NCBI GenBank assembly: GCA_963736115.1
Contig: CAVTNR010000005.1
Coordinates: forward strand, 32,001-96,000
Direction: 5' to 3'
Source: an uncultured bacterium
GTDB taxonomy: Bacteria > Zhuqueibacterota > QNDG01 > DTFT01
Length of the DNA: 64,000 nt
Part shown: positions 1-64,000 of the stretch, piece by piece
Layout: every line of letters begins with the position of its first letter
How positions within the stretch are numbered: position 1 is the stretch's first letter
Notes under the pieces: model-generated
Told to the model about the DNA's origin: nothing
Databases searched by the model: none
Seen by the model: the letters and a program-made list of their open reading frames with translations, nothing else
Translations under genes and position numbers: made by a program

Positions 1-997
1 ATTTTCTGAAACCCGGTTCGGACCGCATCCATTCGAGCGTCATGGACTGAATCGGTTTGACGCGTCCCTGATTGTCCTGAACAGCCAGCCGGCCGAAGCG
101 TTTTTCAACGGCGGATTGCGGCACGGGGCGGCCACTGAAAGCGGCCGCGTCCGCTGAAGCGTCGGCCGGCCGTGCGGCGCCCGGCGCCGTCAGCAGAAAC
201 AGCAGAATCAGTCCTGCCCCCGAAGATTGGCGGACCGCGCGGCCCAGACTGCGGAACCGTCCTTCAGGCGCGAACAAACCGGCCAGCAGGAACAAACCGA
301 GCAGGACGTACCCGGCATAGGTCGGAAGCATGCCCGGATCGCGGGACACGGTCAGGATGGTTCCCATTTCGTCGTCGTCGTACGAGGACTGATAGAACCG
401 GTATCCGCGATGACGCAGAATGTGGTTCATGAAAATGGAGTACGGTTTCTCCGTCCCCTTCTCCGAATCGATGACGGTCACATCGCTTGTGAAACCGGAC
501 GGCTTCATGGACCCGGGGTAGCGGTCCACCCGGAAATCCTCCAGCCGCAGGCTGAATGGAAGCCGGACCGGTTGAGACGTCTTCTCTGAAATCACGGTTT
601 CGGACGCTTCCCCCTCGCGGATGTTCATGGATCCGGAGAATCCGAGATGGCGTGTGACAGCCGCGCCGATCAAAATGAACAGAAAAGCCAGGTGAAAGAG
701 AAAGACCGTCCTTTTGCCTTTGCGCCACAAGCGGAGCCGGATCAGGTTCGCGGCCAGATTCAGCCCGATGAGGACGAGGAGGATTTCGAACCACGCGGCA
801 TTGTAAACCAGGGATCGGGCCGCTTCAGTCCCGCTCCGCGCTTCGATAAATGTGGCGGCCGCGATGGACACGGCGAAAATCAGGGCCATGACGAGCGCCG
901 CAGGGATCGAGAATAGAGTGTTCGGGATGAATCGCAGGATGCGGGCGACAACGGGGACGGGGGCCTGGGCCGGTTTCGGTTCTGGCATGTCTGTCAT
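1..997 (-). CDS. Fused cytochrome c biogenesis protein CcsBA (ResB/CcsB part; runs off the left edge)
   Basis: Manual translation from ATG 997: ATFIE..G..ARSLVYNAAWFE..VFLFHLAFLFILIGAAVTRHLGFSGSMNIREG ... IFMNHILRHRGYRFYQSSYD..GTILTVSRDPG..PTYAGY, typical of system II CcsBA fusions. Absent from the ORF track because it has no stop in the window. Confidence 0.85.
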   Translation of the reverse strand, partial: MTDMPEPKPAQAPVPVVARILRFIPNTLFSIPAALVMALIFAVSIAAATFIEARSGTEAARSLVYNAAWFEILLVLIGLNLAANLIRLRLWRKGKRTVFLFHLAFLFILIGAAVTRHLGFSGSMNIREGEASETVISEKTSQPVRLPFSLRLEDFRVDRYPGSMKPSGFTSDVTVIDSEKGTEKPYSIFMNHILRHRGYRFYQSSYDDDEMGTILTVSRDPGMLPTYAGYVLLGLFLLAGLFAPEGRFRSLGRAVRQSSGAGLILLFLLTAPGAARPADASADAAAFSGRPVPQSAVEKRFGRLAVQDNQGRVKPIQSMTLEWMRSEPGFRK

Positions 998-1144
998 TCG
1001 GGATTCTCCGGGGATGGAAGGTCGGTGCGCACGGCAGTATTGCGCAATGATGCAAAGGTAATCATTTCAAGGGATTGGGTCAAGGGGCAAAACGAAGCCG
1101 GTGCCGGAGATGCCTGTGCGACGCACTTTCAAAATGCGCCGCAC

Positions 1145-1186
1145 AAAAAAAGACGGGAACCTTCCGGAAAAAGATTCTCGTCTTTT
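1145..1186 (-). terminator. Rho-independent terminator after the sigma factor gene
   Basis: AAAAGACGGGAA...TTCTCGTCTTTT imperfect hairpin with A/T runs. Confidence 0.6.
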
Positions 1187-1214
1187 GGATACTCCATGAT
1201 CCGGTGGTCCTCTT

Positions 1215-2063
1215 TTATCCCAGGTATTGCTGAAGAGCCCCGCTTCTTGAATGCCGGCGGAGTTTCCGCAATCCCTTCTCCTTGATCTGTCTCACCCGCT
1301 CGCGGGTCAGATGGATTTGATTCCCGATTTCCTCCAGATTCATGCTCCGGCCGGCATCCAAACCGAAATACAGCCGGATGACCCGGGCCTCCCGTTCAGT
1401 CAGCGTGTCCAGCGCCTTCCGGATCTCATCCTGGAGCGATTCCACCGCCAGACGGGCGTCCGGAGCGGATTGATGCTCATCCTTGACGACATCCAGCAGG
1501 CACGTTTCGGAATCGTGGCTCATCGGCGCGTCGAGAGAATACTGCTTTCCGGACAGGCTCAGGTGATCGATGACGTCCTGCGGCCCCAATTCCATCTGCT
1601 CGGCGATTTCGAAAATGCTGGGATCCCGGCCGAATTCCTGTTCAAGGACGCCGCAGGCCTTGCTGATGCGGTTCAGCGTCCCGATCCGGTTCAGCGGAAG
1701 CCGGACCACTCTTGAATGCTCCGCCAGGGCCTGCTGGATCGACTGCCGGATCCACCACACCGCGTACGAGATGAACTTGAAACCCCGGGTCTCGTCGAAC
1801 CGCCTTGCGGCTTTGATCAGGCCGACATTGCCCTCATTGATGAGGTCGGCGAAGGACAGCCCCCTGTTCTGGTATTGCTTGGTGACGCTCACGACGAAAC
1901 GGAGATTGGCCGTGGTCAGCTTCTCAAGCGCCTGCTCGTCTCCCTGCCGGATCCGCCGGGCCAGCTGAATTTCCTCCTCGGCTGACAACAGGGCGACATT
2001 CCCGATCTCCTGGAGGTATAAATCGAGGGATGAATTGGCTCTGCTCTGTCGGCTCTTTATCAT
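1215..2063 (-). CDS. rpoD: RNA polymerase sigma factor, RpoD/SigA family (short form lacking region 1.1)
   Basis: LDLYLQEIG, NLRFVVSV.KQY, DLINEGN.GLIKAARRFDETRGFKFISYAVWWIRQ, region 4 LTRERVRQIKEK; could be a paralog of the primary sigma. Confidence 0.85.
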   Translation of the reverse strand: MIKSRQSRANSSLDLYLQEIGNVALLSAEEEIQLARRIRQGDEQALEKLTTANLRFVVSVTKQYQNRGLSFADLINEGNVGLIKAARRFDETRGFKFISYAVWWIRQSIQQALAEHSRVVRLPLNRIGTLNRISKACGVLEQEFGRDPSIFEIAEQMELGPQDVIDHLSLSGKQYSLDAPMSHDSETCLLDVVKDEHQSAPDARLAVESLQDEIRKALDTLTEREARVIRLYFGLDAGRSMNLEEIGNQIHLTRERVRQIKEKGLRKLRRHSRSGALQQYLG

Positions 2064-2104
2064 ATAAAGGGACCCGCTCCTCTCGGTGGCTGTTCGTTCA
2101 GGCG

Positions 2105-2413
2105 CTAAACCATCACCACGGAATTTTCACATGCGCCATAGGAGGAATGCACATATTTGTCCGCCTGAAAGTCATTCTGCCATTTCTGACCGTCGATCAG
2201 GTATCGATACTGATATTCCCTGCCCGCTTTTAATTCGACGACGACCTTGAGTGATCCGTCTCTGGACTTTTTAAGAGGCGTGCTCCGTTCCTGCCAGTCG
2301 TTGAACTCACCGACCAAATGGACGCTCTTTCCGATGGGCGCTGTTTCTTTCGGGATGCTGAATGTGACACTGCAGGCATTACTGTCTTTCGCGTACTTTT
2401 TGAACAATCCCAC
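2105..2413 (-). CDS. Isoamylase early-set / CBM48-like glycogen-binding domain protein
   Basis: VHLVGEFNDW, YQYRYLIDGQKWQND..AD.YV..YG..NSVV. Confidence 0.85.
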   Translation of the reverse strand: MGLFKKYAKDSNACSVTFSIPKETAPIGKSVHLVGEFNDWQERSTPLKKSRDGSLKVVVELKAGREYQYRYLIDGQKWQNDFQADKYVHSSYGACENSVVMV

Positions 2414-2621
2414 TGGATTCTCCGTTCGGTGACTGGATGCGGGTGATCGATGAGATGGTTAGATTAAAACAGGTTCGAAGGGGAGAGACATGATTTCGGC
2501 ATTTAATATACGATATTATTTTCAATAAGTCAATTAATTTTAATTATTTATTATCTCGCCCGACAGCCTCTGCGGAATGATGGGGACCCTGTACCCCCGT
2601 CACAAACAGCTCTTTTCAAAT

Positions 2622-2651
2622 AAAAAACCCGGCCTCAATATCCGGGTTTTC
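2622..2651 (-). terminator. Terminator downstream of the S74-domain gene
   Basis: AAAAAACCCGG-loop-CCGGGTTTT. Confidence 0.6.
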
Positions 2652-2702
2652 TTCATCCCAAAGGGGATTGAGATCCGAAGGGCGGAGGTCCTGTCGACGG
2701 GC

Positions 2703-4355
2703 TTATTTCATCATCCCCTTCTCCAGTGCTTCAATGCGCTTTCCCTGCTCTTTCACCACGGCCAGGAGCAGACCGATGCAGTCGCCGGTCGCCATGCTGT
2801 TCCGGTCCTTTCCGGAAAGGATCCCCGGCGTGTCCTCCGCAATGAATCCGACATGGAAAGGCGCATCGGAATTCTCTGCCACTTCGGTCTTGAATCGATA
2901 CTTGACGATCTGAACGTCTGATAGAATAGCCTGAACATCCAGATCATTGGGGGCGATGTCCTGCTTGAGCTGGCGCGACGATCCGTTATGCCACTCGTGA
3001 TCGGTTGCGCTGTAAAATCCTCCGACTCCGTCCGCTTCCATATCGAGCAGGTAGTCGGGTGTCGGGTCGCCGATACCCACATTCCCTGTGCCTTCAATGG
3101 TGACCAGATCACTGAAATCCCAAATGCTAAAACTGATTCGGCCTTTCTTGTCCGTCGCAGAGGGGATGAAATACATGTTTCCCGATTCATTCCTCGAACA
3201 TTACCTGCCGAAGATAATGCCCGAAGTATGGACGCCGTCGGCCGCGTTCGGGGCGATGATATCCAGCATCTCATTCCAATCGGTTGTACTTTCATTCTGA
3301 ACGGTCAACAGCGCATTGGGCGTGGCCGTTCCGACGCCCACTTTACCGTTCTTGAGTACGGTCACGGCATTGGTTTTGGGAGGCCCCTCATCCGCACCGA
3401 TACCGATTTCAAATATAGGATCGCTGGAAACCCAGCTATCGGCCGTACCGCCTCCAACATTACCCTGCCCGATTGCCATGGATGCCCAGGATCCGGCCGT
3501 GGTGCTTCTGCCCATTGCAGTCGAAAAAACACCGCTGGCCGTGGTGCCACACCCGATTGCTGTGGAGGAATAATGGCTGGCAACGGTATTCACACCCATG
3601 GCCGTGGACTCATCACCGCTGGCGATGGTGGAATTGCCCATGGCTGTGGAGGAACGGCCGTTGGCAGCGGTGCTCGAACCCAGGGCCGTGGAATTATCGC
3701 CGCTGGCCGAGGTGAAAGCACCCATGGCCGTGGAAGCCGCGCCGCTCGCGGTGTTGGAACTACCCATCGCCGTGGAAGACGCGCCGCTGGCGGTGTTGGA
3801 ACGACCCATCGCCGTGGAGCCCTCGCCGCTTGCCGTGGTACTCTTTCCCGTGGCCGTGGAATAAGCTCCGACATTGGCTTCATTCCATTGATCTCCACCG
3901 ACATATCCCGCCCTGAAAGCGGCCTTCTTCGGGTACCAGATCAGACGTGTTCCCACACTCGATGTGGTAAGCGTGGTGTCCGTTCCGAACATCCCTTTTG
4001 CGATGATACCTCCACCGTTCAGACTCAGGTTGAACTCCGGAGCGGAGGTGCCGATGCCCACCTTATCCCATGATGTTGTGGTATGGATAGATCCGCCACC
4101 GTCCGTCCACCCGCCGGCGCTTCCTGCGGTGCCCAGCGCGCTGCCGTTCCAGAACAGGGAACCGCTCACGTTGTAGAGTTTGTTGGCCGTGGCCGCGGGC
4201 GTGAAACCGGCCGGCAGGGTGATGGACCCGACCGTTCCTTCATCGTTCACCTCCATGAGAATGTTGGAGTCGCTGTCTTCGACCGTCATCTTCTGGGCAA
4301 ATCCGCTCCCGTACAGGAACAGAAAAAACGCGCAAAAGAACAATCGTCTTTTCAT
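2703..4355 (-). pseudogene. Secreted fibre/adhesin-like protein with YadA/Hep_Hag head repeats and a C-terminal peptidase S74 chaperone domain, interrupted by an in-frame TAA at 3201-3203
   Basis: Signal peptide MKRRLFFCAFFLFLYGSGFAQ, GTRLIWYPKKAAFRAG, repeated STAMG..TTASG, VGIG motifs, SSRQLKQDI...GFIAED coiled-coil end. ORFs 3201..4586 and 2703..3176 share one frame (GGC AGG TAA TGT TCG AGG AAT GAA TCG GGA AAC ATG). Confidence 0.75.
3470..3865 (-). repeat. Tandem ~42-bp (14-aa) coding repeats of YadA-head type
   Basis: About 9-10 units of STAMGxxTTASGxx. Confidence 0.85.
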
Positions 4356-4543
4356 CGCAAACCTCACGCGGCGGACGATCAGGAAAGAAAGATTACAAGG
4401 CAAAGACCCTTCCCGGAGAATCCCGCGTTCCGGTTCAGGAGAGAAAGAGGAGGAAAAAGAGGATGGAAAGGGCCCTAATATACTGGAAAAGTATGCAATC
4501 GCACGAAGGGAAACAAGCGGATAATTGTGGATGTCCATGTAAT

Positions 4544-4573
4544 AAAAAAGCCCGGAAATGACTCCGGGCTTTT
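4544..4573 (-). terminator. Terminator after tRNA-His/tRNA-Glu
   Basis: AAAAAAGCCCGGA-aatgac-TCCGGGCTTTT. Confidence 0.75.
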
Positions 4574-4577
4574 GAAG

Positions 4578-4650
4578 CGTCCCCATGGGGATTCGAACCC
4601 CAGTTACAAGATCGAAAATCTTGAGTCCTAGGCCTCTAGACGATGGGGAC
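4578..4650 (-). tRNA. tRNA-Glu(TTC)
   Basis: Reverse complement GTCCCCATCGTCTAGAGGCCTAGGAC-TCAAGA-TT-TTC-GA-TCTTG...GGTTCGAATCCCCATGGGGACG. Confidence 0.95.
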
Positions 4651-4697
4651 GGGTGTTTTCGAGGTTGTCAAAGACGGCTCTGAACGGGCCGGCCGTT

Positions 4698-4774
4698 TGG
4701 GTGAGTAACGGGACTCGAACCCGCGACCTTCAGGGCCACAACCTGACGCTCTAACCAACTGAGCTATACCCACC
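4698..4774 (-). tRNA. tRNA-His(GTG)
   Basis: Reverse complement GGTGGGTATAGCTCAGTTGGTTAGAGCG-TCAGG-TT-GTG-GC-CCTGA...GGTTCGAGTCCCGTTACTCACCCA, with G-1. Confidence 0.95.
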
Positions 4775-4823
4775 ATGAACAAAGCCGTATAATTTAAGAA
4801 AATGACTTACGGAAATCAAGTAT

Positions 4824-4861
4824 AAAAAACGCTCCGTCCATTTTCCTGGACGGAGCGTTTT
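4824..4861 (-). terminator. Strong terminator hairpin
   Basis: AAAACGCTCCGTCCA-ttttcc-TGGACGGAGCGTTTT perfect stem. Confidence 0.8.
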
Positions 4862-4897
4862 CAAGGAAGTGAAGGAAGTGAAGGTTTCGTGATAGGG

Positions 4898-5107
4898 TCA
4901 GTTGACCAGCGCATGCACCCGGGTGCGGGGGTCTTTGACCGGCTGATAATGGCGCTTGGGGCTTTCCTTTTCCAGGAAATCCAGCCTGGCCTTGTAAATC
5001 CGGTTCTCGTGGATCAACTTGGCCTTGGCGCCGTACGCGAGCACGGCCATTCCGAGCATGCCGAAAAGTCCTCCCGCCAGGAACGAGACAACCAGTAAAA
5101 CCGCCAT
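4898..5107 (-). CDS. Small single-TM hypothetical protein (69 aa)
   Basis: MAVLLVVSFLAGGLFGMLGMAVLAYG hydrophobic N-terminus, charged tail, followed by a terminator. Confidence 0.65.
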   Translation of the reverse strand: MAVLLVVSFLAGGLFGMLGMAVLAYGAKAKLIHENRIYKARLDFLEKESPKRHYQPVKDPRTRVHALVN

Positions 5108-5344
5108 AACAACCCCCGATTCAGTTTGAAAATGACTCCAGCCGATAATTTCAAAACTGTAACAATTCCCGCCTGAAATTCTACCTATGGTAGGCATATG
5201 CAAATTATGGACCGAAGTTTTCGTGCCTGAAATCGATTGTAACAACGGTAGAAAGCTGAAAATTCTTCTTTTTTACAGCAATTGCTTGGAAGAAATTGCC
5301 TGGTCAACCATGTGTCCAAATTCTAACCTCATATTCTCCCTGGA

Positions 5345-6595
5345 ATGTTGAAAAAATCATTCCAATTCATTAAATTGGACAGACAAATGAAAAAACAGCA
5401 TAAATCATTGATTTTCAACAGAAACTCGGGGAACCGCTTTTCCATCCCGGTTCTTCTCTCCTCCATTGAGAAACGAGGACTTGAAAAGTCATTTTCAGTG
5501 CGGGTTAAAGACGATCTGTGCCCTGATTCTGTGCCGGATGGAGCGATTGTCGCTTTTTCCTTCCAGACTGTGCATCTCCCTGAAGTGCGGGCGGATGTAC
5601 GAAAATTCAGGCAAAAAGCCGGAATCCGGCTCATTGCCGGAGGCCCCCATGCCACGGGTGATCCGGAAAATACGTTGAAACTGGGTTTTGATACGGTTTT
5701 CCAGGGGGACGGGGAAGAAATACTTCCTGATTTTCTGGAGTCTATCGCCGGTTCAGGAAAATGGCCGGAGAAACGGATATTCCGGGCCGACCCTATGGAG
5801 GACCTGGAGCAAAGTCTCCCCTTTTCCGGTATGGATCCGTTCATCCCCCCTATCGAGATCATGCGCGGATGCGGCCAGGCCTGCCGCTTCTGTCAGACCC
5901 GGGGAAGAAAGCCTGTTTTCCGGTCCATGGATTCAGTGCGGCTGTATTTGGAAGAAATCAGGCGCAGACACATGCTGCTCCGTCTGGGTTTCATATGCCC
6001 GGACGGATTCGGTTTTAAACAGGACGGACTGGAAACAGCGGAAACGATTGAAATGCTCCTGGCCGAATCCAAATCCGCCGGAATCCGGTTCCTGGAATAC
6101 GGGATATTCCCCTCAGAGGTGAGGCCGAACCACGTCACCGCCCGCCTCCTGGCCGCGGTCCGCAGGTACTGCTCGAACCGGAAAATAACGGTGGGCGCCC
6201 AGTCCGGCTCCGGGAAAATTCTGCGCCGGGTGTGCCGTGGCCATGGAAAGGAGAGCATCGAGGAAGCGTCTGCCCTGATCCGCGAAGCCGGATTCAAACC
6301 CCAGCTCGATTTCATTATCGGATTCCCGGAGGAAACGGACGAGGACAGGCTGGAAACCGTGGAGTTCATGAGGCGGATGGGCATCCGGTACGGCGCATGG
6401 AACCAGGTGCATTATTTTTTGCCGCTCTCAGGAACCCCTTATTACGGAATGAAGCCTTCGGTGATTTCAGCGTCTACGGTCCGGAAGCTGGACGGACTCG
6501 CTTCAGCGGGCCTGGCGAATGACTGGTGGAAGAAAGGGCTAGTGCTGTCCAGGAAGATTGTGGAGACGCTGGAGGAGATGGAGCAAAATGAATGA
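5345..6595 (+). CDS. B12-binding-domain radical SAM protein (TIGR04013-like); start may be 5387
   Basis: IAGGPHATGDP, GDGEE, PIEIMRGCGQACRFCQT (CxxxCxxC), FPSEVRP, GAQSGS, DFIIGFPEET. Confidence 0.85.
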   Translation: MLKKSFQFIKLDRQMKKQHKSLIFNRNSGNRFSIPVLLSSIEKRGLEKSFSVRVKDDLCPDSVPDGAIVAFSFQTVHLPEVRADVRKFRQKAGIRLIAGGPHATGDPENTLKLGFDTVFQGDGEEILPDFLESIAGSGKWPEKRIFRADPMEDLEQSLPFSGMDPFIPPIEIMRGCGQACRFCQTRGRKPVFRSMDSVRLYLEEIRRRHMLLRLGFICPDGFGFKQDGLETAETIEMLLAESKSAGIRFLEYGIFPSEVRPNHVTARLLAAVRRYCSNRKITVGAQSGSGKILRRVCRGHGKESIEEASALIREAGFKPQLDFIIGFPEETDEDRLETVEFMRRMGIRYGAWNQVHYFLPLSGTPYYGMKPSVISASTVRKLDGLASAGLANDWWKKGLVLSRKIVETLEEMEQNE

Positions 6596-6597
6596 TC

Positions 6598-6679
6598 GTT
6601 CCGGGTTCGGAGTGCCGGGTTCCGAGTCGAAACATCCCTGATCACCAACTCGGAACCCGAAACCCTGAACACGGAACCT
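6598..6679. repeat. Inverted pair of degenerate heptamer arrays (GGGTTCC/GGAACCC family)
   Basis: gttccgggttcggagtgccgggttccgagt ... actcggaacccgaaaccctgaacacggaacc. Confidence 0.7.
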
Positions 6680-6685
6680 CAAGCG

Positions 6686-6813
6686 GGTAGCCGCGACCTT
6701 CAGGTCGCGCCCTTTAACAAGGGAACCTTGAAAGAATAATCGCGGGCTGAAGCCCGGTTGAACGGGATCAATCTATTATTATATGCATATCGTATTGAAG
6801 GCCCGCGGCTACC
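6686..6813. repeat. GTAG-type REP doublet (REPIN-like) with an internal cassette
   Basis: GGTAGCCGCGACCTTCAGGTCGCG ... CGCGGGCTGAAG[cassette]GCCCGCGGCTACC; right half homologous to 63146-63214. Confidence 0.7.
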
Positions 6814-6865
6814 GAATATTCCGATATCCGATAGCTCTACGACTTCGTCGCGGAGCATTTCGGAC

Positions 6866-8023
6866 CTACAAAGTATATTGCCTTTGATCCGGCTCCGGAA
6901 ATCCCAGTTCCGGAAACCGGCGGTGCAGGCTCTCGGCGAAGCGGAAATCCAGGTCCGCGTTGTCCTCAGGCGCGAATCCCATGACTTTCTCCCACACCGG
7001 CCGCGACTCCATGCAGAAATAAACAAACACGTCATCGGACCTGCGGCGTATCCGTTCCATGACGGACCGGTACAGGGTTGTACGCAGAGGCCGCGGATAT
7101 CGCATCTTTCCATCCAACCCCCGAATCATCTCTCCGGTTCCGATGCGGCTCTTCGGGAACCGCGTCCGGATCACATCTCCGAGCGCCGGCGGATAGCGCA
7201 GACTGCCGAGGCTGATCCAGGCCACGCGGGCCGGATCAACCGCATCGAACAGACGGTCCGTCAACGCCGTGTATTCCCTATCGCAGTCCGGAAAATCGAG
7301 AACGGGATCGAAGTGGAAACCGACGAGGAATCCGGCCTCCGCGCACCGGGCCGCCGCGTCCAGGCGGCGCTCCAGAGGCGCGGCGCCGTGTTCCTCGGCC
7401 GTGACGATGGAGGGCGGATTCACGGACCAGGAGATGACCGCGCGGCGCGATTCAGCTTCGAGCGCGCCGTCCACGTGGACGGTCTTGGTCTTGAGTTCGA
7501 ACAAGGCATTGGACCTGGCCGCGAAGAATTCGATGAACGTCCTGGCCGTGCCGGTCAGATCATCCAGCGCGAGGCTGTCCGCGAGTTCGCCTGTTCCGAT
7601 CCGGAACAGGCGGTGCGGCTTTTCATCCAGAAGGCGGCCGGCCTGTGCGAGCATGTCGTTCGTGTTGACGAAAACGGTCTGGCACGGCGAGTCCAGATAG
7701 GTCTGGAGCACGCAGTACGCGCAGTCCATGGGGCACTGGGACTGGGCGTTCATCACAGTGTACCGGCAGCAGAGATACGGCTCCGCCGTGGCCGGACAGG
7801 GTTCGACGAGGCTGCCGCGGCCGACCGTGAGCCTGAGCACGGCCTTGCCCCGGGTCAGCGGCAGGCGGCTGATCGAACGGCTGAAGGTTTCCCCGTCGGA
7901 CACGGAACGGGCTGTGCCCGGCAGGCGCTCCAGGATATGTTCGGTCAGCGGATAGGAGACCGCTTCCGGATCGATTTCTATCCGGTCGAAGCGGAAAGGG
8001 ATTTCCATTCTCATCAGGGACAT
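6866..8023 (-). CDS. Spore photoproduct lyase family radical SAM protein
   Basis: CPATAEPYLCCRY, QCPMDCAYCVLQTY, RIGTGELADSLALD, FELKTKT, GFHFDP, VYFCMES. Confidence 0.9.
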   Translation of the reverse strand: MSLMRMEIPFRFDRIEIDPEAVSYPLTEHILERLPGTARSVSDGETFSRSISRLPLTRGKAVLRLTVGRGSLVEPCPATAEPYLCCRYTVMNAQSQCPMDCAYCVLQTYLDSPCQTVFVNTNDMLAQAGRLLDEKPHRLFRIGTGELADSLALDDLTGTARTFIEFFAARSNALFELKTKTVHVDGALEAESRRAVISWSVNPPSIVTAEEHGAAPLERRLDAAARCAEAGFLVGFHFDPVLDFPDCDREYTALTDRLFDAVDPARVAWISLGSLRYPPALGDVIRTRFPKSRIGTGEMIRGLDGKMRYPRPLRTTLYRSVMERIRRRSDDVFVYFCMESRPVWEKVMGFAPEDNADLDFRFAESLHRRFPELGFPEPDQRQYTL

Positions 8024-8033
8024 CGGGCCGCTC

Positions 8034-8981
8034 TCAGAGCAGTTCGAACATGGAGCGCAGGCCTTCGCGTGTCATGGAATCGCTGAGCGCTGATGCCAGT
8101 TCGGACGCATCCGCCTCAGTCCGGAGCAAGGCCTCGAGGCGCAGTCCAGGGGATTCCAGAGACGCATCCCAGTCCAGGACACAGAACGGCGGAAACCGCA
8201 TCCCGCTTCTCGCCCGGGTCAGGGATTCATTCCATTCCGTCAGCCGCGGCCGGCGCATCCGCTTCAGGTTATCCTTGAGCAATGCGATCCGCTCGTTCCG
8301 GTTCATCCCCGGCCGCGAATCCCCCGCGGACGCCCCGGCCAGCACCGCGTCCACCGGCCGGCTGTCGCGGCGGCCGATTTCCCATGCGGTCCGTACGATC
8401 TCAGTTAATTCCACTGGACGGAGCTGGAGTTCCGACCCCAGTTCCGCGGCCGCTTTCTGGCCGGACGGATCGAGCGTCAGGAAGAAGGACGCCTGCTTGA
8501 AAGCCGCGGGGAAACGTTCCAGATGGCGCATCAGTGAAGGCTCCAGCCCGAGAAGCCCGATGAGTTCATCAGGCGACGGGGCGGATTCGGAAAGTTCCAG
8601 CGCCTCCCCGCAACGACCGGGGATTTCCGCGTCCGGCGCTCCGGCCCGTCTGAGAATCTCCACGATCCTCGCCTTTTCGAACAGATGGAGGGGTCGAGTC
8701 GCGGCATGTTCGAGAACCGCGTCCGCGAAATGCAGCCAGACCGGTGTTTCCGGGGACAGCACACGGCCGGGCGCGGTTTCAAGCCCGGCGGCTTCGGCCG
8801 CGCGGATCCTGCTGAACCCGGCCACCGGCCGCCAGCCCCCTTCCGCGGCCAGCACGGGAATCGGATTCAGGATGCCGCTGGCGGCCACTGACCGTTCCAG
8901 ACCGGGCTTTTCCGCATCCGGAGCAAAAGCAAAAAAGAAATCCCGGAGGATTTCTTTCAAGGGGATCGCGATGACGTTCAT
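8034..8981 (-). CDS. ParB/Srx N-terminal domain protein
   Basis: LERSVAASGILNPI.V...VAGFSRIRAA ParB-like N-domain with a divergent C-terminus. Confidence 0.7.
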   Translation of the reverse strand: MNVIAIPLKEILRDFFFAFAPDAEKPGLERSVAASGILNPIPVLAAEGGWRPVAGFSRIRAAEAAGLETAPGRVLSPETPVWLHFADAVLEHAATRPLHLFEKARIVEILRRAGAPDAEIPGRCGEALELSESAPSPDELIGLLGLEPSLMRHLERFPAAFKQASFFLTLDPSGQKAAAELGSELQLRPVELTEIVRTAWEIGRRDSRPVDAVLAGASAGDSRPGMNRNERIALLKDNLKRMRRPRLTEWNESLTRARSGMRFPPFCVLDWDASLESPGLRLEALLRTEADASELASALSDSMTREGLRSMFELL

Positions 8982-8985
8982 GGGG

Positions 8986-10146
<1,161 letters not shown>

Positions 10147-10187
10147 GAAACCGATCCTCTCCTATGAGTCGTTCAGGCCGGGCCGGC

Positions 10188-10844
10188 CTATTCCCCGGTG
10201 AGCGCCCGGAGCCTGCCGACCGTGATTTCCTCCATGGACCGGACCACCCAGTCGGCCGGGGTCAAATCCTGGCCCGTGCTGTTCGGATTGCGGAATCCCA
10301 CACAGAACATGCCGGCCGACTTGGCCGCGGCCACGCCGTTCGTCGAATCCTCGATGACCACGCACTGTCCGGGATGGACCCCGAGCCTGGCGGCCGCTTC
10401 GAGGAATATGTCCGGATGCGGTTTCGATCGGGCCGCATCGTCTCCCGATACAACTGCCGTAAAACGGTCAGCGAGACCGGTCTGCGACAGAACGAGTTGC
10501 GCCAGCTCGCGGTTTGAACTGGTTCCGACCGCGATCGGAACTCCGGCCCCGGACAGGGTCCGGATCAGATTGAAAGTCCCTGGAACCGGAGGGACTCCCT
10601 CTCCGAAAAGACGGAGGAGGTTCGATTTATATGAAGCATATAAAACGTCAAAGGTAACGTTTAAGTGATAACGCTCAATAAAACGCGTCATGAGTAGGCT
10701 TGCCTCGGTTCCCATATAGGAATCGAGTTCTCCATCGGTCAATGCAATGCCGAAGGGAGCCAGGGTAACGCGTTCGGTTTTCTTATGGAGCGGTTCTGTG
10801 TCTACGATCACTCCATCCATATCGAAAATGACTGCCTGGAACAG
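10188..10844 (-). CDS. HAD-family phosphatase (beta-phosphoglucomutase-like); apparent CTG start
   Basis: FQAVIFDMDGVIVDTEP, GTSS, KPHPDIF, VIEDSTNGVAAAK. Confidence 0.9.
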   Translation of the reverse strand: MFQAVIFDMDGVIVDTEPLHKKTERVTLAPFGIALTDGELDSYMGTEASLLMTRFIERYHLNVTFDVLYASYKSNLLRLFGEGVPPVPGTFNLIRTLSGAGVPIAVGTSSNRELAQLVLSQTGLADRFTAVVSGDDAARSKPHPDIFLEAAARLGVHPGQCVVIEDSTNGVAAAKSAGMFCVGFRNPNSTGQDLTPADWVVRSMEEITVGRLRALTGE

Positions 10845-10919
10845 GACTCCTCCAAAATCACCGCAAAAAAAAACAACCCACCGATCGGTGGGCCGAAACT
10901 CCAGGCGGCGTGGACGCTG

Positions 10920-11005
10920 TACCGGGAGCCGGAATCGAACCGGCACGCCCCTTGCGGGACAAGGGATTTTAAGTCCCTTGCGTCTACCTATTCCGCCATC
11001 CCGGC
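10920..11005 (-). tRNA. tRNA-Leu(TAA)
   Basis: Reverse complement GCCGGGATGGCGGAATAGGTAGACGC-AAGGGA-CT-TAA-AA-TCCCT, long variable arm, GGTTCGATTCC. Confidence 0.95.
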
Positions 11006-11013
11006 CGATTCAT

Positions 11014-11089
11014 TGGAGGCGGCGAGCGGAGTCGAACCGCTGAATAAAGGTTTTGCAGACCTTCGCCTTAGCCACTTGGCTACGCCGCC
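11014..11089 (-). tRNA. tRNA-Cys(GCA)
   Basis: Reverse complement GGCGGCGTAGCCAAGTGGCTAAGGCGAAGGTCT-GCA-AAACCTT...CGCCGCCTCCA. Confidence 0.95.
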
Positions 11090-11094
11090 CTGTT

Positions 11095-11170
11095 TGGAGC
11101 GGGAAACGGGACTTGAACCCGCGACATTCACGTTGGCAACGTGACGCTCTACCAACTGAGCTATTCCCGC
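11095..11170 (-). tRNA. tRNA-Gly(GCC)
   Basis: Reverse complement GCGGGAATAGCTCAGTTGGTAGAGCGTCACGTT-GCC-AACGTGA...TTCCCGCTCCA; classic Gly-Cys-Leu cluster. Confidence 0.95.
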
Positions 11171-11239
11171 TTGTGTGACTCTCGGGCTGTAATTTAATAA
11201 ATTTCGGCGGTTTGTCAAGGATTAATTTAGGGGAAAACG

Positions 11240-11416
11240 CTATTTTTTCAACTGACCGACCGTGAAAAAGCTGTAAAGGTTGGGGCCGCATCCGTTCGGG
11301 CATTTATAGGAACGGAATAGTTCCAGACATTGTTCATAGGTCTGAACCGGTGTTTTATGAACGGTTTTGCATTTCTCGCAGACAATCACGAGTTCCTGAT
11401 AGGTGACTTCCTCCAT
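11240..11416 (-). CDS. Small Cys-rich putative metal-binding protein (58 aa)
   Basis: GAGAGGA RBS, MEEVTYQELVIVCEKCK...YKCPNGCG (CxxC ... CxxxC). Confidence 0.7.
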   Translation of the reverse strand: MEEVTYQELVIVCEKCKTVHKTPVQTYEQCLELFRSYKCPNGCGPNLYSFFTVGQLKK

Positions 11417-11541
11417 TTGTTTCCTCTCCCCCCTCAATTTCTTTATTATAAATATTTTAAGTAATAATTTTCAAAAAGTCAAGAAAAAAATGAATGTTTT
11501 TCGATTTCACGGAATAATATGAAACCCTGAGGATAAATTTC

Positions 11542-13308
11542 TCAGTTCTTTCCATTTGCATGCAATGCCGCCCGCCGCAGTTCCTCTTTTGCCTCTTCCA
11601 GCGTGAGCACGTCTGTCCGAATCGGAATGCCCCGGCTCTTGAATGACTCCATTGCGGCAGAAGCCGAAAGTGTGCCGAGACCGACCCGTTCCGGCTGATC
11701 GGAAAAAAAGAAGGGCCTCACGGGCCCGTCGTATCGCACGCGTCCCTTTTCAAGCAGAATCACCCTTTCCGCGAGACGGGCCACCAGATCCATGTCATGC
11801 GAGATGAACAGAACGGAACGGCCGGAACCGTGAAACCCTGACAGTATGGATTCCACGCGGATGGACGACTCCCAGTCCAGACCGGCCGTGGGTTCGTCGA
11901 GAACGATCCACTCGGGCTCCATGGCGAACACGCCGGCCAGCGCCGCCCGGCGCTTCTCCCCGCCGCTGAGGTGAAATGGCGAGCGGTTCCGGTACGCGTT
12001 GAAAGACAGACCCACACGCTCCATGGCCTCGGCCACAGCCGACTCCAGACGACTGCCGGAGAGGCCGAGGTTTTTCGGACCGAAGGCCACATCCGCGAAT
12101 ACAGTCTCTTCGAAAAGCTGCGTCTCCGGCAGTTGAAAGACCAGCCCGATCCTGCGCCGCACCTCGTTCAGGTCAGTCCGTCTGTCCGACAGGTTCAGGC
12201 CGTCCAGCAGGACCGCGCCGGACGACGGTCGGAGGAGGCCGTTCAGGTGCTGAATGAGCGTGGTTTTCCCGGATCCGGACGGTCCCACGAGTGCGACGGA
12301 TTCGCCCGATCCGAAGACCGCGGACACATCGTCCAGCGCGTTTCGGGTTTCGATAAACGGGGATCGGTAGGAATAGGAAAGATTTTCAAGTCGGACGTTG
12401 AACAATCTCGCCGCTAGCGGCGGGGGATCACAAGGGATTCGGATGATGGACGCCGCGAGGGAATGTGAACTCGACTCGTCGAGGCCGCCAGAAGCCCCCG
12501 TTTGTGAATCATTATTTTGGGATGGATAAGGACCGGGCTTCTGGCGACCCGATTCAGAGCGAAGACCCTCCCAGAAAACCTCGAGGCTGACCGATGCGGG
12601 AACGCCGACCGCGGCTGCCCGGCACAACCCGGCGTCCCGGAATCCGGTTTCGGCCGGGCCGTCGAATACGAGCGCCCCTTCACGGAGCAGGAGGAGACGG
12701 CCGCAGAAAAGGGCCTCGTCCGGATACTGGGTGACGATGAGGAATCCCGCTTCCGGCCGCTCCGTCACGAAACGCCGGATTTCCGCGCGGCCTTCAGGGT
12801 CGAGAAGCGATGTGGGTTCGTCCAGCACGTAATACGCGGGTTCCATGACCCAGACCGAGGCCAGCGCGAGCCGCTGGCGTTCGCCGCCGGAGAGCAGATG
12901 CGGGGGATGCGTCCGGACCGGATCGAGCCGGAACCGCCGGAGCGCCTCTTCCACGCGACGGACGATGTCCTCCGTATGGATGCCGAGGTTCTCGGGGCCG
13001 AATGCGATTTCCCGCTCGACCGTGGTCGAGACGATCTGGTCGTCCGGGTTCTGGAAAACCAGGCCGATGCGCCTGCGCAGAGGCATCAGGTCCCCGGGCC
13101 GAAGCACGGAAAAACCGTCGACGCGGACGTCCCCGGCGGACGGATGGAGCAGGCCGTCGATGCACCGAACCAGGGTCGTCTTGCCGGATCCGTTCGATCC
13201 CATGAGCGCGATCCGCTCGCCCGGCGAGATCCGGAACGAAACACCCCGGAGCGCGGGTGTGGATTCGGCTCCGGGGTAGACGGCCTGCAGACCCGCAACT
13301 TCAAGCAC
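11542..13308 (-). CDS. ECF transporter ATPase, fused tandem EcfA-EcfA' domains
   Basis: Two Walker A motifs (GSNGSGKTT, GPSGSGKTT), FQNPDDQI / FQLPETQLFEETV..DVAFGPKN, LSGGE signatures; GTG start overlaps the waaA stop. Confidence 0.9.
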   Translation of the reverse strand: MLEVAGLQAVYPGAESTPALRGVSFRISPGERIALMGSNGSGKTTLVRCIDGLLHPSAGDVRVDGFSVLRPGDLMPLRRRIGLVFQNPDDQIVSTTVEREIAFGPENLGIHTEDIVRRVEEALRRFRLDPVRTHPPHLLSGGERQRLALASVWVMEPAYYVLDEPTSLLDPEGRAEIRRFVTERPEAGFLIVTQYPDEALFCGRLLLLREGALVFDGPAETGFRDAGLCRAAAVGVPASVSLEVFWEGLRSESGRQKPGPYPSQNNDSQTGASGGLDESSSHSLAASIIRIPCDPPPLAARLFNVRLENLSYSYRSPFIETRNALDDVSAVFGSGESVALVGPSGSGKTTLIQHLNGLLRPSSGAVLLDGLNLSDRRTDLNEVRRRIGLVFQLPETQLFEETVFADVAFGPKNLGLSGSRLESAVAEAMERVGLSFNAYRNRSPFHLSGGEKRRAALAGVFAMEPEWIVLDEPTAGLDWESSIRVESILSGFHGSGRSVLFISHDMDLVARLAERVILLEKGRVRYDGPVRPFFFSDQPERVGLGTLSASAAMESFKSRGIPIRTDVLTLEEAKEELRRAALHANGKN

Positions 13309-14602
13309 GCGGTTTGACCCGTTCTTCCAGTCGACGCACGATGCGGTCCGTGGCGCCGACATTCTCTCGCACCAGGGCCAGCGCGGACGCGCCCGCCTTC
13401 TTGAGAATACCGGGGTCGTCGATCATGGGCCGGAGGACGCGGAGAAAGGAATCCGCGTCCCGGACGAGGAATCCGCCGCCGCGCGATTCGAGCTGACCGG
13501 CCTCGTGGGAATTCCTGCACCGGGGTCCGAAAAAAACCGGGATTCCGAAAGCCGCGGGCTCGAGCACGCTGTGCACCCCGGGCCCGAATCCGCCGCCGAC
13601 AAAGGCGGCGTCCGCCAGGGCGTAGAGGCCCGCGAGAATGCCGATGCGGTCCACCAGGAGCACGTCGAAAGCGCCGCCGGACGCGGCCTGAAGACCCGAA
13701 AGCCGGACACAGCGGAGTCCCGCGCCGGCGCACTGGGATTCAACATTTTCCAGGTGCTCCGCGGTGGGCTCATGCGGCACCCACACCGACCAGACCCTGC
13801 GTTTTTCCGCGGCAAGCGCCTTGAGCACCGGCTCGATCACGGCCTCGTCCGTGGGCCAGGTGCTGCCGAACACGATTCCGAAACGCTCCTGCTTCAGCGG
13901 CCGTAGAGGTCCGGCCACGGCATCGGCATTCTCCGTCCGACGCACGACCTGGTCATAGCGCGTGTCCCCCGCCACCTCGGGCTGGACCGACGCCAGTCGG
14001 AATTTCCCGCTCACATCCGCGGTCTGTTCCGAAACCGCGAGCACATGGTCAAAGGGCCGGACGCACATGCGGAGCGTGCCCCGGGTCCAGAACCGGCGGT
14101 ACGCCGCCTCGGAACGGAGCGAGAAGTTGATCAGAAACGCGGGAATGCCCCGCCGCTTGAGCTCGGCGGTGTGGTTCGGCCATATGTCGTGACGCACCAC
14201 GATTCCGGCATCCGGCCTGATAATGGAGAGGAAACGGCCGGCGTTCCGCCTGGAGTCAAAGGGGATATAGGTCAGGAGATCGGCGCCGGGAAAAGACCGG
14301 ACATTCTCGTACCCGGAGGGAGAGAAGAAACTGACCGCGATGAAGGCGGCCGGAAACCGGGCTCGCAGTCCGGCGATGACGGGTTTGGCCTGCTCGAACT
14401 CGCCCATGGAACTGGTGTGTATCCAGAAACGGGGGGAACGGCCGGAAAATCCGGCGGTTTCCGATTCGAGGCGGCTGAAAAGCCCCCTGCGGCCTTTCAA
14501 TCCGCGTCGGATCTTGGGATTGACCAGCGCACCCAGGAACAGCGCGAACCGGAGCATCGGCAGTACTGCCGCGTTGTATACCGCGAAATAGAAGGAATCC
14601 AT
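13301..14602 (-). CDS. waaA: 3-deoxy-D-manno-octulosonic acid (Kdo) transferase
   Basis: FWIHTSSMGEFEQ, SFFSPSGYE, GDTRYDQV, GSTW, VPHEP, FVGGGF..GVHSVLEPAAFG. Confidence 0.92.
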   Translation of the reverse strand: MDSFYFAVYNAAVLPMLRFALFLGALVNPKIRRGLKGRRGLFSRLESETAGFSGRSPRFWIHTSSMGEFEQAKPVIAGLRARFPAAFIAVSFFSPSGYENVRSFPGADLLTYIPFDSRRNAGRFLSIIRPDAGIVVRHDIWPNHTAELKRRGIPAFLINFSLRSEAAYRRFWTRGTLRMCVRPFDHVLAVSEQTADVSGKFRLASVQPEVAGDTRYDQVVRRTENADAVAGPLRPLKQERFGIVFGSTWPTDEAVIEPVLKALAAEKRRVWSVWVPHEPTAEHLENVESQCAGAGLRCVRLSGLQAASGGAFDVLLVDRIGILAGLYALADAAFVGGGFGPGVHSVLEPAAFGIPVFFGPRCRNSHEAGQLESRGGGFLVRDADSFLRVLRPMIDDPGILKKAGASALALVRENVGATDRIVRRLEERVKPRA

Positions 14603-15687
14603 CAGTTCTCCGGAATCAGTACCCGTTCGGCCGCGGACAGCACCTCCGCGGGTTCGATGTCCAGCATACAGCGGAAATGCCCCTGCGGACAGCGGTCGGT
14701 GCCGTGGTAGGAGCAGGGCCTGCACGCGAGCGGCTTCTCGACCACCGCGGAGGGCGCGCGGAACGGGAAAAAGCCGAAATGACGCGTCGTCGGGCCGAAG
14801 ACCGCGACGCAGGGGACCCGCAGAGCCGTGGCCATATGCATGAGCCCGGTGTCATTGGTGACCAGCAGACCGGATCGGCTGATCAGCGCGGCCGTGCCGG
14901 CCAGGGAGAAAACGCCGCTCAAATCCACCGCGGATCCGCCCGCGCTTTTCAGCGCCTCCGTGCAGGCCGTTTTGTCCGCCTCTCCCCCGATGAAAACGGC
15001 CGCGTATCCCCTGGAAATAAAGGCTGAGGCGACTGCGCCGAAACGTTCCGCGGGCCAGCGTTTGGTGGCGCGGCCCGCTCCGGGCGCCAGCGCGATGAGC
15101 GGCCTGTCGCCGGCGATCCCGGCCGATTCCAACCGGCCGGAGACGGCCGCCGTCTCTTCCGGATCCATATACAGATCAGGCCCTTTCCCGTCATCCCGGG
15201 CGCCGATCACGGAGGCCGCGGCCAGGTATTTCAACGGCACGGCCAGGATATCCCCGTACCGATCGCGGCGGCAACGCACCAGCAGGAACCGCTTCCAACG
15301 GCCGATTTTCACCGTGCCGCGGTCAGACGCGCCTGAGAGCAGACTCAGGAAACGGCTGCGCCAGCTGTTCTGCAGGTCGATCACCGCATCATACCGGCCG
15401 GCGCGGACGGCCCGCACCATATCCGCAAGACCCGCCCCGTCCCTGCCCCCGAACCCCAGCACGCGGCCGACGGACGGGTGGTTCCGAACCAGAGGAATAT
15501 AATCCGACTTGGCGAGAAAATCAATCCGCCCGGCCCCGCAGGCCGCGGCCGCGGCCCGAATGACCGGTGTGGCGAGGATCACATCGCCCATCGCGCCGAA
15601 CCGGATCAGAAGCACGCGCTTCGCCCGCGGGATCTCATTCGCGGCGGGCGGCATCCGGTATCCCGAGTCTGCGGCGGAACCTGTCAA
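14602..15687 (-). CDS. waaF: LPS heptosyltransferase II-like, glycosyltransferase family 9
   Basis: LLIRFGAMGDVILATP, APGA..TKRWP, NDTGLMHMA.A, FGPT, CRPC. Confidence 0.8.
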   Translation of the reverse strand: MTGSAADSGYRMPPAANEIPRAKRVLLIRFGAMGDVILATPVIRAAAAACGAGRIDFLAKSDYIPLVRNHPSVGRVLGFGGRDGAGLADMVRAVRAGRYDAVIDLQNSWRSRFLSLLSGASDRGTVKIGRWKRFLLVRCRRDRYGDILAVPLKYLAAASVIGARDDGKGPDLYMDPEETAAVSGRLESAGIAGDRPLIALAPGAGRATKRWPAERFGAVASAFISRGYAAVFIGGEADKTACTEALKSAGGSAVDLSGVFSLAGTAALISRSGLLVTNDTGLMHMATALRVPCVAVFGPTTRHFGFFPFRAPSAVVEKPLACRPCSYHGTDRCPQGHFRCMLDIEPAEVLSAAERVLIPEN

Positions 15688-15754
15688 TTCTGTTTTTCAG
15701 TCCGAAACCCTTTTTATCCGGAGAGCCTCTTGTCCGATAGCCTCGTAAAAAGCT

Positions 15755-15830
15755 TGCCCCGGACTTGATCCGGGGACGCTCGGCATATCGGACCTGCAAC
15801 TTTTTAACTCGGAACGCGGAACTCGGAACT
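15755..15830. repeat. Palindrome CCCCGGACTTGATCCGGGG plus a short GGAACTC heptamer run
   Basis: Hairpin at ~15757-15776; aactcggaacgcggaactcggaact abuts the ApbE stop. Confidence 0.55.
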
Positions 15831-16869
15831 AATCCATCGCGTCATACCGGTTCTTCAGCCCGGAGGAAATCTTCTGGCGCACGACGCCGTCCTCCTCGGT
15901 CATGACGATGCCCTCGACGTGCGGCAGGCTCTCGATGACCGCCAGGGCCGTGTCCGGATGGAGCGTGAACAAACCCGTGGCCAGGGCGTCGGCATCCAAT
16001 GCGGCCGGAGCCACCACGGTCACGCTGATGCATCCGGACTCAGCCGGAAACCCGGTCCTCGGATCGAGGATGTGGCAGTAGCGCTTTCCATTCTCCATGA
16101 AAACCCGCTCGTAATCGCCGGATGTGGCCACCGCCTCCTCTTCGAGTTGGATCACCCCGATGAGGCGGCCTTCCGGGTCGCGCGGATTCTTGACGCCGAT
16201 GCGCCAGCGCGGACGCTCCGGATGCCGGCCGAAAGCCGCGAGATCGCCAGTGGCCTCCACGATGCCGGAACGGACGCCGCTGCGGCGCAGGGACCGCACG
16301 GCCAGATCGATCAGGTATCCCTCTCCGAGACCGCCAAGGTCCATGGACGCGCCGCTGTTCTTCAGAAAAACGGTTCCGTCCCCGAGCTCGAGCTGACGCA
16401 TTCCTGAGACCCGGAGCCGTCGATTCAACGCGGCTTTGCCCGGGACGGCCGGGCGGTCCGTTCCGAATCCCCAGAGGATTTTAAGCCCTCCCAGAACGGC
16501 GTCGTATCCGCCGCGGGTCAGGCGCGACGCTTCAACGGCTTTGTCGATCAAGCCGCGGGTTTCAGGCCTGACCGCCACCGGCCGTTTGCCGGCCGCGGCA
16601 TTCACGCGAGCGATGTCACTGGTGTCCACATGCGCCGTGGTTCGTCCCTCGGCCGCACGCATTTCCCGGATGCATCGCTGAACAGCCGCCCGGGCGCCGG
16701 TTTCTCCGGAATCCGCTTCGTAAACCGTGATCTTAACGTGGGTGTCAACCAGAAAAGCTTCAGCGTTCACCGGAGAAGCGAGGCGGCCCCTCCGGCATCC
16801 CGGCTGGCTGGCCAGAAAGACCGATAGAATGAGAAGCACAACCTGATGCCGTTGAATCGATGCGATCAT
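15829..16869 (-). CDS. apbE: FAD:protein FMN transferase ApbE (probable lipoprotein)
   Basis: SDIARVN, MDLGGLGEGY, ATGD, W.IGVKNP, ATSGDYER, HILDPRTGFP, ADALATGLF; N-terminal hydrophobic segment ending in Cys. Confidence 0.92.
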   Translation of the reverse strand: MIASIQRHQVVLLILSVFLASQPGCRRGRLASPVNAEAFLVDTHVKITVYEADSGETGARAAVQRCIREMRAAEGRTTAHVDTSDIARVNAAAGKRPVAVRPETRGLIDKAVEASRLTRGGYDAVLGGLKILWGFGTDRPAVPGKAALNRRLRVSGMRQLELGDGTVFLKNSGASMDLGGLGEGYLIDLAVRSLRRSGVRSGIVEATGDLAAFGRHPERPRWRIGVKNPRDPEGRLIGVIQLEEEAVATSGDYERVFMENGKRYCHILDPRTGFPAESGCISVTVVAPAALDADALATGLFTLHPDTALAVIESLPHVEGIVMTEEDGVVRQKISSGLKNRYDAMD

Positions 16870-17942
16870 CAATGGCCTTCCCCGGCCCGCCGGAGCGCGC
16901 CGAAGCCGGTGCGTTCGGAATTCCGCTCCGGCTCCGGGAAATCCTCTTCCGGGTGGAAGGCCGTTCCGGTCCGGCCGGAAGCCGACCGGCCGCAGAGTAG
17001 AACCAGACCGGATCGGCAAACGGATTCCGGCAGTCCGGACAGCTGCCGGACCGCTTCGCCGAGCTCCGCAACCGCCCTCCTCTCGGCCGCCTCAGCGCCG
17101 CCATGACGCAGGATGAACGCGTGAATCCACGCGACGTCCGTGGCGTTCCGCCTTTCCATGCGGCGCAGGCACGCTTTCCGATCCGCGGCGCCGGATGCCC
17201 CGAGGCTGTAGACCAGGGGGAGCGTCCATCTCCCGCCGCCCGCATCCTGTCCGACCGGTTTACCGAGCAATTTCGCGTTTCCCGTGACGTCCTGAATGTC
17301 GTCCCGGATCTGATAGGCGAGGCCGAAATGACGGCCATACCGGCCCAGCGCACGGACCCGATTTTCGTCGGCGCCGGCCAGGCGGCCGCCGAGTTCGCAG
17401 GCCGTCTCCATCAGGCACGCGGTCTTGCCGAAGGCGACATCAAGCGCTTCCGCTTCGGAAGCCGCGGAAGCATTGCCGGACGCCGCCTGCTTCAGTTCCG
17501 CGGCCGTCATGGCAAGCAGGGCGCGGGACAGGGCCGGCAGGACGAAAGGCTCGGGACGGCTGATCGCCAGGGACAGCGTCTTCGCCATGAGGTAGTCGCC
17601 GGACAGGACGGAAAACCGGTTGCCTTCGGCCGCGTTCAGGCTTTTCAGCCCGCGCCGCCTGTCCGTTCCGTCCACCACATCATCATGGAGGAGGCTCGCG
17701 ATATGCAGGAGTTCGATGAGGACGGCAAAGCCGGGTACCGGCGGCCGTTCCGGATCCGCGGCGCCCTGGGCAAGCAGATGGAGCAGGGGTCGGAGCCGTT
17801 TGCCGGAAAGCAGGAGCGATGCCTTCAGCGCCGGATAGCCGGCGCTTTCCGCGGCGTCGAGCGACACGATGAATTCGGTTTCAAATCGCTCCAGCGCCGA
17901 AGCGACCGGAGCCGAAGCCTTCCGGAGCACGGCCGTGTTCAA
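16869..17942 (-). CDS. Polyprenyl diphosphate synthase (start uncertain, TTG ~17942)
   Basis: GKRLRP, ELLHIASLLHDDVVDG..RRG, GKTA, AYQIRDDIQD, GKPVGQD. Confidence 0.9.
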   Translation of the reverse strand: MNTAVLRKASAPVASALERFETEFIVSLDAAESAGYPALKASLLLSGKRLRPLLHLLAQGAADPERPPVPGFAVLIELLHIASLLHDDVVDGTDRRRGLKSLNAAEGNRFSVLSGDYLMAKTLSLAISRPEPFVLPALSRALLAMTAAELKQAASGNASAASEAEALDVAFGKTACLMETACELGGRLAGADENRVRALGRYGRHFGLAYQIRDDIQDVTGNAKLLGKPVGQDAGGGRWTLPLVYSLGASGAADRKACLRRMERRNATDVAWIHAFILRHGGAEAAERRAVAELGEAVRQLSGLPESVCRSGLVLLCGRSASGRTGTAFHPEEDFPEPERNSERTGFGALRRAGEGH

Positions 17943-18105
17943 GCCGCGGTTCCGGGCTGACGCGACCGCCTGGGAATCGATGTCCGTCCTCCGGCGGATC
18001 CGGTTGTCCCGGCCGGCCGGTCCCACGCTGCCGCGGGAACCGCCCCTACGAAAACGGGCGGGTCCATTCCCCGCCCGTTGACCGCCGGAAATGCCGGAAA
18101 CCGGT

Positions 18106-18450
18106 TTATTTCGACCCGAAGGAGGCGACCGCCTCGTCGACCGTTTCATAGGTTTCGAATAACGTGATGAGTTTGGTGATCACGAACAGATTCTTGACTT
18201 TCTCCGTGACGCCGGTGACCCGCATCTCTCCGCCCGCGTTCCGGATCGACGTGAGGCATCCCATGAGCATGCCCAGGCCCGAACTGTTGATCCAGGCCAC
18301 GCCGGACAGATCAATCACCACATTCGCTTTCTTCAGGCCGACCAGCTCGCGGACCTTTTCATGAACCGCCAGCGTCTCGGGACCGCCCATCAGGTTTCCC
18401 TTGACGAGAAGTACGGCCGCAGTGCCCTGTTCTTTCACGTCCACTTTCAT
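18106..18450 (-). CDS. STAS-domain anti-sigma factor antagonist
   Basis: VVIDLSGVAWINSSGLGML, LFVITKL. Confidence 0.92.
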   Translation of the reverse strand: MKVDVKEQGTAAVLLVKGNLMGGPETLAVHEKVRELVGLKKANVVIDLSGVAWINSSGLGMLMGCLTSIRNAGGEMRVTGVTEKVKNLFVITKLITLFETYETVDEAVASFGSK

Positions 18451-18522
18451 AAATGCCTCCGATGCACATCATCCAATTCCCGGGAAATGTAGCCTATTTA
18501 GCCGAAAATTACAAGAGGTTTC

Positions 18523-20043
18523 TCATTTTTCCTGAAGGACTTGCGAGGTGTAAACATAAATGTCCGCCCCCTCCTTCCAGGCATCGGGCGGCAGGCCCGC
18601 TTTCTCCGCACAACAGCTTTCCAGAAACTGCTCCCGCGTCCAACCCATATCCGTCGCCACCTCGGGCAGATAGGTGCCGCTCCGCATGCCCTGCCGGACC
18701 CAGATGCCGTGCCTGCCGACCTCGATTTCCTCGACGGAATCGATTTTCTTGAGCGGGGACAGGATGGAAATCTTGATATCGATATCCTTCATCTCGCGTT
18801 CCGTGACCGGGTTGTGGGCGAACCGGTGATCCTGGGTCGCGGCCGCAACGGCCATCTGGGATACGATTTCGAACAGGGGCAGGTCGGGCTCGAAATGCCC
18901 GATGCACCCGCGCAGGCGGCCCCGGTTCTCCAGCGTCACGAAAACGCCGCGCTTGACGAGCAGATTCGGCGAATCGATGCTGAATTCCGGGGGCCGCTGT
19001 TCGTCCAGCGCGGCAAGAATGCTCTGACGCGCCACACGGAACAGCGTTTTTTTCTCCTCCGCGGTGAATTTGAGCGATTCCGGTTCCACGTTGCCGCCTC
19101 CTTTACTGAGTGAACCCGCTGCACCGACGAAGGCGGCCGCCCCGTACCCGACCACCCGATCCGCGTCGCCGGTGACATCCCCCGAATGGGCATAGGCCAG
19201 CTGAACCGCCCGGTCCGCGCCCATGGCGCGGGCCGCCAGCATGACGGTGACCAGGGCGCCCGATCCGCACAGCGCGCAGTCCAGATTCCGGATTCCCCGG
19301 GTTCGCGATTTGGCCTCGAGCGCAAGAATCCGCTTCGTGTCGTATCGCGACACGGCCGAAAGTACCTCGCCGTCGGCGCGCCGGGCGTCCGCGGCGGACG
19401 GAAAATGCGACATGTCCGAACTGGCGACCAGCAGCACCCGCCGGCCGGCGCATGCCGCGGCGATCGCGGCCGCGATCCTGCCGGCCTGGTCATGCGGCAT
19501 TTCTCCCGTGAGCATCAACACGACCGGCACGCCCGGAAGCGCGGTCTGAATGAACGGGAGCTGGACTTCGACGGAATGTTCTTCGTCGTCAACGCCCGGG
19601 ACAACCGTGATCCACGGATCCGCGGCTGTGAGCGCGCGGACCAGGCCGCGATCGACGGCGATACGGCCGAGCGGCGTGGCAAGCGAATCCCAATCGGCAA
19701 TGGCCGCGCCCTGTAACGCCCGGTAATGGCTGGGCCCGATCACCAGGACGGCGTCGTAGGACCGGCCCGACACCTGCCGATAGGCCGCGGCCGCGACCGG
19801 CCCGCTGTACTCGTAGCCCGCGTGCGGGGCCCAGATGCCCCGGATCTCCCCTTCCGTGACCGCGCCCCCGGCTTTGGACAGACAGAGCCGGACCTGCTCG
19901 CGGAGTTCGGTCGCGGAATAGGCGTAGAATTGTCCCGCCCGGGCCGCGGGCCTCACCTTGGCCGCAACCGTCTGCCGCTGCTGGCAGAAAAACAGGCAGA
20001 ACCCGAGAACCAGCAGGGCAACGGTCCATCCGCTGCGTTTCAT
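18523..20043 (-). CDS. AmmeMemoRadiSam system protein B (MEMO1) fused to protein A (AMMECR1), with N-terminal signal peptide
   Basis: VRPAARAGQFY, APHAGYEYSG, GPSHY, EHSVEVQLPF, SSDMSHF, LCG, VVGY; then GVFVTL...LRGCIG, ISILSP, GTYLPEVA. Confidence 0.92.
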   Translation of the reverse strand: MKRSGWTVALLVLGFCLFFCQQRQTVAAKVRPAARAGQFYAYSATELREQVRLCLSKAGGAVTEGEIRGIWAPHAGYEYSGPVAAAAYRQVSGRSYDAVLVIGPSHYRALQGAAIADWDSLATPLGRIAVDRGLVRALTAADPWITVVPGVDDEEHSVEVQLPFIQTALPGVPVVLMLTGEMPHDQAGRIAAAIAAACAGRRVLLVASSDMSHFPSAADARRADGEVLSAVSRYDTKRILALEAKSRTRGIRNLDCALCGSGALVTVMLAARAMGADRAVQLAYAHSGDVTGDADRVVGYGAAAFVGAAGSLSKGGGNVEPESLKFTAEEKKTLFRVARQSILAALDEQRPPEFSIDSPNLLVKRGVFVTLENRGRLRGCIGHFEPDLPLFEIVSQMAVAAATQDHRFAHNPVTEREMKDIDIKISILSPLKKIDSVEEIEVGRHGIWVRQGMRSGTYLPEVATDMGWTREQFLESCCAEKAGLPPDAWKEGADIYVYTSQVLQEK

Positions 20044-20062
20044 AACCCGACCCTCCTCCCGA

Positions 20063-21178
20063 TCAGGCCCAGACACCGGGTATGGCGCGTCCGCAAAAAC
20101 CGCACTGCCCGTTGCGAAGATGCGTCTCCTGCACGGAGAAGCCGGAGCGGCGGATGACGGCCTTGTGACATCCGGGGCAGAATGTGTTCTCCGCCTCGTG
20201 CCCCGGCAGGTTGCCGAGATAGACGAAATGCAGCCCCGCCTCGCGACTGATGGACCAGGCGCGCTCCAGCGTGGCCGCGGGCGTCGGCGGCAGGTTGTTC
20301 AGCTTGTACTGCGGATAAAAACGGGAAAAATGGACCGGCACGTCCGGCCCCATCTCCTTGAACACCCATTCCGAGAGCTTACGGAAACCGGCGTCGGAGT
20401 CGTTGAGCGTGGGGACCACTAGATAAACGATCTCGCACCAGATTTTCCTGTCGCGCAGCCGGACCAGGGTCTCGAGCACCGGCGCCATCCGGCCGCCGCA
20501 TACGGACCGGTAATACGACTCGTCCATGGCCTTCAGATCGACTTTGTATCCGTCGATCACGCCGCACAGGTCCTCGAGCGGCTCCCTGCGGATGAATCCG
20601 TTCGAAATGACCACGCTCCGGAGGCCCAGGCGCCGGCCCGCTGCGGCCGTGTCGACCGCGAACTCGTTGAACACCGTGGGCTCGGAGTATGTGAAGGCGA
20701 TCACCGGGCATCGGGCGCGGGTCGCCGCTTCAGCGACGGATGATGCCGAAAGCTCGGGGACCTGGGCCTCCTCCGGACGCCGCTGGGACAGGTCCCAGTT
20801 CTGACAGAACCGGCAATCGAAGTTGCAGCCCACGGTGGAGATGGAATAAGCCGGACTGCCCGGGAGCAGATGATAAAACGGCTTCTTCTCGATCGGGTCG
20901 ACATGAGAAGCCGCCACCCGGCCGTACACCAGGCTGTAGAAACGTCCGGCCCGGTTTTCCCGCACGCCGCATTTGCCCCGCTTCCCCTCGTCCACCAGGC
21001 ATTCCCAGGGGCACAGCCCGCATTGCACCTTGTTTCCCGCGAGCTTGCGGTAATGACGGGCCTCTTTGCCGGCCGGCCGTTCCGCGCCGCCGAGGCGGCC
21101 GGCCGGACCGGTCAAGCCGCAAGCCACAACCCCGGTTGCGGCCGCGAGGAAGCGCCTCCGGGACACGGCGGTTTTCAT
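20063..21178 (-). CDS. amrS: AmmeMemoRadiSam system radical SAM enzyme with twin-arginine signal
   Basis: SRRRFL TAT motif; VQCGLCPWEC, GKCGVREN, DPIEKKPFYH, GCNFDCRFCQNW, FTYSEP, HFSRFYP.YK, NTFCPGC. Confidence 0.92.
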   Translation of the reverse strand: MKTAVSRRRFLAAATGVVACGLTGPAGRLGGAERPAGKEARHYRKLAGNKVQCGLCPWECLVDEGKRGKCGVRENRAGRFYSLVYGRVAASHVDPIEKKPFYHLLPGSPAYSISTVGCNFDCRFCQNWDLSQRRPEEAQVPELSASSVAEAATRARCPVIAFTYSEPTVFNEFAVDTAAAGRRLGLRSVVISNGFIRREPLEDLCGVIDGYKVDLKAMDESYYRSVCGGRMAPVLETLVRLRDRKIWCEIVYLVVPTLNDSDAGFRKLSEWVFKEMGPDVPVHFSRFYPQYKLNNLPPTPAATLERAWSISREAGLHFVYLGNLPGHEAENTFCPGCHKAVIRRSGFSVQETHLRNGQCGFCGRAIPGVWA

Positions 21179-21246
21179 CCGTGCCGCCTTTTTGCCGGTT
21201 CGGCAGGGACCGCCGGGAGAATGTGAAAATGGGACGGCACCGGAAC

Positions 21247-21693
21247 CTACCGTGACGGCAGGGTGTCGGGCCGGGCGTGATTCAGGGCGGCCCGCACCGC
21301 CTCCTTCAGACTGTTGCAGGACAGCGTGGCGCCGGTGATGCCGTCTACTTCCGCCGATCCTTTCTCCTTCATCAGGACCGGGAGGCGCCGTACGACGCGG
21401 TCGTAATACCGGGGCGTCCCCTTTGCCTTCAGAACTTCCACGCAGGCCAGACGCCCGTCTTCGATATGCACGGCCACGGCCATGCCGGTCCAGCCCGGGC
21501 TCTCGGCCTTGTATATCCCGTCCCTGAAGTTCTGGACGGAACCAGCCGAGGTTTCGTGAACGACGGTTGCTGAAGCGCTTGTGACTGAATCGCCGGCCGG
21601 GCCGGCCGCAAATCCCGCGGCCGGACTGACCAGCCACAGGACGGCGGCCGACAGCAACCGGAACAGACATGCCTGGTGTTTCAGGATTCCCAT
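21247..21693 (-). CDS. Secreted FMN-binding (flavinylation) domain protein
   Basis: Signal peptide, FRDGIYKAES.G, VDGITGATLSCNSLKEAVRAAL containing the TGAT flavinylation motif. Confidence 0.88.
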   Translation of the reverse strand: MGILKHQACLFRLLSAAVLWLVSPAAGFAAGPAGDSVTSASATVVHETSAGSVQNFRDGIYKAESPGWTGMAVAVHIEDGRLACVEVLKAKGTPRYYDRVVRRLPVLMKEKGSAEVDGITGATLSCNSLKEAVRAALNHARPDTLPSR

Positions 21694-22052
21694 GGCCTGT
21701 TCCTGGTCATCATCCATTCCGTGAACAGACCGATGGCCGCGCCCGTCACCGGGATCCAGGCGGCCAGGGATTTTCCCCAATCCCCGCCGAACCAGGCCAG
21801 ACCCGCGGCCAGGGGGAGATTGAATCCGAGCCCGAACACGAGGCCTTTCACCCACCAGGACGCGGACCATTTCTCCGCTCCGATCACCGCGCCCATAAGC
21901 GTCTGAACGAGGACGACGGCGCGCACCGCCCATGCGGTGATGTCGTTGGTGATGCTCCAGGCCACCACATAGTCGCAGATGCCCAGAAAGAGGCCCCAGC
22001 CCGCGGCCGACTTCACGCGCGGCCAGAGGCCTGTTTTGATTCGGTTTTCCAT
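21681..22052 (-). CDS. Hypothetical membrane protein (about 4 TM)
   Basis: Hydrophobic Gly/Trp-rich segments; stop overlaps the start of the FMN-binding gene. Confidence 0.7.
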   Translation of the reverse strand: MENRIKTGLWPRVKSAAGWGLFLGICDYVVAWSITNDITAWAVRAVVLVQTLMGAVIGAEKWSASWWVKGLVFGLGFNLPLAAGLAWFGGDWGKSLAAWIPVTGAAIGLFTEWMMTRNRPWES

Positions 22053-22161
22053 TCAGTCCTTTTTCCCCGGTTAATGATTCGGTTCCGGTGCGGCCGCGCT
22101 TCATCGTCGGGAACGGGGAGTCCGTCCGACGGCGGACAGATTCCCGCCCCTCGGATAACCG

Positions 22162-22920
22162 TTACTTTTTCGATTCCACCGCTTTTTCCAGGAAAGGCCT
22201 GAAAAGATCGATCGGAATCGGGAACAGGGTGGTCGAATTGTTCTCCGCCGCGATCTCCACGAGGGTCTGGAGGAAACGAAGCTGCATGGACGTCGGTTCC
22301 TTGCCGAGTATGTGAGCCGCGTCCGCCAGCTTCTGCGACGCCTGGAATTCGCCGTCCGCGTGGATGACCTTGGCACGGCGTTCGCGTTCGGCCTCGGCCT
22401 GCCGCGCGATGGCGCGCTTCATCTCATCCGGCAGATCGATGTTCTTCACCTCGACGAGGGCCACCTTGATGCCCCAGGGGCCGGTGTGCTTGTCAAGTAT
22501 GTCCTGGAGCTTTTCGTTGATAGTCTCGCGTTCCGATAGGAGCTGGTCGAGCTCGAACTGTCCGAGCGTGGACCGGAGCGTTGTCTGCGCGAGCTGGGAC
22601 GTGGCGTACAGGTAGTCCTGCACGTCGGTGACGGCCTTGTTGGCGTCAACCACGCGGAAATACACCACCGCATTCACCTTCACGGATATATTGTCCTTCG
22701 AAATCACGTCCTGGGGGGGGACCTCCATGGGGATGGTGCGCAGGCTGACTTTCACCATTTTGTCGAAGACCGGGATCAGAAGGATGAGCCCCGGGCCCTT
22801 GGCCTTGATCAGGCGTCCCAGGCGGAAAATAACACCCCGTTCGTATTCCCGAAGAATGCGGACGGAATTGGCCAGAAGGAACAGGACGAAAAAGATTACA
22901 ACGATCCATTGAGTGGACAT
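22162..22920 (-). CDS. Slipin / SPFH (stomatin-like) protein
   Basis: [47 protein letters not shown]. Confidence 0.95.
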
Positions 22921-23029
22921 GACGACCTCCCATTCATGGGTGTGTGATGAAAATTCCCCTCCGCGAGCGTCGGGTTCCCCGTCCTCATAGCGGCGGGTGA
23001 CGTGTGAGCGGACGGATGGACGCGGAAAA

Positions 23030-24334
23030 TCATTTTCCCCGGCTTTCAACCGGAGTAACCTCCAGAACGAGTCCGTCGACCGACCGGACGACCACCTTTT
23101 CACCCTTTTTTACCGGTTTTTTGCTTCGGGCCGTCCAGATTTCTCCGTGCACGGAAATTTTCCCCTCCTCGCGTATGGCATCCACGACCGTTCCGATCTC
23201 GCCGACCAGGCCCTCTTCTCCGGTGGTGATTTTCAGACGGTGCGCCCGGGCCGTCAGGGCCAGTGCGAAGAGGAAAAACAGGGCCGAGCACAGGACGGCG
23301 GTGACAATGATGCTCAATGAAACCCTCATTTCCGGGGATTTGAACAGCATGAGTGATCCCAGAAACATGGCCACAATTCCTCCAATCGCCAGCAATCCAT
23401 GGCTGTTGACCTTCACTTCGACGATGAAAAACAGAATGGCAAGGAGTATCAGCAGAACTCCGGATGCGTTGACCGTAAGCACCTGCAGGGCAAAAAACGC
23501 GAGGATGAGAAAAATGCCGCCGATCACGCCGGGCAGAATGGCGCCCGGGTTGGACAGCTCGAAAAACAGGCCGTAGATGCCGAGCATCATGAGAATGTAG
23601 GCGATGTTGGGATCCGAAATCTTGTCGAGGATGCGGTAGCGCCAATCCATGGCCGAATGCCGGACGCCCGCGTCCTTCGTCTGAAGGGTTTTCTCTACGC
23701 CGTTATCGAGTCGGATCGTGCGGCCGTCCACCTGGTCCAGAAGGTCGCCGAGGTCTTTGGCGATGATTTCCGCGACTTTCTTCGAGACCGCCTCGGTTTC
23801 AGTGATGGAAACGCTTTCGCGCACCGCCTGCTCGGCCCATTGGCCGTTCCGGCCCCGCTTCTCGGCCAGACCCTTGATATGGGCCACCGCATCGTTGGTG
23901 ATCTTCTCCATCATGGTCTTCGAGGAGTCCTGGCCGCCCATGACGACCGGATGCGCGGATCCAAGATGGGTGGCGGGGGCCATGGCGATCAGATGCGCTG
24001 CGTAGGAGATGTAAACCCCGGCTGAGGCAGCCCTGCCTCCGCTGGGAGAGATGTACACGATGACAGGCACCAGGGAGGCGAGTATGGACTTGTCGATTTT
24101 CCAGGTGGCTTCCATGAGACCGCCCGGCGTGTCCATCTGGATGACCAGGCACTCGGCCTGGTTGTCTTCTGCCAGGCGGATGGCCTCATCAATGTATTTA
24201 GCGGTCACGGGCGTGATCGCGCCTTCGATTTTCAGGACTTCAACGGTATTCGCGGCCCCGAGCCCGGTCGCACCGAGCAGGAACAAAGCCGTCAGGAACC
24301 CTCTGAAGACCTCTGAATGCTTTAATAATCTCAT
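23030..24334 (-). CDS. nfeD: NfeD family membrane serine protease
   Basis: [27 protein letters not shown]-terminal OB domain HGEIWTA; adjacent to slipin. Confidence 0.93.
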
Positions 24335-24673
24335 AGATAGGCTCCTATTCCCCATTCTATTTGAATGTACGTAATTTTTTGAAAAAAGTATATGAAAATC
24401 GACCGGGAAAGAAGGGGAAATCCGAAACCGGAACACTGTCATCTATATTAATATCAATATTTTAAAACCCGGAGGATCCTTCCTTCGCTCGTCCGGGCCT
24501 CACCCATGGAAACGGCCGGGTCCGGTTTTGAAGCATCCCGGACTAACGCTCGACCCGTACCGGAGAAAGACGGAATCCTTCTTTTAGAAGGTACCCGGCT
24601 TCCGCCTGTTACACGCCATGCGCATCTCCCTGTGCGCTGTGCCCCATGCGTAATGCGTTATCCGCATTACCTC

Positions 24674-26221
24674 CTAGAACATATATGTCCGTATCGAATG
24701 CGCCGGGCTCTCGGTTCTGACCGACCTCTCCCCCAGCCGCACCGCATAGGAAACGGGTGTGTCCGTACGGTTCAGGACCACAAGCGCCAGGGAACCGTCC
24801 GGGTTCCGGAACGCCGTAGTCTCCAGTTCGTCCACGGAAGCGGCGGATGCGATGCGCACCGCGCCCGGTTTGATGAACCTGGAGAAATGGCCGATATAAT
24901 AATAAGAGTTCATAAAATGCAGGCCGTCCGTTCGCGTGTCCGCATGCACGGGCGCGAAGCAGAAATTGCCCACATGATTGGGTCCGCCTGTTTCATCGAG
25001 CAGGATGTTCCAGTCCACCCAGCCGACGGTCCAGCGGTTCAGATCCGCGAGGATCGATTTGCCGTAGGCCTCGCCCATACTCCAGTCGTCCAGCTTTTTC
25101 GCGTCATACGGCCCGAGGCATCCCTCGGTGAACAGCAGTGCCTTGTCCGGGAACATTTCGTGCGCGAGCCGCACATTGTCGAAATTGTCACTGACGTACC
25201 AGTGGAATCCCATGCCCCATACATACCGGCCGGCGGCCGGATCGGACAGGATGGTGTTCGCCCATTCGGGCAGACGGTTCCGATTGTGGTCGTACCCGAT
25301 CACACGGACGTTGAATCTGTCAGCGAGCGCATTCCCCGCGGCTTGCCGCGGGGCAAGCGAGCGAATATCAGATGTCTCCTCTCTACAGATAGAAGATTCC
25401 CCGCCGCTTGCGGCGGGGAGCTTCAACAGCCCAGCCCGCTCGAGCGCGGGTCCCAGATGGTCGCGGATGAAGTCGCGCTGTTCCCCCGCCGTGAACACGC
25501 AGGAATCCCATGTCTGGGTGGCCTCCGGCTCGTTCTGCGGCGTCAGTCCCCAGATCGGAATCCCTTCCTTCTCGTATTCCCGGATGTATCGGACAAAGTA
25601 CTCCGCCCAGACCCCGCGGCATTCCGGCTTCAGCTTGCCGCCGTTGTTCATCTTGCCATTGGTCTTCATCCAGGCCGGCGGGCTCCAGGGCGAGGCGAAG
25701 AGCTTGAGCGGGCCGCCGGCCGCGCGGAACGCCTCGCGGATCAGGGGAATCAGCGCCTTCCGGTCCCTTTCGATGGAGAATTTCTTCAGCTCGAAATCGC
25801 CGGGCGTTTCGGCGTACGCGTAATTGCCCGTGGAAAAGTCGCAGCTGTTGATGTGCGTGCGGCAGAGTGTGTACGCATTCCCGCGGACGGGATCGAAGTA
25901 GGCCTCGAGCACGGCCGCGCGCTTCGCCGGGCTCAATTTGTAGAAGGTCACAGCCGCGGACTCGGTGAAGGCGCCGCCGAATCCCTCGATGGTCTGATAG
26001 TGCTGCGCCGGCTCAACCCAGACAGAGGTGATACGGTTGTCGAAGAACGCGTCCGCCGGAACGGATTCGAAAGAAAGCGCGGCCTTTTCCGCCAGACGGT
26101 CCGGCGTGTCTTTCGCGGTCTGAAATACACGGAGGCCGCGGGACGCGGGTGTATCCTGGCCCTGGGCCGTTGCCGCGAACCCGATGATCAGCATCATCCA
26201 ACTTCTTTTCCATGCCTGCAT
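24674..26221 (-). CDS. Glycoside hydrolase family 30 (glucosylceramidase-like), secreted, with an in-frame repeat insertion
   Basis: GFGGAFTES, RTHINSCDFS, ASPWSPPAWMK, QNEP, DHNR, FHWY, FTEGC, WVDWN..LD..GGPNHV.N. Confidence 0.93.
   Translation of the reverse strand: MQAWKRSWMMLIIGFAATAQGQDTPASRGLRVFQTAKDTPDRLAEKAALSFESVPADAFFDNRITSVWVEPAQHYQTIEGFGGAFTESAAVTFYKLSPAKRAAVLEAYFDPVRGNAYTLCRTHINSCDFSTGNYAYAETPGDFELKKFSIERDRKALIPLIREAFRAAGGPLKLFASPWSPPAWMKTNGKMNNGGKLKPECRGVWAEYFVRYIREYEKEGIPIWGLTPQNEPEATQTWDSCVFTAGEQRDFIRDHLGPALERAGLLKLPAASGGESSICREETSDIRSLAPRQAAGNALADRFNVRVIGYDHNRNRLPEWANTILSDPAAGRYVWGMGFHWYVSDNFDNVRLAHEMFPDKALLFTEGCLGPYDAKKLDDWSMGEAYGKSILADLNRWTVGWVDWNILLDETGGPNHVGNFCFAPVHADTRTDGLHFMNSYYYIGHFSRFIKPGAVRIASAASVDELETTAFRNPDGSLALVVLNRTDTPVSYAVRLGERSVRTESPAHSIRTYMF
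25310..25427 (-). mobile_element. ~118-bp double-palindrome MITE/REPIN-like element, copy 1 (in-frame inside GH30)
   Basis: Ends GTTGAA...TTCAAC; two CCCCGCnGCAAGCnGCGGGG hairpins; aligns by eye end-to-end with 36852-36971. Confidence 0.85.
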
Positions 26222-26483
26222 ATCCGCCTCCTTTTCAGATGCCCTGAACCGGCCGTTCCGGACCTTCCTTTTTCGCTTGACATTCACGGTAAATTTTAGG
26301 AAATTGATGACAGAAAATAGGAGTGTTCATCCCTGCTCCAGTAGCAACCACATCTATAAAGAACCTTCAAATCAGAGAGACAGGGAGCCCGACTCTGGAC
26401 GCGTATTACAGGCCTCCATCGAGTGGAAGTAAAAAACGTCAGGGGGGCACCCACCGTGTGACCCACGGTTCTTTATAGCCATG

Positions 26484-26855
26484 CTATTGGGCAGGGATAT
26501 TTTTTTGCCCGGATAGAACCGCGACTCCCTCCTCCACACTCCCCGCCATCGGAAATAAATCCCCCAGGTGCATGCGTTCGAAGAGTTCCTTCAGAATGGC
26601 CCCCAGTCCGGCCACGGCGAAACGTCCGCCATCTTTGGTCACCCGGTCGTAGGTCAGGATCACGACGCCCAGGGCCGAACTGTTCATCACGTCCACGCCG
26701 TTGAGATCGATGAGCACGGACCTGCGTCCCTGTTCGATGAGACCGAGCATTTCCGCGCGAAAGGCCGGCACAGCCTGCTGGTACAGCTTGCGGCATTTCA
26801 CGGTGGCGACGGTCACCCCGTCCCGGTCTGCGATTGAAAGCATGGATTCGGACAT
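26484..26855 (-). CDS. STAS-domain protein
   Basis: VLIDLNGVDVMNSSALGV. Confidence 0.85.
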   Translation of the reverse strand: MSESMLSIADRDGVTVATVKCRKLYQQAVPAFRAEMLGLIEQGRRSVLIDLNGVDVMNSSALGVVILTYDRVTKDGGRFAVAGLGAILKELFERMHLGDLFPMAGSVEEGVAVLSGQKNIPAQ

Positions 26856-26969
26856 GTCATTTTCCTTCGGGTGGATGCGCTCGCGGACAGATTCCGGGCC
26901 GGACGCACGGTCTGGCAGCCGGCCGGATGTTTGCTTTTGCCGGACGCCGGACGGCGCACGGCGGCCGGC

Positions 26970-28512
26970 TCAGACCATGGTCGTGAAATCCCGGTCGAGG
27001 CTCCGGTACTGGATGGCCTCGGAGAGGTGCTGTGGTTTTATGGATTCCGAGCCATCGAGGTCCGCGATGGTCCGGGACACTTTCAGGATGCGGTCGTAGG
27101 CGCGGGCCGACAGGCCCAGGCGCGTGATCGCGCGGCCCAGCAGGGCGTCGCTTTCAGGGCCGACGACTCCGTATTTCCGGATGTCCCTCGGCGTCATGTG
27201 CGCGTTGCAGTACACACCCGGCCGGCCCTTGAAACGCTCGGTCTGCATGCGCCGCGCGGCCATGACCCGGCGGCGCACGGTTTCGGAGGTCTCGCCCGTG
27301 GCGCGGCCCGCCAGCTCCCGGTAGGGAATGGCCGGCACCTCGACGTGTATGTCGATGCGGTCGAGCAGGGGTCCCGAGATGCGGGCGCGGTACCGCTGAA
27401 CGTCCATGACCGTGCACGCGCAGGAATGCAGGGGGTTTCCGAAATGGCCGCAGGGACAGGGATTCATGGCCGCGACCAGCATGAATACGGCCGGATACGT
27501 GACCGTGAGCGCGGCGCGCGCGATGGTGACGCGGCCGTCCTCCATGGGCTGGCGCAGCACTTCGAGCACGTTCTTGCGGAATTCCGGGAGTTCGTCCAGG
27601 AACAGGACGCCGTGGTGGGCGAGGCTGACTTCCCCGGGCCTGGGCAGGTGGCCGCCGCCGATGAGGCCCGCGTCCGAAATGGTGTGATGCGGCGATCGGA
27701 ACGGCCGCGTGGCGATCGAGCGCGGTGTCCGTCGGCAGAAGGCCCGCGACCGAATGGATCTTCGTGGTTTCGAGCGCCTCCTCGAGCGTCAGGTCCGGCA
27801 GCACGGTCGGGATGCGCTTCGCCAGCATCGTCTTTCCGGAACCCGGGGGTCCGATCATCAGCGCGTTGTGCCCGCCCGCGGCCGCGACTTCAAGACTGCG
27901 CTTGACGTGTTCCTGGCCCTTGACGTCCTGAAAATCCACGCCGTAGGAGGCGACGCGGGCGAAGACGTCCTCCATCGCGACCGTGAAGGGCGGGTCTTTT
28001 CTCACCCCGTCGAGGATTTCCACGGCCTGCCGCAGGGTCTCGACCGGGTGCACGGCCAGCCCCAGCGCCATGGCGGCCTCCTTCGCGTTCTGCTTCGGAA
28101 GCAGAATGGCCGGCACTGCCGCGTCGCGCACCGCGATCGAAATCGGAAGCCCGCCGCGTATGGCCCGGACCTGGCCGTCCAGCGCCAGTTCGCCCAACAC
28201 CACCGTATCCCGCAGTTTTTCCGGGTCGATCTGTCCGCTGGCCGCAAGTATGCCGATAGCCATGGGCAGGTCGTAGGCGGACCCCTCCTTCCGGATGTCT
28301 GCGGGAGCCAGGTTCACCGTGATCCGCTTGTTCGGCAGGTAATACCCGGCGTTCCGTATCGCCGCGCACACCCGCTCCTTGGATTCCTTGACTGCGCTGT
28401 CCGGAAGCCCCACGGTCACGAAAGCGGGTAATCCGCCCTCGAAATGGGTTTCAACCTGGACGATGTAGCCCTCGATGCCCAGCACTGCCGCGCTCAATAC
28501 TTTCGCAAACAT
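26970..28512 (-). CDS. comM: YifB/ComM Mg-chelatase-like AAA+ ATPase; single frameshift at ~27717 (probably an assembly error)
   Basis: [38 protein letters not shown]; after the shift [40 protein letters not shown]. Confidence 0.9.
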
Positions 28513-28595
28513 GCCGGTTTTGGGAATGGTGAATGATGGATTTCAATCAATTGTATGCAATTCAGCGGACAGAATCAAGCGCTTTTTAAACGCCT

Positions 28596-28624
28596 TGACT
28601 TTCCCGCCCCCCAGTCGTATGTTG
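28596..28624 (+). promoter_or_regulatory. Sigma70-like promoter
   Basis: TTGACT-17 bp-TATGTT upstream of the OMP gene. Confidence 0.5.
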
Positions 28625-28864
28625 ATTGAAAAGAAACTTTATTCCGGACCGGGAGGCCGGGCGGATGCGTCCGCCGCTCCGATCTGAAAAAAATCAACTG
28701 CCCGGCCGAACCTGACCGAGCGACATCCGTATATCCTATTATGTGAAGATCCAGGCCCTGCCGCAGAACCAGCGGTCGGCCTGTCTACCGACTGCGGACG
28801 TATGGGATCGGTACTGTCGGCTGGAACCGGCCCCTCGTTACTTCCAACTCTCCCGGAGGACTGC

Positions 28865-29569
28865 ATGAAAAAATCGCTGATGATCACCATCTGTCTCGCG
28901 GCCGCGGGCGCCTGCTTCAGCCAGCAGATCGGTTTCTCGCTCGGACCGGCCGTGTTCAGGCCGGAAGGCGGAACGGCGCTCTCTAACGCGCCGACACCGG
29001 TGAACGCCTGCGGTCTGCTCCGCTTCAGGCTGGCCGAGGACCTGCTGCTCCAGGTGTCCGGCGGTTACGGCGTGAACAGCCGGTACTACGAGACGAATTC
29101 GCTCATGATGGGGGGACCCTACAGAACGGAAACCCGCATTTCCGGATTTCCGGCGGAAATCGAATTGTCGGCCTCCAAGCCGCTCGTCATCCTGAGCAGT
29201 CTCAGGCCCTGCATCGGGCTGGGCGCCGGTTATTACCGCTACACGTGCGCGGCATCGACCCGGACGGCCGTCGCGGAATACGAAACCGAAGCGGACATCA
29301 CCGGCTTTGCGCAGTATTTCACGGCCGGATGCGATTTCCGTCTCGGGAAACGCGTGATCGTTTTCGCCCGCGCGAGGAAAATCGGATTCAGCGGCCTGAA
29401 GGTGAAGGGCGAGGATCCGTACGAGAACACGCTGGGAGAACCGGCGTACGCGAAATACGAAACATCCCTCTCCACGGACCCTGGATCAGGGGACCTGTCC
29501 CTGGCGGTCGGCGTCCTGTTCGATCTGAATCCCGGCAGGTCCTGGTCCATCTCGGGTGAACGGGACTGA
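28865..29569 (+). CDS. Outer-membrane beta-barrel protein
   Basis: GGAGGA RBS, signal peptide MKKSLMITICLAAAGACFS, amphipathic beta strands (RPCIGLGAGYY, LSLAVGVLFDL). Confidence 0.7.
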   Translation: MKKSLMITICLAAAGACFSQQIGFSLGPAVFRPEGGTALSNAPTPVNACGLLRFRLAEDLLLQVSGGYGVNSRYYETNSLMMGGPYRTETRISGFPAEIELSASKPLVILSSLRPCIGLGAGYYRYTCAASTRTAVAEYETEADITGFAQYFTAGCDFRLGKRVIVFARARKIGFSGLKVKGEDPYENTLGEPAYAKYETSLSTDPGSGDLSLAVGVLFDLNPGRSWSISGERD

Positions 29570-29685
29570 GAACGAACAAACCGCCCGAAATCCAGGATCA
29601 CGAGGTTCAGTATCACGGCTCCGGATCAACTCGGACCATCCGCTTCAAGATGCGGGATTTATTTCTTATCAAGAGAGGAAATCGA

Positions 29686-29883
29686 ATGGCTGTATCAGGC
29701 AAGACCCTCAGACGCTCCAAGGACCGCTGGATAGCGGGTGTATGCGGCGGATTGGCGGAGTATTTCGCATGGCCCGCGGACCGGGTCCGGATCCTGTATG
29801 TTCTGGTTTCAGTGATCAGCGCCGCATTTCCCGGAATACTGGTCTATCTCCTGCTCTGGTTCGTCATGCCGGACGCGGACTGA
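29686..29883 (+). CDS. pspC: PspC domain protein
   Basis: LRRSKDRWIAGVCGGLAEYF...YLLLWFVMP. Confidence 0.9.
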   Translation: MAVSGKTLRRSKDRWIAGVCGGLAEYFAWPADRVRILYVLVSVISAAFPGILVYLLLWFVMPDAD

Positions 29884-30062
29884 TCAGTCCAATTTCTTGT
29901 TTATATGTGGGTTGCCCTGTTTTTTCGGAATCCCGTCGTAATCCGCATTTTCCTTTTCCATCAAGGGAAATATCATTTGCTTTTTGCCCGACCGATGTAT
30001 AAATTGATCGGATTTTGGTCTTGTGCCGGTCCCTCCCGCCACGCGACAGAATGAAAGGCCCC

Positions 30063-30686
30063 ATGTTCAGGAAACTGCTTCCCCGCGAATACAGCTTCTT
30101 CGATTTTTTCGAAGAACACAGCCGGATCGCCATCCGGACCTGCCGTGAGCTCCTGGAACTGACTTCCGGCAAGGGCGACATGTCCGAACACATCCAACGC
30201 ATCAAGGATCTGGAACACGACGCGGACAAGGTCACCAACCAGTGCATCGAGGCCCTCCAGAAGACCTTCATCACGCCCATCGAGCGAACCGACATCCACC
30301 AGCTCATCAAACAGCTCGACGACATCATCGACATCGTCAATGCCTCGGCCTACCGCTTTCAGCTCTATGAGCTCCGCGAGATGCGGCCCGAAGCGCGGGA
30401 GATGGCGCATATCCTGGTGCTGGCCTCCGGCGAAATCGAAGGCGCGCTCAAGGCGCTCCGCAACATGAAGAACGTCAAGGTGCTGAAGGAGCGCTGTCAG
30501 GCCATCTACGACCTGGAAAACCAGGGGGACGAGGTCGTCCGGTCCGCGCTGAGCCGGCTGATCCAGGAGGACCAGCCCATGGTCTTCATCAAGTGGAAGG
30601 AAATCTTCGAGCGTCTCGAGAAGGCGATCAACCGCTGCAAGCACGTCGCGGACCTGATCGAAGAAATCGTCATTGCCTCCACGTGA
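30063..30686 (+). CDS. DUF47 phosphate transport regulator
   Basis: LEHDAD, TFITPIERTDI, LENQGDE, KWKEIFERLE; paired with pit. Confidence 0.92.
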   Translation: MFRKLLPREYSFFDFFEEHSRIAIRTCRELLELTSGKGDMSEHIQRIKDLEHDADKVTNQCIEALQKTFITPIERTDIHQLIKQLDDIIDIVNASAYRFQLYELREMRPEAREMAHILVLASGEIEGALKALRNMKNVKVLKERCQAIYDLENQGDEVVRSALSRLIQEDQPMVFIKWKEIFERLEKAINRCKHVADLIEEIVIAST

Positions 30687-30719
30687 GGCATTTTTTTTAA
30701 TCCCGTCAGGAAACCCCGC

Positions 30720-31748
30720 ATGATCTCCACCGTCTGGATTGCCGTCATCGTCACCATCGCCATCGCGCTTCTGTTCGATGTGATCAACGGTTTTCATGAC
30801 GCGGCCAATTCCATCGCCACCGTGGTGTCGACCCGCGTGCTCTCGCCCCGTGTGGCCGTACTCTGGGCGGCCTTCTTCAATTTCATCGCCATGTTCATTT
30901 TCGCGCCGCGGGTGGCCGACACGGTCTCGAAAATCGTGAAGATCGTGCCTTCGGACCGGGACTTCATTGTCGTCGTTCTGGCCGGGCTCATCGGCGCCGT
31001 GATCTGGGACCTGATCACTTGGTGGTGGGGCCTTCCCACGAGCTCCTCCCACGCCCTGATCGGGGGATTCGCCGGAGCCGGTATCACCCACGGAGGATGG
31101 TCCTCCATCCGGTGGGACAAGATGTGGGCCACGATCCAGTTCATCCCCCTGGCTCCCCTGATCGGGATGGTGCTGGGGTTCATCATCATGGTAATCGTGT
31201 ACTGGGTATTCCGCAGATGGCGGCCCGCGGAAGTAGACCGCGTGTTCCGGAGGGGCCAGCTGGTCTCCGCGGCCCTATACTCGCTCGGCCACGGCGGAAA
31301 CGACGCGCAGAAAACCATGGGACTGATCGTGGCCCTGCTCGTCGCGGCCGGCAAATTCGATCTCGACACCCAGCTGTCCCTGACCCACTGGAACACCGCC
31401 TGGATCGTCCTGTCCTGCCATGCGGCCATGGCCTTCGGCACGGCCATCGGCGGCTGGCGCATTGTGAAGACCATGGGACAGAAACTGACCAAGCTGAAAC
31501 CGGTGCACGGATTCTGCGCCGAGACCGCGGGCGCCGTCACCATTTTCGCGGCCACCCACATGGGCATTCCCGTATCCACGACGCATACTATTTCCGGGGC
31601 CATCGTCGGAGTCGGGTCCACGCACAGCCGGTCGAGCGTCCGATGGGCCGTGGCACTGAACATCGTGGTGGCCTGGGTGATCACAATCCCCATCGCCGCT
31701 CTGATTTCAGCCGGCGCGTATGAAGCGCTGAGCCGGCTGATCCGCTGA
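30720..31748 (+). CDS. pit: Inorganic phosphate transporter (Pit family)
   Basis: NGFHDAANSIATVVST, GLPTSSSHAL, HGGNDAQKTMG, GIPVSTTH. Confidence 0.95.
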   Translation: MISTVWIAVIVTIAIALLFDVINGFHDAANSIATVVSTRVLSPRVAVLWAAFFNFIAMFIFAPRVADTVSKIVKIVPSDRDFIVVVLAGLIGAVIWDLITWWWGLPTSSSHALIGGFAGAGITHGGWSSIRWDKMWATIQFIPLAPLIGMVLGFIIMVIVYWVFRRWRPAEVDRVFRRGQLVSAALYSLGHGGNDAQKTMGLIVALLVAAGKFDLDTQLSLTHWNTAWIVLSCHAAMAFGTAIGGWRIVKTMGQKLTKLKPVHGFCAETAGAVTIFAATHMGIPVSTTHTISGAIVGVGSTHSRSSVRWAVALNIVVAWVITIPIAALISAGAYEALSRLIR

Positions 31749-31784
31749 CGAAAACAGAGACCTGAAAGGTCTTCATTAAAGAAA

Positions 31785-31929
31785 GTTCATAGTTCATGGT
31801 TCATAGTTCTGAAAGCGTTAAAATTCAGTTCAGAGTCTGAAAAAAAAAGCCGCAAGGTTCTGCTTGCGGCTTGTTTTTTTGGGGAGGGGGGGCGGGGAAC
31901 TATGAACTATGAACCATGAACAATGAACT
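31785..31929. repeat. Inverted GTTCAT(A/G/T) heptamer arrays flanking a bidirectional terminator
   Basis: gttcatagttcatggttcatagttc ... gaactatgaactatgaaccatgaacaatgaac. Confidence 0.85.
31839..31880. terminator. Bidirectional terminator between pit and the TolB-like gene
   Basis: A-run AAGCCGCAAG-loop-CTTGCGGCTT T-run. Confidence 0.8.
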
Positions 31930-31933
31930 TTTC

Positions 31934-33500
31934 TTACCGTGCCGGCTGCCAGGTTTGTTCCTCCGCGTCCATATCCTTCGAGGATGAGACGACCGGACCC
32001 GCGGACCGGCTGTTCAACGTCCGGTCCGTGTCGAGCGCCGCGTCGAGTATCTTCTTCCTGCTCTGACGGACGGGTTCGGCAACCAGCTCCGGCACATTGA
32101 ACGTATAGAGGTGGGACTCGTACAGGCCCGGATCCTTCTGCGGAAGCACGAACGGTTTGGAAACCGCGCCGTCCGCATCCACATGCGCGAAATACGGCCT
32201 GGCCAGCACGCCGTCTCCCCGCTTGCTGCTGAATACGAACCAGCGGCTGCCGGATGACCAGGAATGATAACTGTCGGATTGGCCGCTGTTGCATTCAAGC
32301 CGCCGGAACGTTCCTGATTCCAGGTCCATCATATACAGGTCCGTTCCGGGACGGTAGATGGAAAAATTGCCGTACTCGCAGAGGCAGAACAGCAGAAAAC
32401 GGCCGTCCGGCGACACGCGAGGGTGGGTCGCGCTGAGCCCGGTCCGGGCCGCGGCCAGCACCGTGACCGGCCGGCCGAATCCGCCCGTCACCGGATCATA
32501 GGACGCTTTCATCAGGTCGTATTTGATTTTCCGGTAGGTGTGGCGTTCGAAGAATCCGGTCGTGTCATAGGCCGGAGCGCTGCAGAAATACAGGGTGCGG
32601 CCGTCCGGCGCCCAGGCCGGGTAGGTTTCGAGCCGCGAGGGATCCGCGATTTCCGGCGGCGCGGCCACGGACAGCGGAATCGATCCGGCAGACGGCCAGA
32701 TCCGAGGTCAGGTCGTACACGTCGCGGTTCGGTCCGGCCGTGTGGAAGAACTGTTTGACCTTCATGTTCGCGAATGCGAGGGTCCGGCCGTCCGGGTGCC
32801 AGGACGCGTACGCCGCGGGCGCCGGGACCTGCCCGGTCTGCGTCCGCATCAGCCGGGTCCGCCCGTCCACCGTGAGGAGCATGGCCGTGGACGGCGCGCC
32901 GCGCAGGTGAACGAGCCAGCGGTCCGTGCGATTCCCGGAGAATGTGTGGCAGTTGAAGCACCCGTCCTGCATGGCCCGGTTGTCCAGAATGACGCGTTCT
33001 TCGAAGCTCCCGAGGTTCCGTTCAACGACGGACAGTCGCTTCCAGAAAATGCAGACCGGCGGCATTTTCCGGTACACGAGAAAACCGTCAATGGAATCGG
33101 GAGACACACGGTTGACGATCGGGTCGAACCGGAGCCACCGGTCCAGTGAATCCCGGACCGTGACCGAAAACCGAATGTCCCGGCCCCGGTTGGCGTCGAG
33201 CAGGCGGCGCCACGGACCGGCCGGAAAAACCACATCCCGGCCCCTTCCCCGGAACCGGAATCCGGTCCCGTCCGCGCCTTTCGCTTCGACCCGGAAGTCT
33301 TCGGCCTTTTCCATCACCCGGAAATTCAGCGGCGCGAGATTCGGCGGGATTTCAATTCCGGAATAATCCGGTTCAATCACGGGCGGCCGGCCGATGGCCT
33401 GAACAGCACCCGGATCCGGCGAGCCGCATCCCGCGAGAAAACCAGCCGCCGGAAAAACGGCCAGACACAGCCGCAGTGCGCATCGGAACGGATGGTTCAT
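31934..33500 (-). CDS. TolB-like/PD40-repeat lipoprotein; frameshift at ~32675
   Basis: LAGC lipobox, PDYSGIEIPPNLAPLNF, CFNCH, YASWHPDG; second frame YPAWAPDG, HPRVSPDG, DSYHSWS, FVLPQKDP. Confidence 0.8.
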
Positions 33501-35359
33501 CGGGAACCCCTGGTTTCGGATGGGTGCGCCGGCGCCCGGCGTCCGGCCGCCTGGCGGGTGAAAGCGTAATACCAGAATGTGCCGCTGAAAGAGGCCTGCA
33601 GATCGGCGCCTGCCGCGGCCCGATCTCCCCGGTGCCGGCCGAGAATCCGGTTGAATTCGCCGAACCGCCGAACTGTTTCAGGCGCGACGGCCCGCACCTC
33701 CGGCGGCGGCTCTTTTTGCCCGCTCAAAGCCCATCTCAGCACGAGCGCCTCCTCAACATGCCGCGGAATCCGGGGATAACCGAGCGCTTGGAAAGCCCGG
33801 ATGAAATCAGGCAGATCCTTCAGCCGGCCGGCCAGGAGATCCATCGCGACGCGGTATTCAAGCGCCATCCGGTTGTCCGGATGATCGCGGAGCAGGCTGT
33901 CCATCTCGGCGGGCGGATGGCCGTTGAACGCGATAAAACCCGTCCTCCCGGGAAAGGCGCGGCCGTGCCGCACGGCGGGATCGGCCGCAGCAGCCGCGGG
34001 ATCGCGGAACATGCGCCGGATCACGACCGCATCCCCGCGGAGAAACAGGCCACGGTCCATGCGGTTCAGGCAGACCGCGGCCGCCGCCGTGTCGCCGAGA
34101 ACAAAATGCGCGAGACTGAGCCGTTTCAGGATCCACGGCGTCTCCCCGTCCGTGCTGAGGGCCTCCAGCGCCCAATGCCGCGACTCATCGATGGAACCCA
34201 GGTCCCAGCAGAAGTCGCTTTCCTGAAGGGGCGCGGACTCGCTGAACTTCCGCGGGAGGGTGAGGCCGGACTGCCCGAACGGCTGCGGAAGAGTGAATAG
34301 ATCATCCAGCAGACGGCCCGAATGATAGAGAGCCCGATTGGCCTGAAAGGTCACGATCAGCGGGGGCCGGGTCTCTTTCGAAGTCAGATGGAGGATTCTC
34401 TCCCATTGCCTGAAACGCGCCATTCTGTCCACGGTCAGCAATAGACGGTTGTTTTTCTCTATGGGGAAAACCGCGGCCGCGGCGGTCAGAGAGGCAAGCG
34501 CGGCTGTCCGCAGAAGGAAGCGGAGTCGGGACGATCGGATGCGGAACCGTTCCGGAATAATCGAACGACCGCTCAAGGCCGGATGCGTCATCAGAACAAG
34601 GGCCGGAAAAAAAGCGGCCAGAAGAACGGAGACAGCCGCGGCCAATCCGGTTCTCTCGAAATCCAGCAGGGACAGCCGGGCCCCGGCCGGATCGAGAATG
34701 AAGAGATGCCGTGCCGCCGGCGGAATCAGAACAGCGGCTGCGGTCATGACCGCGGCCGCGGCCGGCCGTTTCGCGTGAACCATTTCAATCAGGATGCAGA
34801 GCACGGCGAAAAGCAGGAAGAAGCCGGCCGCCAGGTAATACAGAACGAGGATGAGCGAAAAATAGGCGGCCAGCCTGGGCATCCATTTTGAGGGCACCCG
34901 CGCGAATGCGGCGGACGCGGCCAGGACAGCCAGCAGACCCAGGTCCGCTGCCAGGGGAACCGTATAGCAGGCGTGAAGGCCGGTCAACAGAGCGGCTGGA
35001 ATGAGATGGAGCGCTGCGGCCCGGCCGTAGGGCCTCAGCCCGCGGATCAGCGCGGCCGTGAGCCCGGAGACGGCCCAGGCCAGGGCGGTGAGCAGAGCCG
35101 CGCCTGCCGCCGGATAAAACAGCGCCTGGCTGAGCAGTCCGGAAAGCCATTCGAAAGGCCCGCCGGGACGGTTCAGAAAACCGGCCGCGAAATCAGAGGC
35201 CGGCGGAAACACCGGCGACTGCCGGTGATGGATCAGCGAGGGATCGATCCGGAGAAGCAGAATCAGGAAGAGAGCGGCGAAGAAAGCCGCATCCCGGAGG
35301 ATCGGCCAGGCGGCCGGCATTTCATCTGTCGAACTCTCCGAAGCAGGACGGGTTTTCAT
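33497..35359 (-). CDS. DUF6057-like multi-pass membrane protein
   Basis: RPGG..EWLSGLLSQALFYPAAGA, many TM segments, PDNRMALEY, EEALV, GTFWYY; typical partner of the TolB-like gene. Confidence 0.7.
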   Translation of the reverse strand: MKTRPASESSTDEMPAAWPILRDAAFFAALFLILLLRIDPSLIHHRQSPVFPPASDFAAGFLNRPGGPFEWLSGLLSQALFYPAAGAALLTALAWAVSGLTAALIRGLRPYGRAAALHLIPAALLTGLHACYTVPLAADLGLLAVLAASAAFARVPSKWMPRLAAYFSLILVLYYLAAGFFLLFAVLCILIEMVHAKRPAAAAVMTAAAVLIPPAARHLFILDPAGARLSLLDFERTGLAAAVSVLLAAFFPALVLMTHPALSGRSIIPERFRIRSSRLRFLLRTAALASLTAAAAVFPIEKNNRLLLTVDRMARFRQWERILHLTSKETRPPLIVTFQANRALYHSGRLLDDLFTLPQPFGQSGLTLPRKFSESAPLQESDFCWDLGSIDESRHWALEALSTDGETPWILKRLSLAHFVLGDTAAAAVCLNRMDRGLFLRGDAVVIRRMFRDPAAAAADPAVRHGRAFPGRTGFIAFNGHPPAEMDSLLRDHPDNRMALEYRVAMDLLAGRLKDLPDFIRAFQALGYPRIPRHVEEALVLRWALSGQKEPPPEVRAVAPETVRRFGEFNRILGRHRGDRAAAGADLQASFSGTFWYYAFTRQAAGRRAPAHPSETRGSR

Positions 35360-35437
35360 CTGGATTTCCCCGATTACGCAAGATGAGTCAGATTTATCAA
35401 AATTGGACGATCCTGTCAAAACGGCCCTGGCTTCGCC

Positions 35438-36781
35438 TCAACCGTCCCCTCCGCTGTCCGGAACCGGAATCCCCCTTGCCGTTCCCCCTTCCATCGCCTC
35501 CGTGACACGCACCCGGACGATTCGGTTGACCCGATCCGGCCCGACCCGCGCTTCCACGCGGAGATACTCGGACGAGAATCCGGAGAGCAAACCGTTCCGG
35601 ACGCCGGATTCGAAAAGGACATCGATCGTCCGGCCGACGGCACTGCGGCAGAAGGCATCCCGCTTCTCCTGGCCTATCCCGCGGAGGACCCGGGCCCGTT
35701 CGATACGGACGCCGGCCGGCACGGAACCGGGCATCACAGCCGCGGCCGTGTTCTTCCGCGGCGAAAACGGAAAAACATGGAGGTAGGTGAACGGCAGGGA
35801 TTCGATGAACCGTACGGTTTCCAAAAAATGCGCTTCCGTCTCGCCCGGGAATCCGGTGATCACGTCCGTGCCGAGCCCGAAAAAATCCATCCGGTTTTCG
35901 ATGGACCGGACGAGAGCGGCGAACGTTTCCGTATCGGACCGTCTTTGCATCAGCCGGAGCACGGCGTCCGATCCGGACTGCAGGGACACGTGGAAATGAC
36001 GGCAGATCCGGACGTGCCGCGCCGCCGTATCGAGCAGAGCCTCCGTGCATTCGTCCGGATCCAGGGATGTCAGACGGATCCGTCCGATTCCCTCCACGCG
36101 GGCCAGCTGATCGAGCAGGTCCGGAAAATCCGGTTTCCCGCCCGGGAAGTCCTTTCCGTAGTCTCCGATATGCGTGCCGGTCACCACGATTTCCGTGAAT
36201 CCGCGGCGCGTCAGTGCTTCGGCGTTCCGAATCACGGCGTCGGGCGGCTCGCTCCTTCCCGGACCCCTCGCCGTCGGAACGATGCAATACGCGCAGTGCC
36301 GGTCGCATCCGCTCTGGACCTTGAGGAACGCGCGGGTTCGGCCGCCCGCAACCGGTTCCGGCGCGGTTCCGGCCGCCTCTTCCGCGCAGCCGGCAACCGG
36401 GACGGCATGATCGGACACCGCGATCAGCGGGACGCGCCGTTTGGCCGTTCCTTCGATCAGATCCGGGAGCCGGAACTTGTCGGCCGTCCCGACCACGTAA
36501 TCGACTCCCGGAATCGCGGCCAGTTCGGCCGCGGAAACCTGGGCGTAGCATCCGGCCGCCACGATCACCGTGCCGGGATTCAGCCGGAGCGCATGGGCCA
36601 CCGCCTGGCGGCACTTGGCGTCGCTCCGGCCGGTCACGGTGCAGGTGTGGATGACCGCCACATCCGCGGCCTCCCCGGGGCCGACCACGGCCCAGCCCCG
36701 CCGCAGAAACCGGCCGGCCAGGTCATCCGTCTCCGCCTGGTTCAGCTTGCACCCCAATGTACGGAATGAGACAGTGGGCAT
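35438..36781 (-). CDS. mtaB: tRNA t6A37 methylthiotransferase
   Basis: TLGCKLNQAET, HTCTVT, GCYAQ, RTRAFLKVQSGCDRHCAYC, HVFPFSPR.NT. Confidence 0.92.
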   Translation of the reverse strand: MPTVSFRTLGCKLNQAETDDLAGRFLRRGWAVVGPGEAADVAVIHTCTVTGRSDAKCRQAVAHALRLNPGTVIVAAGCYAQVSAAELAAIPGVDYVVGTADKFRLPDLIEGTAKRRVPLIAVSDHAVPVAGCAEEAAGTAPEPVAGGRTRAFLKVQSGCDRHCAYCIVPTARGPGRSEPPDAVIRNAEALTRRGFTEIVVTGTHIGDYGKDFPGGKPDFPDLLDQLARVEGIGRIRLTSLDPDECTEALLDTAARHVRICRHFHVSLQSGSDAVLRLMQRRSDTETFAALVRSIENRMDFFGLGTDVITGFPGETEAHFLETVRFIESLPFTYLHVFPFSPRKNTAAAVMPGSVPAGVRIERARVLRGIGQEKRDAFCRSAVGRTIDVLFESGVRNGLLSGFSSEYLRVEARVGPDRVNRIVRVRVTEAMEGGTARGIPVPDSGGDG

Positions 36782-36790
36782 TGCCGCCTT

Positions 36791-36827
36791 AAAAAACTTG
36801 GAGTTGGACCCCGGCGGATCCAACTCC
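36791..36827 (-). terminator. Terminator downstream of rpsA
   Basis: GGAGTTGGATCC-GCCG-GGGTCCAACTCC-AAGTTTTTT on the minus strand. Confidence 0.7.
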
Positions 36828-36851
36828 ATGATGCCGATGAGGAGCGCGGGT

Positions 36852-36971
36852 GTTGAAGATTCCCCGCGAGAAGCCGCGGGGAATCTTCTATCTGTAGTGA
36901 AGAAAATACACTATATTCGCTCGCATACCCCGCCGCAAGCGGCGGGGTATGCGCGAGCGATCAGATTCAGC
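36852..36971 (+). mobile_element. ~120-bp double-palindrome element, copy 2 (intergenic, rpsA-mtaB)
   Basis: GTTGAAGATTCCCCGCGAGAAGCCGCGGGGAATCTTCTATCTGTAG...TATTCGCTCGCATACCCCGCCGCAAGCGGCGGGGTATGCGCGAGCGATCAGATTCAGC. Confidence 0.85.
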
Positions 36972-37021
36972 CGGATCCCCGCGTTCCGCGTCCGAACTTG
37001 GACGGCGCGTCGTCCGGCGGT

Positions 37022-38986
37022 TTACGCGGCCGGTTCGCCCTCGGGAGCCGCCTCACCCTCGGGAGCCGGCTCACCCTCGGGAGCCGCCTCTTCGGCCGGC
37101 GCGTCGCCCGCGTCCTCTTTCTTTTTTCCGGCTTTCTTCTTCACCGGTTTGTCGGCGGACGCCAGGGAGATCTCTCCCAGCGTGGCCGGAGCGGCGTTCG
37201 TGTCGAGGTAAGCCGACACGTCAACCGATTCGGCCGTCGAGGTTTTCTGCTTCTCCACGTCGAGCAGTTTCTTCCTGGAGAGGACGACCCGCTTGTTCTC
37301 ACGGTCGAACTCGATCACGATGAGCTGGATCTCGTCGCCCTCCTTGATATTCTGCTGGATCCTGGCCATGGAGTTTTCGGGCATCTGCGACAGTGGGACG
37401 AATCCCTCCAGCCCGAGGGGCAGTTCAACCACGATGCCCTTTTCCATGAACTTGGTCACCTTGACGGGGGTGATGGTGTCGACCTTATAGGTCTCCTCGA
37501 ACGCGGCCCACGGGTCCTCGGTGAGCTGCTTGTAGCCGAGCGACAGGCGCCGTTCGGCCTTGTTGATCTCGAGCACCATGACTTCCACGTCCTGACCCTT
37601 CTTCAGGACTTCGCTGGGATGCTTGACTTTTTTGGTCCAGGACAGATCGGATATATGGATGAGGCCGTCGATCCCGTCCTCCATCTCCACGAACGCGCCA
37701 AAATTGGTGAGATTGCGGACGCGCCCCTTGATCTGGGTGCCGACCGGGTACTTGATCTCGATCTGGTCCCACGGGTCGGGCAGGAGCTGTTTGATGCCCA
37801 GCGAGATGCGCTTCCGGTCCTTCTCGATGGAGAGGATCTTGACGTCGATCTGGTCCCCCACGTTGAGAATCTTGGAGGGATGCACGACGTTCCGGGTCCA
37901 CGACATCTCGGACACGTGGATCAGGCCCTCGACGCCCTTCTGAAGTTCAACAAAGGCGCCGTAATCCGCGATGGAGACCACCTTGCCCTTCACGATGGTA
38001 CCGACCGGGAACTTCGTCTCGATGTTCTCCCACGGATGGGCCTGGAGCTGCTTCATGCCGAGCGAGATGCGGTCCTTCGCCTCGTTGAAGTCGAGAACAA
38101 CGACCTTGATATGCTCGTCGAACTTGACCACCTCGGACGGATGGTTGATCCGGCCCCAGGAGAGATCGTTGATATGAAGCAGGCCGTCCACGCCGCCGAG
38201 ATCCACGAACACGCCGAAATCCGTGATGTTCTTGACGGTCCCCTCGCGCACCTGACCCTTCTGGAGTTCCTCGAGAATCACCTTGCGCTTCTCGGCCATG
38301 CTCTCCTCGAGAATGGCGCGGCGGGAGACGACGATGTTCTTGCGCAGTTTGTTGACCTTCACGATCTTGAACTCGAACATCTGCCCGATGAGGGCGTCGA
38401 AGTCACGTACCGGCTTGACGTCAATCTGAGAGCCGGGCAGGAACGCGTCCACGCCCATGAGATCGACGACAATGCCGCCCTTGATCCGGCGCACGCAGCG
38501 TCCCTGAATGGTCAGCCCCTGGTCGTGGATGTCGATCACCCGGTCCCAGGTGCGCATGAAATCGGCCTTCTTTTTAGACAGAATCAGCTGACCGTCGGAG
38601 TCCTCCATGGAATCGAGGAACACGTCGACCCGGTCGCCCACCTTGACCACGGGAGGCATGCCGAACTCCTCGAGCGGAATCGTGCCTTCCGATTTGAATC
38701 CGATGTCGACCACCACCTCCTGATTGGCGATGGCGAGCACGCGGCCGGTGACGATCTGCCCCTCGTCGATGTCCTTGAGGGTGCGTCCGTACAGTTCGCT
38801 GAACTTCAGATATTCCTCTTCGGAATAGCCCAAGTCCTCCGCCGCCCTCTGCTGTTCCGCGGTGAAAGCCGGTTTCACAGGCTGGGCTGCGGGCTCGATC
38901 GGATCACCTCCTTCGCCGGACGGTGCCGGCGCCCAGTTCGGGACGCCGGTCACTTCGTCTTGGTTTGTTTTTTCAACATCCGCCAT
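37022..38986 (-). CDS. rpsA: 30S ribosomal protein S1
   Basis: Six S1 domains (DIGFKSEG, FLPGSQID, DFGVFVDLGGVDGLLHI, YGAFVEL..GVEGLIHVSEMSW); C-terminal PEGEPA repeats. Confidence 0.97.
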   Translation of the reverse strand: MADVEKTNQDEVTGVPNWAPAPSGEGGDPIEPAAQPVKPAFTAEQQRAAEDLGYSEEEYLKFSELYGRTLKDIDEGQIVTGRVLAIANQEVVVDIGFKSEGTIPLEEFGMPPVVKVGDRVDVFLDSMEDSDGQLILSKKKADFMRTWDRVIDIHDQGLTIQGRCVRRIKGGIVVDLMGVDAFLPGSQIDVKPVRDFDALIGQMFEFKIVKVNKLRKNIVVSRRAILEESMAEKRKVILEELQKGQVREGTVKNITDFGVFVDLGGVDGLLHINDLSWGRINHPSEVVKFDEHIKVVVLDFNEAKDRISLGMKQLQAHPWENIETKFPVGTIVKGKVVSIADYGAFVELQKGVEGLIHVSEMSWTRNVVHPSKILNVGDQIDVKILSIEKDRKRISLGIKQLLPDPWDQIEIKYPVGTQIKGRVRNLTNFGAFVEMEDGIDGLIHISDLSWTKKVKHPSEVLKKGQDVEVMVLEINKAERRLSLGYKQLTEDPWAAFEETYKVDTITPVKVTKFMEKGIVVELPLGLEGFVPLSQMPENSMARIQQNIKEGDEIQLIVIEFDRENKRVVLSRKKLLDVEKQKTSTAESVDVSAYLDTNAAPATLGEISLASADKPVKKKAGKKKEDAGDAPAEEAAPEGEPAPEGEAAPEGEPAA

Positions 38987-39885
38987 AAAAATGGTCCTCC
39001 TTTTCTATTTTTCAACCCTTTCGGGCTGTTTCCGATGTCTTCAAGGAACAGGCGCATCTCGTCGAGCTGCCAGCGGGGCGTCGAGGCGCCGCCGGAAATG
39101 CCGACATGGTGGCCGTTCTTGAACAGGGCGCGCTTCAGTTCATCCGGCGCCTCGATTAAAAATGTGTTCCGGTTTTTCGCGCGGGCGGTCTCGTACAGAA
39201 GCCGGCCGTTCGCGGAGCTCCGCCCGGCCACGAGCACAACGAAATCCAGCGGCTCGGCGAAAACGCGGATGTCGGCCTGGCGGTTCTTGAGAAAGCGGCA
39301 GGTCGTGTCCGCGATTTTCAGTCCGGGGACGCGCTTGGCCAGGGCGTGGCGGACGGCGGCGAAGAGCTCGGGATCCACCGTGGACTGGGCGAGCAGCAGG
39401 GTGCGGTTTTCCACGTCGAGCATCGCGGCCGCGCGCGCATTCGTCGCGACCGCGCCGTTTTCACCGGCCCGGGCCATCAGGCCTTTGACCTCGGGGTGGC
39501 CGGGATCGCCCGTCACCACGATCCGCCAGCCTTCCCGGACATGCTGCAGGACAAGGTCCTGCGAATGCCGGACGATCGGACAGGTGGCGTCGACGATTTT
39601 CATGCCGTATCCCCGGGCTCTGGCCACCAGCGCTTCGGATTCGCCGTGCGCGCGAAGCAGAAGCGACTGGCCGGCCAGAAGCTTCCGCATCCCGCGGTCG
39701 GAAAAATCCTCGGGACGCACGGGCCGGAGTCCGAGCCCCTCGAGCCGCTCCACCTCCCGCCGATTATGAATGAGTTCGCCCGCGGAGAACAGGGTCTCCC
39801 CCCGGCGCAGTGCGTCTTCGGCCAGCGCAATGGCCCGTTCCACGCCGGGACAGGGCCTGGCTTTCGGGTCAACTGTGACGACCAT
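38950..39885 (-). CDS. ispH: 4-hydroxy-3-methylbut-2-enyl diphosphate reductase
   Basis: CPGVERA, LIHN, RAHG, DATCP, GHPEV, DTTC, SSAN, GASTP. Confidence 0.92.
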   Translation of the reverse strand: MVVTVDPKARPCPGVERAIALAEDALRRGETLFSAGELIHNRREVERLEGLGLRPVRPEDFSDRGMRKLLAGQSLLLRAHGESEALVARARGYGMKIVDATCPIVRHSQDLVLQHVREGWRIVVTGDPGHPEVKGLMARAGENGAVATNARAAAMLDVENRTLLLAQSTVDPELFAAVRHALAKRVPGLKIADTTCRFLKNRQADIRVFAEPLDFVVLVAGRSSANGRLLYETARAKNRNTFLIEAPDELKRALFKNGHHVGISGGASTPRWQLDEMRLFLEDIGNSPKGLKNRKGGPFLWRMLKKQTKTK

Positions 39886-40501
39886 CCTGGAGTTCCTTGA
39901 TTCGGGTCATGGTGTCTTCTCCGATGCGCCTGTACCATTCCTTCACCGACATCCCACGGGGAGGCGAGGCGGGAACGGCGAACGGCTCCCCGAACCGGAT
40001 TTCCACGCGCCTGCAGGGGAAGTTGCGGAGAAGGTGGAACGTTCCGGACAGGTGCACCGGCAGGATCGGGCATCCGGAGCGGGCCGCCAGCATGCCGACC
40101 CCGCGCCGGCCCTGCTGCAGCCGCCCCGTCCTGGAACGGGTGCCCTCGGGAAACAATAGCAGGGGTTTTCCGGATTCGAGCGCCTCCGCGGCCGCGCGCA
40201 GCGCGCCCGTATCCGCGGAACCCCGGTGCAGGGGAATACTCCCGAGGTGCCGGAGCAGGCGGGCCAGAAGCGGATTCCGGAAAAGCTCCGCCTTCGCCAG
40301 AAACGCCAGCTGCCGGGGGCAGGCGAGACCCATGAAAACGGGATCGTAGTTCGCGCAGTGGTTCACGGCCACAATGACTCCGCCGGTTTCGGGGAGGCTC
40401 GCCTCGCCGCTCACGCGCACTCCGAAGAAGGCCCGTATCAGCGGGTAGCCGACGGTGTACAGGGCCTGATAGACCGAGTTGTCCGGGAATCTACGGGCCA
40501 C
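39869..40501 (-). CDS. plsC: 1-acyl-sn-glycerol-3-phosphate acyltransferase
   Basis: NHCANYDP, FLAKAELF, FPEGTRS. Confidence 0.9.
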   Translation of the reverse strand: MARRFPDNSVYQALYTVGYPLIRAFFGVRVSGEASLPETGGVIVAVNHCANYDPVFMGLACPRQLAFLAKAELFRNPLLARLLRHLGSIPLHRGSADTGALRAAAEALESGKPLLLFPEGTRSRTGRLQQGRRGVGMLAARSGCPILPVHLSGTFHLLRNFPCRRVEIRFGEPFAVPASPPRGMSVKEWYRRIGEDTMTRIKELQDGRHS

Positions 40502-41272
40502 CGCGTTCCCCCTGTTTCCGACGGACGGCTTCGAGAATGAGGCTGACCTGGCCGTCCAGCGTCAGCCCGGTCGTATCGATCGTGACGGCGTCCCCGGCGG
40601 GCCGGAGCGGGCTGTGCGCACGCCGGCTGTCCCGGAGGTCGCGGGCTTCAATTTCGCCGGCGATACGCTCGACCGGGACCGAAATGCCCCTGGCCTCCTG
40701 GTCGCGCTTCCGGCGCTCCGCCCGCTCTTCCAGCGAGGCGGTGAAGTAGAATTTCAGGTCCGCATCCGGAAAAACCACCGTGCCCTGGTCCCGGCCGTCG
40801 GTGATCAGGTTGCCCCGTTCGGCGAAAGCCCGCTGGCGCGGGACGAGCGCCTCGCGCACGCCCGCGATCTCGCAGACCGGACCCACGGCACGGTCCACCT
40901 CCGGCGTGCGGATGTCGGCGGTGACGTCACGGCCGTCGAGAAGAACGCGCAATCCGTTTTTTTCCGGATCAGATCGATCCGGCAGGAACGGGCCGCATCC
41001 GCGATGCGTCCGGCGTCGGTCAGGGGGATCGATTCGCGGAGCACCTTGAGGGCCACGGCCCGGTACATCGCTCCGGTGTCGAGGTAGAGCCAGCCGAGCT
41101 TTTCGGCGGCCAGGCGGGCGGTCGTGCTTTTTCCGGACGCGGCCGGTCCGTCGAGTGTGACGACGGTTCCGCGTTCCGGGCTTGGAGTGAGTGGGTTGAT
41201 AATGAACCCGGTTCGGTTATGGGTGAATGAAGGGCGATGGACGACGGGCCATCGTTTCCCGACTGTTTTCAC
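40491..41272 (-). CDS. cmk: Cytidylate kinase; frameshift at an A-run ~40957-40963; start uncertain
   Basis: [21 protein letters not shown]; second frame [22 protein letters not shown]. Confidence 0.88.
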
Positions 41273-42280
41273 TCAAACTGTTTCTTGGTTCCTACTCGAA
41301 GGGATTGCGGTTCCGTGTTTCGAGTTCCGTGTTCCGGGTTTCGTGTTCCGGGTTCCGTGTTTCGGGTTGAATGGTTTTCTGATTCTGAAACCCTTCTTCG
41401 ACCCGGAGCCCTGAATCCGAAACGGATCGCCTACTGGTTCGGGTTTCGGCGGGATCGGTTTCCCGGTGATCCGCAGGTCCTTGCTCGACTCGGAACTCGG
41501 AACCCGGAACTCGGAACCTCTTTTCGTCTTTGAACCTTGAACCTTGAACTTTGAACTCACATCTTTGGAAAGCCCCACGGCCCGGTACAGCATCCGGATC
41601 TCTTCCGGCTTCAGGTCGCGCCACTCGCCCAGCGCCAGGCCCCGGACAGTCAGACCGCCGAAACTGACGCGCGCGAGCCGCCGCACCGTGAAGCCGAGAG
41701 TCCCAAACATGCGGCGCACCTGGCGTTTCTTGCCCTCGTGAATCCGGACCTCGACCAGCGTCTCGGCGCCCACCCGCCGCACCGCGTGCGCCTCGCCTCG
41801 GGCCACGAATCCGTCCTCGATGACCACGCCCTTCCGGAAACGCTTCGCGGCGTCCTCGCCGAAAGGCCCCGGCACCCAGGCGCGGTAGAGTTTGTCGATT
41901 TCGTACCGCGGATGGGCCAGGCGGTGCGCCAGTTCCCCGTCGTTGGTCAACAGCAGAACGCCTTCCGTATCCAAATCCAGCCGACCGACCGGGAACAGGC
42001 CGTGCGGCTCCCCGACGAGATCGAGTACCGTCTTCCGGCCCTGGTCGTCCCGAACGGTGGTGACCGCGTCCGCGGGCTTGTTCAAAAGAACGTACCGGAA
42101 CCGCCGCGCCGGGTGAAGGATTTTACCGTCCAGTTTCACGGCGTCCTCCTGCTCCCCCACCTGGACGCCGAGCCTTTCAATCCTGTGTCCGTTGATCGAA
42201 ACACGGCCTGCGGCGATCATCTCATTGGCTTTCCGTCTCGAAGCGACGCCGCACAGGGCCAGGTATTTATTGAGCTGCAT
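41273..42280 (-). CDS. rluB: 23S rRNA pseudouridine synthase (RluB/RsuA family) with a repeat-derived C-terminal extension
   Basis: LNKYLA.CGVASRRKA S4 domain, VGRLDLDTEG.LLLTNDG, EGKKRQVRRM. Confidence 0.9.
   Translation of the reverse strand: MQLNKYLALCGVASRRKANEMIAAGRVSINGHRIERLGVQVGEQEDAVKLDGKILHPARRFRYVLLNKPADAVTTVRDDQGRKTVLDLVGEPHGLFPVGRLDLDTEGVLLLTNDGELAHRLAHPRYEIDKLYRAWVPGPFGEDAAKRFRKGVVIEDGFVARGEAHAVRRVGAETLVEVRIHEGKKRQVRRMFGTLGFTVRRLARVSFGGLTVRGLALGEWRDLKPEEIRMLYRAVGLSKDVSSKFKVQGSKTKRGSEFRVPSSESSKDLRITGKPIPPKPEPVGDPFRIQGSGSKKGFRIRKPFNPKHGTRNTKPGTRNSKHGTAIPSSRNQETV
41309..41557. repeat. Heptamer arrays (GTGTTCC/GGAACTC/TTGAACC) within the rluB 3' end
   Basis: ttccgtgtttcgagttccgtgttccgggtttcgtgttccggg...; actcggaactcggaacccggaactcggaac; ttgaaccttgaaccttgaactttgaac. 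Confidence 0.85.
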
Positions 42281-43097
42281 CCGTCTCCAGTTGAGACGGC
42301 ACGACCGTCTCTGAATCGCCCCCAGTCTGCGCGGGCGCTCCGGATGATTCATCCGCCTGGCCGCCGGACGGCGTATCCATGGATGCATCGACGGACTCGG
42401 GAGCCGGATCTGCGTCCGCCGCTGTCCCCGAAGTGTCTCCGGACACGGCTTCGGCGTCCTGCGGTTCCCCGCCGCCGGCATCCCAGGAACCCGCCGGGAT
42501 CCCGTCAACTCCCGGGGCGTCTCCCGGTTCGGGCAGGTCGGCAAGCAGGTTCTGCTGAACCCCGCTCTCCTTGAACAGCTCCTCGAGTTCCTTTGGTTTC
42601 GGCAGGTCGGAAATGTCGTTCACCCCGAAATACCGGAGAAACTCGCGCGTCGTCTTGTACAGAAGGGCGCGTCCGGGTCCGTCGTCGCGGCCGGACAGCG
42701 TGATCAGTTTCCGTTCGAGCAGGGTGCGGATGACGCCGTCGCAGTTGACGCCGCGGATCGCCTCGATATCGGGCTTGCCGACAGGTTGGCGGAACGCGAT
42801 CACCGAAAGCGTCTCCATCGCGGCCTGCGACAGCTTCTGCTTCAGCCGGCCGGCGAACAGCTTGCGCACCCAGGACGTGTAGTTCTCATGCGTCACCATC
42901 TGGTAGCCGCCGGCGACGTGAACAATCTGGAAGGTGCGGTCCGTCCGCCGGTACTCCACGTTCAGCTCGTCGACGGCCCGGACCACGTTTTCCGATGTCG
43001 TCTCCTCGACAGTCGCACGGATCTGGTCGACCGGCAGGGGAATGTCGGACGCGAATATGAGAACTTCCACCACCTGTTTCAACTGATCGAGCTGCAT
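42267..43097 (-). CDS. scpB: SMC-Scp complex subunit ScpB
   Basis: VAGGYQ, LSQAAMETLSVIAFRQP, IRGVN, GRALLYKTT..FL.YFG. Confidence 0.95.
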   Translation of the reverse strand: MQLDQLKQVVEVLIFASDIPLPVDQIRATVEETTSENVVRAVDELNVEYRRTDRTFQIVHVAGGYQMVTHENYTSWVRKLFAGRLKQKLSQAAMETLSVIAFRQPVGKPDIEAIRGVNCDGVIRTLLERKLITLSGRDDGPGRALLYKTTREFLRYFGVNDISDLPKPKELEELFKESGVQQNLLADLPEPGDAPGVDGIPAGSWDAGGGEPQDAEAVSGDTSGTAADADPAPESVDASMDTPSGGQADESSGAPAQTGGDSETVVPSQLETDAAQ

Positions 43098-43181
43098 GAA
43101 AACGGAATCCTCGTCTAATTTCAGAATACCCGTCCGGCCTCCGAAAGAAGCCTGCGGGCGCGTTTCATCGGGCCGGGCCCG

Positions 43182-43994
43182 TCAAGCGGACGGCCCGGCG
43201 GCTTCCCCTTCGGCCGCGGCCTCGTCGGCCGTATCGATCGCGAGCTGAACGGCCGGCTCGCGCCGCATGATGAAAATCTCGCCGAACACGTCGGACTGGC
43301 GGACGCTGATCCGCTTGGCCTTGATCAGTTCGAGAATGGCCATGAAGGTCACCACCATGATGATGCGTTCGGTGATGGGCGTCAGCAGGTCCCGGAACAG
43401 GACATGGTCCTTGTCGCCGATGCAGTTGAACACATAATCGATCTGCTCCTCGATGGTCACGCCGATGGGCTTGACCTCGTGGTAATGGACCTTGGGCATG
43501 TTCGAGAGCACGTCCCGGAAGGCGGACAGCAGGTCGAACATCGTCATGTCCTTGAGGACGACTTCCTTCTGGCGGTACGGCTTCTGCCATTCGAAATAGG
43601 AGCGATGGAACACCCGGCTCTGCCGGTCCTCGTAGCTCTGCAGGGATTCCGACACTTCCTTGTACCGGCGGTACTCGAGCAGTTGACGGACCAGGTCGGC
43701 GCGCGGATCCTCTTCCTCCGCCTCCTCCTCCGGGGCCCGGGGCAGCAGCATCTTGACCTTGATCTGGATCAGGGTCGCGGCCATGAGAATGAACTCGCCG
43801 GCCACCTCGAGATCCAGCTCCCGCATCAGATCCACGTAGACGAGGTACTGCTTCGTGATCTGGGCGATCGGAATATCGTAGATGTCGATCTCTTCCTTCT
43901 TGATCAGGAAGCAGAGGAGATCGAGCGGCCCCTCGAAATTGGGAAGCCGGACCCGGTACGCGTCGGAACGATCGGCGTCGAGGGAGAAATCTAC
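43182..43994 (-). CDS. scpA: Segregation and condensation protein ScpA (no canonical start codon found)
   Basis: YRVRLPNFEGPLDLL..LI, IDIYDIPIA.IT.QY, EFILMAATL..IK, EDPR, VVTFMAILEL. Confidence 0.92.
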   Translation of the reverse strand, partial: VDFSLDADRSDAYRVRLPNFEGPLDLLCFLIKKEEIDIYDIPIAQITKQYLVYVDLMRELDLEVAGEFILMAATLIQIKVKMLLPRAPEEEAEEEDPRADLVRQLLEYRRYKEVSESLQSYEDRQSRVFHRSYFEWQKPYRQKEVVLKDMTMFDLLSAFRDVLSNMPKVHYHEVKPIGVTIEEQIDYVFNCIGDKDHVLFRDLLTPITERIIMVVTFMAILELIKAKRISVRQSDVFGEIFIMRREPAVQLAIDTADEAAAEGEAAGPSA

Positions 43995-44974
43995 CCCATG
44001 TGCATCGCCTCCCGGACCTGGGACATGGTGGCCTGCGCCGCCTCGCGCGCGCGCCGGTCGCCGTCCGCCAGAATGTCGTCGACGAGTCCGGGATGGGCCT
44101 CGTAACGCGCCCGTTTCTCCCGGAACGGATCCAGAAAACCGTTGAGCGCCGCGGTCATGCTTTTCTTGTGCGCCACACAGCCCAGCCGGCCGCCGCGGCA
44201 TTCCGTCTCCACCGCATCCGCGTCCTCCGGGTGGAACTTGCGGTGATAGGCCATGACCACGCATCCTTCCGGGTGGCCGGGGTCGCTGACGCGGATCTTC
44301 TGCGGGTCCGTGTAGGCCTGCTTGAGCTTCGACTCGAGATCGGCCGCCGTATCGGAAAGAGTGATGCTATTGTCGAGCGACTTGCTCATCTTCTTGCCTT
44401 CCAGGCCGGGCAGGCGGGCGAACCTCGTCAGCAGGGCCTCGGGCTCGGGGAAAACGGCGCCGTACAGCGCGTTGAAGCGCCGGGCGATCTCGCGCGTGAT
44501 CTCGACATGCGGCACCTGGTCCTCGCCTACGGGCACCGCGTCCGCCTTGTAGATGAGAATGTCGGCGGCCTGGAGCACGGGATAACCGAGATGGCCGAAC
44601 ACCATGGATTCCTCGAGGCCGAGATCGCGCGCCTGCTCCTTCACCGTCGGGTTGCGCTGGAGCCGCGGGACGGTGACGAGCATGCCGAAAATCAGGTTCA
44701 GCTCCGCATGCTCCTTCACATGCGACTGGACGAACAGGGGGCTCCGGACGGGATCGAGACCGGCGGCCAGCCAGTCCATGACGACCTGCCGGCTGTTTTC
44801 GGCGATCCGGGCCGTGTGTTCGAGGTCGGTGGTCAGCATGTGCCAGTCGGCCACCATGTGGAAGCTGTCGTATTCGTTCTGCAGGCGGATCCAGTTTTCA
44901 AGCGCCCCGACGTAATTGCCGAGGTGCAGGCGGCCTGTGGGCCTCATTCCGCTCAGGATGCGTTTTCGGGTCAT
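43991..44974 (-). CDS. trpS: Tryptophan--tRNA ligase
   Basis: SGMRPTGRLHLGNY, YPVLQAADIL, VPVGEDQ, KMSKS. Confidence 0.97.
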   Translation of the reverse strand: MTRKRILSGMRPTGRLHLGNYVGALENWIRLQNEYDSFHMVADWHMLTTDLEHTARIAENSRQVVMDWLAAGLDPVRSPLFVQSHVKEHAELNLIFGMLVTVPRLQRNPTVKEQARDLGLEESMVFGHLGYPVLQAADILIYKADAVPVGEDQVPHVEITREIARRFNALYGAVFPEPEALLTRFARLPGLEGKKMSKSLDNSITLSDTAADLESKLKQAYTDPQKIRVSDPGHPEGCVVMAYHRKFHPEDADAVETECRGGRLGCVAHKKSMTAALNGFLDPFREKRARYEAHPGLVDDILADGDRRAREAAQATMSQVREAMHMG

Positions 44975-44983
44975 GCCTTTTGG

Positions 44984-45487
44984 TCAGCTCATGAAGAGAT
45001 AGGGTTTCCAGCGCTCGTCCGGAATATGCGCCTGCGTCTGGATGAAGAACAGGTATCCCGGCTTCCGCGGCTTGCGAAGCAGCTGCATGCCGGCTTCCTG
45101 CGGCGTCCGGTTGCGCTTGTGGCTGTTGCAGAGGGAGCAGGCGCAGACCAGGTTCTCCCAGGTGTCCTGACCGCCCCGGTCACGCGGGACGATGTGGTCC
45201 ACCGTGAACGGGCTCTTTTCCGTGCCGCAGTACTGACAGCGGTGGTTGTCCCGCTTGATGATGTTGTTCCTCGACAGCAGGATGCGTTTCCGCGGCACGT
45301 GAATCAAGCGCGACAGACGGACGATGCTTGGCAGGATGTAGCATTCGCTCACCGAATGGACTGTCCGGTCCGAGCTTTCGATCACTTCCACCTTTCCCAG
45401 CACCTGGAGCACGACCGCCTTCCGTGCGCTGCAGATGGAAAGCGGCTCGTAGTTCTGGTTGAGAATGAGAACCCTGCCTTCGAGCAT
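44984..45487 (-). CDS. HNH endonuclease
   Basis: VLILNQNYEPL, RDNHRCQYCG, TVDHIVPRDRGG.DTWENLV.AC..CN..K. Confidence 0.92.
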   Translation of the reverse strand: MLEGRVLILNQNYEPLSICSARKAVVLQVLGKVEVIESSDRTVHSVSECYILPSIVRLSRLIHVPRKRILLSRNNIIKRDNHRCQYCGTEKSPFTVDHIVPRDRGGQDTWENLVCACSLCNSHKRNRTPQEAGMQLLRKPRKPGYLFFIQTQAHIPDERWKPYLFMS

Positions 45488-45666
45488 ACAGACATCCGCC
45501 GGTGACGGTCAAACGGATAGAAAACTCCTGTCTTTTTTAGGAACAAGGTCTTAAAGTTAAGAATAATTAGTAAATTTCGCAAGGTATTTTTGCCTTATAC
45601 GTCGGTCGGATCCGTCTATCCGGCTTGAAAAAGTGTTAAATTTCACATTTTTTAGGAAATTATTAC

Positions 45667-45695
45667 TTGACATTATCTATATTATCGATTATATT
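45667..45695 (+). promoter_or_regulatory. Consensus sigma70 promoter for tRNA-Asn, his leader and his operon
   Basis: TTGACA-17 bp-TATATT, 13 nt upstream of the tRNA. Confidence 0.8.
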
Positions 45696-45708
45696 CATTC
45701 TTTCATTT

Positions 45709-45784
45709 TGGGGCGTAGCATAGCTGGCAATGCGCCTGGCTGTTAACCAGGATACCGAAGGTTCGAGTCCTTCCGCCCCAGCCA
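45709..45784 (+). tRNA. tRNA-Asn(GTT)
   Basis: TGGGGCG/CGCCCCA acceptor, GCAT/ATGC D-stem, CCTGG-CT-GTT-AA-CCAGG, GAAGG-TTCGAGT-CCTTC, G73, encoded CCA. Confidence 0.92.
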
Positions 45785-45798
45785 GAGGAGACATGGGA

Positions 45799-45879
45799 AT
45801 GAAACGCAGCATATTCCATCCGCATCACTCGCATCGCCACGAAAGCCACTGCTTTCGCGAGGGGAAGGGTGCGGTTTGA
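45799..45879 (+). CDS. hisL: his operon leader peptide MKRSIFHPHHSHRHESHCFREGKGAV (alternative start 45793)
   Basis: GAGGAG RBS 8 nt upstream; 6 His in 11 codons; followed by a terminator, then hisG. Confidence 0.85.
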   Translation: MKRSIFHPHHSHRHESHCFREGKGAV

Positions 45880-45904
45880 CCGCCGAAGGCTGATCACAGC
45901 TTCA

Positions 45905-45937
45905 GACGCCCTCCCGTTCCGGTGGGCGTTTTTTATT
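45905..45937 (+). terminator. his attenuator terminator
   Basis: ACGCCC(T)CC-loop-GG(T)GGGCGT-TTTTTATT; the 5' arm can alternatively pair with GGAAGGGTGCGGTTTGA at the leader end. Confidence 0.8.
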
Positions 45938-46004
45938 GGGTCAATTTTCATTATTCGAATATTTTTCGTATATTACATGACTAATCGGAAAGGATGAACC
46001 GGGC

Positions 46005-46883
46005 ATGTCCAAACGTGTTCTGAAAATCGGCCTCCCCAAGGGAAGTCTGCAGGAAGCCACATTCAAGTATTTCGCGAACGCGGGATATCATTTCTCGACC
46101 AACACGCGTTCCTATTTCTCGTCCGTGGACGACGAGGAACTGCAGGGCATTCTGCTTCGCGCCCAGGAGATCGCCACTTATGTCCAGGACGGCGTATTCG
46201 ATATCGGCCTGACGGGAAAAGACTGGGTGATGGAAACGGGCGCGGACGTGGTTGAAGTCGTGGATCTGCTGTACTCGCGACAGAGCCTGCGGCCCATCCG
46301 CTGGGTGCTTGCCGTTCCCAACGACTCCCCCATCCGGACCGTGCGGGATCTGGAGGGCAAGCGTATCGCCACCGAGGTCGTGCATTTGACCCGGCAGTAC
46401 CTGCGGGAGAAGGGCGTGCACGCCGAAGTGGAGTTCTCCTGGGGCGCAACGGAAGTGAAAGCGCCGCTCCTCGTGGACGCCATCGTCGAGGCGACCGAGA
46501 CGGGCGGCTCCCTCAGGGCCAACGGCCTGCGGATCGTGGACGAACTGGTCGTCTCCACCACGCGGCTGATCGCCAACAAGGAAAGCTGGAAGGACCCCTG
46601 GAAACGGGAGAAAACGGAAAACCTCGTCACCCTGCTCCAGGGCGCCATCGCGGCCGAACTCAAGGTCGGCCTCAAGATGAACGTGGAGACCGACCGGCTG
46701 GACGACCTGGTGAAGATGCTTCCCGCCATGAAGAATCCCACCATCTCCCACCTGTACGACCCGAAATGGGTGGCGGTTGAGATCGTCGTGGACGAAGCCA
46801 CCGTGCGCGAACTGATCCCCCGGCTCCGGCGGGCAGGCGCCCGGGACATCATTGAGTATCCCCTGAACAAGGTCATTCCCTGA
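46005..46883 (+). CDS. hisG: ATP phosphoribosyltransferase (long form)
   Basis: [44 protein letters not shown]-terminal regulatory domain. Confidence 0.96.
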
Positions 46884-46896
46884 GCGGAGAAGCGAA

Positions 46897-48183
46897 ATGA
46901 TCGAGATCTACGAAGGCGACCGCATTGACGGGTTCCTGAAACGGCTTGAAACCCGTCGTGAAGAGACCTCCCGCGAAGTCCGGAACGCGGTGCAGGACAT
47001 CATCACCGACGTCCGAAAGCACGGCGACGAGGCCCTTCTGCGGTACACGCGGGAATTCGACAAGGTGGAGATTCCGGAAAGCGCGATCCGCGTTCCCGAG
47101 CGGGATATCCGCGCGGCCATGGACGCCGCGGACCCGGCTTTCCTCGAAGTGCTCCGGCGTTCCGCGGAGAACATCCGCCGTTTCCACAGCAAGGGAGCCC
47201 GCCGGTCCTGGATCGAATGGGAATCGGACGGCGTGATGCTGGGACAGCGCGTGCGACCCCTGGACCGGGTGGGCGCGTACGTACCGGGCGGAAGGGCCGC
47301 CTATGCCTCGTCCCTGCTCATGGCCGTGGTGCCCGCCCAGGTCGCCGGCGTGCGGGAAATCGCCGTGGTGTCGCCGCCCGGTTCCGAAGGCCATCCGCAT
47401 CCTTCGATCCTCGCGGCGGCCGGCGTGCTGGGCCTCACGGAATTCTATTGCATCGGCGGCGCCCAGGCCGTGGCCGCGCTCGCGGTCGGCACCGAGACCG
47501 TGCGCCGCGTGGATAAGATCGTGGGCCCGGGCAACCTCTACGTCGCCGAGGCGAAGCGCCAGGTGTTTGGAACGGTCGCGATCGACATGGTCGCCGGCCC
47601 GAGCGAAGTTGTGATTCTGGCCGACGGTACGGCTGATCCGGCTTTCATTGCCGCGGACCTTCTGGCCCAGGCGGAGCACGATCCGACCGCGTCCTCGGTG
47701 TGCGTCACGCCGGACGCCGACCTCGCCGAAGGCGTCCGGAAGGCCGTGAAGGAGCAGGCTGAACCCCTACAACGGAAACCGATCGTGACGGCCTCGCTCC
47801 GTGTCTGGGGCGGCATCCTCCGCGTGGCGTCCATGGAAAAGGCCGTGGACATGGTCAACCGGCTCGCGCCCGAACATCTGGGCATACACGCGAAGAACGC
47901 CTGGGAACTCGTGGAATCCGTCCGACACGCCGGCGCGATCTTCCTCGGAGACTGGTCCCCGGAGACCGTGGGCGACTACTGGGCGGGTCCGAACCACATC
48001 CTGCCGACCAACACGACCGCCCGGTTCTCCTCCCCCCTGGGAACCGACGACTTTCTGAAGACGAGCAGCCTGATTTCCTGGAGCCGGCGCGCGCTCCAGC
48101 GTGATGCGGAATCGATCATGAAATTCGCAGCCATGGAGGGCCTGGACGCCCATGTCAACGCCGTCCGAAAACGCATCGAATGA
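46897..48183 (+). CDS. hisD: Histidinol dehydrogenase
   Basis: [51 protein letters not shown]. Confidence 0.97.
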
Positions 48184-49318
48184 CACGGCCGGACGGGACC
48201 TGAAGGCCGCCGACACGGAAAGTCCGCAGCCGGGATCCCCGGTCGAAACGGCGCTCGGCAACATCCGGCCCCTGGTCCGGTCGCTGAAGGGGTATCCCGC
48301 GCCGCAACAGGGCGAAATGATCGCCAAGCTCAACCAGAACGAGAATCCCTATGACGTGCCGGCCGAATGGAAGGACGAAATACTCGAGTCCATGCGCAGT
48401 CTGGAGTGGACCCGCTACCCGGCCTACGATCCCCCGGAACTGAGGGAGAAGCTGGCGGCCCGGCTCGGCGTGGAACCGGACCGCATCCTGCTGGGAAACG
48501 GATCCAACCAGATTCTTTTTCTGCTGGGAACGGCACTCCTGTCGCCCGGCGACCGGGTGGTGATTGCACCGCCGACCTTCTCGCTGTTCGAAACCGCGGC
48601 GCGGATCGCGCACGGGTCCGTGGTCCTGGTGGATCAGAATCCCGATTTCTCCGTGGACGGCACGAAAGTCCTTGCCGCCGCGGAAAGCGCCCGTCTGACT
48701 TTTCTCTGCTCGCCCGACAATCCAACCGGGCACACCGTGCCCCTGGACTTCCTGGAGTCCGTGTGCGGCGGCACATCCGGCCTGGTCGCCTGGGACGAGG
48801 CGTACGGCGAGTTCTGGGGCGAGACGGCGGTGCCGCTGATCGACCGGCATCCGAACCTCGTCATCCTCAAGACCTTCTCCAAGGCCCTGGGACTGGCGGG
48901 CCTGAGGATCGGCTATCTCATCGGCCACCCGTCCATCGTGGCCGAACTGAAGAAGGTGAACATTCCTTTCAATGTGAATCTGATGAGCAACCTGACGGCA
49001 CTCAAACTCCTGGACCGGCCGGAATGGATCGCCGAGCAGGCGGGCCGCATCGTCTCGGAGCGGAACCGCCTGTCCGAGGCGCTCCGCTCCATCCCCGGAA
49101 TCACGCCCTTTCCCAGCGCGGCGAATTTCATTCTGATGCGGACGCCGGAAGGAGACGCCGTATTCAACGGACTCAGGGCCGAGGGCATTCTGGTGCGGCC
49201 CACGGAGGCCCACCCCCTGCTGAAGAACTGCCTGCGCGTGACCGTTGGAAAACCGGATGAGAATGAGGCGTTCCTGGCGGCGCTGCGGAGGGTGGTAAAG
49301 AAAGTTCATAGTTCATAG
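48152..49318 (+). CDS. hisC: Histidinol-phosphate aminotransferase
   Basis: KLNQNENPY, GNGS, CSPDNPTG, DEAYGEF, KTFSKALGLAGLRIGY. Confidence 0.95.
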   Translation: MSTPSENASNDTAGRDLKAADTESPQPGSPVETALGNIRPLVRSLKGYPAPQQGEMIAKLNQNENPYDVPAEWKDEILESMRSLEWTRYPAYDPPELREKLAARLGVEPDRILLGNGSNQILFLLGTALLSPGDRVVIAPPTFSLFETAARIAHGSVVLVDQNPDFSVDGTKVLAAAESARLTFLCSPDNPTGHTVPLDFLESVCGGTSGLVAWDEAYGEFWGETAVPLIDRHPNLVILKTFSKALGLAGLRIGYLIGHPSIVAELKKVNIPFNVNLMSNLTALKLLDRPEWIAEQAGRIVSERNRLSEALRSIPGITPFPSAANFILMRTPEGDAVFNGLRAEGILVRPTEAHPLLKNCLRVTVGKPDENEAFLAALRRVVKKVHSS

Positions 49319-49436
49319 TTCATGGTTCATTGGGAAAAAGTTCATGGTTCATTGTTCATAGTTCATAGTAAAAAGAAATCTCTGTCGGCTTCCTTATTCT
49401 TTTTTAACTATGAACTATGAACCATCAACTATGAAC
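49304..49436. repeat. Inverted GTTCATN heptamer arrays between hisC and hisB
   Basis: Two forward runs and one reverse run; the hisC stop (TCA TAG) lies in the array. Confidence 0.85.
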
Positions 49437-49472
49437 ATAAGAAAGATCAGAAATTTCAGAGGGAGTAAAAAG

Positions 49473-50060
49473 ATGCCCCGCACATCGGAAGTCTCCCGTA
49501 AAACAAAAGAGACGGACATCACCGTCCGGCTCTCGCTGGACGGAACCGGCGCATCGCGCATCACGACCGGCGTGGGTTTTTTCGACCACATGCTCGAGTC
49601 CCTGTCGCGCCACGGCGGCTTTGATCTCGAGGTCGAGGCCCGGGGCGACCTGCAGACCGGAGACCACCACACGGTGGAGGATGTCGGGCTGTGCCTCGGC
49701 GAGGCTTTCCGCAAGGCCCTCGGGGACAAGCGGGGCATCGTCCGGTTCGGCTGGGCCTACTGCCCCATGGACGAGGCGCTGGCGCGGGCCGTCGTGGACC
49801 TCTCCGGCCGGCCCCACGCGGAATGCGGGTTCGACGCGCCGTTCTCGGACATCGGTAATTTCCGCGGCGATTCGGTCATCGAATTCTGCCGCGCCCTGTC
49901 GAACGCCGGCGCCTTCACAGTCCATCTGGATCTGATCCGCGGCGGCAACATCCATCACGGCCTGGAGGCGCTGTTCAAGGCGCTCAGCCTGGCCCTGCGC
50001 CAGGCCGTCTCCGTCCGCCCCGGAGACGCGGCGGTCCCATCGACGAAAGGGACGCTGTAA
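49473..50060 (+). CDS. hisB: Imidazoleglycerol-phosphate dehydratase
   Basis: RKTKETDI, FFDHML, DHHTVEDVG, PMDEAL, NIHH.LEA.FKA, PSTKGTL; no phosphatase domain. Confidence 0.96.
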   Translation: MPRTSEVSRKTKETDITVRLSLDGTGASRITTGVGFFDHMLESLSRHGGFDLEVEARGDLQTGDHHTVEDVGLCLGEAFRKALGDKRGIVRFGWAYCPMDEALARAVVDLSGRPHAECGFDAPFSDIGNFRGDSVIEFCRALSNAGAFTVHLDLIRGGNIHHGLEALFKALSLALRQAVSVRPGDAAVPSTKGTL

Positions 50061-50672
50061 ATGATCGTGGTCGTGGATTACGACGCGGGCAATCTGCGCA
50101 GTGTGACCAAGGCGCTCGAGTCACTGGGCGCGGACGTCCGGGTGTCGGGAAGCCGAAAGGAAGTGGAAGCCGCGGACAAAATCGTACTGCCGGGCGTCGG
50201 CGCATTCGGAAAGGCGGTCCGCTCGCTGGAATCCAAGTCTCTGCTGGCCCCGCTGGCCGATGCCGCGTCGCAGGCCTCCGCCGACGGACGGCCGTTTCTC
50301 GGAATCTGCCTCGGCATGCAGCTGCTCTACGAAGCAAGCGAGGAGGACCCGGAAATCCGCGGCCTGGGCGTCCTGCCGGGGCGGGTGGTCCGCTTCGCGC
50401 CGGGCCGTAAAATTCCGCATCTGGGCTGGAACACCGTGTCCAGGCGCGGTGAATCACCGCTCTGGGACGGAATCCCGGACGGCGCTTTTTATTATTTCGC
50501 GCATTCCTTCTACGGCGTTCCGGAAGACAGCCGGCTGGTGTCCGGCGAAACGGAATACGGCGGTCCCTTCGCCTCCGCCGTCCGCAAGGACCGGCTTTTC
50601 GGCATCCAGTTCCATCCTGAAAAATCGCAGGCGGCCGGCCTCCGCCTCCTGTCGAATTTCGTGAGCCTGTAG
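50061..50672 (+). CDS. hisH: Imidazole glycerol phosphate synthase, glutaminase subunit
   Basis: DYDAGNLRSV, LPGVGAF, GICLGMQ, PHLGWN, QFHPEKS. Confidence 0.96.
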   Translation: MIVVVDYDAGNLRSVTKALESLGADVRVSGSRKEVEAADKIVLPGVGAFGKAVRSLESKSLLAPLADAASQASADGRPFLGICLGMQLLYEASEEDPEIRGLGVLPGRVVRFAPGRKIPHLGWNTVSRRGESPLWDGIPDGAFYYFAHSFYGVPEDSRLVSGETEYGGPFASAVRKDRLFGIQFHPEKSQAAGLRLLSNFVSL

Positions 50673-50679
50673 GAGGGCA

Positions 50680-51429
50680 ATGCAGATCATACCCGCCATC
50701 GACCTGCTGGGCGGCCGGGTTGTCCGCCTGACGCAGGGACGCGAGGAATCGGCCGTGGTGTATTCGGACCGGCCGGAGGAAACGGCGGTCGCCCTGGAAT
50801 CCGCGGGAGCGGACTGGATCCACGTCGTGGACCTGGACGGCGCCTTCGGCCGGCCGGGCGTGAACGCCGCGGCCGTGGAGCGGATCGCCTCTTCGGTGCG
50901 GGCCTCCGTGGAGCTCGGAGGCGGCATCCGGGATCGGGATCGGATCCGGTTCTGGCTCGAACGGGGCGTCGACCGCGTGGTGCTGGGCTCCGCGGCGGTT
51001 CGCGATCCGGGCCTGGTCACGGAAGCCGTCGCGGCACACGGGCCTGACGCCGTCGTCGCAGGCATCGACGTACGGAACGGCCGGGTCTCGGTGGCCGGAT
51101 GGACCGAGGACGGCGGCCGGGATGCCCTGGATTTTGCGCGAGAGATGGAATCCTCCGGCGTGAAGCTCGCCGTGGTCACGGAAATATCAGCGGACGGCAT
51201 GCTGGCCGGAACCGACGCGCGTTCCGCGGCCCGCATCGCGGAGGGGACTGGCCTGTCGGTCATCGTATCCGGCGGCGTGGGACGGATGGAGGACATTGAA
51301 ACCGTCGACCGCCTGCGGCTCCCCGGGATCCGGGGCGTCATCGTCGGCAAGGCCTATTACGAAGGTCGGATCGACCTGGCGGAGGCGATTCGGCGGTTCG
51401 GACCGCCGCAACCCGGACGGACGTCATGA
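50680..51429 (+). CDS. hisA: ProFAR isomerase
   Basis: IIPAIDL.GG.VVRL.QG, HVVDLDGA, GGGIR, DGML.G, SGGV. Confidence 0.95.
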   Translation: MQIIPAIDLLGGRVVRLTQGREESAVVYSDRPEETAVALESAGADWIHVVDLDGAFGRPGVNAAAVERIASSVRASVELGGGIRDRDRIRFWLERGVDRVVLGSAAVRDPGLVTEAVAAHGPDAVVAGIDVRNGRVSVAGWTEDGGRDALDFAREMESSGVKLAVVTEISADGMLAGTDARSAARIAEGTGLSVIVSGGVGRMEDIETVDRLRLPGIRGVIVGKAYYEGRIDLAEAIRRFGPPQPGRTS

Positions 51430-52895
51430 AAAAACTGCTGGTGGTGGACGACGAAGTTCTGATCGCCGCCGAGCTCAAGGATCATCTCGAGCGGATGCAT
51501 TTCAACGTGGCCGGAACCGCCCACTCCGGAGAGGAAGCCGTGGAGCTGGCCGGCCGACTCAAGCCCGACCTTGTCATTCTCGACATCATGCTCGGGGAAG
51601 GCCGCATGGACGGCATCGAGGCGGCGGAAATCATCCGGGACCGGTTCGACATTTCCGTGGTCTTCATCACGGCCTACGGGAACGAGCAGATCATCGACCG
51701 GGCAAAGACCGTCGACCCGCTCGGGTTCATCTCCAAACCGTTCTTCGAGGACGAGCTCAAGGCCTGCGTGGAGCTGGCCCTGTACAAGGTCGACCGCGAC
51801 CGGACGCTGCGGGACTCGGAGGAGCGGTACCGTTCGGTCGTGGTTTCGGCGGTCGAGGCGATCATCATCGCCGACATCCGCATGCGGATCGTTTTCTGGA
51901 ACCGGGCCGCGTCCGGCATGTTCGGCCACACCGCCGAGGAAATCGAGCGGAGGCCCGTCCTGGATCTGATCTCGGAGCCCCAGCGGAAAGCCCTGGCCGT
52001 TGAAATGGACCGGATGGTGCTGACCGAGGAGAAGGACACGTCCGGTCGGACGGCCGAGACCGTCGGACTCCGCAAGGACGGAAGCGAATTCCCCATGGAG
52101 TTTTCCCTCTCCTCCTGGGTGGTCCGGGACGACATTTTCTTCACGATCAACGCCCGCGACATCACCGACCGCAAGAAGGTCGAACAGATGAAGACGGACT
52201 TCGTATCGCTGGTGTCGCATCAGCTCAAAACACCGGTGGCAGGCGTGCTCGGATGCATCGACAATCTGCTGTCCGGTATCGCGGGGCCGATCACGCCGGA
52301 GCAGCGTGAATACCTGCTCATGATGCGCGATATCAGCCTCCGCAACTACCGGAACATCAACGACCTGCTCAACGTGTCTCGCATCGAGCGGGGCGTGGTC
52401 GAAGCCAATGTCAAGCGGTGGAATCTCAAACGCATTCTGGCCCAGGTGCTGCGCGACAACCGGTCCGCGTTCCGCGAGAAGGGGCTTTGCCTGAAAATCG
52501 AAGGCGGCGGCCGGCGGTACGAGGCAATGGCCGACCGCGACAAGCTGTACGAGGCGTTCAGCAATATTCTCCACAATGCCCTGAAATTCACGGAAAAGGG
52601 CGGCATCACCGTCAACCTGCGGCCGGAGAACGGCCGGTGCCGGATCGAATTCGCGGACACCGGTCCCGGCATTCCGGCCGAACTGCAGAAACGCCTCTTC
52701 AAGCGGAACATGGTCCTGCACGGCGCGCCGGATCCGAAGCGCGGCAGCGGATTGGGGCTATTCATTGCGAAGGAATTCATGACGTTGCAGGGAGGGGATC
52801 TGAGCGCGACCTCCTCGCCCGAGCGGGGCAGCTGCTTCCGGTTCACCATACCGCTCGCGGAGGACCAACGAACGGAGACAACCGATGGAAGGTAA
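51426..52895 (+). CDS. Hybrid sensor histidine kinase (REC-PAS-HisKA-HATPase), cytoplasmic
   Basis: LVVDDE..DLVILDI REC; WNRAA..MFG..RKDGSEFP PAS; SHQLKTP H-box; NALKFT, DTGPGI, GSGLGL. Confidence 0.93.
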   Translation: MKKLLVVDDEVLIAAELKDHLERMHFNVAGTAHSGEEAVELAGRLKPDLVILDIMLGEGRMDGIEAAEIIRDRFDISVVFITAYGNEQIIDRAKTVDPLGFISKPFFEDELKACVELALYKVDRDRTLRDSEERYRSVVVSAVEAIIIADIRMRIVFWNRAASGMFGHTAEEIERRPVLDLISEPQRKALAVEMDRMVLTEEKDTSGRTAETVGLRKDGSEFPMEFSLSSWVVRDDIFFTINARDITDRKKVEQMKTDFVSLVSHQLKTPVAGVLGCIDNLLSGIAGPITPEQREYLLMMRDISLRNYRNINDLLNVSRIERGVVEANVKRWNLKRILAQVLRDNRSAFREKGLCLKIEGGGRRYEAMADRDKLYEAFSNILHNALKFTEKGGITVNLRPENGRCRIEFADTGPGIPAELQKRLFKRNMVLHGAPDPKRGSGLGLFIAKEFMTLQGGDLSATSSPERGSCFRFTIPLAEDQRTETTDGR

Positions 52896-53280
52896 AAGCC
52901 AGGGAACGATACTGCTCGTGGAGGATGAACCGGTTTTCCGTCTGATCTACCGGGGGGTCCTGCAGAACGCCGGTTACACGGTAATCGAGGCGCCGGACGG
53001 ACAGACGGGCTGGGAAATGATCCGGGAACGCAAGCCCGACCTGGTCCTGCTGGACCTCATTCTGCCCAGGATGAGCGGGCACGAAGTGCTGCACAACATC
53101 CGCTCGGACGCCTCGACCCGGGATATCCCCGTCGTGATCTTCTCCGTCATGGGCCAGGAGAAGGACGTGGAACGCTCGTTCGCGCTCGGCGCCAACGAGC
53201 ACCGGATGAAGGGCATGGAATCTCCGATGCGGATACTCAGCCTGATCCAGGAAATCCTGAACAAGAAACCGATCGCCTGA
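52885..53280 (+). CDS. Single-domain response regulator (REC)
   Basis: [37 protein letters not shown]. Confidence 0.92.
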
Positions 53281-53281
53281 C

Positions 53282-54037
53282 ATGCTGGCCAAACGCATTA
53301 TCCCCTGCCTCGATGTGAAGGACGGCCGCGTCGTGAAGGGCGTCCGTTTCCTCGACCTGACGGACGCAGGCGACCCCGTGGAGCAGGCGCGTTTTTACGA
53401 CCGGGAAGGCGCGGACGAGATCGTATTCCTCGACATCACCGCCTCGGCCGAAAAGCGGGACATTCTGCTCGACGTGGTCCGCCGCACGGCCGAAGTCGTG
53501 TTTACGCCCCTCACGGTGGGCGGCGGCGTCCGGACCGAGGAGGATGCCCGGGTTCTGCTCGAGGGGGGGGCCGATAAGGTCAGCATCAACACCGCGGCCG
53601 TCCGGGACCCGGACCTGATCACCCGCTGCGCGTCCCGTTTCGGCAGTCAGGCGGTCGTGGTCGCCGTCGACGCTAAGCGCCGGGACGGCGCCTGGAAGGT
53701 TTTCGTCCGGGGCGGCCGCGACGAGACGGCCCTGGACGCCGTGGCATGGGCGGTCGAAGCCGAACGGCTGGGCGCGGGCGAAATCCTGCTGACCAGCATG
53801 GACCGGGACGGAACACGCGACGGCTACGACCTCGGGCTCACACGGGCCGTGTCGCGCGCCGTGGGCGTGCCGGTCATCGCCTCCGGCGGGTGCGGATCTC
53901 TCGAGCACATCCGCCTGGCGTTCAGCGAGGGCGAGGCGGACGCGGCCCTCGCCGCCTCGATCTTTCATTTCCGTGAAAAATCCATTCTCGAATGCAAACG
54001 CTATCTGAAGGAGAAAAACATCCATGTCCGATGCTGA
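53282..54037 (+). CDS. hisF: Imidazole glycerol phosphate synthase, cyclase subunit
   Basis: [50 protein letters not shown]. Confidence 0.97.
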
Positions 54038-54437
54038 ACTGAAAATGGACGAAGCGCTTCTGAAAGAGGTCAAGTTCGACGGTCAGGGGCTCGTGCCGGC
54101 CATCGCCCAGCACTACCGAACCGGGGAAATCCTCATGCAGGCCTACATGAACGAGGAGAGCCTGCGCCGCACCATCGAGACCGGAAACGCCACCTACTGG
54201 AGCCGGTCCCGGTCCAAGCTGTGGATGAAGGGCGAGACCTCCGGCAATATCCAGCGGGTGATCGGCATTCTCATCGACTGCGACGCGGATTCCCTGCTCC
54301 TCCTGGTCGACCAGACCGGTCCGGCCTGCCATACCGGACAGGAATCGTGCTTCTACCGGACGCTCGCCAAACGCGACATGACGGCAGTGCCCGAAGAAGG
54401 GCATTCCTGCTCAGGCTGCGGGGGATGCTGCGGGTAA
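54024..54437 (+). CDS. hisI: Phosphoribosyl-AMP cyclohydrolase (monofunctional)
   Basis: [37 protein letters not shown]; Cys-rich tail. Confidence 0.95.
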
Positions 54438-54459
54438 GTTTCCTTTGATCCCGGGATTT

Positions 54460-54498
54460 AAAAAGGTCCGAATCCTTGCGCTGGATTCGGACCTTTTT
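54460..54498. terminator. Bidirectional terminator at the end of the his operon
   Basis: AAAAAGGTCCGAATCC-loop-GGATTCGGACCTTTTT. Confidence 0.85.
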
Positions 54499-54501
54499 CA
54501 A

Positions 54502-54620
54502 GTTCATTGTTCATAGTTCATGGTTCATAGTTGAAAAAGACAACTTTGAATGAATATCGTTGTTTCTTTAACTATGAACTATGAACCATGAACTATGAAC
54601 AAAAGAATATAAGCTATGAA
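54502..54620. repeat. Inverted GTTCATN heptamer arrays
   Basis: gttcattgttcatagttcatggttcatag ... ctatgaactatgaaccatgaactatgaac. Confidence 0.85.
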
Positions 54621-55342
54621 CCTTTCTTTGCTATTAAAACCCTGAACCTCGACCCCTTCGCCACCGGCCGGACGCGGATGCCGGTGAATCCCGCCTTCCG
54701 GCACAGGGCGGCCCATTCGCGGAACGACACGCAGTATTCCCCGTCGCTGAACACGTGCTTCTTGCCGTTGTCGTACATGCGCCTGAAACCGTCGGGACCC
54801 GCGTCGGCCATGGCGGCCATCCACTCCTCCCGAAGGAAATCCAGGATGCGACCGAGACGCTTCAGGTCAGCCGGATCGCCGGTGGTGTCGAGATCCACGT
54901 CGCCGATCACGAACCGGCCGCCGGGTTTCAGATGAGACCGGATGGAGCGGATCATGGGGAGCTTGTTCTTCACGTGATGGAGCGTCACCGTGGAGGCGAT
55001 CACATCGAATGGGCCCAAATGCGGATCCAGGCGGGCCGCGTCCCCGTTCCGGACCTCCACCCGCTTTTCGAGGCTCTTCCCCCTGATTTTCCGCCTGAAG
55101 CACGCAAGCATTTCAGCCGATTTGTCGATGCCGACCACCGTACAGTTCGCGGCTTCGAGAAGGCGCAGGCTCAGCAGGCCGGTGCCGCACCCGATGTCCA
55201 GCACCCGGTCGCCGTCCTTGACGCCGGAACCGGCCGTCACGAGGTCCAGCATTTTCAGGTGCCGCCGCATTCTCCCCAGCGTGGCGTCGTATTCGTTGGA
55301 CCAGTCCTGGAACCATTCTTTTCTTTTCCCCTGCTTTATCAA
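54614..55342 (-). CDS. Class I SAM-dependent methyltransferase (probable TTG start)
   Basis: VLDIGCGTG, GIDKSAEML, FDVIAS..TLHH, LKPGG. Confidence 0.88.
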   Translation of the reverse strand: MIKQGKRKEWFQDWSNEYDATLGRMRRHLKMLDLVTAGSGVKDGDRVLDIGCGTGLLSLRLLEAANCTVVGIDKSAEMLACFRRKIRGKSLEKRVEVRNGDAARLDPHLGPFDVIASTVTLHHVKNKLPMIRSIRSHLKPGGRFVIGDVDLDTTGDPADLKRLGRILDFLREEWMAAMADAGPDGFRRMYDNGKKHVFSDGEYCVSFREWAALCRKAGFTGIRVRPVAKGSRFRVLIAKKGS

Positions 55343-55380
55343 ATGACTTCTTCCTTTCGGATTCACGCGCAAGCTGTTCC

Positions 55381-55486
55381 GTTCGAGTTCATGGTTCATA
55401 GTTCATGGTTCATAGTCAAAGAAGCAACATTCCAAATTGCACGCCAACTTTTTCAACTATGAACGATGAACCATGAACTATGAACT
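55381..55486. repeat. Inverted GTTCATN heptamer arrays
   Basis: gttcatggttcatagttcatggttcatag ... ctatgaacgatgaaccatgaactatgaac. Confidence 0.85.
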
Positions 55487-55489
55487 GTT

Positions 55490-56791
55490 TCAGGCCAGCA
55501 GCGTTTTCAGATCCTCGATTCTGTTCGCCGCGGGCACGCGCTTGGGGCAGGCGGCGGAGCAGGCGCCGCAGGCGCGGCACGCGGCAAGTCCCGCGCCCGG
55601 CGGGATCGCGTCGAGCGTACGGCGCGCCTGTCCGAAATTCGCGTAGCAGGAAACGTACAGGTGCGTCCGCATGAGCGCGGGCACGTCCACGCCCGCCGGA
55701 CAGGCCGCGGAACAGGCGCCGCACTGCACGCATGCGCCCAGCGACAATCGGACGTTCCGGTCCTGCAGGAACTTCCGCTCCTCGGCCGTGTAATCCAGGT
55801 CACGGGCCGCGGCCAGATCCTCATCGAGCTGCTGGAACGTGGAAACGCCGGGAACCGCGGTCGCGATAAATGGATGCCGCAGCACCCATTTCAGCACGGC
55901 CCGGTGCATCATTTTGCCTTCGTAGTACTTCCGGCGGCTTTCAGGCTCCATGCCCTGGTACCAGTACTGCGCGCACTGCGTCTTCATCGCGACGAGTCCG
56001 ATGCCTTTGGCGGCCGCGTTCCGGAGAACGGCGTCCAGGACGACGTCGTCGGACATCGCGTAATTATAGGACGTGAGGATCACGTCATAGAAGCCGTCCG
56101 TCGCGGCCGCGTCGATGCAGGCCGCCATGTTGGAGTGCGTGGAAAATCCCGCGAATCGGATTTTACCCTTTTCCTTCAACGAACGGAGGCCCTCCATCAG
56201 TCCGTCGTTCCGGACGTCTTCGACTGTACTGACATCATGCACATACACGATATCCACATAATGCGAGCGGAGACGGTTCAGGCTTTCCTCAACCCGGCGG
56301 ATCATGGCGTCCCGGCCGGCGTTCCCGGACAGGTTGTTCCGCATGAACGGCACCAGTTCCTTGGTGGCGATGACCACCTGTTCTCTCATTTTCATGTCCG
56401 CGACAACGCGGCCGATCATGGTTTCATTCGCCCCGTTGCCGTACGCGAAAGCGGTGTCCAGGTGCCGGACGCCGCTTTCCAGCGCGCGGCGGACCAGGTC
56501 CGGATTGGAGGAGTTCATCACGCCCATGCTGAACACGGGAAGCGTGACCCCGGTTTTGCCCAGCTTGCGCGTGACCAGGCTTCCAGCGGCGTTCGCGGCC
56601 GCGGGCCCGCCTGCATTCCGGGGCACATCGGTTTGAAGCGGCGGAACGGAGAGCCCGCCTGCCGCGTTCTGCGGCCGGCCGGCGAGGCCCGCCAGACCGA
56701 GACCGGCGAGTCCGGCAGCGGCGCGGGCGAAAAATCCCCGTCTGTCCATCGGGTTCTCCTCCGCTTTCCGCTCCTCACTGCGCCGCTTCAT
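55490..56791 (-). CDS. TAT-exported aldo/keto reductase with C-terminal 4Fe-4S dicluster domain
   Basis: DRRGFF TAT motif, RKLGKTG, LDTAFAYG, IATK, GFSTH, AMKT, CVQCGAC..ACP and CRACGAC..ACP. Confidence 0.9.
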   Translation of the reverse strand: MKRRSEERKAEENPMDRRGFFARAAAGLAGLGLAGLAGRPQNAAGGLSVPPLQTDVPRNAGGPAAANAAGSLVTRKLGKTGVTLPVFSMGVMNSSNPDLVRRALESGVRHLDTAFAYGNGANETMIGRVVADMKMREQVVIATKELVPFMRNNLSGNAGRDAMIRRVEESLNRLRSHYVDIVYVHDVSTVEDVRNDGLMEGLRSLKEKGKIRFAGFSTHSNMAACIDAAATDGFYDVILTSYNYAMSDDVVLDAVLRNAAAKGIGLVAMKTQCAQYWYQGMEPESRRKYYEGKMMHRAVLKWVLRHPFIATAVPGVSTFQQLDEDLAAARDLDYTAEERKFLQDRNVRLSLGACVQCGACSAACPAGVDVPALMRTHLYVSCYANFGQARRTLDAIPPGAGLAACRACGACSAACPKRVPAANRIEDLKTLLA

Positions 56792-57018
56792 TTGATTTTC
56801 TCGGGTTTACAGAGATGATCGGGGCTCACCGCGGTCCTGCCACAGCTGTTGCAGATGTACGTCAATTCCCGGACCTTGCCGTTGCACAGGTGGCGCTGGT
56901 CGGGAATCAGGGATCCGCACCAGTCGCAGGTCTCGTCGCTATGCGAAACCGGCACGCAAAGATGGCCATGTGCGCCAGCGGGTTTGTGACAGGTCGGGCA
57001 GAGATCGTCTTTCGCCAT
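56788..57018 (-). CDS. Small protein with three CxxC...HLC repeats
   Basis: GGAGG RBS; CPTC..HLC, CDWC..HLC, CNSC..HLC; ATGA overlap with the AKR gene. Confidence 0.8.
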   Translation of the reverse strand: MAKDDLCPTCHKPAGAHGHLCVPVSHSDETCDWCGSLIPDQRHLCNGKVRELTYICNSCGRTAVSPDHLCKPEKIK

Positions 57019-57199
57019 AATCGCCTCCTAGCAATAAGGGATGATCCGGATTCGGGAAAGCCGGCAGGCCGATGTTCCGCGCAGTCCGGGACCCTAATGT
57101 ACAAAATCCGCGAGTCAAAAACCGTAAAAAAATGTTGCTTTAACGGCCGTTTTTGTATACTTTTAACCCAGCATTAGCGAAACCAACTAGGAGCGACCC

Positions 57200-57922
57200 A
57201 TGAAAAAGTGGACTCTGTTATTCCTGGCATTCACAGTCACGGCCGCGGCCCAGCCGCAGTTCCAGGCGGGCGGCTGTTTCTCCCTGGCTTATCCGCAGAA
57301 TAATTTCAAGGAGAATGTTGACAATATCGGCATCGGCGGTACAGGCCACTTCGCCTACCGCATGGGGCGATCCCCGTTTCTGGTCGGCTTCGCCGCCGGA
57401 TTCTGGATCTACGGAAGCGAGACGTATGAAACGCCGCTCACTCCCGGCGTTCCGGTCTGGGTGGACGTCACGACGACCAATTCCATCATGGCCTTCGACC
57501 TCTTCCTCCGCGTCCAGCCCCAGTCGGGCCCGGTGAGACCTTACGTGGACATCCTCGGCGGCTTCAACCTGCTGAGCACGTCCACGAGCATCGAGGACCA
57601 AGGGTGGGACGATGACGACGACATTGCCAGCTCGAACAATTTCAACGACGCGGCCTGGGGATGGGGATTCGGCGGCGGACTGATGGTCCGCGTGTATGAC
57701 GGGGTCTCCCGGGGCCGGCAGGACGGCCTGGACGCGGTCTATGTGGATCTCGGCATCCGCTCCCTGCGCGGAGGCGAGGCGGAATACCTGAAAGAAGGAT
57801 CCATCGAGGCGCTGGAAAACGGAAAGTTCAAATACGACGTCCGCCGGTCCGAAACCGACATGGTGACCTGGCATCTCGGCGTCAATTTCGACTTCACCAT
57901 ACACGGATCCTCCGGCCGATGA
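57200..57922 (+). CDS. Outer-membrane beta-barrel protein
   Basis: AGGAG RBS, signal peptide MKKWTLLFLAFTVTAAA, RPYVDILGG, WGFGGGL, WHLGVNFDF. Confidence 0.75.
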   Translation: MKKWTLLFLAFTVTAAAQPQFQAGGCFSLAYPQNNFKENVDNIGIGGTGHFAYRMGRSPFLVGFAAGFWIYGSETYETPLTPGVPVWVDVTTTNSIMAFDLFLRVQPQSGPVRPYVDILGGFNLLSTSTSIEDQGWDDDDDIASSNNFNDAAWGWGFGGGLMVRVYDGVSRGRQDGLDAVYVDLGIRSLRGGEAEYLKEGSIEALENGKFKYDVRRSETDMVTWHLGVNFDFTIHGSSGR

Positions 57923-58061
57923 CGCCGTCCGGGAACACGGTTGTTGCAGTCACAGGCTGGTCTTCTGTTGAGCGGCGGACCCATCGCGCCCGGACACCGG
58001 ATGCCCGTCACCGGGTCCCGGCCGGGTATTCGCAGGCCCTATCGCGCCGGGGGACGAAGTC

Positions 58062-59072
58062 TTGAATTCCCTGGACCGCATGCGCGCCGTTCTCACGGGA
58101 AAATTGCCGGACCGGACGCCCAATTTCAACATCTGTACGTCATTCGCCGCCCGTTTCATCGGCGAACCGCTTTCCGCGTATTACTCGGATTTCCGCGTGC
58201 TCTGCGAGGCCGGTCTCGCGATGCTCGACGAATTCGGAACGGACAGCGTTCAGACCGCGTCCGATCCGTTTCGGGAAGCCTTCGACTACGGGGCTGAAAT
58301 CGAATTTCCCGAAGACGGTCCGCCGGTGTGCAAACGGCCGCTGATCGACGATCCTTCCGATATCCAGCATTTGCGGCGGATGTCCACAGCCTCGGGCCGG
58401 CGCGGCTCGGACCGGCTCGAAGCAATCCGGTTCTTCCGCGAATCCGTTGGAGGCGAAGTTCCAGTGACGGGATGGGTGGAAGGGGTTCTGTCGGTAGCCG
58501 GCATTTTGAGAGGAGCGGACCGGATGCTGGCCGATCTGACTGAAAGGCCGGATTGGGCCGCCGGATTTCTGGATTTCCTCGCGCGCGGACAGGCCGCTTT
58601 CGCTAGGGCCCAGGTGGAGGCCGGTGCCGATCTCGTCTGCGTCGGAGACGGCCTGTCGTCCCGGATTCCGCCTGATCTGTACCGCCGCTTCGTACTGCCG
58701 GGGGAAAGCCGCATTTTCAACGCAGTGCACGAAGCCGGCGGATTGGGCCGACTGCATGTCTGCGGAGACACCACCGCCCTATTGAAAGATCTGCGGGCTT
58801 CCGGAGCCGATATTCTCGACCTGGACGCTCCCGTGTCCCTCCGGGAAGCGCGCCGGACTCTCGGGCCGGCCGCTGTTTTATGCGGCAGCATCGACACCGG
58901 TTCCGTCATGCTCAAGGGCAAGCCCGCGGATGTGCGTCAATCCGTGGAGGAGAATCTGAAGAACGGAGGCCGGGCTTTCATCAGCGCGGCCGGACGTGAA
59001 ATACCCGAAGCCACTCCGCACGCGAATCTCCGGGCACAGGCCGAAACCCTCGGGTGGAAACCGGGAGAATGA
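58062..59072 (+). CDS. Uroporphyrinogen decarboxylase superfamily protein (MtaA/CmuA-like)
   Basis: SDPFREA.DYGA, GWVEG, AQVEAGAD, LHVCGDT. Confidence 0.85.
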   Translation: MNSLDRMRAVLTGKLPDRTPNFNICTSFAARFIGEPLSAYYSDFRVLCEAGLAMLDEFGTDSVQTASDPFREAFDYGAEIEFPEDGPPVCKRPLIDDPSDIQHLRRMSTASGRRGSDRLEAIRFFRESVGGEVPVTGWVEGVLSVAGILRGADRMLADLTERPDWAAGFLDFLARGQAAFARAQVEAGADLVCVGDGLSSRIPPDLYRRFVLPGESRIFNAVHEAGGLGRLHVCGDTTALLKDLRASGADILDLDAPVSLREARRTLGPAAVLCGSIDTGSVMLKGKPADVRQSVEENLKNGGRAFISAAGREIPEATPHANLRAQAETLGWKPGE

Positions 59073-59165
59073 TGCGCTCCCGGTTCCCGTGTCACTTACG
59101 CTCCTGGAGGTTTGGAACCTCCCGGAGCGTTTCCTTTCACGGAACCGGACTCCAGGGGTTGAAGG

Positions 59166-60030
59166 ATGGCTAACCTTCGCATCGGCACATGCTCGTGGAA
59201 ATACGATTCCTGGAAAGGACTCGTCTATTCCGGAAAGGCCGGCGGAGACGCCCTCTCCGAATACAGCCGGCTTTTCAACACCGTCGAGATCGACCAGTGG
59301 TTCTGGTCCCTGCACGACGCGGAGAGGATCACGCTGCCGGACCCGGCCGTGGTCCGATCATACGCCGATGCGGTTCCCGGCGACTTCCGCTTCACCGTCA
59401 AGGCGCCGAACAGCGTCACACTCACCCATTTCCACAAAAAATCGAAATCGGATCCCCTCGTTCCGAACTCCCGTTTTCTCTCCATCCCCCTGCTCGAAGC
59501 GTTTCTGGAGCGTCTGGATCCCATGAAAAGCCGTCTCGGCCCGATTCTCTTCCAGTTTGAATATCTCAACCGCCAGAAAATGACCGTCCCAGGCCGTGTT
59601 TCTCGAGGCCTTCGGCGCCTTCATCCGGAAATGTCCGGACGGTTACGCGTACGGCCTGGAAATCCGAAATCCGAATTACCTGAACGACAGCCTGTTTGCT
59701 TTCATGGAGAAAGAGGGGATCATCCCGGTCCTCCTGGAGGGATATTACATGCCTCCGGTCCGGCAGATCGTGGAAGCCCAATCGCCCCACATCCGAAAAT
59801 CCGTGGTGTTGAGACTGCACGGTCCGGACCGGGAAGGGATGGAGGAAAGATCAGGGAAGAAATGGGACCGCATCGTTGTGCCGAGGGATGCGGAACTGAA
59901 GGAAATATCGAAGCTCGTGGATGGATTTCTGAATCGGGGCGTTTCCGTTTACGTGAATGTGAACAACCACTACGAGGGCTGCGCGCCGCTGACCATCGAA
60001 AAATTGAGACACCTTTTCAAAAGCGGATAA
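59166..60030 (+). CDS. DUF72 family protein; frameshift at ~59583
   Basis: RIGTCSWKY..W, NTVEID, FRFTVKAP, LFQF; second frame EIRN, RLHG, YVNVNNHYEG.AP. Confidence 0.85.
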
Positions 60031-60144
60031 TCCCGGGTGTCCGTCTTTCCCTGCAAAAAAAAGTAATCCCCGAAAGACGGTTCCCTTCTGCCTGCTCCTT
60101 TAAACGATGCCCCGGGGCGATCACTTTCAAGTCTGCGGGCGCAC

Positions 60145-60474
60145 TCAGTCCACGATGAAAAGCCGCGCGCCGGATTCCGTATGGGACCGGTGGGCTTCCG
60201 CGCCGTCCGCGACCTGGTAGCTCATGCCCGGTTTCAGCACCGCTTCGGCTCCGCCCTCCAGTTCCACGGTCAGTTCACCCTCGAGGCAGAGCAGAATATG
60301 GCCCTTCGAACACCAGTGGTCGGCCTTGTATCCGGGCGAGTAGTCGACCATCCGGACCCGGATGTCTCCGAAATTCCGGGTTCGCCAGGTCGCCTGCCCC
60401 TTTTCGCCCGGATGGAGGCTTTTTTCCACTATCTCCCAGTCGGTTGTCTGGAAGGGGATATCGGTTAATCTCAA
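60145..60474 (-). CDS. DHCW-motif cupin fold protein
   Basis: IPFQTTDW, HPGEKG.A.WRT, RVRMVDYSPGYKADHWCSKGH, ARLFIVD. Confidence 0.9.
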   Translation of the reverse strand: MRLTDIPFQTTDWEIVEKSLHPGEKGQATWRTRNFGDIRVRMVDYSPGYKADHWCSKGHILLCLEGELTVELEGGAEAVLKPGMSYQVADGAEAHRSHTESGARLFIVD

Positions 60475-60493
60475 GAAGCACTCCCCGCGCCGG

Positions 60494-60700
60494 TCATTCA
60501 CGCACCGTGGTTTTCATGAAAGTCATCATCGGTCTTGCTGCCGCCAGCAATCCGACGGCCAGGTAGCAGAACCAGGGCAGGGCCGTCAGAACAGGCCACC
60601 ATTTGGCGGCAAGCAGGGTGACCGTAAAAACCGCTAACTTGGTCAACCCCAGGTCCGTTAAATCGGCTTGATACCGTTTCATTTTTTCCGCAATCATCAT
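60494..60700 (-). CDS. Small membrane protein
   Basis: GGAGG RBS; DLGLTKLAVF..LLAAKWWP.L..LPW.CY, two TM segments. Confidence 0.7.
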   Translation of the reverse strand: MMIAEKMKRYQADLTDLGLTKLAVFTVTLLAAKWWPVLTALPWFCYLAVGLLAAARPMMTFMKTTVRE

Positions 60701-60755
60701 CTTCCGCCTCCTTGGTTCCAGTCGTTCGGATGTCGCCGAATCAAGATGAATCGGA

Positions 60756-61613
60756 CTAATGCCCCCTCCCCATCTTCGACGCCTTCTCCCGTATGGCCGG
60801 AACCGCGTCTTCCATCATAAACCGGATATCCTCGAAACGGAAAGTGCGCTCCTCGAAGGACATGGTTTTGAGCGATTTCAGAAAACGCTCCTCGAATTCA
60901 TGAAAATTGGATCCGTAGATGTGGTAGCTGTCCGCCTGATGAACATAACGGCCGAGCCGCACGTCCTGCCCCGAAATTGCCGCTATCTTTTCTCCGATAA
61001 GCGCCTGGAGGCGGATCAAGGCGAACATGTTCATGAACGCGGCCTTGTACGCGTCATTCGACCTGAACCGGACGTTCATGTTCAGGATCCAGACGCCGTC
61101 CGGGTCTTTCAGCATGCGGCACCAGACGCTCTGCAGGCACGGCGGATCATCGCAGACATCGTCCTCCCAGACCTTCCAGGTGACGGCCTGGGCGCGTCTG
61201 GAATGCGGGGTCTTCGCGAGCTTCCCGGCAATGGCCGCGATCTGGTCGATCCCGTCTTCGCGGCCCGGGACGGTATAGCGGAACAAACGCTGGTGATAAG
61301 TGTATTCCCATCGGGTGTCCTCCGGGTCTGAGGCCTGCCGTACCAGGTGATCCTTGATGCCCTCAGTCACCTCGAGCACGTATTCCTGCAGATCCTCGAG
61401 CCCGCCCGGAAAGTCCTTGTGTATCATGGGCTCGGAAAGGGGATTCCGGACCACGACGGTCATGGTGCTGTCCTTGCTCGGCGGATCGCCGGGCTTGTCG
61501 TATTCGGTCTGGACATCGCATCCCTCCGCGTGCAGGCGGACAAGGGATTTCTCCCAGGCCTCGGCCAGGCCGTCGGCTTCGACGAACAGAACGGGTATGC
61601 TTCCCTGTGTCAT
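60756..61613 (-). CDS. thyA: Thymidylate synthase, archaeal-like/divergent ThyA
   Basis: YTYHQRL, SRRAQAVTW, PPCLQ, FRSNDAYKA.FMN, SYHIY. Confidence 0.8.
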   Translation of the reverse strand: MTQGSIPVLFVEADGLAEAWEKSLVRLHAEGCDVQTEYDKPGDPPSKDSTMTVVVRNPLSEPMIHKDFPGGLEDLQEYVLEVTEGIKDHLVRQASDPEDTRWEYTYHQRLFRYTVPGREDGIDQIAAIAGKLAKTPHSRRAQAVTWKVWEDDVCDDPPCLQSVWCRMLKDPDGVWILNMNVRFRSNDAYKAAFMNMFALIRLQALIGEKIAAISGQDVRLGRYVHQADSYHIYGSNFHEFEERFLKSLKTMSFEERTFRFEDIRFMMEDAVPAIREKASKMGRGH

Positions 61614-61655
61614 TCGTATTTCCTCCGCTCAGTGCTCTCGTCGGCACGACCGGTT

Positions 61656-62078
61656 CTACCTGTATTTCAACACAAGCGCTTCAACCCGTCGTTTTTCTTC
61701 CACGGAATTACTCACACTCTCATGCTCCCGCGTGACCGTGCCGCCGCGGTTCGTCTCTTCCGTGGTCTCCGTCCGATCGCGGGACGCATTCACCCCGGTC
61801 GTCACCTTGCCGAAGTCGAGGATCACCACCGCGTCCGCACCCTTTTCCGCGGCCTTTTTCAGGATTGCCTGCGTGAACTTATCCGTACTGTACATGAGTT
61901 CGTCCGCGTCCGCCGTCGCCTCCATCCGGCCGATGACACGGTATTCCTTTTCAACGTCGCTTTCGGAGAAGAAAAGATCGACATGCTGAGTCGGAGGAAA
62001 CGTGTCTCCCAAGTAACTGATGGACGCGCATCCGGACAGGAGAATCAGAAGGACTGGCATGAAAATCGCTCTTCTCAT
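61656..62078 (-). CDS. Hypothetical lipoprotein
   Basis: MRRAIFMPVLLILLSGC lipobox; YRVIG, KKAAEKGADAVVI. Confidence 0.8.
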   Translation of the reverse strand: MRRAIFMPVLLILLSGCASISYLGDTFPPTQHVDLFFSESDVEKEYRVIGRMEATADADELMYSTDKFTQAILKKAAEKGADAVVILDFGKVTTGVNASRDRTETTEETNRGGTVTREHESVSNSVEEKRRVEALVLKYR

Positions 62079-62217
62079 TGAACGGTCTCCTCGGTTGGTG
62101 ACAATTTTAATCGTAGTTGTTGAATGGAAGGAACACCGGTGCCCCAGTCCACAAAATACGCTTTTTGGATAAAATGTCAATCAATAAAACAGTCTCTGAT
62201 GCATGCCTTCCCTGTCG

Positions 62218-62661
62218 TCAGCCTTCGGATTGCCTCGGCCGTTCCCAATCTTCGATTCCCCCCGGCCGCACACGGAAAAGGGGATGGGGATCCGGTTTGT
62301 GGATTTTCCTCCATTTCCCGTAATCCGCCGGACTCCTTTGCGCGAGCTTGCGGAGCAAGTGTTCCCATTCATAATCCAACTGTCCCTGTGTGACCGTCAG
62401 AGAACGCGTTTTCCGAACAGGTCCTATTTTAGACCCATCGAAAGAATATCCCCTGGACATCGACTCCGCAAGAACGGCCCGGAGATACGCGGCGATGGCG
62501 GTGTTGGGACGCGCCTGCTCCTGGAACCGTTCCAGCTGGGGATGCCTGCGGTACCCGCGGGTCTCGCCTCTCAGCACGGCCTGGGCGAGCAGGGCCTCGC
62601 GCCAGAGCGCGACAAGACCTCGGCCGTCAAGGTATTTAGGGTGCAGGGACCAGAGACGCAT
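62218..62661 (-). CDS. Pyrimidine dimer DNA glycosylase / T4 endonuclease V-like protein
   Basis: MRLWSLHPKYLDGRGLVALWREALLAQAVL.G.T.GY..HPQLERF, YEWEHL. Confidence 0.9.
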   Translation of the reverse strand: MRLWSLHPKYLDGRGLVALWREALLAQAVLRGETRGYRRHPQLERFQEQARPNTAIAAYLRAVLAESMSRGYSFDGSKIGPVRKTRSLTVTQGQLDYEWEHLLRKLAQRSPADYGKWRKIHKPDPHPLFRVRPGGIEDWERPRQSEG

Positions 62662-63084
62662 TCACTGCCCGCGTCCGCGTGACCGTCCGGCCAACCTCCC
62701 TCGGGTTTTTAAAACCCGCGGGAGAGTCGAATCCGTTTTCAGCCGGTGTTCCCGTTTCTGTATCTCATCCGATAGAACGTACCACCGCTGAACCGTGTTT
62801 TCGAGGAATCGATAATGCAGAAGATAAGGGACAAGCAGAATCAGGAACAGCCCGTTCAGCAGAAGGACCGGAAGTCCGGGGCGCCACCACGCCCACACGA
62901 GTAGAACCAGGTAGAAACATGCGACGGTCAGTAGAACCAGCAAATGGACGAGCCGTTCGTGCTGCATGTCCCGGATCATCCGGTCATGCAATTCCTTCAG
63001 GCCGGCCCAATCCCGGACATCCCCTTTATCCAACAACTCCCGCACGCTGGCTTCGTGTTCTCGCATGTATCTTCGGATGTTCAT
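62662..63084 (-). CDS. Hypothetical membrane protein (2 TM)
   Basis: QHERLVHLLV...PYLLHYRFLENTVQRWY. Confidence 0.75.
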   Translation of the reverse strand: MNIRRYMREHEASVRELLDKGDVRDWAGLKELHDRMIRDMQHERLVHLLVLLTVACFYLVLLVWAWWRPGLPVLLLNGLFLILLVPYLLHYRFLENTVQRWYVLSDEIQKREHRLKTDSTLPRVLKTRGRLAGRSRGRGQ

Positions 63085-63145
63085 GGCGGAGGTCCTTTGA
63101 GATCGAGCTCTCAAGAGAGAGGTTGAACGTCGGTGATTTTCAGAG

Positions 63146-63257
63146 GCAGCCTGAAGCCCCGATGAACGGGATCAATTGATTGTAATCTTTCATTATTGAA
63201 GAGCTGCGGCTACCAATAGATTTAAACCCGGAACCCCAAACCCGGAACACGGAACCG
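63146..63257. repeat. REP half with the same internal cassette as 6741-6813, followed by GGAACCC heptamers
   Basis: GCAGCCTGAAGCCCCGATGAACGGGATCAAT-N18-ATTGAAGAGCTGCGGCTACC. Confidence 0.7.
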
Positions 63258-63265
63258 GATCCGTT

Positions 63266-64000
63266 TCACCAGCTCCCCGACGACCCTCCACCGCCCGAGG
63301 ATCCACCGCCGCCGGAAAAGCTCGATCCGCTCGAGGAGGATCCTCCCGAACTCCAGGAACTTGAAGACCGGCCGGAAGAGAGCCTGAATCCGCCGACTGT
63401 GGCGCGGCCCTTGGTGCTCAGATCCTTTGCGGCCTTTTTATACCAGTCCGTTCTGTTCAGAAACCATTTGGCTGTCGGAAATCCCGCCAGATAGATCATC
63501 AGAATCATCAGCGTTCCCTTGAAGCCGACCACCATGATCGGAAACGAGGCCCAGAACGGGATCAGAAAGAAGAAGAGAAACCATCCGACTCCCGGCGTGA
63601 TGATTCCGATAAAAGTGAAGAGCCCGATGATCCCGAAGATGAAGAACCCCATCAGAATACGCGGAATCAGCGGCAAGTCGGGGCCGCTGATGCCCGATCG
63701 GCCTCCCTCGTCCCGCGCTTCATCATCCAGCCCCTCCGGATTGCCTCCCCCCGATCACCGCCATCACCGCCCGGGCGCCTTCGGTGATGCCGCTGTCATA
63801 ATCGTTGTTCTTGAACCTGGGTGTCATGACGTTCCGGATGATACGGCCGGCCTTGCCGTCGTTCAGCGATCCCTCGAGCCCGTACCCGACCTCGATGCGC
63901 ATGCGCCTGTCCCGCGGCACGACCAGGATGAGAATCCCGTTGTCCTTGTCCTTTTCTCCGAGTTTCCATTCATTGAAAACCGCGGTCGCGTATTCCTCGA
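63266..64000 (-). CDS. TPM-domain (YgcG-like) protein, 5'-truncated by the window edge; frameshift at a G-run ~63750
   Basis: WKLGEKDKDNGILILV..DRRMRIEVGYGLEG.L.D; TM region; SFSGGGGSSGGGGSSGSW tail. Confidence 0.88.

Follow-up and report, generated by a model that had tools for sequence, protein, structure and literature searches.

A short gene-less repeat, probably a single-strand IS200/IS605-type transposon, translated in frame within a GH30 glycoside hydrolase of an uncultured bacterium

The 64,000-nucleotide stretch of DNA analysed in the present work, referred to throughout as the window, carries a GH30 glycoside hydrolase gene that is read through a 111-nt repeat, together with a second copy of that repeat in the 3' region of rpsA. 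The features on which the following description depends are listed below.

24674..26287, minus strand: GH30 glycoside hydrolase gene, the longest open reading frame (ORF), with a GTG start at 26287; the database protein (P0002) starts at the ATG at 26221
25316..25426, plus strand (putative top strand): element copy 1, 111 nt, translated on the minus strand as residues 266-302 of P0002
25312..25315, plus strand: target TGAA of copy 1, the putative left cleavage site, kept once with no duplication
25330..25353, plus strand: copy 1 left guide CATT (25330-25333) and left hairpin (25334-25353; 8-bp stem, 4-nt loop)
25395..25426, plus strand: copy 1 right end, comprising guide GATT (25395-25398), hairpin (25399-25418) and an 8-nt tail
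26866..26895, plus strand: element remnant, about 24 nt of left-end linker, just upstream of a STAS-domain gene
36853..36965, minus strand (putative top strand): element copy 2, 113 nt, of the other subfamily, in the rpsA 3' region
36966..36969, minus strand: target of copy 2, TTCA on the plus strand and TGAA on the minus strand

The two full copies, the only ones that the family nhmmer profile finds in the window, lie 11.5 kb apart in opposite orientation, which is not what a strict lagging-strand bias would predict; the remnant falls below nhmmer reporting at E<=1e-3. The first-pass annotation of this DNA had described two copies, the free one aligning end-to-end with that in the GH30 gene, and this holds once one copy is reverse-complemented. 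A 20-mer common to both occurs exactly twice in the window against an expectation of 0 from 100 shuffles. Copy 1 differs from its subfamily consensus at 2 of 115 positions, and copy 2 has the rpsA stop (37022) on one side of it and, on the other, a terminator-like hairpin (36828-36799), its own hairpins lying at 36862-36881 and 36928-36947 with a DNA fold z of -11 to -12.

The product of the GH30 gene, P0002, matches Pfam Glyco_hydro_30 (E 2.9e-80) in two separate stretches and, in addition, Glyco_hydro_30C; against PDB entry 2wnw_A it likewise gives two match blocks, flanking an insert that takes the place of a 3-residue link. This bears out the earlier proposal of an extra stretch at a normally short loop, as does the orthologue alignment, in which the stretch is missing from all 15 aligned proteins, including P0003 at 94% identity. 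The length first put forward, about 38-39 residues, is to be corrected: relative to P0003 and the 14 other orthologues the net gain is 37 residues (111 nt), residues 266-302. The empty site of the orthologues reads L-F-N and, in this protein-level comparison, F-N is compatible with TTCAAC. The gene stays open because the unit is 111 nt long and the frame in which it is read has no stop.

In an AlphaFold2 (AF2) model of the protein (pTM 0.83), the insert falls between a helix (245-262) and a strand (306-313), and the 37 residues would thus occupy a helix-to-strand link on the face of the TIM barrel opposite the catalytic glutamates, whose aligned positions, E231 and E366, are invariant. Over the insert the confidence of the model is low: pLDDT is below 50 for residues 273-300, which hints that the insert may be a disordered loop and may equally reflect just the absence of aligned sequence there. 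The insertion is young, because the closest orthologues are without it and copy 1 is near-identical to the family consensus. Most likely it is tolerated rather than useful, and the enzyme presumably still works with the insert in place. It is very hard to credit that misassembly put the insert there, through collapse of a repeat into the wrong position. Three other genes of the window are split by frameshifts, so that the assembly is imperfect, and repeats are difficult for metagenome assemblers; against this, the insert measures exactly one unit and stands at the canonical target, the orthologous GH30 sequence resumes on either side of it, and the same kind of in-frame insertion is found independently in other assemblies.

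Such insertions recur, at least seven host genes carrying the element in frame. The copies in genes other than that for GH30 are as follows.

L032/P0143: nitroreductase, in-frame copy
L018: MBL-fold hydrolase, in-frame copy after codon 3
P0129: PIN protein, in-frame copy
P0130: GT4 transferase, in-frame copy
P0131: ApbE, in-frame copy
P0141: QueE, in-frame copy

The parallel drawn at first pass with Rickettsia palindromic elements (RPEs), which add peptide segments to proteins, is thereby strengthened. The 111-nt element has three stop-free frames, and in public gene calls many copies have been made into false N-terminal extensions starting M-N-L.

The extent of the family was assessed by searching with an exact 18-base core, which gave hits in four related uncultured-bacterium MAGs (records CAZNXX01, JAUCQC01, JAFGAX01 and JAFGEX01). 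Thirty of the 32 loci found carry the element (14, 11, 4 and 1 in the individual MAGs) and two are chance matches; three further full copies lie within 1.5 kb of the seed copies. The suggestion that the two window copies belong to a multi-copy family is thus upheld by 30 further copies. Simple copies have a net length of 111-115 nt, 111 nt being among the commonest sizes. A strict rule of unit lengths in multiples of three was considered and set aside, since it is true just for the commonest sizes (simple copies 111-115 nt; the B modules described below 43-46 nt). Most copies are intergenic, in both orientations and often just after or before genes, and those inside genes are a minority (3 of the 32 located on DNA). 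No plasmid or phage sequence matched copy 2 by BLASTN. The forward-frame peptide gave 21 matches at E<=1e-3, of which 17 were under 160 aa in length, in a search of 1.84 billion representatives clustered at 50%, a clustering that hides host proteins differing just by the insert.

The strong predicted structure (z down to -11.8), the many copies adjoining genes and the position of copy 2, in the rpsA 3' region upstream of the terminator, could be taken to indicate a structured RNA or regulatory signal, such as an attenuator or RNA-stabilising hairpins, with the GH30 stretch as an ancestral loop. We regard this too as extremely improbable, given that presence and absence are precise at three loci, that copies occur in both orientations and within unrelated coding genes, and that the GH30 loop is absent from every one of the aligned orthologues. 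Rfam at gathering score, applied to the whole window, returns six tRNAs and no family matching the element; a permissive scan around copy 2 adds just four chance-level matches (E 0.3-1).

The boundaries of the element were defined from three filled/empty pairs (GH30 and QueE at the protein level, L003/L014 at the DNA level) and two tandem junctions. In 12 simple copies the similarity begins exactly at TTGAAG and ends at ATTCA, and 28 of the 29 complete copies lie at TGAA as target (TTCA following, on the other strand); the two deviating targets, GGAA and CGAA, are both changed at the first base. QueE P0141 has 249 aa against 212 aa in all seven aligned orthologues, and the empty site in P0166 (86% identity), R-L-N-P, corresponds to xTG-AAy and so contains TGAA. 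Locus L003 is filled and its orthologue L014 empty, with a difference of 113 nt, the four bases that follow the element in L003 being present once in L014. This junction aligns with a 3-nt overlap, and a two-base TT overlap is seen at filled/empty junctions; overlaps of 2-3 nt arise because the left and right cleavage sites share bases. In the tandem junctions of L005 and L009 the second element lies exactly between CAGA and the target. P0131 was also considered as an orthologue of the ApbE of the window and, at 29% identity over 98 residues, gave no empty site. Insertion is therefore 3' of TGAA, with neither gain nor loss of target bases and without inverted ends.

These boundaries revise the element ends originally read as GTTGAA...TTCA(A/G)C, the outer G and the AC/GC being flanking DNA. 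They also remove the reading of those ends as inverted repeats, as the target site, TTCA or, on the opposite strand, TGAA, lies outside the element. A classical MITE would have terminal inverted repeats, move by DDE cut-and-paste and leave a 2-nt TT/AA target duplication. The TT overlap at each filled/empty junction, and window copies that seem to start with GTTGAA and finish with TTCAAC or TTCAGC, are what such an origin would give; with the target set aside, though, the ends are not inverted copies of one another, and C-A follows the right-hand TT in 28 of 29 copies, so that a target preference would be needed too. As the junction between tandem copies falls exactly where cleavage is predicted, and no DDE transposase was found in the scanned ORFs of the window or the loci, we consider a MITE improbable.

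The internal architecture of the element is that of two subterminal hairpins on the same strand and with the same loop polarity, both of which are folded in a single-strand DNA prediction. Across the copies 98.4% of the cells in the hairpin stems are paired, compared to 42-56% when the partners are slid. The compensatory stem change reported at first pass is real, and amounts to just one base pair per hairpin, or about two events, separating the two subfamilies. The linkers of the window copy are asymmetric: in copy 1, 18 nt separate the left cleavage point from the foot of the left hairpin, while the right linker is the 8-nt tail, whose last four bases are the right cleavage site TCAA (25423-25426). 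Those of IS608 are described as 19 and 10 nt, the left being the longer throughout the IS200/IS605 family in the published account.

The four bases 5' of each hairpin in the element pair with the cleavage sites. With GL CATT / CL TGAA on the left and GR GATT / CR TCAA on the right, Watson-Crick pairs G1:C2, G2:C1 and G4:C4 are formed at both ends; at the single position where the two guides differ, the cleavage-site base changes with the guide (C:G versus G:C), in a guide/cleavage match which is essentially that of one family consensus. The G4:C4 pair is also part of the IS608 rule. In IS608 the guides and cleavage sites are given as GL AAAG / CL TTAC and GR GAAT / CR TCAA, with G1:C2 and G2:C1 pairs (PMC5934647). 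Among 32 left ends of the family, GL is CATT in 26; the other six have CTTA, CATC, CAAT, AATT or CATA, with no matching change in the target.

We conclude that the repeat is probably a non-autonomous, gene-less, single-strand transposon of the IS200/IS605 type (a PATE) that landed in frame in the GH30 gene. Movement by a Y1 transposase is proposed because of the target, the lack of inverted ends and of duplication, the same-strand hairpins, the linkers and the guide pairing; both the enzyme and the single-strand pathway are deduced from these features. A Y1 (HUH) transposase encoded at another place in the genome would attach to both subterminal hairpins of one strand, and the four bases 5' of each would direct it to the cleavage sites. 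The strand would then be excised as a circle, which would be inserted 3' of TGAA in single-stranded DNA without duplication. The 37 residues would have been gained when one such insertion hit a TTC-AAC (Phe-Asn) site within the GH30 gene.

In line with the first-pass annotation, no transposase of any family was found by Pfam scan in window ORFs of at least 121 aa; the scan covered the 150 longest ORFs (>=136 aa) and 23 of 121-135 aa. Pfam likewise found none in all 277 ORFs of at least 125 aa in the approximately 85 kb flanking the 30 loci. A RAYT or TnpA accompanied by the same hairpin, the source suggested earlier, thus did not come to light in the window ORFs or the locus flanks. Of the two enzymes then named as candidates, it is the IS200/IS605 TnpA, rather than the REP-associated tyrosine transposase (RAYT), that is favoured by the end architecture and the guide/cleavage pairing.

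A REP/REPIN-type repeat moved by a RAYT is the foremost rival reading: as in REPs and REPINs the hairpins are G+C-rich, the repeat is present in high copy and mostly intergenic, and a Y1 HUH enzyme acting in trans is proposed, RAYTs being described as Y1 HUH enzymes too (PMC3333891). There is, furthermore, a GTAG in the spacer, and REPs are reported to be tagged with GTAG or CGTC at one of their ends (PMC3733652). This GTAG, though, lies 13 nt away from the hairpin foot and not at it. REPINs are described as two REPs in inverted arrangement (PMC3337134), whereas the element has two direct hairpins, and its fixed 111-nt unit, tetranucleotide target, asymmetric linkers and guide pairing match IS608-type ends. 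With no RAYT found in the ORFs scanned, of at least 121 aa in the window and 125 aa at the loci, we think this origin unlikely.

Many copies of the element hold nested modules of 43-46 nt, here termed B modules, inside their hairpins. These have one small hairpin and no inverted ends. An element may contain as many as four of them, in either orientation, and in some cases they are translated along with it. Hits to the B-module profile fall within hairpins of A or A-like copies in 33 of 35 cases, in a sample biased to A-bearing loci. Neither strand of the B modules conforms to the IS608 guide rule.

The closest parallel is with the haloarchaeal SMR-A, which is about 110 bp long, transposase-free and has inverted terminal repeats; it inserts by preference into palindromes near the ends of PATEs and of IS605-type elements, makes no target duplication, and its way of moving is given as unknown (PMC3119063). 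Like SMR-A, the B modules are small and transposase-free and insert preferentially, without duplication, in the near-terminal palindromes of a PATE; unlike SMR-A, they are bacterial, of 43-46 nt as against about 110 bp, and without inverted ends. We tentatively raise the possibility of a two-tier parasite system, residing partly inside proteins, in which a 111-nt IS608-like PATE is accompanied by 43-46-nt modules that home to its transposase-binding hairpins. If this were so, the PATE would generate 37-residue protein loops in the manner of RPEs, by a mechanism open to test, and the B modules would be a bacterial counterpart of SMR-A, among the smallest mobile DNAs known, and might act as saboteurs of the PATE or as hitch-hikers upon it.

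The in-frame element in the GH30 gene adds a new case to an already known class of events. The landing of short repeats in frame is one route to new surface loops in proteins, of which RPEs are the classic case, and the same behaviour is now seen in an uncultured free-living lineage. Furthermore, target, guides, hairpins and linker lengths all allow the ends to be interpreted, one base at a time, as those of an IS608-type element, and the route from transposition to new peptide would therefore be testable once the transposase has been found. For annotation, the consequence is the presence in public data of the false M-N-L extensions noted above. The nested, hairpin-seeking modules carry into bacteria a phenomenon described so far, in the extracts of PMC3119063, just in haloarchaea.

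In comparison to known systems, the element is closest to the ends of the IS200/IS605 family, as exemplified by IS608, and to PATEs, which were first defined in Haloquadratum walsbyi (PMC3119063). It shares with these the lack of terminal inverted repeats and of target duplication, near-terminal palindromes on one strand, a left linker longer than the right, and insertion 3' of a fixed, short oligonucleotide, which is retained on the left side. As in IS608, each hairpin is preceded on its 5' side by four bases that can pair with the cleavage sites and, as in PATEs, the element is too short for a transposase gene. No cognate tnpA or full-length parent was found for it in the ORFs scanned in the window and the approximately 85 kb of flanks. 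Its TGAA target and hairpin sequences have no match among the elements compared, 111 nt being at the small end, and it is repeatedly read through in coding genes, behaviour not reported for PATEs in the parts of PMC3119063 drawn upon. It is this last property that is shared with RPEs, short palindromic repeats which are found in frame in unrelated genes, where they add a conserved peptide that is apparently compatible with the fold of the host protein (PMC10969869). The recurrent in-frame insertion of the element, in seven unrelated host genes, is a likeness of behaviour and not of membership: the host lineage is different and a minority of copies lies in genes. The excerpted review gives no mechanism for the mobilisation of RPEs (PMC10969869), whereas the present element has IS608-like ends.

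Segments 25310-25427 and 36852-36971 of the window, whose G+C content is 61%, align end to end once one of them is reverse-complemented, which confirms the match that the first-pass annotation had drawn between the DNA of a GH30 insert and a segment near rpsA. A 20-mer common to both copies occurs exactly twice in the window, against zero expected (100 shuffles), and a search of the 64 kb with the family profile returned two full copies only. The features concerned are as follows.

24674-26287, minus strand: GH30 glycoside hydrolase gene (Pfam), with element copy 1 at 25316-25426
36853-36965: element copy 2, between the rpsA stop codon at 37022 and a terminator-like hairpin at 36828-36799
26866-26895: end fragment of 24 nt, 20/24 bases of which match the element's left-end linker and target
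26970-28512, 40491-41272 and 59166-60158: frameshift-split genes
44984-45487, minus strand: stand-alone HNH endonuclease ORF (167 aa), adjoining a tRNA gene at 45709-45781

Copy 2, given its position between the rpsA stop and the terminator-like hairpin, is therefore probably transcribed together with rpsA. The 24-nt fragment, which sits directly upstream of a STAS-domain gene, is probably the remnant of a third copy. Three genes (ComM/Mg-chelatase-like, cytidylate kinase and DUF72) each fall into two overlapping ORFs that are out of frame with one another; these frameshifts are either real or assembly indels and call for caution on sequence quality.

The GH30 protein matches the Pfam TIM-barrel domain (E 2.9e-80) in two stretches, and its C-terminal sandwich domain is matched too. 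Orthologues had been suggested as the place to look for an empty site, and we aligned 15 of the 120 listed, namely the ten nearest (the window's own protein excluded) and five further; the insert is absent from all 15. In P0003, an orthologue 94% identical over the alignment, the Leu that ends a helix is joined directly to Phe-Asn-Val, whereas in the window's protein 37 residues (111 nt) lie between them, rather than the 38-39 first estimated. The match to 2wnw_A, a GH30 of solved structure, is likewise in two parts (query 68-266 to chain 35-231, query 307-503 to chain 235-430), and the insert therefore takes the place of a three-residue link of that chain. An AlphaFold model of the 515-residue protein (pTM 0.83) places the insert at residues 266-302, between the helix 245-262 and the strand 306-313, with pLDDT below 50 over residues 273-300, which may simply reflect the absence of aligned sequence covering the insert. 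Links from helix to strand in TIM barrels are found on the opposite face of the barrel from the active site. The two Glu aligned with positions 196 and 294 of 2wnw_A, which we take to be its catalytic pair, are E231 and E366, both invariant in the alignment. The insertion in GH30 is recent, as this copy departs from its subfamily's consensus at only 2/115 positions.

A genome scan with an exact 18-mer from the element core, over a collection that does not include the window's own genome, returned 32 loci. Two of these, in one Synechococcaceae and one Flavobacteriaceae record, hold the 18-mer alone and are chance matches. The whole element is present in the other 30, which come from four MAGs with 14, 11, 4 and 1 copies, so that the multi-copy family proposed from the window is borne out. 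A further three full copies are no more than 1.5 kb from seed copies, and the exact-word count is thus a lower bound. Both ends are present in 27 of the 30 loci; over the span from TTGAAG to ATTCA, ten measure 115-119 nt and are simple units, and 17 are longer, at 158-302 nt. At two loci (L022 and L027) the copies are truncated at contig ends, where they join apparent adapter-like or homopolymer runs, a long C run in the case of L027, which shows that these repeats break metagenome assemblies.

In 12 simple copies the similarity starts exactly at TTGAAG and stops at ATTCA, and the flanks are unrelated. The ends had been read as GTTGAA...TTCA(A/G)C, but four kinds of evidence show that the terminal TTCA is the target and lies outside the element. 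The net gain in GH30 is 111 nt, against 115 nt for the TTGAAG-to-ATTCA span, and its empty site, Phe-Asn, is compatible with TTCAAC. The QueE protein P0141, which contains a degenerate copy of opposite orientation, has 249 aa, against 212 aa in 7/7 aligned orthologues; where P0166 (86% identical) reads Arg-Leu-Asn-Pro, P0141 has Leu, 37 extra residues and Asn, and this empty site, Leu-Asn or xTG-AAy, matches an advance prediction for a TGAA target. At the DNA level, two MAGs have orthologous regions, L003 and L014 (92% identity), with one copy in common, while a second copy, 113 nt long and 700 nt away, is in L003 only (689-879, minus strand); L014 is empty there (2160-2240), and the four bases following the L003 element (TTCC) occur once, making GGAA the off-consensus target. 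Loci L005 and L009 hold two elements, the second of which is inserted precisely where CAGA meets the target of the first. On the opposite strand this reads as insertion 3' of TGAA, with TCAA as the end of the element, and with a junction ambiguity of 2-3 bases because the two cleavage sites have bases in common. The target is TGAA at 28 of 29 complete copies and CGAA at the remaining one; among the three extra copies it is TGAA in two and GGAA in one. Apart from the target, neither end is an inverted copy of the other, and there is no duplication. One element (L021) lies in the loop of a host palindrome.

Each end carries a hairpin of 20 nt, with an 8-bp stem and a 4-nt loop, and the two are on the same strand with the same polarity. 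Over 12 copies 98.4% of stem cells pair, against 42-56% with the partners slid by 1-3 columns. Two subfamilies are distinguished by a C:G to G:C swap at one pair per stem, and at this pair the two hairpins differ from each other in every copy; the stem differences are compensatory, as first noted, though they amount to only about two events. On the strand reading TGAA and then the element, the foot of the left hairpin is 18 nt from the cleavage point and the right end is 8 nt past the right hairpin.

These ends may be compared with those of IS608, which, according to PMC3201880, inserts 3' of TTAC without gain or loss, is cleaved at a distance of 19 nt on the 5' side of the left hairpin and of 10 nt on the 3' side of the right hairpin, and has its sites recognised through four 'guide' bases 5' of each hairpin foot. 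PMC5934647 gives the guides as AAAG and GAAT for the sites TTAC and TCAA, with pairs A+16:T-3 and A+17:T-4, and PMC3597680 describes guide/cleavage complementarity and the longer left linker as conserved family-wide. Applied to our element, the rule gives a left guide CATT that pairs with TGAA and a right guide GATT that pairs with TCAA, in both cases at guide 1:site 2, guide 2:site 1 and guide 4:site 4. The last of these pairs is part of the IS608 rule. The sites differ at one position (G or C) and the guides differ at one, matching, position (C or G). All four end-architecture features of an IS608-type PATE are therefore found in the element, and since same-strand hairpins, target, linkers and guide pairing are what define an IS200/IS605-type end, we read it as most likely a PATE that a Y1 transposase mobilises in trans.

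Several points weigh against this reading. Of 32 left ends, 26 have CATT as their guide, but the other six have different guides without a matching change of target, and two targets deviate at the first base. Constancy of the right guide is uninformative because it lay within the 18-mer search word, and the guide match, made on a family consensus, effectively counts as a single observation. The two window copies are in opposite orientation and only 11.5 kb apart. No transposase was found among the window's ORFs of at least 121 aa, in keeping with the first-pass annotation, nor among all 277 ORFs of at least 125 aa flanking the 30 loci. With hairpins that are direct, not inverted, the element does not fit REPIN/RAYT, nor does it fit a classical MITE. 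The observation of the element is solid, and the proposed PATE mechanism of movement is well supported apart from its enzyme.

Of the unit's six reading frames three contain no stop, and on the DNA examined three of 32 copies are read through inside genes: that in GH30; a 250-nt composite that adds 84 residues in frame to a nitroreductase-family gene (product P0143), whose Pfam match is on the downstream part; and a unit after codon 3 of an MBL-fold hydrolase, which places it after the Met-Arg-Arg start and ahead of the hydrophobic core in a signal-like N-terminus. When longer proteins were searched with the reverse-frame peptide, 21 of 45 candidates scored E<=1, and 16 of these were inspected. 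The peptide is well inside five (the PIN protein P0129, the GT4 transferase P0130, ApbE P0131, QueE P0141 and nitroreductase P0143) and at or near the N-terminus of ten, seven of which begin at or within a few residues of it, and in three it precedes a signal peptide or the first domain; one is a doubtful ORF. The ten N-terminal cases are most likely 5' insertions into which gene callers extended. With the GH30 and MBL-fold genes included, seven different host genes carry an in-frame copy.

At L002 and L013 the element abuts gene starts, where the target's TG completes an ATG begun by a flanking A. The called starts of P0125, P0133, P0135, P0137, P0139, P0140 and P0144 lie at, or a few residues before, the element peptide, and six of the seven begin with this ATG, giving false-looking M-N-L N-termini that are likely a systematic annotation artefact in this lineage. 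Read-through needs no special adaptation, only a frame-keeping length and a G+C-rich sequence with few stops, and gene-breaking insertions would go unseen.

The extra length of the 17 longer copies is a second repeat of 43-46 nt, which has a single small hairpin, the conserved sequence AyCAAGC, a stretch rich in A+T and an end reading TTGAAGr. Its profile finds 35 copies, 33 of them inside hairpins of the element or of diverged element copies, in both orientations and with as many as four to an element, at the following loci.

L001, L003, L005, L007, L009, L011, L014, L016, L017
L019, L020, L022, L024-L027, L030-L032

Modules on one strand separate the loop of either hairpin from its 5' arm; those on the other form a distinct subfamily, located at the right hairpin's foot, where the guide meets the stem. 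Near-identical modules occur in different hairpins of different elements, which means that they move or undergo exchange, and they are translated along with the host element in P0131, P0133, P0139, P0140, P0143 and P0144. Neither the IS608 rule nor an inverted-repeat model fits these modules, which are the most unusual part of the case. Related and neighbouring repeats of the window are these.

6750-6803 and 63154-63204: modules outside the element, with a core like that of the nested modules
about 6742-6815 and 63146-63215: wider repeat around those modules
31777-31936, 49303-49436, 54501-54607 and 55382-55486: heptamer-array palindromes
6598-6677, 15806-15829, 41308-41518 and 63222-63257: G+C-rich version of the heptamer array

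Both outside modules end in the same CGGCTACC motif and each is adjoined by a heptamer-array palindrome. The latter palindromes are a separate, intergenic repeat family in which a 7-nt GTTCATR is repeated in tandem three to five times facing its complement, with a GTTCCGG-type variant also present.

In the limited literature searched we found no paper on this element family, or on a PATE recurrently translated within host proteins. The nearest precedent found for the nested modules is the haloarchaeal SMR-A, described as about 110 bp long with inverted ends and no duplication. In-frame insertion is described for Rickettsia palindromic elements (RPEs) and some other MITEs in PMC10969869, and the parallel with RPEs drawn at the outset is upheld by the seven host genes; the element behaves like an RPE, though it cannot be called one. 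In the architecture of its ends, it passes the same four tests as an IS608-type PATE.

Follow-up and report, generated by a model that had tools for sequence, protein, structure and literature searches.

In the stretch of DNA that was analysed (64,000 nt from an uncultured bacterium, referred to as the window), the his operon is probably controlled by a ribosome-mediated leader-peptide attenuator, the transcript of which would be headed by a functional tRNA-Asn gene. The value of the observation lies in a combination: a dense cluster of His codons in a short reading frame, a well-spaced ribosome-binding site and a terminator, located directly 5′ of hisG. The interpretation offered in a preliminary description of the same DNA was partly supported. 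From this arrangement, we infer co-transcription of the tRNA and the leader, a response to histidine and maturation of the tRNA from the leader precursor.

Layout of the tRNA-Asn, leader and his genes

The following features were assigned, with positions counted from the first nucleotide of the window.

45667..45695, + strand: sigma-70-type promoter-like site, TTGACA-17-TATATT, 11/12 matches
45709..45784, + strand: tRNA-Asn, anticodon GUU; ARAGORN Asn(gtt); Rfam RF00005, 69.4 bits (gathering score 29)
45785..45790, + strand: Shine-Dalgarno sequence GAGGAG of the leader ORF, read from the sequence; begins one base past the CCA of the tRNA
45799..45879, + strand: leader ORF of 26 codons, MKRSIFHPHHSHRHESHCFREGKGAV; ATG at 45799, stop codon TGA at 45877-45879
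45817..45849, + strand: putative regulatory His-codon cluster, 6 His in 11 codons (at 45817, 45823, 45826, 45832, 45838 and 45847)
45904..45937, + strand: predicted intrinsic terminator (3:4), consisting of a hairpin with a G+C-rich stem (45904-45931) and a run of six U; -15.4 kcal/mol
45945..45974, + strand: weaker promoter-like site, TTTTCA-18-TATATT, 9/12 matches; between the terminator and hisG
46005..46883, + strand: hisG, long-form ATP phosphoribosyltransferase, first gene of the operon; PF01634 and PF08029
46897..51429, + strand: hisD, hisC, hisB, hisH and hisA, named from their Pfam domains (PF00815, PF00155, PF00475, PF00117 and PF00977)
53282..54037: second His_biosynth gene (Pfam), presumably hisF, beyond an inserted sensor-kinase gene

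All elements listed in the preliminary description (the promoter, tRNA-Asn, GAGGAG, the 26-aa ORF with 6 His in 11 codons, the hairpin with its U-run, and hisG) were confirmed at these positions. Transcription from the first site is expected to start at approximately 45702, 6-7 nt 5′ of the tRNA, and the region 45488-45708 is A+T-rich, with a G+C content as low as 0.33. The tRNA-Asn covers positions 1-71 of the 71 positions of the RF00005 model, i.e. its full length, and has a U1-A72 pair, discriminator G73 and an encoded CCA at 45782-45784. The window's five other tRNAs score 57-73 bits, a range that includes the score of the tRNA-Asn.

The spacing between GAGGAG and the ATG at 45799 is 8 nt. 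An alternative in-frame ATG at 45793, yielding a peptide of 28 aa, is the less likely start codon since it lies only 2 nt past the Shine-Dalgarno sequence. In the list of open reading frames, the leader appears as the tail of a 49-aa ORF (45730-45876) that begins within the tRNA. The end of the leader ORF and hisG are 125 nt apart, and an A+T-rich spacer of 68 nt precedes hisG. In the six reading frames of the 64 kb, a segment of 11 codons containing 6 His was found at 45817 alone, while 5 His were found at three other places.

The encoded HisG protein counts 292 aa. Its metagenome homologues range from 98% to ~68% identity, and those carrying a name are labelled 'bacterium' or candidate division KSB1. 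Within the his cluster, a gene for a hybrid response-regulator/PAS/histidine-kinase protein (51426-52895, + strand) shares its first 4 nt with the end of hisA. On the other side of the locus, an HNH endonuclease gene (44984-45487, - strand; PF14279/PF01844) is divergent from the tRNA-Asn promoter and adjoins trpS.

As the ribosome-binding site begins one base past the tRNA and neither a promoter-like site nor a terminator was found between the tRNA-Asn and the leader, their presence on one transcript is the economical reading of the sequence. The hairpin at 45904-45937 is the first terminator downstream of the tRNA-Asn gene, so that the earlier claim that the his terminator doubles as the tRNA terminator is supported in silico. 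The preliminary description had named a separate start between the tRNA and hisG as evidence against its reading. On the + strand, no promoter-like site was found between 45696 and 45944 at the scan threshold; the 9/12 site was found further on, at 45945-45974. The geometry joins the leader to the tRNA, and the 45945-45974 site could still drive hisG separately, in which case the tRNA and the his genes would not depend on a single promoter. This site may act as a bypass promoter, or the match may have arisen by chance in the A+T-rich spacer. Motifs of similar type (TTGACA/TTGAT...TAAATT) were read by eye 5′ of the other two clusters of tRNAs in the window.

Alternatively, the locus could consist of two independent units, namely a solitary tRNA-Asn with its own terminator and a hisG transcribed from the 45945-45974 promoter, with the His-rich ORF having no regulatory role. 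Such an organization would make use of the 9/12 site between the terminator and hisG and would resemble the window's other tRNA clusters, which end in terminators of their own (in the tRNA-His/tRNA-Glu cluster, directly past the last tRNA). The three other places with 5 His in 11 codons, reached by chance, also suit it. However, 9/12 promoter matches are common in an A+T-rich spacer (in shuffled sequences, they occurred at a mean of 1.2 per kb over both strands), and the ORF that holds the His run lies directly 5′ of hisG and has a strong, ideally spaced Shine-Dalgarno sequence. Two independent units are therefore considered unlikely, and the attenuator headed by the tRNA is retained as the preferred reading.

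Predicted folds of the leader transcript

In addition to the terminator, two alternative structures were predicted.

45820..45874, + strand: predicted 1:2 hairpin, with outer stem CCGCAUC/GGUGCGG and inner stem GAAAGC/GCUUUC; -27.5 kcal/mol for 45817-45880
45860..45917, + strand: predicted 2:3 antiterminator, formed between 45862-45871 and the terminator's 5′ arm (45907-45915); -25.8 kcal/mol

The unconstrained fold of 45785-45940 consisted of a start-codon hairpin (45793-45819), the 1:2 hairpin (45820-45874) and the terminator. The 1:2 hairpin takes in five of the six His codons (45823-45847). The predicted antiterminator encloses two small hairpins, and the stop codon of the leader is located just 3′ of region 2. 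When the 236-nt transcript was folded from its presumed start, the tRNA cloverleaf was retained beside the leader hairpins. Of the pairings proposed in the preliminary description, CCGCATC with GGTGCGG (1:2) was present in the predicted minimum-energy fold and ACGCCC with GGGCGT (3:4) in the predicted folds. For 2:3, an antiterminator was indeed predicted, but the pairing of TTTGA with TCAGA put forward for it was not used, its place being taken by 45862-45871 and 45907-45915.

The start-codon hairpin (45793-45819, + strand) is a predicted 9-bp structure that pairs both candidate start codons with the region of the first His codon. According to this model, the hairpin could restrict translation of the leader to co-transcriptional initiation.

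A ribosome was imitated by a 30-nt mask in minimum-energy folds, and an ensemble calculation was carried out with 45808-45852 masked. With the A site placed at any of His codons 1-5, the terminator was lost from the minimum-energy fold and 45862-45871 paired with 45907-45915; an A site positioned on His codon 6 (45847) left the terminator in place. In the ensemble, the pair probability of the terminator was ~1.0 without a mask or with the ribosome at the stop codon. Masking 45808-45852 lowered it to ≤0.04, and the antiterminator pairs reached ~0.9. These predicted masked folds follow the logic of classical attenuation. Folding with and without masked His codons, as suggested in the preliminary description, thus gave the antiterminator when masked and the terminator when unmasked, against a chance level of ~14% of shuffles.

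This chance level was obtained from dinucleotide shuffles of 45853-45900, 280 of 2000 (~14%) of which paired with the 5′ arm of the terminator equally well or better. Similarly, 14.7% of 300 shuffles abolished the terminator as completely upon stall masking, and the energy of the 1:2 duplex was equalled in 864 of 2000 shuffles. The fold z-scores were unremarkable (-1.58 for 45785-45940 and -1.27 for the 236-nt transcript). When regions 2, 3 and 4 were considered alone at equilibrium, the terminator form was slightly favoured (-28.1 vs -25.8 kcal/mol). The fold of the stalled state was partly stabilized by pairing of 45793-45800 with region 4, and such pairs may not form in the cell. Because shuffled sequences often do as well, the structure is to be taken as compatible with attenuation and not as proof of it from a single sequence. 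Pairings that are no better than those of shuffles also speak for two independent units.

Based on these models, regulation would proceed as follows. Transcription would start from the promoter at 45667-45695 and yield pre-tRNA-Asn, to which the ribosome-binding site and the His-rich leader of 26 codons are joined with no spacer. With plentiful His-tRNA, the ribosome would reach the stop codon at 45877 and cover region 2, allowing the terminator at 45904-45937 to form. The termination product, a ~235-nt RNA comprising pre-tRNA and leader, would be matured to tRNA-Asn. With scarce His-tRNA, the ribosome would stall at 45817-45849, and the freed region 2 would pair with the 5′ arm of the terminator; the antiterminated RNA polymerase would then proceed into hisGDCBHA. 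If the leader were not translated at all, the 1:2 and 3:4 hairpins would form, resulting in termination.

A real leader could also act otherwise than through an intrinsic terminator, i.e. by Rho-dependent polarity, by translational coupling or by an effect on mRNA stability. The statistical weakness of the antiterminator and the 68 nt of A+T-rich spacer in front of hisG are in line with such action. It is nevertheless rated quite improbable, given a good terminator hairpin with six U placed exactly past the leader and masked folds that switch as expected for attenuation by an intrinsic terminator.

Related junctions and the 3′ end of the tRNA

Relatives of the locus were detected by means of an 82-aa minus-strand ORF (45703-45951), which is antisense to the tRNA, the leader and the terminator. 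A search with this ORF gave three proteins out of three candidates, and the clusters to which they belong added two members, resulting in five related proteins (P0121-P0125) in three clusters. As the leader parts differ between these clusters, they were taken to represent different organisms. This route favours contexts without antisense stop codons, so that ascertainment is biased.

In all five proteins, the 24-residue antisense translation of the tRNA-Asn was present, with a difference at one residue in P0123. A run of M and V was found a few residues N-terminal of this part, which corresponds to the sense strand downstream of the tRNA. Read codon by codon on the opposite strand, CAT yields M and NAC yields V. 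Reverse back-translation of each of the five gave three unambiguous CAT codons, between which two or three NAC codons are interspersed. In the relatives, a potential start codon (ATG or GTG) is located 18-21 nt past the discriminator, compared with 18 nt in the window, and further downstream G+C-rich codons are followed by T-rich codons. The junction of tRNA-Asn and a run of His codons thus appears to recur in relatives, where it is known from antisense protein translations of the junction alone. Conservation of the His codons, on which the preliminary description had made its reading depend, is in this way implied by five of five antisense ORFs, at the level of protein translations. His-codon runs at the same distance past tRNA-Asn in three diverged clusters further argue against two independent units.

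The 82-aa antisense ORF itself was rejected as a real gene: its matches are fully identical to it only across the 24 residues that face the tRNA, with low identity in the remainder. In the search listing, no precomputed Pfam domain was given for the three antisense-ORF matches. In metagenome gene calls, P0121-P0125 carry the label hypothetical protein; they are almost certainly spurious, since they are conserved only opposite the tRNA.

With 6 His and 1 Cys among its 26 residues, the short ORF might instead encode a His/Cys-rich micropeptide with a function of its own, such as metal binding, and not a sensor of His-tRNA. As far as the antisense translations show, however, no part of the peptide beyond its His run is conserved in the relatives, the 49-aa sense frame (45730-45876) had no match in either of two protein collections, and both the position of the ORF and the terminator suit a leader. 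A micropeptide is accordingly judged very improbable, and the ORF is further treated as the leader of an attenuator.

The preliminary description had also proposed that 3′ processing of the tRNA competes with translation of the leader, giving a second regulatory input. Precursors lacking CCA are cut by RNase Z, which avoids precursors that bear CCA; in the latter, a downstream cut is followed by exonuclease trimming. CCA is encoded after G73 in the window and is excluded at positions 74-76 in five of five related proteins (three clusters). Given these pathways, the junction would be processed by different 3′-end routes in the window and in its relatives. As judged from these sequences, the difference argues against a fine balance, kept among relatives, in which processing would compete with binding of the ribosome. 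The proposed second input is speculative. Within the window itself, the tRNAs at 4577-4773 and 10919-11170 (both - strand) and at 45709-45784 (+ strand) were compared by eye: CCA is encoded in those for Gly, Cys and Asn and absent from those for Leu, His and Glu. The organism presumably needs both maturation routes.

A combined model would keep the attenuator and let cleavage at the 3′ end of the tRNA compete with ribosome loading on the adjacent Shine-Dalgarno sequence, with tRNA maturation as a second input. In its favour, the Shine-Dalgarno sequence begins one base past CCA, the tight spacing between tRNA and start codon (18-21 nt) is kept in the relatives and, according to passages of PMC6511841, release of the tRNA from E. 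coli metY-nusA-infB transcripts initiates decay of the downstream mRNA. Against it, five of five related proteins imply that CCA is not encoded, so the route of processing at the junction is not conserved; moreover, attenuation would be decided within a few seconds (~140 nt transcribed), probably before 3′ processing. We regard the combined model as improbable. Doubtful as well is the broader proposal that the tRNA is a selected part of the regulator in a lineage-wide class of 'tRNA-headed attenuators', in which the folded or maturing tRNA-Asn, bordering the ribosome-binding site on its 5′ side, would determine how ribosomes load and how long the read-through his mRNA lasts. If this were true, histidine biosynthesis would be tied to the capacity for tRNA transcription and maturation as well as to charging of His-tRNA.

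Comparison with distant loci and known systems

Distant hisG loci were collected by a profile search of contigs using an alignment of 26 HisG sequences. The 80 loci listed were at ≤65% identity and came from many phyla. Upstream ORFs were counted as His-rich leaders if they were short, lay on the strand of the his genes and had 4 or more His within 9 codons. Such an ORF was found before hisG or hisI-hisG in 7 of the 80 distant loci listed, six of them in Acidobacteriota MAGs (L036, L054, L069, L072, L074 and L079; at ~3320-3545 in each). In L074, a promoter, leader and terminator followed by hisI-hisG were read by eye. The seventh, L064, from an unclassified bacterium, has a promoter, leader (2901-3002), terminator and hisG within 250 nt, also read by eye. 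No tRNA was found before a leader in any of the 80 loci listed. The arrangement of tRNA, His leader and hisG, for which the preliminary description had suggested a search of related genomes, was thus seen as a tRNA/His-run junction in the three related clusters and in none of the distant loci listed. In one locus labelled as archaeal (L068; 3467-3538, 3620-3991 and 4001-4882), a tRNA-His(GTG) lies ~80 nt 5′ of hisI-hisG, with no leader ORF.

The Rfam His_leader model (RF00514) gave no match in 44500-47000 at E up to 10 and none at the gathering score in the whole window. Likewise, no match to the covariance model of the T-box leader, another known means of regulating his genes, was obtained in 44500-47000 or in the whole window. 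In the seven leader-bearing distant loci, there was no match to a relevant Rfam family, including His_leader and T-box, at E up to 1. The element of the window is thus a His leader-peptide attenuator by its anatomy and predicted behaviour, but its sequence places it outside the Rfam His_leader family.

Leader-peptide attenuation is textbook knowledge, mostly from Proteobacteria, to which the present case adds an uncultured lineage. A broader comparative study is reportedly that of Vitreschak and colleagues (2004). In passages of PMC2965389, leader peptides are described as shown in Proteobacteria and Actinobacteria, with a His leader at hisZ/hisS paralogues of bacilli added, and in part of PMC4833913 leaders of hisG and hisZ are listed for gamma-proteobacteria and some Firmicutes. 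The leaders of the window, the Acidobacteriota loci and L064, none of which match Rfam, suggest that the mechanism is far wider than RNA-family libraries record. Judging from these sequences, His-leader attenuation seems widespread outside Proteobacteria.

Through the fusion to a tRNA, an amino-acid operon and a housekeeping tRNA would share one promoter and one terminator. Should the two indeed be co-transcribed, a tRNA precursor would be what the his promoter yields by default, and each read-through his mRNA would carry a 5′-terminal tRNA. The locus would then offer a natural test bed for the interplay of tRNA processing, mRNA stability and ribosome loading. In the open-access papers searched, no description of an attenuator or leader peptide fused with a tRNA gene was found.

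Compared with the enterobacterial hisL leader (RF00514), the window has in common a short His-rich ORF, an intrinsic terminator directly before hisG, predicted alternative 1:2, 2:3 and 3:4 pairings, and a stop codon beside region 2. In contrast to hisL, which has a run of seven consecutive His codons, those of the window are interrupted (6 of 11). Moreover, its transcript would open with a tRNA gene, whereas that of hisL opens with a short 5′ leader, and the host is an uncultured bacterium with a HisG closest to entries named 'bacterium' or candidate division KSB1. The seven distant His leaders differ in that none has a tRNA gene and, in unaligned sequences, none has evident similarity to the leader of the window.

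Mixed operons starting with tRNA genes are known, thrU-tyrU-glyT-thrT-tufB being one of them. The nearest precedent for a tRNA heading an attenuated operon is metY-nusA-infB of E. coli. According to passages of PMC6511841, its primary transcripts consist of a pre-tRNA linked to mRNA, with two terminators (t1 and t2) past the tRNA, and decay of the downstream mRNA sets in once the tRNA is excised (cited there by title: Regnier and Grunberg-Manago 1989). As far as these passages go, metY-nusA-infB starts with a tRNA, runs into protein genes and has terminators in between, as would the unit proposed for the window. In metY-nusA-infB, however, read-through is under the control of NusA or other means, without a translated leader that senses an amino acid; it also has an internal promoter, P2, and no ribosome-binding site abutting its tRNA. 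What is new in the window is thus the combination of the predicted working of a classical his attenuator with a build like that of metY-nusA-infB, both kinds being already known.
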